The translations under genes were made by a program, and so were the position numbers. 14,483 bases of DNA, from positions 70,308 to 84,790 of the IMG/VR virus record IMGVR_UViG_3300027763_000047; one strand, given 5' to 3'. How positions within the stretch are numbered: position 1 is the first letter of the stretch; the number at the start of each line of letters is the position of its first letter. This stretch comes from a virus (taxonomy: Duplodnaviria > Heunggongvirae > Uroviricota > Caudoviricetes). Of this stretch, positions 1 to 14,483 are shown in pieces. A model generated the notes under the pieces. That model was not told the origin of the DNA. It saw nothing but the letters and a program-made list of their open reading frames with translations, and searched no databases.

Positions 1-2
1 CA

Positions 3-65
3 AAAGGTCGTAAAGGGCAGTTAGCTCGTTGGCAGCTGAATATGCGAAATGGACATAAGAAATAA
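3..65 (+). CDS. 3' end of upstream hypothetical protein (partial, ...KGRKGQLARWQLNMRNGHKK*)
   Basis: Frame 3 is open from the window start to TAA at 63-65, on the same strand as the rest of the block. Confidence 0.6.
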   Translation, partial: KGRKGQLARWQLNMRNGHKK

Positions 66-69
66 TCCG

Positions 70-78
70 CTAAATACA
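70..78 (+). promoter_or_regulatory. Candidate T4-type late promoter (CTAAATACA)
   Basis: TAAATA core in the 15-nt intergenic gap, resembling the T4 late consensus TATAAATA. The same 9-mer recurs upstream of the clamp gene (9723-9731). Confidence 0.55.
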
Positions 79-80
79 GT

Positions 81-368
81 ATGGCCAAACAATTTGTACG
101 CATACTGAGTAATATTGATTGCGAATGGGAGGGAATAAGCCCCATTTACCGTTTGTACATTAATAACGAGTTGTTTACCGAACGTACTTGGGTCTGGACT
201 GATAGTGCCCTGGAAGAAAACCTACAGGTTGAAGCTGAACCAGGTGTATATGAGGTAAGATATGAGTTGCTATCACCTAATTTAGCCCAGCTAAAGATAG
301 GCAGTTTATCAGTAGATTTTGGACCAGCAGAAATACTGGACGATGCGCATTTTAGGATATTAGAATGA
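81..368 (+). CDS. Hypothetical protein, 95 aa, probably beta-rich
   Basis: ORF follows the TAAATA motif and is ATGA-coupled to the next gene. No recognisable catalytic motif. Confidence 0.75.
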   Translation: MAKQFVRILSNIDCEWEGISPIYRLYINNELFTERTWVWTDSALEENLQVEAEPGVYEVRYELLSPNLAQLKIGSLSVDFGPAEILDDAHFRILE

Positions 369-571
369 GATTGTATGAATTTGTGGGACTCAAGGAAGAT
401 GCATCGGCAGGCGCCACTAGCTCAGGTAGCATTGCCACTGTGTCTATGCCCATGGGTACAGTTCAGCGTAGAATTAGTCCAGATAATTTATTTTTAGGTA
501 AATATACTACTGAGTTGAATTCAACGCCTAATACGCCGGATTCATATAAACAATACAAACGGAAAAAGTAA
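365..571 (+). CDS. Small hypothetical protein, possible internal head protein
   Basis: ATGA overlap upstream and TAATG overlap downstream. N-terminus MRLYEFVGLKE|D resembles T4 capsid-targeting leaders. Confidence 0.7.
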   Translation: MRLYEFVGLKEDASAGATSSGSIATVSMPMGTVQRRISPDNLFLGKYTTELNSTPNTPDSYKQYKRKK

Positions 572-1011
572 TGCTAACAGACTTGATGAAAATATTATTG
601 GCTAGTGACTTCAGTTACTACTTGAAGGCGCACTTTTTTCACTGGAACGTGGAAGGTAAGGACTTTTACCAATATCACCAATTCCTACAGGCAGTATACG
701 AAGACGCTTATGAAGCTGTGGATACTATCGCAGAATTTATTCGTACGCTGGATGAATACGCCCCGGGTAGCTTATCACGCTACCAAGAATTAACACATAT
801 TCAAGATCAAACTAAAGTGCCACGTGCCCAATTGATGTTGGAAGAATTACTTCATGATTCACACATTATGGTTGAACTTCTTAATGAATGTTTTGCTGCT
901 GCTACTCAAGAAAACAAGCAAGACATAGCAAATTTTATCGCTGAAAGATTAACTGCTACCAACAAGTTTATCTGGATGCTGTCAAGTTTTTTGAGAGAAG
1001 CTAGAGCATAA
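571..1011 (+). CDS. dps: Dps family DNA-protecting mini-ferritin
   Basis: KAHFFHWNVEG (HWNVxG), YHQFL, VDTIAE and C-terminal KFIWML match Dps signatures. His/His/Asp/Glu ferroxidase ligands are present. 146 aa. Confidence 0.92.
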   Translation: MLTDLMKILLASDFSYYLKAHFFHWNVEGKDFYQYHQFLQAVYEDAYEAVDTIAEFIRTLDEYAPGSLSRYQELTHIQDQTKVPRAQLMLEELLHDSHIMVELLNECFAAATQENKQDIANFIAERLTATNKFIWMLSSFLREARA

Positions 1012-1703
1012 TGAGAGACGAAATTTACAGTATTGTTGAAAGATTAGCTGCCCTGGAAGGACGTATCGATACCCAGGCAAGCGGGACTATTACAGAATCT
1101 CGACAGAAAAAACCAGCCCTTTTCAACTACCTGAAAAGAACTGACGAAATGTTTAGTCCCGGCGTGTCGGGTGTAGAGTTTGCTGAAGATACTGTTGAAG
1201 AAGATGTACTGGCCCGAGTTAAACAAGGACTAGCCGACTATCTCAAATCCGCGGAAGATGGTAAACAGGACAAAACTTTAATTAAAAAACAAAAACAAGA
1301 TTTAGATTTAAAGAAAAAAGAATTACGTGATCGAACACTACAAACTAAAGACCCGACCCATGTAAGTGATATGGAAGAAGATCCAACACAAGGTCCACAT
1401 TCATCAGCATCGGGCGGCGGATCAAACCCCACATATGCACGTGAAAGCCGTGAAACTGCACCTGTTAAGACTATACATATTCCGGTAGGTGAAGAAGTTG
1501 GACTGAGTGGCGGTGGTGGTAGTACGCTAGTGGAAATACATGGCGATGAGCGCGATGGGTTCTGTATTAAATGTGCTGGTAAAGAAATGCGGTCTCGATT
1601 TAAGACCCTGGATGAATGCCAAATAGCATTGGAAATGTATATGGCACACCGTAGAGCCAAACACGAAAGCGGTGGCACTGATGATTATATTGAGGAAGCA
1701 TAA
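1011..1703 (+). CDS. Hypothetical protein, 230 aa, charged and low-complexity
   Basis: TAATG-coupled on both sides. Lys-rich coiled-coil-like centre and several hydrophobic-x-Glu sites (ITE|S, FAE|D, VEE|D, MEE|D). Confidence 0.8.
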   Translation: MRDEIYSIVERLAALEGRIDTQASGTITESRQKKPALFNYLKRTDEMFSPGVSGVEFAEDTVEEDVLARVKQGLADYLKSAEDGKQDKTLIKKQKQDLDLKKKELRDRTLQTKDPTHVSDMEEDPTQGPHSSASGGGSNPTYARESRETAPVKTIHIPVGEEVGLSGGGGSTLVEIHGDERDGFCIKCAGKEMRSRFKTLDECQIALEMYMAHRRAKHESGGTDDYIEEA

Positions 1704-4700
1704 TGAATTTGTTTAACCTGTTTGAAAATGACCGTTCGAGAAGAAATAAGGCACGTACTATCAGAGATCTATTCGACAGATGGACTAACAGTGAATACGC
1801 ACCTTTCAATAGTGATTCCGGTGACCATAATGAAGTTATACGTAAAGCAGCAAGTTTCTTACAGGATATTGTAGACCCCAGTCAAGTTGAAAGATTGTCA
1901 CATAAATTAAGCGACTATTGGCATGGCGAAGATGGCATGGAGTTAGATGAAAAGCTGGGCTCACAGTTGGTTAATCGTCGTCAAGCACACGCTCTTATCA
2001 CCAAATTTAAAAGACATAGTTTTGGAGAAGGCGATGCATCTGAATCAGAAGGTGCTGGTGTATTTGATGTTGGTGATCATGTACTGTTTAAAGGGCATTC
2101 GGCCGAGGTTATTGAGGTAGATGGAACAGCAGCCACTATACGTGTTCCTAATTGGAAAAATGTTTCTGGTATGGTTGACGATACTACGGAAGTTGATCCT
2201 GCAAGTCATTTCTTAACACCCATAATGTCGGAAAGCGACAGTGGGACAGTTGATATGACGGGTAAGAAATGTACTGCTTGTAAAAAAGGCACTTATCAAG
2301 AAACTAGTCAGCACGACGACATGGATGGGGTGCTACATTGCACCAAGTGTCGCAAGGAAGTCAAGCGTCATCAGTCTGCTAAACCAAAAGAGAAAGGTGT
2401 GTCGGAAGGCAAAAAGGTAGATCGTTTTGTTGGGTATGTTGAAAAGAGCGAGGAAAAGGCCGGCAAGTCAAAGAAAGATGCCGAAAGCATTGCTTGGGCC
2501 ACAGCCAACAAACGTGGTATGCTGGATAACAAGAATAAAAAAAAAGTTAAAGAAGATAGCATAGCTGATCAAGCAGCTAGAGATACACAGACTATGATGC
2601 AGGCATTCCAATCTGGACAAATGAAGCCCCAGGAGTTTGCACCTGGAGAAATCAAACCTTCTCAAATATATGGTCATCCCAAATGGCGAGAAACTATACA
2701 GGCTATGCTTAAAAAATATCCTAACAATCAAGAGCAAGGACGACAAGCTGCCGTAGATGCAATCAAACAAATGATCCAACAGGGAAATATTCAGGAAGGA
2801 TTATCCAAAGAATTAGGTAAATGGATGAAATCCACATCTGGAAAAAGAATTTCGGAAGCAGGAGAATCAAACAATTATACTGCTAATGGATTTGTTGGAT
2901 CCGACACTGGCGGCGGAGCATTTAGTGGATATAGAAGTCAACAGCGCCGGCCGACATGGTCGATCCAAGGCACCCCGCCACCTGCAATGCAATATCAAAA
3001 AGGTCCTGCGCCAGCTAATCCCCCTGAAATGCAATATCAAAAAGGTCCGGCTCCTGCCAGCAAAACTCCATTTAATTTCAGCGATTACGAATATGGCCCT
3101 GATAACACTACAATAGTCCCGAAGAAAAAGGCTGCACCGCCCGAGCCGAAAATAGATCAAACCTTTAGAGATAATCCTCCGGCCTATTTGCCTGACGTAG
3201 AAACTAAAGATCAGTTCAACCAGAGGACGCAGCAATGGCAGCAGAAGTTCGGCCCTCAACTGGGTGGTACTACTTCTGCGCCGGGGTACGAACAACCTGC
3301 ACCTGGGAAAAAGGCACCAACTGACACTTCTGATCCATTAGCAAAAAATAATTCACAATATGCTGTTCCTAATATGCCCAGTAGCCCAGTAGATACTACT
3401 AATCCATTAGCACCAAATAATTCACAATATGCTGCTCCTCCTAGCGTACCAACTCCTGCGCCACAGAGTGCTGCTCCGGCACCACAGAGTGCTGCTCCGG
3501 CACCACAGAGTGCTGCTCCGGCACCACAGAGTGCTGCTCCTGCACCACAAAAATCACGCCCAGGGTTGGCACCAGGTGCTGATCCGCAGGTTTATGATTG
3601 GCAACAAGAATTAAGAAAGAAGAATCCAGCACTCGTTGCAGACGGACTATGGGGTCCTGGTACAGATGCCGAAGCAAAACGACAACCTGACATTAAGCCG
3701 CCGGAGACAGCTAAACCAATGCCAGCTCAACCCGTGCCGCGTCAACAACCAGCACAACCAAAAACAACTGCACCTGAAGAACCTGCGCAACAAACTGGAC
3801 CAGTTACTACAACAATCAGTTCAGACGAAGCTGAAAGACGTAGACGCGAAGGCGGTGTCATGGCACCAAAAAGTGGCGCTGAGGACTATTTTAATCAACA
3901 CTATAATCCGGACGGTACTGAAAAAGTACAACCTGCACCAGTACGTCCTAAGCCTGCGCCGGCACGGCCGGCACCTGCTCCACAGCCGGCACAACCCGCA
4001 CCAGTACGCCCTAGCCCTGCCCCACAGCAAGCACAACCTGCGCCACCAGTAAAGGCACAGCCTAGCCCTGAAATGGGGCAAGCGATGCCTGCGCCGGGGT
4101 ACGAAGAGCCTGCACCTAGGAAAAAAGCACCACCTGAGTCGAAACTCGAATACTACCGCCGAACAGATCCCAAAGGATACGAACGCTATATGTACCTCCA
4201 AAACCTCAGCCAAACAGATCCCAAAGAATACGAACGCCAAATGCGACAATTAAATCCCCAAAATTACCCACCACAAACTGAGTCAAAGAATAACTCCAAG
4301 CCCAAGAGTATGAAACGTGCAGCCAATGACGCAACAGGTGCCAAGTTTGGTGGATACTATAAAGGTACACAAAAAGGTGCGCCACGACCAGGACAAGGTT
4401 TTGGCTCCATGGAAGAAGGTATCGCCGGCAACATGACAGTTCGTTCTGATACACTGACCAATTTAAAGAAACCTGAAGATTTGACCATGAAGACGGCGGA
4501 TCCACTTAAAGGAAATCCTAACCGTAATGCATTGGTAAGCGCACAAGCAAGAAACCTTGTGGCCAAGGGTGCTCAGACAGCTGGTCCAGGAACAGGGGCT
4601 CATACAAATAAAGCTCTGGATGTTAAGAAAGGTGACTTCCGTAAAATGAAGCACAAAGGTTCTTTTGATTTTTCAGAATCAACTAACTTTTTAGCCTGGG

Positions 4701-5068
4701 CCATGGCATCTGGGTATAACGTTATTGGCAATCCAGCAGTATATGAATCTGCCAAGTACGAATACAATATGCTATTAGCAGAAGTAAAAAAAAAAGTTAA
4801 AGAAGCTGTAGATCCCAACGCAGCAGCACCAGCCGCTGCGCCTGCTGCACCTCCTGCTCCGCCGCCGCCTACACCCGACGACAATATTCCCGACCTAAAG
4901 CCGGGACAATATTTTGTTTGGCGTGTATATTTTGATGATGGTACCAAAACACGTATGAAGATTACAGATCCCAAGTTTGATGTAAATAAATATTATGCTG
5001 ATAAAAATATATCAGTGATTAATGTAGATTACAATTGGAAACCTAGAGGTAAAGCTAATGCAGTTTGA
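1703..5068 (+). CDS. 1121-aa mosaic low-complexity protein, putative internal head or virion protein. Contains an SH3/KOW-like segment, a CxxC...CxxC zinc ribbon, a PG_binding_1-like motif and Pro/Ala/Gln repeats
   Basis: Long uninterrupted ORF, TAATG-coupled. FDVGDHVLFKGHSAEVIEVDG (about 2063-2125), CTAC...CTKC (2270-2350), VYDWQQELRKKNPALVADGLWGPGT (within 3572-3685). Confidence 0.85.
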   Translation: MNLFNLFENDRSRRNKARTIRDLFDRWTNSEYAPFNSDSGDHNEVIRKAASFLQDIVDPSQVERLSHKLSDYWHGEDGMELDEKLGSQLVNRRQAHALITKFKRHSFGEGDASESEGAGVFDVGDHVLFKGHSAEVIEVDGTAATIRVPNWKNVSGMVDDTTEVDPASHFLTPIMSESDSGTVDMTGKKCTACKKGTYQETSQHDDMDGVLHCTKCRKEVKRHQSAKPKEKGVSEGKKVDRFVGYVEKSEEKAGKSKKDAESIAWATANKRGMLDNKNKKKVKEDSIADQAARDTQTMMQAFQSGQMKPQEFAPGEIKPSQIYGHPKWRETIQAMLKKYPNNQEQGRQAAVDAIKQMIQQGNIQEGLSKELGKWMKSTSGKRISEAGESNNYTANGFVGSDTGGGAFSGYRSQQRRPTWSIQGTPPPAMQYQKGPAPANPPEMQYQKGPAPASKTPFNFSDYEYGPDNTTIVPKKKAAPPEPKIDQTFRDNPPAYLPDVETKDQFNQRTQQWQQKFGPQLGGTTSAPGYEQPAPGKKAPTDTSDPLAKNNSQYAVPNMPSSPVDTTNPLAPNNSQYAAPPSVPTPAPQSAAPAPQSAAPAPQSAAPAPQSAAPAPQKSRPGLAPGADPQVYDWQQELRKKNPALVADGLWGPGTDAEAKRQPDIKPPETAKPMPAQPVPRQQPAQPKTTAPEEPAQQTGPVTTTISSDEAERRRREGGVMAPKSGAEDYFNQHYNPDGTEKVQPAPVRPKPAPARPAPAPQPAQPAPVRPSPAPQQAQPAPPVKAQPSPEMGQAMPAPGYEEPAPRKKAPPESKLEYYRRTDPKGYERYMYLQNLSQTDPKEYERQMRQLNPQNYPPQTESKNNSKPKSMKRAANDATGAKFGGYYKGTQKGAPRPGQGFGSMEEGIAGNMTVRSDTLTNLKKPEDLTMKTADPLKGNPNRNALVSAQARNLVAKGAQTAGPGTGAHTNKALDVKKGDFRKMKHKGSFDFSESTNFLAWAMASGYNVIGNPAVYESAKYEYNMLLAEVKKKVKEAVDPNAAAPAAAPAAPPAPPPPTPDDNIPDLKPGQYFVWRVYFDDGTKTRMKITDPKFDVNKYYADKNISVINVDYNWKPRGKANAV
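2986..3048 (+). repeat. Identical 21-nt direct repeat AATGCAATATCAAAAAGGTCC x2 (period 42 nt; MQYQKGPAP)
   Basis: Copies at 2986-3006 and 3028-3048. Confidence 0.9.
3323..3439 (+). repeat. Imperfect direct repeat, period 69 nt (DTSDPLAKNNSQYAVP / DTTNPLAPNNSQYAAP)
   Basis: Copies start at 3323 and 3392 and share AATAATTCACAATATGCTG. Confidence 0.85.
3455..3549 (+). repeat. In-frame tandem repeat, 21-nt unit CCGGCACCACAGAGTGCTGCT, about 4.5 copies (PAPQSAA)
   Basis: Units start at 3455, 3476, 3497 and 3518, with a partial unit at 3539. No spacers between units. Confidence 0.95.
4162..4237 (+). repeat. 25-nt direct repeat with one mismatch (TDPKGYER / TDPKEYER), period 51 nt
   Basis: Copies at 4162-4186 and 4213-4237. 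Confidence 0.88.
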
Positions 5069-5147
5069 TAACGAGTATCCAGTATATCCCGAACAACAGG
5101 AAGGTGACGACAGTGATTACAAGCGTAATCCATACGCACCTACCTGA
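5058..5147 (+). CDS. Small ORF absent from the supplied track, 29 aa: MQFDNEYPVYPEQQEGDDSDYKRNPYAPT
   Basis: ATG at 5058 with SD-like GAGGT at 5046-5050. Overlaps the last 11 nt of the upstream gene and fills most of the 5069-5177 gap. TGA at 5145-5147. Confidence 0.6.
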   Translation: MQFDNEYPVYPEQQEGDDSDYKRNPYAPT

Positions 5148-5177
5148 ATAGACAGACGTTACGGCGACAAATAACCT

Positions 5178-5732
5178 ATGCATATACACGAAATTATTAC
5201 AGAAACAGAAGATATCAGTCGACAATTAACCCAAGCACAGTTTATGCAAGGGCAATGTGCTGTATTAGCCCTCACGATACATAACATTGATTTCTGGAGG
5301 TATCAATTGGGATTTATTTACGAATTCTTTGATGAGATGCCAGACATATACTTAGATCCTGACGAATTTGCAGCATTAGATCCACATATGCAACAAAGTA
5401 TAAAAACCGATGATCGACATTGGGCGTTGACTCACGCTTATGTAATGGATTCTCGAACAGGGGAGTACATAGATGCAACAGGGCGACACAAAAATCCCCC
5501 TGATATTGGATATGGATTTAATGCCACACGGCACAATAAATTTCCTGCAGAGAGTGTAGACTTGGTAAGAGTCAGTACCCATATGGAGTGGGACGAGCAA
5601 AAAGAAGAGTGGATTATACTACGTGGGTGGGACGCTCTTGATAAAGTATACACCCCCGAAAATAAACAAAAAGCCCGAGAATACGCTATTAAGTATTTGG
5701 GGGTTAAAGACCCTGCCTTAGGGACCGTTTGA
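5178..5732 (+). CDS. Hypothetical protein with a candidate transglutaminase/papain-like Cys-His-Asp triad
   Basis: GQC27AVLA, H86AYV and YID99AT. Leader MHIHEIITE resembles a capsid-targeting sequence. Confidence 0.75.
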   Translation: MHIHEIITETEDISRQLTQAQFMQGQCAVLALTIHNIDFWRYQLGFIYEFFDEMPDIYLDPDEFAALDPHMQQSIKTDDRHWALTHAYVMDSRTGEYIDATGRHKNPPDIGYGFNATRHNKFPAESVDLVRVSTHMEWDEQKEEWIILRGWDALDKVYTPENKQKAREYAIKYLGVKDPALGTV

Positions 5733-5804
5733 TGCTGCGGTAAAGGCGTCCGTGCAATTGAACTGCCCCGCGTAGTGGGCGGGGGATAAAGTAACCCCCA
5801 TTTT
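5711..5804 (+). other. GC-rich, multi-helix element (candidate structured RNA or regulatory element)
   Basis: 54 of 90 nt are G+C in 5711-5800, within an otherwise AT-rich window. Helices: 5711-14/5720-23, 5724-28/5737-41, 5731-36/5745-50, 5765-68/5777-80 and 5781-85/5795-99. Confidence 0.5.
5781..5804 (+). terminator. Possible intrinsic terminator GGGGG-ataaagtaa-CCCCC-ATTTT
   Basis: 5-bp GC stem followed by a short U tract at the end of the left gene block. The large loop and short U tract make it weak. Confidence 0.4.
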
Positions 5805-5814
5805 ACCATTACTC

Positions 5815-5842
5815 TTGTTTAATATAGCGATTAATGTATAAT
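5815..5842 (+). promoter_or_regulatory. Sigma70-like promoter for the replication block (TTGTTT-16 nt-TATAAT)
   Basis: Perfect -10 TATAAT at 5837-5842, -35-like TTGTTT at 5815-5820, SD AAGGA at 5854-5858 and ATG at 5865. Confidence 0.6.
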
Positions 5843-5864
5843 ATATTTTTAACAAGGAACTATT

Positions 5865-6125
5865 ATGTCAGACAGAATCTTTTCAGGCGAAGCTACTAAA
5901 AAACTCGAATCAATGATTAACGAGGGTATGGCAGTTATGCAGGAAATCGAAACACTTACCGGTGGATTGAATGACACCATTAAAGCCGTAGCAGAAGAAT
6001 TGGAAATTAAACCCGGTATCCTTAAAAAGGCAATTCGGTTAGCACACAAATCTGAATTTGGCCGCGAACAGCAGGATCATGAATTGTTGGAAACTATCCT
6101 AACACAGGTCGGGAAAACTCTTTAA
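5865..6125 (+). CDS. Small helical dsDNA-binding protein, T4 DsbA-like
   Basis: 86 aa with a good SD. The pattern LNDTIKAVAEELEIKPGILKKAIRLAHK...EQQDHELLETIL parallels T4 DsbA in size and spacing. Abuts the polymerase. Confidence 0.65.
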   Translation: MSDRIFSGEATKKLESMINEGMAVMQEIETLTGGLNDTIKAVAEELEIKPGILKKAIRLAHKSEFGREQQDHELLETILTQVGKTL

Positions 6126-8786
6126 GTGAGTTATGTAGACGCATTATATTCCCGCGACGCGGATCGTATACATATTGTAGAACGTGTTGATGGTAAAAGA
6201 GTATACAAAGAATATCCAGCCAATCACATATTTTATTATGATGATCCCCGTGGTAAGTTCCAGTCAATATATGGAACTTCTGTGGCTCGTTTCTCCAGCC
6301 GGAACTTAAAAGAGTTTCGTAGGGAAGTGGCGGTGCAAAAAGGTCGGCAACTTTACGAATCCGATATTAACCCCGTGTTCCGTTGTCTGGAAGAAAACTA
6401 TAAAGACAAAGATGCGCCAACACTACACGCAGCGTTTTTCGATATTGAGGTAGACTTCCACAAAGAACGAGGATACAGTCCTACGTCAGATCCATTTAAT
6501 GCTATTACCGCAATATCAGTCTATCTGCAATGGATAGATCAATTGGTCACCTTGGTTATTCCACCAAAACACATGAGCATGGAGACAGCACAGGAGATAG
6601 CATCGGAATTTGAAAACACTATTGTATTTGATAGTGAGGAGGAGATGCTAAAAACTTTCCTGGATCTAATTGAAGATGCAGATGTACTGTCAGGTTGGAA
6701 TAGCGAGGGCTATGATATTCCCTACACAGTGAATCGTATTACTCGTGTGTTGAGTAAGGACGACACTCGTAGGTTCTGTCTTTGGGGACAATATCCCAAG
6801 CCACGCGACTACGAACGCTATGGCACTACCAGCACAACATATGATTTAATTGGGCGGGTACATTTGGATTATATGCAGTTGTATATACAATATACATATG
6901 AGGAACGACATAGTTATAGTCTGGATGCTATTGCTGAGTATGAGTTAAACGAACACAAGACACAATACGAAGGAACACTGGATCAACTGTATAATCAAAA
7001 CTTTAAAAAGTTTATTGAATATAACAGACAGGATACAATGATCCTGAATAAACTTGACACCAAGTTACGCTTCTTGGACCTAGCCAATGAACTAGCACAC
7101 GCTAACACAGTAACTCTGCAGAAGACCATGAGTGCAGTGGCGGTGACGGAACAGGCTATTATCAATGAAGCACATGAGCGTGGATTGGTCGTTCCCAATA
7201 AGAAACAACGATTACACGATGAGGATACTGCCGCGGCGGCAGGTGCTTATGTTGCGTATCCTAAAAAAGGTATACACGAATGGATTGGTGCTGTGGATAT
7301 TAACAGTCTGTATCCATCAGCTATTCGTGCGTTGAATATGGGAATGGAAACGGTAATTGGTCAATTACGTCCGGTAATGACCGATCGATATCTTGATGAT
7401 CTTATCAGTCAGGGAAAATCTGCAACAGCAGCATGGGAAGGTATATTTGCATCGTTAGAATATACTGCGGTGATGGAACAGCAACGCGGTACTGAGATCA
7501 CTGTAGACTGGCAGAATGGTGAGAAGTCCGTACACTCGGCTGCTGAGATCTGGAACATGGTGTTTAACAGTAACCAACCCTGGATACTGACTGCTAATGG
7601 TACCATTGTCACTTATGAGCGCAAGGGTGTTGTCCCGGGACTGCTGGAGCGGTGGTATGCTGAACGTAAAGAACTACAGGCCAAGAAGAAAGCAGCTACC
7701 GATCCAAAAGAAATAGCATTTTGGGATAAGCGTCAGTTGGTTAAGAAAATTAACCTAAACAGCTTATATGGTGCTATTCTTAATCAACATTGTCGGTTCT
7801 TTGACAAGCGTATTGGACAGTCAACTACGCTGACTGGTCGTAGTATTGCTCGTCATATGGCCGGTCATATCAATGAATGTATCATGGGTGTTAAGGATCA
7901 TGTAGGCGAAGCCATCGTATATGGTGATACAGACTCATGTTACTTTACTGCTTGGCCCGCGATTAAAGACGACGTAGCTAAGGGCGCAATGACCTGGAAC
8001 AAGGACATGTGTATACAGTTATATGATAATATTGCTGATCAAGTTAACGAATCATTTCCAGCATTTATGGAACAGGCATTCCACTGCCCGCGAGAGATGG
8101 GCGAACTGATCAAAGCAGGGCGCGAGCTGGTGGCATCTAACAGTTTGTTTATTACCAAGAAACGCTATGCTGTGTTGATCTATGACCTTGAAGGTAAACG
8201 ATTGGATACCGATGGTAATCCTGGAAAGATTAAGGCCATGGGATTGGATCTAAAAAGATCAGATACTCCTAAAGTGGTGCAGGAGTTCTTGTATGAGATT
8301 CTGGAAAAGGTCTTGACGGGTACATCACGTGATGATATTATTGAAAGAATACGAGAATTTAAATATGCGTTTAAAGATAGACCAGCTTGGGAAAAAGGCA
8401 CTCCTAAACGTGTTAACAATCTAACTACATACACCAAGAAAGAAGAAGCTGCGGGTAAGGCTAATCTTCCCGGTCATGTTCGTGCAGCATTAAATTGGAA
8501 TAATCTGCGCAGAATGAACAGCGACAAATATAGTATGCAGATCGTTGATGGTATGAAAACTGTGGTGTGCAAACTAAAGGCTAATCCACTAGGTTGGACT
8601 AGTATTGGTTATCCTACAGATGAACAACGCTTGCCCGAATGGTTTAAGGAATTGCCATTTGACCACAGTTTAATGGAAGCCACAATTGTAGATCAAAAGA
8701 TCGATAACCTGCTAAGTGTACTAAACTGGGATCTAGCAAGTGCCACTAACACAGAAAATACTTTCCAATCACTATTTGAGTTTTAA
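6126..8786 (+). CDS. polB: Family B DNA polymerase with 3'-5' exonuclease (T4 gp43-like)
   Basis: ExoI FFDIEVD, ExoII GWNSEGYDIPY, ExoIII YNRQD, motif A DINSLYPS, motif B KINLNSLYG, motif C YGDTDS, and KKRY. GTG start directly after the upstream TAA. Confidence 0.97.
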   Translation: MSYVDALYSRDADRIHIVERVDGKRVYKEYPANHIFYYDDPRGKFQSIYGTSVARFSSRNLKEFRREVAVQKGRQLYESDINPVFRCLEENYKDKDAPTLHAAFFDIEVDFHKERGYSPTSDPFNAITAISVYLQWIDQLVTLVIPPKHMSMETAQEIASEFENTIVFDSEEEMLKTFLDLIEDADVLSGWNSEGYDIPYTVNRITRVLSKDDTRRFCLWGQYPKPRDYERYGTTSTTYDLIGRVHLDYMQLYIQYTYEERHSYSLDAIAEYELNEHKTQYEGTLDQLYNQNFKKFIEYNRQDTMILNKLDTKLRFLDLANELAHANTVTLQKTMSAVAVTEQAIINEAHERGLVVPNKKQRLHDEDTAAAAGAYVAYPKKGIHEWIGAVDINSLYPSAIRALNMGMETVIGQLRPVMTDRYLDDLISQGKSATAAWEGIFASLEYTAVMEQQRGTEITVDWQNGEKSVHSAAEIWNMVFNSNQPWILTANGTIVTYERKGVVPGLLERWYAERKELQAKKKAATDPKEIAFWDKRQLVKKINLNSLYGAILNQHCRFFDKRIGQSTTLTGRSIARHMAGHINECIMGVKDHVGEAIVYGDTDSCYFTAWPAIKDDVAKGAMTWNKDMCIQLYDNIADQVNESFPAFMEQAFHCPREMGELIKAGRELVASNSLFITKKRYAVLIYDLEGKRLDTDGNPGKIKAMGLDLKRSDTPKVVQEFLYEILEKVLTGTSRDDIIERIREFKYAFKDRPAWEKGTPKRVNNLTTYTKKEEAAGKANLPGHVRAALNWNNLRRMNSDKYSMQIVDGMKTVVCKLKANPLGWTSIGYPTDEQRLPEWFKELPFDHSLMEATIVDQKIDNLLSVLNWDLASATNTENTFQSLFEF

Positions 8787-9713
8787 ATGACAGTAACGGA
8801 ATTAGTACATTTTAAAAATCAACTGGATAAGCTGTCGGTTCCGCCTATACTAGAGAAGGCGGATATCGCTTTACAAGAATTTTCTCATGTAATGTCCGTG
8901 CATTCGTCTACTGATGTCGATAAGATTATCAACAGCCATGCAGCTATCAAAGAAGCATTTAATTCTTTTGACAATGAATTAGCTGAGATTAAACGCAACT
9001 TAAAAAGCAACATTGAAGAAGCGGAACGAGTATTATTTCAACAAAGCTATAGAGCATACCATGATGAAAGTATCTACGATGCGCACCATATTCTAGGTAG
9101 GCGTTGGCAACCCGATATTAATCTTGAATTGTTTTATTCTAGAGTTAAGAAAACAGTGGATTGGCATTATCCCGCTATGATTTTCCGCCCGGGATTTGCC
9201 AACTTCATTGATGATATGGTGGGATACGATCCCTTATATCTCGTTGAAGTTAGCCATCAATTTTTAGAACCAGTATTAACGAAATTTAACCCGCAATATC
9301 AGAGAAGACTGCGTCCATATATTATTAAAGAACACACTGACGATCCGCTGCTAGACCGATTGCCCAACGAACAGTTTGGTGTAATTGTAGGGTGTCACTT
9401 TTTTAACTTTAGGCCCCTGGAAGTGATTAAGAAATACCTGTCGGAAATTTATACCAAATTAAGACCAGGTGGTGTGTTTATGCTGACGTTCAATGACTGC
9501 GATCGTTGGCCAGCAGTAAAATTAGTGGAAGAAAAGAAAGACGGCAGTTATACACCCGGTAGTTTAGTTTTTGAATTGGCAAAATCCATGGGGTATACTA
9601 TAGATTATTGCTGGCATGATGAAGGTCCACAGACCTGGCTTGAATTACGCAAACCCGGTATGTTATCATCGCTGAGAGGCGGACAGACTTTGGCAAAAAT
9701 AATTTCAAAATAG
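8787..9713 (+). CDS. Class I SAM-dependent methyltransferase-fold protein with a helical N-terminal extension
   Basis: C-terminal LDRLPNEQFGVIV...YLSEIYTKLRPGGVFML is typical of class I methyltransferases. Motif I is degenerate (MIFRPG). Acidic residue at the end of the predicted beta-2 strand (YLVE). Confidence 0.65.
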   Translation: MTVTELVHFKNQLDKLSVPPILEKADIALQEFSHVMSVHSSTDVDKIINSHAAIKEAFNSFDNELAEIKRNLKSNIEEAERVLFQQSYRAYHDESIYDAHHILGRRWQPDINLELFYSRVKKTVDWHYPAMIFRPGFANFIDDMVGYDPLYLVEVSHQFLEPVLTKFNPQYQRRLRPYIIKEHTDDPLLDRLPNEQFGVIVGCHFFNFRPLEVIKKYLSEIYTKLRPGGVFMLTFNDCDRWPAVKLVEEKKDGSYTPGSLVFELAKSMGYTIDYCWHDEGPQTWLELRKPGMLSSLRGGQTLAKIISK

Positions 9714-9743
9714 TTGCAAGGTCTAAATACAATCTGTTATACT
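9714..9743 (+). promoter_or_regulatory. Sigma70-like promoter (TTGCAA-18 nt-TATACT, extended -10 TGn) with a late-type CTAAATACA nested in its spacer
   Basis: TTGCAA at 9714-9719, TG at 9735-36, TATACT at 9738-9743, CTAAATACA at 9723-9731. SD-like AAAGGA precedes the ATG at 9768. Confidence 0.6.
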
Positions 9744-9767
9744 ACATTTATTATAAAAGGAAATAAA

Positions 9768-10490
9768 ATGCGAGATCATCTATTAGATTTAATCAGTCAC
9801 ATTCATGCATTGGGCGGCATCGACCAGCTAAGAATTTCAGGTACAGACACAGAAACAAATTTCAACGCTATTGCTGACGATCGTTCGGTGGTAATTGACG
9901 GTATGTTTATTAATCCCGTAGCAGACTTCATGGGCACATTTGGTATGCCCAATTTGAAGAAACTTAGTATTCTATTGAACTTAAAAGAATACCAAGAAGG
10001 TGCTAAGTTAACTATGAGCCGCAAAGATACCGGAGCCCCGGATCAACTGACTTTTGTAAACACCAACGGTGACTTTAAAAACAGCTATCGTTTTATGGCA
10101 GAAGCCCTGGCTAATGAAAAGATCAAACCTCCCAAGTTTAAAGACGTTACCTGGAACGTTGAATTTGAACCTAGTGCTGCTGCTATTCTGCGTTTAAAGA
10201 TGCAAGCGTCAGCTAACGAAGAAGAAAATACATTCCAAGCTAAAGTTGAAGATGGGGATCTGAAGTTTTACTTTGGTGACCATAGCTCACACGCTGGTAA
10301 CTTTGTATTCCAACCTGATGTAGGTGGTGATATCAAACGTGCATGGCAATGGCCCGTTAAGACAGTTATTGGCATTTTGGATTTAGCTGGTGACAAAATT
10401 ATGCGTATTAGCGATGGCGGTGCTACACAAATCATTGTTAACTCTGGTTTGGCAATCTATACTTTCATTATTCCAGCGCAGACAAAGTAA
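9768..10490 (+). CDS. DNA polymerase sliding clamp (T4 gp45-like), 240 aa
   Basis: Size and segment pattern parallel gp45 (FGMPNLKKLSILLNL; YRFM...KIKPPKF; VEFEPSAAAILRL). Replisome context. Start moved from the track's TTG at 9714 to the ATG at 9768, which follows an SD. Confidence 0.7.
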   Translation: MRDHLLDLISHIHALGGIDQLRISGTDTETNFNAIADDRSVVIDGMFINPVADFMGTFGMPNLKKLSILLNLKEYQEGAKLTMSRKDTGAPDQLTFVNTNGDFKNSYRFMAEALANEKIKPPKFKDVTWNVEFEPSAAAILRLKMQASANEEENTFQAKVEDGDLKFYFGDHSSHAGNFVFQPDVGGDIKRAWQWPVKTVIGILDLAGDKIMRISDGGATQIIVNSGLAIYTFIIPAQTK

Positions 10491-10493
10491 TCA

Positions 10494-12092
10494 ATGACTC
10501 AAGATAACCTTACCGCCAAACAACTGGACTATGCGATTTTTCTTCCTGCATTGTCGGGTTTTTACTCCAGCTATATAGGCAAACAACGTGGCGGCGTTCA
10601 CGTTGAACCTGCTCGTATGCCCGCCAATATCCAGGATATGGAGATGCTTAATTGGCTCAACGACCAAAAGGCATTGTTCCCATATAAATGGAGTCTGTAC
10701 TCCGCGGGGCATGCCAATTTAGATATCAATAAACAGGACTGGGCCGAAGACATGGTGCGTAATCGTGATCCCAATACATTCCTGTTGGGTGATTCAGGCG
10801 GGTTCCAGATCGGCAAAGGTCGATGGGAAGGTGACTGGAAAAATCCTGCATGTCCCAAAGCAAAACAAAAACGTGAGCAAGTTCTTGCCTGGATGGATGC
10901 GTATATGGACTATGGCATGGTACTGGATGTGCCTACATGGATTACCAACTTTCCCAATAGTCGCAAGGTCACTGGTATCAATACATATCAAGACGCTGTT
11001 GATGCTACGTATATTAATAATGAATATTTTATTGCCAATCGTTCGGGCAAATGTAAATTTTTAAATGTACTACAGGGTGGCAATCAAACAGACGCACACA
11101 AGTGGTATAACACCATGAAGAAGTATTGTGATCCAAAACAATATCCCGGCAAACATTTTAATGGCTGGGCACTGGGCGGACAACATACGTCTGATATTGA
11201 ACTGGTATTAAAAAGAATAGTTACACTTAGGTTTGAAGGATTGCTTGAAGAAGGTCTACATGACTGGATGCACTTCCTGGGTATTGGTAGACTTGAGTGG
11301 GCGTTGATGTTGACCGACATTCAACGTGCTGTTCGTAAATATCACAATCCAAACTTTACTGTTAGCTTTGACTGTGCAAGTCCATTCTTGGCTACTGCCA
11401 ATGGACAAGTATATCATCAAATTGATATTCAGGATAGGAAGAAGTGGTGCTATCGCATGAGTCCTATTGTTGACAATAAAAAGTACGCGACTGACACACG
11501 CACATATCGTGATGCGGTGCTACAAGATGGCCTAATAAAACACTTTGACGAGAGCCCAATGAGTGCAAACTTCCTGGTTAAAGATATCTGTTACTATAAA
11601 GATGGAGTTCCTAAAACTCCGGCTGAATTGGGAACGGAAACTTTTGATCCAGCTAATCCAGCACATTACACAGTGATGCCTGATCTAAATAAAATAGGCA
11701 AGATAGGTAGAACAAGTTGGGACTCGTTTAGCTATGCATTGCTAATGGGACACAATGTCTGGACTCATATTGAATCTGTGCAGCGTTCCAATCGTGAGTA
11801 TGATGCTGGAATTTGTCCCACTATGCTGGTAGAAGAAAAGTTTGAACAGCTATATTTCAGAGATTTAGTAGATGCCATATTTTCTATTGACAATTTAGAA
11901 GATGCTCTTGCTTTCATTGACTATCATGATAAATTTTGGCAACGGTTCGTTGGCACTAAAGGCGCTACTGGAAAGAAAACTGTTAATTCACGTACTATGT
12001 TTGATGCGTTATTTGAAATCCCCGATTATACGCAAGTAGATGAATCTGAACTGGATGAGTCTAAACTTGAAGATCTGGAAAAATCCGCATGA
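10494..12092 (+). CDS. dpdA: TGT-fold guanine transglycosylase, DpdA-like (probable 7-deazaguanine insertion into DNA)
   Basis: TGT catalytic and binding motifs in the expected order: GD100SGGFQ, VLD145, LQ194G, ALG228G, H260FLG, SFD293C and GH420N. No CxCxxC Zn motif. Confidence 0.8.
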   Translation: MTQDNLTAKQLDYAIFLPALSGFYSSYIGKQRGGVHVEPARMPANIQDMEMLNWLNDQKALFPYKWSLYSAGHANLDINKQDWAEDMVRNRDPNTFLLGDSGGFQIGKGRWEGDWKNPACPKAKQKREQVLAWMDAYMDYGMVLDVPTWITNFPNSRKVTGINTYQDAVDATYINNEYFIANRSGKCKFLNVLQGGNQTDAHKWYNTMKKYCDPKQYPGKHFNGWALGGQHTSDIELVLKRIVTLRFEGLLEEGLHDWMHFLGIGRLEWALMLTDIQRAVRKYHNPNFTVSFDCASPFLATANGQVYHQIDIQDRKKWCYRMSPIVDNKKYATDTRTYRDAVLQDGLIKHFDESPMSANFLVKDICYYKDGVPKTPAELGTETFDPANPAHYTVMPDLNKIGKIGRTSWDSFSYALLMGHNVWTHIESVQRSNREYDAGICPTMLVEEKFEQLYFRDLVDAIFSIDNLEDALAFIDYHDKFWQRFVGTKGATGKKTVNSRTMFDALFEIPDYTQVDESELDESKLEDLEKSA

Positions 12093-13000
12093 AGAGTCTT
12101 GTTATAGGTATGGGCATCGGCCAGTTATATCTTCATGTATTAGTTGAGTTAGGTCACGAAGTTGTTACTGTTGATAGTGATGCTGCTAAATCAGCCGATT
12201 ATACTAACGTAAAATCAGCATTACAGGAACACGCATATTTTGATACAGTAAACATTTGTACTCCTAACTTTACTCATTTGGAGATAGCAAGGGCTGTAGC
12301 TAAACATGCCAGGATCGTGTTCATTGAAAAACCAGGGTTAGAAACTTCAGCACAATGGAAACATCTATGTAATGAGTTTCCCGACACACGTTTTATGATG
12401 GTTAAGAATAATCAATATCGTGATAATATTAATGTATTAGCACAACTAGCACATAAGGCAACGATTATTAATCTAACATGGAACAACAACGATCGTGTTC
12501 CTAACCCTGGCACTTGGTTTACCACGTATGATTTATCGTTTGGTGGAGTAAGTAGAGATTTAATTCCACACTTATTAAGTTTATTCCAATCGCTGTCAGG
12601 CTTTACTCATGATCAAGCTAAACTAGATTACGAAACAGTGGATCAACGTTGGCAATTAAAAGACTTAATCAAAACTGACTATGGCATTGTAAATCCTAAT
12701 GGAGTATATGATGTCGAAGATCATATAGAATTGCATTTTAATGACGCACAAGGCCGTAAGTGGTTTATTGAAAGTGACTGGCGTACACTAAATGGTGACG
12801 ATCGCAGTATTCTAATGATATTTGCGGATGGGTCTCGTTATTATTATGAATTAGGCTTGTGTCCTGAAGATGCGTATAAGCGTATGATTGATACTGCTGT
12901 TAAAATGACGGACGTCGACGCATACTGGCAACATCAATATGAGTTGGATATGTGGATACATAAAACAATTGAATCGCTTGATTTAGTGGGGGCAACATGA
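12089..13000 (+). CDS. Gfo/Idh/MocA family NAD(P)-dependent oxidoreductase
   Basis: N-terminal VIGMGIG Rossmann motif, ICTPNFTH, FIE80KP and GGVSRD157LIPH161. ATGA-coupled to the dpdA-like gene. Confidence 0.9.
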   Translation: MKSLVIGMGIGQLYLHVLVELGHEVVTVDSDAAKSADYTNVKSALQEHAYFDTVNICTPNFTHLEIARAVAKHARIVFIEKPGLETSAQWKHLCNEFPDTRFMMVKNNQYRDNINVLAQLAHKATIINLTWNNNDRVPNPGTWFTTYDLSFGGVSRDLIPHLLSLFQSLSGFTHDQAKLDYETVDQRWQLKDLIKTDYGIVNPNGVYDVEDHIELHFNDAQGRKWFIESDWRTLNGDDRSILMIFADGSRYYYELGLCPEDAYKRMIDTAVKMTDVDAYWQHQYELDMWIHKTIESLDLVGAT

Positions 13001-13902
13001 GAACAAGAATTTTATATACAGATGGGAAGGGTAAGTTTACGGAAACAGGTTGGAATAAACCCGATCCCACCGCAGATGAGATTGAAGTCAAAGCCGTTAT
13101 GACCGGAGTATGCCGCAGCGACATTGACATGATGACTGGGGGCTTTGGTCCATTACCCTTGGAAATGAGTGGGCACGAAGGTCTGGGCAAGGTTACTCGT
13201 GTTGGGGCAAATGTACTGGACGTACGGGTAGGCGACCTAGTCTCCACTCGCGGCGAGCCAGCATATTCCGACTACTACAATGTTCGGCAGGGAGAGTATG
13301 TATCGGTACCCGAGGCACATCCTCGATACATTATTGAGCCAGTGGCCTGTGGGTATAACCTCATCATGCAGACATATGACGAACTGCTGGCACGACATGG
13401 CGATGGCAGTCGATTGTTAATCCTGGGCAGTGGATTTTTGGCTTGGGTAGCATATAACTCATTAATCATAGAAGGATTGCGATTTGAGGTAGATGTTGTG
13501 GGCAGTAGCAACACCGCAATATGGAAAGATCGATTACAGGATAAACCCGTAGGGCAGTACGATGTTGTTATTGACCTAAGTGATAAGACTACTGTATTTG
13601 ATAGCGATATATTGAATCTTGGTGCATTAGTAGTCATGGGCACACAGAAACAAGTCACAACTGATTTTAGTCAACTGCTATGGAAAGCATGTACCATGGT
13701 ATTTCCCAGTCCCCGCAATCCGAGATTCCATTTAGTCATGGCTCGTGCGGAGTTTTGGGTAAGTAAAGGTAACTTAGATGTTGACTACTTCTGGACGCAA
13801 GCGTATACTAGAGATAGTGAGTGGCAACAGGCTTTTGACGATGGCTTAAATCGTCCCAAAAATTATAGCCGTGGTTATATTGTATGGCAGGATAACAAAT
13901 GA
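12997..13902 (+). CDS. Zn-dependent medium-chain (MDR) dehydrogenase lacking the structural-Zn lobe
   Basis: GVC39RSD, GH60E61GLG, GDLV, IE114PVAC and Rossmann LILGSGFLA. The four-Cys loop is absent. ATGA-coupled. Confidence 0.9.
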   Translation: MRTRILYTDGKGKFTETGWNKPDPTADEIEVKAVMTGVCRSDIDMMTGGFGPLPLEMSGHEGLGKVTRVGANVLDVRVGDLVSTRGEPAYSDYYNVRQGEYVSVPEAHPRYIIEPVACGYNLIMQTYDELLARHGDGSRLLILGSGFLAWVAYNSLIIEGLRFEVDVVGSSNTAIWKDRLQDKPVGQYDVVIDLSDKTTVFDSDILNLGALVVMGTQKQVTTDFSQLLWKACTMVFPSPRNPRFHLVMARAEFWVSKGNLDVDYFWTQAYTRDSEWQQAFDDGLNRPKNYSRGYIVWQDNK

Positions 13903-14357
13903 TTAATCAACAACGACAACAAGCATTAGCAGAAGAAGCTATCCGTATTATGTATAAAGCAGAACGTAAAGTATGGGTAACCTTTCGCAAAGAAGGTATT
14001 CACAAGTATCCCGCAGCAGCAACAGATCCCTTACTAGCAACAGGTGATGAATATGATGTGTCATTTCTAGCTAATGAGCATAGACATATTTTCCACTTCC
14101 GTGTTTGGATTGATGTATTTCATAACGATCGTGATATTGAGTTTATTCAGTTTAAACGATGGTTAGAAAATCTTTACAAAGATGGTATTCTATCATTAGA
14201 TTATAAATCATGCGAAATGATCGCAGATGATTTATATATTAACATTTCTGCACGTTATCCTAAACGTGCGGTGTGGATTGAGGTCTCCGAAGATGGTGAG
14301 AACGGATGCCTCATTAAATACGAACTTTCTCGCCCTTCACAAACAGTATTAATTTAA
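13899..14357 (+). CDS. QueD-like T-fold protein, DpdL-type
   Basis: EGIH, L57ANEH61RH63IF65 in place of QueD CxxxHGH, DRDIEF, SCEMIA (compare TAENIA) and VSEDGEN. ATGA-coupled. Confidence 0.75.
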   Translation: MINQQRQQALAEEAIRIMYKAERKVWVTFRKEGIHKYPAAATDPLLATGDEYDVSFLANEHRHIFHFRVWIDVFHNDRDIEFIQFKRWLENLYKDGILSLDYKSCEMIADDLYINISARYPKRAVWIEVSEDGENGCLIKYELSRPSQTVLI

Positions 14358-14367
14358 AGGAATTAAA

Positions 14368-14483
14368 ATGGCAAAGTTGTCTTTCAAGCCTAACGAACGT
14401 GCAAATCAAACTCTAGACGATCTCGAGAAGTTTTTAGAATTCTGTAGAGATTATGGGTATCGCTACAACGAGAACCATTTATA
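14368..14483 (+). CDS. Hypothetical protein, 5' part only (MAKLSFKPNERANQTLDDLEKFLEFCRDYGYRYNENHL...)
   Basis: SD AAGGA at 14357-14361, ATG at 14368, open to the window end. Confidence 0.75.
   Translation, partial: MAKLSFKPNERANQTLDDLEKFLEFCRDYGYRYNENHL

Follow-up and report, generated by a model that had tools for sequence, protein, structure and literature searches.

What does a predicted DNA base-exchange enzyme, encoded among the replication genes of a phage, hold on to while it works? The question is raised by a 14,483-nucleotide stretch of viral DNA (hereafter the window; positions 70,308 to 84,790 of IMG/VR record IMGVR_UViG_3300027763_000047), in which an uncultured jumbo phage, a relative of Pseudomonas phage PA5oct, carries its replication module. 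Its genes run from a family-B polymerase through a 308-aa protein and a PCNA-type sliding clamp to an enzyme of the tRNA-guanine transglycosylase (TGT) superfamily; the contig is 84.8 kb long (133 ORFs, 26,175 residues) and ends where the window ends. The original prediction held that the enzyme is recruited to the clamp through a short peptide that it shares with the polymerase, and this reading is supported by the sequence comparisons and structural models described here.

Gene content and order of the replication module

The polymerase gene (6126..8786; like all features given below, on the + strand) encodes a replicative enzyme of 886 aa (Pfam DNA_pol_B, 6.9e-36, and DNA_pol_B_exo1, 7e-18; phrog_262, 3e-190), whose thumb region matches RB69/T4 gp43 chains (5e-13). 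The interval between polymerase and clamp is occupied by the conserved 308-aa protein (8787..9713), weakly SAM-methyltransferase-like by sub-threshold matches to Methyltransf_11/12 only (E about 0.01), which has a syntenic 310-aa homologue in the related locus L003. On the other side of the enzyme gene, and overlapping it in the same orientation, are genes for a Gfo/Idh/MocA oxidoreductase and a Zn-ADH/MDR-like protein (12089..13902; Pfam GFO_IDH_MocA 1.3e-7, ADH_N 4.7e-10), and the same pair lies 3' of the enzyme gene in L001, a 96%-identical relative. The clamp gene is found directly upstream of the enzyme gene, or one gene away, in 83 of 87 loci, and the lineages examined all have the enzyme gene between genes for clamp and polymerase.

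For action on DNA, bacterial DpdA depends on the ParB-like ATPase DpdB; no DpdB was seen at the window locus. A ParB_N (DpdB-like) lead, obtained with a homologue of the window ORF 1703-5068, was not reproduced on the window protein and was dropped.

Identification of the clamp and of the enzyme

The clamp gene (9768..10490) encodes 240 aa, within the range of about 230-260 aa typical of clamps with two repeated beta-alpha-beta domains, and its AF2 model (pLDDT 86.5, pTM 0.84) has this two-domain PCNA/gp45-type fold. Foldseek returned more than 500 matches at E ≤ 0.001, and PCNA or viral clamps make up the whole of the best 50 (TM 0.59-0.72, about 0.70; E about 1e-10). The ATG at 9768 is supported because the clamp homologues are 240 aa long. 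No match to the clamp was found in Pfam, NCBIfam or PDB sequences (phmmer and profile searches), and its PHROG match, phrog_12062, is of 'unknown function'.

The enzyme (10494..12092) has 532 aa, of which residues 1 to about 488 form the globular part, and its model is confident (mean pLDDT 92), with a TGT-type (beta/alpha)8 barrel. Three aspartates, D100 (GDSGGFQ), D145 and D293 (SFDCASP), do not vary among 91 sequences of 26-97% identity and correspond to the acid/base residue in DSGGFQ, the base-recognition residue and the nucleophile in FDC. Their order matches that of DpdA Asp95, Asp130 and Asp256, the equivalence resting on motif and order. The enzyme had no Pfam match at E ≤ 1, hence none to PF01702 (TGT) or PF20314 (DpdA4), and none in PHROG, NCBIfam or PDB sequence searches (phmmer and profile); among the 91 family members, only two match PF01702, weakly (0.043). 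The link to TGT is indirect and runs through the GR7B protein, which the family profile matches at 4.7e-18 and which itself matches PF01702 at 2.3e-5, below the cutoff. Since the searches of Pfam, PHROGs, NCBIfam and PDB sequences were empty for both proteins, clamp and enzyme are identified through folds and context only, and it is on this footing, with no supporting Pfam, PHROG or NCBIfam model, that the labels 'clamp' and 'DpdA-like' of the original prediction were confirmed.

Judged by sequence, the enzyme falls in no described DpdA subfamily. It exceeds bacterial DpdA (PDB 7ui4) and phage DpdA1-DpdA4 in length by about 100-150 residues and differs from them in its clamp-type tail. The structural zinc site (CxCxxC...H) is absent: there are seven Cys and no CxC, CxxC or CxCxxC. 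Membership in DpdA3 was considered and rejected, the family profile having found no candidate in the DpdA3-carrying Campylobacter phage CP220; a permissive tblastn search found no Campylobacter, Cellulophaga or Flavobacterium phage. Its most likely reaction is the replacement of guanine in DNA by a 7-deazaguanine base, a predicted DpdA-like function. We infer the nature of the inserted base; and since the enzyme has no Pfam, PHROG or NCBIfam match, no CxCxxC and no detectable kinship to DpdA3, it is the context that points to DNA rather than tRNA as the substrate.

The context includes genes for 7-deazaguanine precursors. The window encodes a DpdL-type QueD paralogue of 152 aa, a proposed 7-carboxy-7-deazaguanine decarboxylase (13899..14357), in which LANEHRHIF at residue 57 fits the DpdL signature LxxxHRHxF (PMC10516641); Cui et al. 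tie DpdL to dDG in DNA. By its tail sequence, this product is homologous to PA5oct EST35_0318, with a weak PTPS lead (Atlas). Among the relatives, precursor genes are co-encoded in L001 (FolE and PTPS), L003 (radical SAM, FolE and PTPS), L095 (QueC and FolE), L008 and L096 (FolE in both) and PA5oct (QueE). PA5oct DNA resists restriction at G-containing sites (PMC12191111). The virion DNA of PA5oct shows the behaviour of DNA modified at G, and the phage has no other named transglycosylase.

Polymerase and enzyme share a tail peptide

Translation of 8700-8800 reads NTENTFQSLFEF up to the stop codon, and FQSLFEF (8763..8783) makes up the last 7 residues of ORF 6126-8786. A motif F..[LM]F.[FWY] lies within the last 12 residues in 81 of 84 related polymerases, and this tail is presumed to bind the window clamp, by analogy with the T4/RB69 polymerases (EKASLDFLFG in T4 gp43). 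Translation of 11901-12100 reads GTKGATGKKTVNSRTMFDALFEIPDYTQVDESELDESKLEDLEKSA up to the stop codon, with FDALFEI (12000-12020) at residues 503-509 of ORF 10494-12092, so that both peptides stand where the original prediction had placed them.

Also as predicted, the enzyme motif is flanked by stretches of opposite charge. By translation, the barrel is followed by a basic Gly/Lys linker (residues 483-501, 11940..11996; net charge +5), the clamp-binding-type motif MFDALFEI (residues 502-509, 11997..12020; seen also in the model and the alignment) and an acidic tail (residues 510-532, 12021..12089; net charge −7), which contains a conserved C-terminal helix, LDESKLEDLE (residues 522-531, 12057-12086; alignment and model). 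The general plan of the enzyme is TIM barrel, basic linker, [MQ]F..LF[ED], then an acidic stretch that varies and a short helix that is conserved. In a 60-sequence alignment, F503, L506 and F507 of the motif are at least 90% conserved against a variable flanking linker, as are L525, L528 and E529 of the helix and, within the linker itself, G487-G490 and G493-K495. In the window clade, the enzyme motif does not stand at the very end but 23 residues before it, and its last position is I, V or E, whereas the cognate polymerase motif is C-terminal and ends in F or W.

The motif has a short hydrophobic/aromatic core with acidic residues and is located in a disordered terminus: it falls in residues 489-516, the sole segment of the enzyme model in which pLDDT falls below 50, and residues 503-506 form a short helix there. 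Packing into the protein core, which would have spoken against the proposed role, is not seen in the model.

A consistent pattern of conservation was observed among the homologues from clamp-encoding phages. The motif is retained at 77 of 86 loci, and the remaining nine have near-variants of it (kinship among loci inflates these raw counts); it forms a conserved island within variable linkers over roughly 30-96% identity. Nine lineages, reaching down to about 30% identity, have matching polymerase and enzyme tails. In PA5oct, the enzyme homologue is EST35_0316, with the motif SFNSLF, and the clamp is EST35_0314. The enzyme has F at position −3 wherever the polymerase does; four distant lineages lack it in both, and in distant lineages the enzyme tail is reduced to a bare LF.[FY] C-terminus of the same form as the cognate polymerase end. 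Strict residue-by-residue covariation of the two tails is weak; what tracks is solely whether F(−3) is there, over few independent changes, and co-evolution is not claimed.

The motif F..LF[ED][FILVWM] occurs 3 times in the contig, compared to 0.11 occurrences expected by composition, and two of these are the sites described here. Among 111 representatives (clusters at ≤50% identity), 42 have hydrophobic-x-x-[LM]F in the last 60 residues, whereas body windows give 2.7 and shuffled tails 11 (500 control trials, highest control count 21). Three homologues without the motif come from bacterial islands devoid of polymerase and clamp, so that the motif is lost where no clamp is encoded, in three cases only; L097, on a contig of only 3 kb, carries the motif. 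A chance match is excluded because the motif is conserved. The occurrence of the same short peptide on a floppy tail of the enzyme and at the end of the polymerase indicates that the enzyme probably holds the phage's own clamp.

A model of the clamp with the enzyme tail

The interaction was modelled with three copies of the clamp and the enzyme tail, only the tail, as the partner, being scored. The complex reached a score of 0.65, compared to 0.41 for the best control and 0.01 for a control with the clamp replaced, a result that may reflect memory of the many solved PCNA-peptide structures. The model places the motif (M502, F503, L506 and F507) in the canonical clamp pocket, to which the interdomain connector and the C-terminal tail both contribute. 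The expected error of the motif residues is lowest against clamp residues 38-42, 121-127, 217-219 and 234-240. Also in contact with the modelled clamp are enzyme residues 496-501; the helix 522-531 is not among the contacts.

Discussion

Taken together, the comparative evidence and this one model lead us to infer binding of the enzyme to the clamp, and the explanation that we consider probable is that the enzyme, like the polymerase, docks on the phage's own clamp via its tail and modifies DNA while it is being copied. The enzyme peptide would insert in the hydrophobic pocket between interdomain connector and C-terminal tail, as the polymerase peptide is presumed to do; the enzyme would be carried on clamps left on the newly made duplex, and base exchange would take place at the fork or just behind it.

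The shared peptide might instead serve to dock on something other than the clamp that polymerase and enzyme both bind in the replisome or the phage: the clamp loader, the single-strand-binding protein, a helicase or a packaging or compartment factor, for example. The only direct evidence for the clamp is a structure prediction, possibly a remembered one, the second conserved helix of the acidic tail has no predicted contact with the clamp, and the tail of T4 gp43 also attaches to gp45 at a second place, the open subunit interface (PMC2988020). Against a different partner stand the position of the clamp gene beside the enzyme gene, the shape of the motif, which is that of known gp45 and PCNA ligands, the collapse of the score when the clamp is replaced and the motif-less homologues without a neighbouring clamp; we regard this alternative as unlikely. 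A role as a tRNA-guanine transglycosylase with phage or host tRNA as its substrate, and with a tail motif that has nothing to do with DNA modification, appears quite improbable for the enzyme, given the place of its gene between those of clamp and polymerase throughout the lineages examined, its polymerase-type tail, the G-modified behaviour of PA5oct virion DNA with no other transglycosylase named, and the DpdL-type gene in the window.

TGT enzymes are commonly described as dimers, and the tail could form a dimerisation bridge or fold back on the DNA-binding surface of the enzyme in autoinhibition, its likeness to the polymerase being convergent. A strongly acidic tail beside a basic linker would suit such a role, as would the C-terminal helix, with pLDDT 70-81 in the monomer model. 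In the same model, however, the motif segment is of low confidence and undocked on the body, distant lineages keep a bare LF.[FY] end identical in form to the cognate polymerase end, and the bacterial homologues do without the tail motif, all of which makes an intramolecular or dimer-bridging tail very improbable. A functionless likeness between short hydrophobic-acidic sequences might be suspected of a motif of only 4-7 residues, but the excess of occurrences in the contig, a tail enrichment in divergent representatives above all 500 control trials and the persistence of the conserved island make this scarcely credible; conservation effectively refutes it.

Docking of the enzyme on the clamp, if true, would tie base exchange physically to the fork; it would bear on the very high replacement in some phages and on the need of bacterial DpdA for an ATPase. 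The PA5oct-like therapeutic phages, in which the DNA contains modified G, would thereby be given their missing transglycosylase, and more than 6,600 'hypothetical' proteins of the enzyme family would be annotated. PA5oct is a cultured relative with modified G, and clamp tethering is directly testable there. A broader possibility, to which we give somewhat less than even weight, is that the clamp is a DNA-modification toolbelt in a large group of jumbo phages. Its riders would be the DpdA-like enzyme and possibly a small N6-methyltransferase-like protein that has this LF motif conserved at its C-terminus; insertion of 7-deazaguanine would in that case be coupled to replication rather than free and post-replicative, and the clamp would take the DNA-tethering role of DpdB, which could explain dense genome-wide guanine replacement. 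Phage 7-deazaguanine modifications have been described as post-replicative insertions by free DpdA (PMC10516641), and, in line with the original prediction, no publication linking DpdA to a clamp was found.

The closest precedent is the one named in the original prediction. In T4, an LDFLF-type peptide is common to the gp43 C-terminus (EKASLDFLFG) and to unrelated clients of the gp45 clamp, namely DNA ligase, gp33 and gp55; in the T4/RB69 clients, the peptide is located on a flexible, variable linker or loop and binds a hydrophobic pocket on the C-face of the trimeric two-domain clamp (PMC6212786, PMC2988020). The window polymerase and enzyme resemble these clients in sharing F..LF and, for the enzyme, in the disordered tail and the equivalent pocket predicted by the model. 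Unlike the described gp45 clients, the proposed window client would be a DNA base-exchange enzyme; its motif has the consensus F..LF.Ar rather than LDFLF, and the window clamp has no detectable sequence similarity to gp45, the match being one of fold only.

Such an enzyme would represent a new class of client for phage sliding clamps, with a parallel in eukaryotic DNMT1 and PCNA. Eukaryotic DNMT1 and UNG2 are tethered to PCNA by PIP boxes (QxxLxxFF) and act on newly made DNA. By analogy, the proposed window enzyme would likewise be a DNA-acting enzyme tethered to a replication clamp by a short peptide, although the enzymes are different, the reaction is base exchange as opposed to methyl transfer or excision, and the motif and the domain of life are others.

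Shared motif in the DNA polymerase and the putative transglycosylase

The family-B DNA polymerase of the window (886 aa; 6126-8786, + strand; Pfam DNA_pol_B, 6.9e-36; phrog_262, 3e-190) ends, by translation, in NTENTFQSLFEF immediately before the stop codon, and the C-terminal part of the 532-aa enzyme (10494-12092) reads GTKGATGKKTVNSRTMFDALFEIPDYTQVDESELDESKLEDLEKSA, again up to the stop codon. In the enzyme, FDALFEI spans residues 503-509 (nt 12000-12020) and lies between a Gly/Lys stretch with a charge of +5 and a tail with a charge of -7. Translation of both ORFs and the net charges show that the original prediction described the two motifs and the basic and acidic flanks exactly; the occurrence of a shared motif in the polymerase and the enzyme is confirmed. 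The 84.8-kb contig to which the window belongs contains three matches to F..LF[ED][FILVWM] (0.11 expected). The contig's only other match, FTTLFDF at residue 39 of an HNH-endonuclease-like ORF outside the window (contig positions 45484-46017), may be due to chance.

Two further observations were made in this contig, outside the window. A 154-aa protein (contig positions 28863-29327; L093:4864-5328) ends in NQLFEI, and its match to N6_Mtase (PF02384; 27.8 bits vs. a cutoff of 20.4) is limited to the N-terminal part of that family; among 120 homologues of the protein (83-100% identity), LF is invariant in [WL]..LF.[FTI], and the residues that follow vary. This N6_Mtase-like protein is a possible third clamp client. 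Approximately 35 tandem small ORFs (60-120 aa; contig positions about 4,200-12,500) share the C-terminus [AT]T.F.L[RK][FW]S and form a large paralogous family.

Identity of the clamp and the enzyme

The clamp and DpdA-like labels needed testing because neither protein is recognised by any curated sequence model. For the 240-aa clamp (9768-10490), the predicted fold (pLDDT 86.5, pTM 0.84) retrieved exclusively PCNA and viral sliding clamps among the top 50 Foldseek matches (TM about 0.70). The clamp homologue in Pseudomonas phage PA5oct, EST35_0314 (L005:10912-11658; 31% identity, E 1e-38), bears the annotation 'structural protein' on the basis of virion mass spectrometry; a replication clamp would not be expected to be annotated in this way.

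Residues D100 (GDSGGFQ), D145 and D293 (SFDCASP) are among those that are invariant in 91 enzyme homologues (26-97% identity); three active-site Asp residues are invariant across TGT and DpdA (PMC10164549). The family profile matches a vibriophage 'TGT domain-containing protein' (4.7e-18) and has no match in the DpdA3 carrier CP220, and the CxCxxC zinc motif is absent from the enzyme sequence. The predicted fold is of the TGT (beta/alpha)8-barrel type, with bacterial DpdA (PDB 7ui4) as a comparator. Taken together, these features place the enzyme in a deep branch of the TGT superfamily that lacks annotation. The family has more than 6,600 metagenome members, every one unnamed; the PA5oct homologue, EST35_0316, is annotated as 'hypothetical'. 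The vibriophage protein annotated as TGT domain-containing, a distant relative from Vibrio phage GR7B (L090:2602-4218), has about 60 Lys-rich, basic residues at its C-terminus in place of the LF motif; this tail may be another way of staying on DNA.

Conservation and disorder of the enzyme tail

The original prediction called for conservation of the motif among enzyme homologues, and this is what was observed: a 60-sequence alignment shows conservation of at least 90% at F503, L506 and F507, and strict F..[LM]F is present in 77 of 86 enzymes; near-variants, Y..LF and F..HF among them, take its place in the others. The block GTRG..GKK..N...[MQ]F..LF is retained across 120 close homologues, and the acidic stretch after it is variable. 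Among 111 full-length representatives (clusters at <=50% identity), 42 have hydrophobic-x-x-[LM]F within the last 60 residues, compared to 2.7 for body windows and 11 for shuffled tails (maximum of 21 over 500 control trials), and many unalignable tails end plainly in SLFEF, LFDFS, MFDY or LFDFGG. The tail motif thus behaves in the manner of a short linear motif.

Packing of the motif into the protein core is not borne out by the monomer model: the globular domain extends to about residue 488, and the motif, with a short helix at 503-506, lies beyond it in the sole segment with pLDDT below 50 (489-516). The last helix of the model (522-531, pLDDT 70-81; window 12057-12086) coincides with a second conserved patch, [LF]DExxLDxLE, which is found only in lineages with an internal LF motif, PA5oct included, and is outside the predicted clamp contacts.

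Polymerase and enzyme tails across lineages

Polymerase, clamp and enzyme occur together in 83 of 86 non-redundant loci, and the polymerase ends in F..[LM]F.[FWY] in 81 of 84. The polymerase and enzyme tails are, respectively, TFQSLFEF and MFDALFEI in the window, TFETLFEW and MFNNLFEV in the 64% relative (L003), TFDALFSFD and TFGNLFEE in the L009 group, TFSSLFDFGD and FFDNLFEV in the L027 group, HFDSLFGW and SFNSLFDV in PA5oct, TLDDLFDF and VVNNLFDFS in L008, AMKLFNY and AKSLFEF in L006, LSTFFEF and NLSLFEF in L094, and VNKMFTF and AMKLFDFGG in L095; across these lineages, clamp homologues share 24-33% identity with the window clamp. In distant lineages, the enzyme motif is at the extreme C-terminus, in the same form as that of the polymerase. 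At position -3, either both proteins have F or both are without it, a pattern that rests on few independent changes and is not taken as co-evolution. The window has an uninterrupted polymerase gene; in relatives, the gene is split, by a PvuRts1I-like gene in the 96%-identical relative (L001:3033-6800) and by a Hef-like homing endonuclease in PA5oct (L005:5605-10831), or contains an intein, as in L006 (4955-9154).

Three enzyme homologues lacking the motif (L098:8367-9974, L099:8283-10004 and L100:8341-10011) reside in bacterial chromosomal islands beside integrases, with no polymerase or clamp nearby in these loci. Each is preceded by an overlapping 535-573-aa gene without a Pfam family, whose product may act in the manner of DpdB, the ParB-like ATPase needed by bacterial DpdA.

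Predicted docking of the tail on the clamp

Three clamp copies were modelled with enzyme residues 483-532, an alignment being supplied for each. In line with the original prediction of recruitment to the clamp, the motif docks, in the models, in the canonical pocket (scores 0.65, 0.65 and 0.67; best control 0.41; clamp replaced, 0.01), with at least 50% of contacts in agreement between runs and partner pLDDT of at least 47. Of 80 solved complexes, 58 attain the docking mark, as do 2 of 110 mismatched pairs; these counts are only rough for the three-clamp design. The lowest-error contacts join M502, F503, L506 and F507 to clamp residues 38-42, 121-127 (interdomain connector), 217-219 and 234-240 (C-terminal IIPAQTK), a surface that corresponds, in the model, to the canonical PIP and gp45-ligand site. 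Because many PCNA-peptide complexes are already solved, this result is read as likeness to such complexes, and binding by the window copy stays predicted.

7-Deazaguanine context

Because the window ends where its contig ends, relatives were examined for pathway genes that bear on the enzyme's probable function, the exchange of guanine in DNA for a 7-deazaguanine base. FolE and PTPS/QueD are encoded a few kb downstream in the 96%-identical relative; in the 64% relative, a radical-SAM gene lies between those for the clamp and the enzyme, and FolE and PTPS are also present; PA5oct has an annotated QueE, and in lineages further removed FolE occurs either alone or together with QueC. The window's last ORF contains LANEHRHIF, which fits the DpdL signature LxxxHRHxF exactly (Cui et al., PMC10516641). 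PA5oct virion DNA is resistant at five G-containing restriction sites and is cut by modified-G-sensing nucleases; that report names QueE and PTPS, and not a transglycosylase (PMC12191111). Between enzyme and FolE, the 64% relative encodes glycosyltransferase, epimerase and aminotransferase-like genes (L003:14373-17094), in the place of which the window has a Gfo/Idh/MocA and MDR pair, suggesting that lineages differ in how the base is further decorated.

Comparison with known systems

The interpretation that the enzyme would ride the sliding clamp is supported, with every in silico test available, on sequences and on models, in its favour. A full-text literature search returned nothing relevant joining DpdA or deazaguanine with a sliding clamp, clamp-binding or PCNA, and Cui et al. 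(PMC10516641) describe 7-deazaguanine insertion as post-replicative, with the clamp unmentioned. Clamp clients and DpdA-type transglycosylases are both known; the finding is a variant of each, and no published description of it was found. In T4, gp43 (EKASLDFLFG), ligase, gp33 and gp55 carry one common hydrophobic-acidic gp45-binding motif on variable linkers, the ligase copy being an internal loop (PMC6212786, PMC2988020). The arrangement in the window would work alike, with a predicted client of a new kind.

Follow-up and report, generated by a model that had tools for sequence, protein, structure and literature searches.

Four coupled genes at the end of a genome fragment of an uncultured giant phage from a lake make up one section of a larger conserved module for deazaguanine chemistry, and the two oxidoreductases among them probably tailor a form of the deazaguanine base, possibly one that bears a sugar. 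In our preferred reading, to which we give a probability of about 0.55, this Gfo/Idh/MocA and MDR pair carries out, as an accessory cassette, redox chemistry on a sugar or polyol employed together with a GT4-fold glycosyltransferase. The window (the whole stretch of DNA analysed, 14,483 nucleotides) terminates an 85-kb fragment of this PA5oct-like jumbo phage; its own genome is 23% complete, and QueD, QueE and the sugar genes are known from relatives rather than directly. The window carries the following features.

6126..8786, + strand: family B DNA polymerase (PolB), opening the gene run (PF00136 6.9e-36, PF03104 7e-18)
8787..9713, + strand: 308-aa ORF abutting PolB and the 258-aa ORF, with a weak PHROG match
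9714..10490, + strand: 258-aa ORF matching phrog_12062 (unknown function) at 4e-35
10494..12092, + strand: divergent DpdA-like guanine transglycosylase of predicted TGT fold, 532 aa, assigned from a structure model
12089..13000, + strand: Gfo/Idh/MocA-family NAD-dependent oxidoreductase, 303 aa (PF01408, 32.8 bits, cut-off 24)
12997..13902, + strand: Zn-type MDR of the polyol-dehydrogenase kind, 301 aa (PF08240, 40.1 bits, cut-off 23.5)
13899..14357, + strand: DpdL, QueD-like, 152 aa, by homology to DpdL prototypes
14369..14483, + strand: first part of a small ORF of family f39, cut by the contig end, from the sequence read

The ORF listing, in which the last four complete genes all start with ATG, confirms the three consecutive ATGA overlaps of the original prediction: at each junction the start overlaps the preceding stop by 4 bases, and as the first two bases of the stop are the TG of the ATG, every junction must read ATGA. 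Where does the unit begin? Gaps of 0–3 bases separate PolB, the 308-aa ORF, the 258-aa ORF and the DpdA-like gene, and the coupled unit probably starts farther upstream than the latter; a scan of 8500–14483 for promoter and terminator signals gave none above chance. Among 80 related loci, PolB lies upstream of the DpdA-like gene in 71, the 308-aa ORF is present in 49 and the 258-aa ORF precedes the DpdA-like gene in 78. This last ORF had been taken for a clamp gene, an identification that the searches do not confirm, with no Pfam match and no PDB match by profile; it shares 31% identity with PA5oct gp314, annotated as a ‘structural protein’ (virion).

Searches with the sequence of the first gene against Pfam, PHROG, NCBIfam and the PDB returned no match. 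The fold assignment comes from an AlphaFold (AF2) model (pLDDT 86, pTM 0.84), for which the best 50 Foldseek matches in the PDB are all TGTs (E 1.5e-6). VIA-align superposes it on 2ash with Z 18.4 (rmsd 4.3 Å over 300 residues) and on the archaeal TGT 1iq8 with Z 17.9, and its matches in BFVD include phage TGT/DpdA proteins such as phiST M4SLA5. Judged by this model, the protein is a TGT/DpdA-fold enzyme, in support of the original prediction. It has a GDSGGFQ motif at 10788–10808 (containing D100) and the aspartate of an FDC motif, D293, at 11370–11372; across 20 diverse relatives D100, D145 and D293 are invariant and the canonical zinc motif is not conserved. Vibrio phage 2.275.O gp468, at 33% identity, adjoins QueF/QueC/FolE.

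The last gene encodes a DpdL. Its product is 58% identical to Acidovorax phage ACP17 ASD50405 (1e-48) and 36% to phiST gp040 (7e-16), both named DpdL prototypes (PMC10516641). It carries the LxxxHRHxF signature (L57-x3-H61-R62-H63-x-F65, at 14067–14093), whose HRH is invariant in 97 sequences, and the QueD-like, DpdL-like assignment made earlier is thereby upheld. DpdL is the proposed 7-carboxy-7-deazaguanine decarboxylase, for which heterologous expression failed (PMC10516641).

Between these two genes lie the oxidoreductases. The Gfo protein has EKP at 12326–12334 and D157-x3-H161 at 12557–12571, with G7, G11, T27-V28-D29, E80-K81-P82, V104-N108, G152-L158 and H161 invariant in 65 sequences; its PDB matches, which are weak (E 4e-4), are levoglucosan dehydrogenase, the C-glycoside oxidase DgpA and inositol 2-dehydrogenase. 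The MDR has no structural-zinc lobe; its Atlas model reaches TM 0.82–0.87 to full-length MDRs. C39 (13111–13113) and H60-E61 (13174–13179) belong to an invariant set that comprises, in 62 sequences, C39, D42, G59-H60-E61-G62, E113-P114, C117-G118 and G144-S145-G146. By feature scores, its nearest named Atlas clusters are ribulose-5-phosphate reductase, L-iditol/sorbitol dehydrogenase and threonine-dehydrogenase-like proteins. The Gfo protein carries the invariant NAD-type aspartate, whereas the MDR has no acidic residue at the corresponding site. Judged by these residues, both enzymes are catalytically intact and conserved; their likeness to sugar and polyol dehydrogenases is weak and does not fix the substrate.

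What surrounds these genes in more complete genomes? The full module in relatives comprises PolB, the DpdA-like gene, (Gfo, MDR), f3, DpdL, GT4, FolE, QueD, a PRTase and QueE, with f3 a universal member between DpdA and DpdL. In a 99%-identical relative (L005) the truncated f39 ORF encodes 73 aa (tblastn match at L005 13876–13986) and is followed by the GT4 glycosyltransferase (GT317/f6) and then FolE, and a GT4 gene comes after DpdL in nearly all relatives. The f6 protein has a GT-B/GT4 fold (BshA TM 0.68; Foldseek E 5e-10) and occurs in 59 of the 80 loci, as well as in PA5oct (gp317) and ACP17 (ASD50404). FolE (1.5e-40), a divergent QueE (1e-12) and a purine PRTase are encoded in relatives, and canonical QueD is present in all five near-complete relatives that carry the pair. 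The complete relative G004 has NDP-sugar genes between QueD and PRTase/QueE: a TylC3-like C-methyltransferase, a cupin, two SDRs and a UDP-Glc/GDP-Man dehydrogenase-like gene. Of the flanking functions named in the original prediction, then, FolE, QueE, a glycosyltransferase and NDP-sugar genes are found in relatives, and QueC has no convincing match in the five near-complete pair carriers.

The closest known arrangement is the DpdL system of phages phiST and ACP17. Shared with it are DpdL with its LxxxHRHxF signature, a TGT-fold transglycosylase too divergent for Pfam and, in the window's relatives, FolE, QueD and QueE without QueC; ACP17 also has a GT4-like gene between DpdA3 and DpdL. The transglycosylases themselves are distant, with marginal similarity to ACP17 ASD50403 (E 0.006–0.2) and a Foldseek E of 1e-2 to phiST gp042. 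In contrast to both, the window-type module sits behind PolB and adds Gfo/MDR, f3, PRTase, MetK and, in some relatives, NDP-sugar genes. phiST, whose DNA contains plain dDG (PMC10516641), has neither a glycosyltransferase nor the pair. The Pseudomonas phage PA5oct (Wroclawvirus) has counterparts of the four genes in gp316 (36% identity, to the transglycosylase), gp362 (32%), gp363 (40%) and gp318 (52%), and also encodes GT4, PRTase, QueE and f3. PA5oct DNA is resistant to restriction enzymes that recognise G-containing sites, and the paper names QueE and a PTPS, but neither the transglycosylase nor the glycosyltransferase nor the pair (PMC12191111, preprint 2025). Our literature search found no paper describing a glycosyltransferase in a deazaguanine module or the Gfo/MDR pair.

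How closely is the pair tied to DpdA? It directly follows the DpdA-like gene in about 125 IMG/VR loci, and wherever the contig extends the order is DpdA-like, Gfo, (SulP), MDR (80 of 80 Gfo-seeded and 47 of 47 MDR-seeded viral loci), over DpdA-like identities of 37 to 99%; the bracketed SulP, an anion permease, lies between the two in some relatives. The pair stays behind DpdA even in a sub-clade with DpdL moved upstream. Among 64 distinct relatives, 56 have the stop of Gfo overlapping or abutting the start of MDR, a pattern beyond chance, and 24 of about 60 show an overlap between the stop of the DpdA-like gene and the start of Gfo. Among 185,579 cellular species genomes there were two matches to the pair, one of them a mis-binned phage module; the pair is virus-specific and essentially absent from cellular genomes. 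In the cultured PA5oct group Gfo, MDR and f3 share one genome with the DpdA-like gene, but in PA5oct itself Gfo-MDR-f3 lies among unrelated small genes, 27 kb downstream of DpdA-GT4-DpdL instead of between DpdA and DpdL. Linkage thus holds at the level of the genome and is usual, not universal, at that of the operon: the predicted co-occurrence of the oxidoreductases with DpdA stands in the viral loci and the PA5oct group, and the operon-level linkage stands for the window and most loci. Only some of these phages have the pair, which belongs to the accessory part of the module and not to its core. No other gene family tracks its presence and absence, and no pair-specific sugar-activating partner was found.

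From gene content and pathway knowledge, FolE, QueD and QueE would make 7-carboxy-7-deazaguanine, which DpdL, following the literature proposal, would convert to 7-deazaguanine; the DpdA-like enzyme would then exchange guanine in phage DNA for the deazapurine, in keeping with the restriction resistance of PA5oct DNA (PMC12191111). As the module has a dedicated GT4-fold glycosyltransferase, it probably yields something more elaborate than plain dDG. Where would the pair come in? Gfo and MDR most likely carry out an NAD(P)-dependent oxidation and reduction of a sugar or polyol, either the GT4 donor sugar or the sugar after attachment. One possible scheme is that the NAD-type Gfo oxidises and the MDR re-reduces, giving an epimer or a keto/deoxy variant. 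Two-enzyme routes of epimerisation or keto-sugar formation are known from IolG/IolW (myo- to scyllo-inositol), NtdC/NtdA (kanosamine) and WbpB/WbpE, in which one sugar or cyclitol hydroxyl is first oxidised by a Gfo/Idh/MocA enzyme and the ketone so formed is taken on by a second enzyme. The phage pair resembles these families at the superfamily level only, and its second enzyme is a Zn-MDR rather than a Gfo or an aminotransferase. Of the two roles originally proposed, redox tailoring of the 7-substituent or the making of a sugar or cyclitol, the latter fits better, given the GT4 after DpdL, the NDP-sugar genes of a relative and the sugar/polyol-dehydrogenase likeness. Against it, plain 7-deazaguanine offers no obvious sugar handle. 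There is a precedent for a glycosyltransferase placing a sugar on a 7-deazaguanine base, although the phage acceptor atom may differ: in huimycin biosynthesis a 7-deazaguanine-derived base is glycosylated (PF13439 occurs in the clusters of this family), and in that of dapiramicin sugar-tailoring enzymes make the donor (bioRxiv 10.64898/2026.04.15.718813). These differ in being free actinomycete secondary metabolites built on preQ0, with neither DpdA nor a DNA target.

Could the pair and f3 instead be an auxiliary metabolic cassette apart from DNA modification, serving for example host sugar, polyol or envelope metabolism, with the place beside DpdA inherited within a conserved block of replication genes? 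The distance in PA5oct lends this some weight, as the fixed position elsewhere could reflect common descent rather than function. The SulP permease suggests metabolism of an imported small molecule, and at a divergent locus, L234, the pair lies beside GH13 and GT2 genes, neighbours that also suit the preferred sugar reading, with no visible DpdA. Genomes of pair carriers also hold several further sugar-nucleotide enzymes, which would suit such a cassette. We nevertheless consider it unlikely: the occurrences found are all in genomes that carry the DpdA-like/DpdL/GT4 module, translational coupling joins the pair to both DpdA and DpdL in the window, it keeps its position down to the most divergent DpdA-like proteins and in the sub-clade with relocated DpdL, and f3 is itself universal in the module.

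Slightly less probable is the first of the two roles originally proposed, in which the pair works on the deazapurine or pterin skeleton itself, through redox of the C7 side chain (e.g. the carboxyl-derived group of CDG) or of a pterin side chain at a step ahead of QueE, as sepiapterin reductase does after PTPS; the hydroxyl so formed would then receive a sugar from the glycosyltransferase, as happens in the biopterin-glucoside route. The set of FolE, a T-fold enzyme, reductases and a GT4 does echo the FolE-PTPS-reductase-BGluT logic, PA5oct has an SDR-like gene between DpdL and QueE, and the decarboxylase role of DpdL is a proposal. In structure comparison f6 does match tetrahydrobiopterin glucosyltransferases, but at ranks 24, 31 and 32, behind BshA, MshA and glycogen synthase. 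An AMP-forming ligase in the 99%-identical relative could activate a carboxylate, but this gene is confined to one lineage, and no conserved carboxylate-activating enzyme accompanies the pair. Gfo and MDR are most similar to sugar/polyol dehydrogenases, and phiST has DpdL yet plain dDG (PMC10516641). That the TGT-fold enzyme acts on tRNA or protein and the cassette serves another target is highly improbable: the family does work on tRNA and, as reported for Cap10 of type IV CBASS, on protein (deazaguanylation), and the zinc motif is not conserved, but the place directly behind PolB is, phage DpdA proteins are among the structural matches, the gene content is the same as in the phiST-type DNA system and PA5oct DNA is resistant at G-containing sites (PMC12191111).

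At the end of the window, ORF calling recovers the four plus-strand genes of the original prediction:

10494-12092, plus strand: gene 1, DpdA-like (ORF calling, ATG start)
12089-13000, plus strand: gene 2, Gfo/Idh/MocA (ORF calling, ATG start)
12997-13902, plus strand: gene 3, Zn-MDR (ORF calling, ATG start)
13899-14357, plus strand: gene 4, DpdL (ORF calling, ATG start)

Given the ATG starts and the 4-base overlaps with the preceding stops, the three junctions read ATGA, confirming the overlaps that had been described. The gene run extends beyond these four genes, upstream as far as PolB (6126-8786), through a 308-aa ORF and a 258-aa ORF separated by gaps of 0-3 bases, and promoter and terminator signals around it stay at chance level, none exceeding shuffled expectation. 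The 258-aa ORF does adjoin gene 1, where a clamp had been proposed, but its identity as a clamp could not be confirmed: Pfam gives no match and a 12-sequence profile against the PDB is empty. PA5oct encodes a homolog whose annotation reads virion structural protein. The source record (84,790 bases, of which the window is the final 14.5 kb) is 23% complete according to CheckV, so that the whole genome would be that of a jumbo phage, roughly 350 kb long.

What do the outer genes of the run encode? A TGT-fold enzyme had been expected first, and for its 532-aa product (P0001) sequence searches are silent: there are zero matches in Pfam, PHROGs, NCBIfam or the PDB (phmmer), a profile of its 20-sequence family finds nothing in the PDB but a chance kallikrein match, and by megablast the four genes match none of 50,697 phage records. 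The fold was revealed by structure prediction alone. An AlphaFold2 model built from 20 relatives (pLDDT 86, pTM 0.84) has the TGT-type (beta/alpha)8 barrel, the top 50 Foldseek matches in the PDB are all TGTs (E 1.5e-6), and VIA-align superposes model residues 10-446 on Thermotoga maritima TGT (2ash; Z 18.4, rmsd 4.3 Å over 300 residues) and on archaeal TGT (Z 17.9), bearing out the expected fold. Among its BFVD matches are phage TGT/DpdA proteins, for example from Vibrio phage nt-1 and from phiST. Three aspartates are invariant in the 20 relatives (43-73% identity), D100 in GDSGGFQ, D145 in LDVP and D293 in FDCASP, which we take, by motif and not by superposition, to be the catalytic and substrate-binding aspartates D102, D156 and D280 of Z. 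mobilis TGT. The zinc site CxCxxC...H is not conserved, C366 being the sole invariant cysteine of the region in the same 20 sequences; D364, H420 and H425 are invariant, and the metal site may be an altered one. PF01702, the Pfam TGT family, has no match at E 0.1 in the phage's own contig, nor by hmmscan; DpdA3 of phiST and of the Acidovorax phage ACP17 also lack a match, so this test does not discriminate. Aligned by hhalign with single DpdA3 sequences (including ACP17 ASD50403), the family shows its motifs in order, with probabilities of 2-6%. Gene 1 is a putative DNA-acting DpdA on indirect evidence, namely its Que neighbours, the phage DpdA matches in BFVD and restriction resistance in PA5oct, whose DNA resists enzymes with G-containing sites (PMC12191111).

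The last gene, predicted to be QueD-like, turned out to be DpdL by both signature and prototype homology. Its product (P0002) carries L57-ANE-H61-R62-H63-I-F65, the LxxxHRHxF signature that in DpdL stands in place of CxxxHGH of QueD (PMC10516641), and all of 97 sequences keep the HRH. Identity is 58% with ACP17 ASD50405 (E 1e-48) and 36% with phiST gp040 (E 7e-16), the two prototypes named by Cui et al. 2023 (PMC10516641); PF01242 gives no match. The gene company of DpdL (FolE, QueD, QueE and DpdA, without QueC) is found in relatives and is not visible on the phage's own, incomplete contig. DpdL has been proposed to decarboxylate 7-carboxy-7-deazaguanine (CDG), which is unproven even for the prototypes (PMC10516641).

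Between them lies the oxidoreductase pair. Gene 2 matches PF01408, the N-terminal Rossmann domain, with 32.8 bits (cut-off 24), and 65 sequences all keep E80-K81-P82, D157 and H161; EKP and D-x3-H are defining motifs of the Gfo/Idh/MocA family. An NAD-type T-V-D motif is likewise invariant. Gene 3 matches PF08240, the GroES-like domain, with 40.1 bits (cut-off 23.5). All of 62 sequences share C39, H60, E61 and E113, which fit the catalytic zinc ligands (Cys, His-Glu, Glu) of Zn-MDRs, and G144-S-G146, which fits the Rossmann motif GxGxxA/G; its Atlas model superposes on full-length MDRs with TM 0.82-0.87. The structural-zinc lobe is missing, with zero cysteines between residues 85 and 112 of its product (P0004), and several MDRs of the polyol-dehydrogenase type lack it too. 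The second Rossmann strand ends without an acidic residue, which is weakly suggestive of NADP(H) as cofactor. Decaying pseudogenes were rejected as an explanation, since about 60 sequences share the catalytic residues without exception.

The setting of these genes is clearer in relatives, of which IMG/VR holds at least 599 stretches for P0001. ORF clustering around the best 80 of them gives a module that runs PolB, the 308-aa ORF, the 258-aa protein, DpdA-like, f3, DpdL, a small ORF and f6, followed by a short DegT-like fragment, FolE, a SnoaL-like protein, a purine PRTase, QueE and MetK, leading to RNase H. The f3 family (about 175 aa, no family match) is present between DpdA and DpdL in all pair-negative relatives; it is absent from the window and from L005, its 99%-identical relative. 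In some relatives, radical-SAM genes of about 380-410 aa lie between DpdA-like and Gfo or f3 (L020:8312-9538, L070:9013-10155). The f6 protein has homologs in PA5oct (gp317) and ACP17 (ASD50404), in which Pfam GT1 matches are weak. In L005 its gene lies just past the position of the window end; the AlphaFold2 model of the protein (pLDDT 85) has a two-Rossmann GT-B/GT4 fold, with Foldseek matches (E values between 5e-10 and 1e-7) to glycogen synthase, BshA (TM 0.68), MshA and PimA. L005 continues there with a small ORF, this GT4, a 236-aa ORF and, beyond an AMP-forming ligase that is encoded on the other strand, FolE; the ligase-like gene (L005:15830-16942, minus strand; acyl/aryl type, PF00501 8e-28) is unique to the L005 lineage.

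Are the genes for a 7-deazaguanine precursor nearby, where the original prediction suggested looking for them together with glycosyltransferase and NDP-sugar genes? In the phage's own 84.8-kb contig, tblastn searches with Que proteins taken from PA5oct and Vibrio phage 2.275.O gave no match for FolE, QueE, QueC or QueF, a negative of little weight, as the contig is 23% complete and ends 126 bases past DpdL. Related loci do have FolE and QueE, along with the GT4 and, in some, NDP-sugar genes. Each of five near-complete pair-carrying relatives (5/5) has one canonical QueD near the module, and in these five no QueC match covers the domain. A preQ0/preQ1-type system was rejected, as close relatives' modules contain no QueC or QueF. 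In the complete relative G004 (235.8 kb), the interval from QueD to PRTase/QueE contains sugar genes: a TylC3-like sugar C-methyltransferase, a cupin, two SDRs and a gene resembling UDP-Glc/GDP-Man dehydrogenases. Family-wide, a PRTase of the xanthine/hypoxanthine-guanine type adjoins QueE (L030:8120-8662, L232:11033-11599, PA5oct gp321). It could convert a deazapurine base to its nucleotide, which would open a second route beside the DpdA-catalysed exchange of bases; PRTases carry out the base-to-nucleotide step in tubercidin and toyocamycin biosynthesis.

How closely is the pair tied to this module? Seeding IMG/VR with Gfo gave 93 stretches (80 examined) and with MDR 47 (47 examined), and the order DpdA-like, Gfo, MDR was found in all 80 and all 47 loci, as far as contigs reach. 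It is kept down to 37% DpdA-like identity and in a sub-clade whose DpdL has shifted upstream of DpdA. Of 64 distinct cases, 56 have the two genes of the pair overlapping or abutting. In several lineages (L010, L011, L013, L015, L020, L021, L094-L099, L101, L109, L110 and L130) the gene of a 393-aa SulP-family anion permease (PF00916, 5e-49) separates the two, which puts a membrane transporter within a DNA-modification gene run. Among the best 80 DpdA-seeded loci, 18-19 carry the pair. It is strongly clustered on a FastTree phylogeny of 113 DpdA-like proteins, with some 5-7 gains or losses, an approximate count because PA5oct was scored 'none' before its distant pair was found. An enrichment analysis found no family tracking the pair besides the pair itself, and no MDR homolog was found elsewhere in five large pair-negative contigs (19-53% complete). 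Outside phage records, a Gfo profile searched against 185,579 species genomes returned two loci, and no cellular donor pathway was identified among them. One, L233 (PAOW01000007.1), from a 'Methanobacteriota' MAG, has the phage module in full (PolB, DpdA-like, Gfo, MDR, f3, DpdL, GT4, PRTase); this contig is almost certainly phage DNA mis-binned in an archaeal MAG. The other, L234 (JADFGB010000072.1), comes from a Bacteroidetes MAG, and on its 6 kb Gfo, MDR and an f3-like start are followed by GH13, GT2 and GT2-DUF2064 genes.

In the cultured PA5oct group (11 records), Gfo (32%), MDR (40%) and f3 (44-48%) overlap one another as a trio (L235:8902-11179, EST35_0362-0364) and stand 27 kb away from DpdA-GT4-DpdL, on its downstream side, which means that operon-level adjacency of the pair is not universal. 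Still, pair and module share a genome wherever examined, in line with the co-occurrence expected of them. The interpretation first proposed is partly supported: the pair co-occurs with the deazaguanine module, though it does not always adjoin DpdA. Could the pair belong to a metabolism unrelated to DNA modification? The distance in PA5oct leaves room for this reading and the shared genomes speak for a link with the module; we consider it unlikely.

The reading that we favour, at a probability of roughly 0.55, gives the pair an accessory redox role, with a sugar or polyol associated with the GT4 as substrate. FolE, QueD and QueE make CDG, and DpdA-family enzymes exchange G in DNA (PMC10516641), so the module would swap G for a 7-deazaguanine. 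The GT4 is dedicated to the module, which in some genomes also includes NDP-sugar genes, and the final base is therefore probably decorated beyond plain 7-deazaguanine. Glycosylated 7-deazaguanine bases are known from huimycin-type metabolites (bioRxiv 10.64898/2026.04.15.718813). The closest, weak, matches of the pair are sugar and polyol dehydrogenases (levoglucosan dehydrogenase, DgpA and inositol dehydrogenase for gene 2; ribulose-5-phosphate reductase and iditol/sorbitol dehydrogenase clusters for gene 3), and they speak for the sugar or polyol step. Possibly the two enzymes oxidise and then reduce their substrate, which would amount to an epimerisation. A fuller version, in which phage DNA bears a sugar-carrying 7-deazaguanine and Gfo and MDR oxidise and re-reduce one carbon of the sugar or its donor, is put forward tentatively. 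Direct tailoring of a C7 or pterin side chain by the pair, set against the sugar and polyol matches, appears unlikely.

The closest described system is the DpdL-type pathway of phiST and ACP17, which yields dDG, the 7-deazaguanine form in DNA. The locus shares with it DpdL, a very divergent TGT-fold transglycosylase and a QueC-less precursor set, and the QueD-plus, QueC-less gene content of near-complete relatives is that of the phiST-type system; the GT4, f3, the PRTase and the Gfo/MDR pair set it apart. Of these, the GT4 is also present in ACP17, where PMC10516641 leaves it undiscussed. Among titles and abstracts pairing deazaguanine with MocA, nothing concerned this system, and the literature searched gave no report of glycosylated deazaguanine in phage DNA. 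To our knowledge, known 7-deazaguanine DNA modifications have small C7 groups only. If made by this module, a sugar-decorated or redox-tailored base would be a new class of natural purine hypermodification, would explain the unidentified G modification of PA5oct, a therapeutic candidate phage, and would supply new enzymes with which to label DNA. On the fuller version, lineages that carry the pair would differ from those that lack it in sugar stereochemistry or oxidation state, the base being unchanged, a diversifying layer of the phage-host arms race that would resemble the alpha-/beta-glucosyl and arabinosyl variants of T-even hydroxymethylcytosine. With at least 599 related DpdA-like stretches in IMG/VR, such chemistry would be ecologically widespread. 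It lends itself to direct testing, since homologs of all parts, pair included, occur in phages of the PA5oct group that are in culture.

Two further features of the window deserve mention. A 1121-aa ORF (1703-5068) has a GC content of 0.51 against about 0.41, with reversed GC skew, at about 3000-4500, and Pfam gives just a weak Ephrin_rec_like match; its homolog in the 99% relative has 1526 aa, so its length is variable, and PA5oct has a putative adhesin at this position. The second concerns PolB, whose C-terminal end is FQSLFEF (8763-8783). The DpdA-like protein has FDALFEI (12000-12020), beyond a model-disordered linker (residues 488-522, pLDDT <50), and at L506 and F507 conservation in the 20 relatives is 90% or more. 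With the neighbouring clamp itself no more than a candidate, it is possible that the two peptides bind a common partner.
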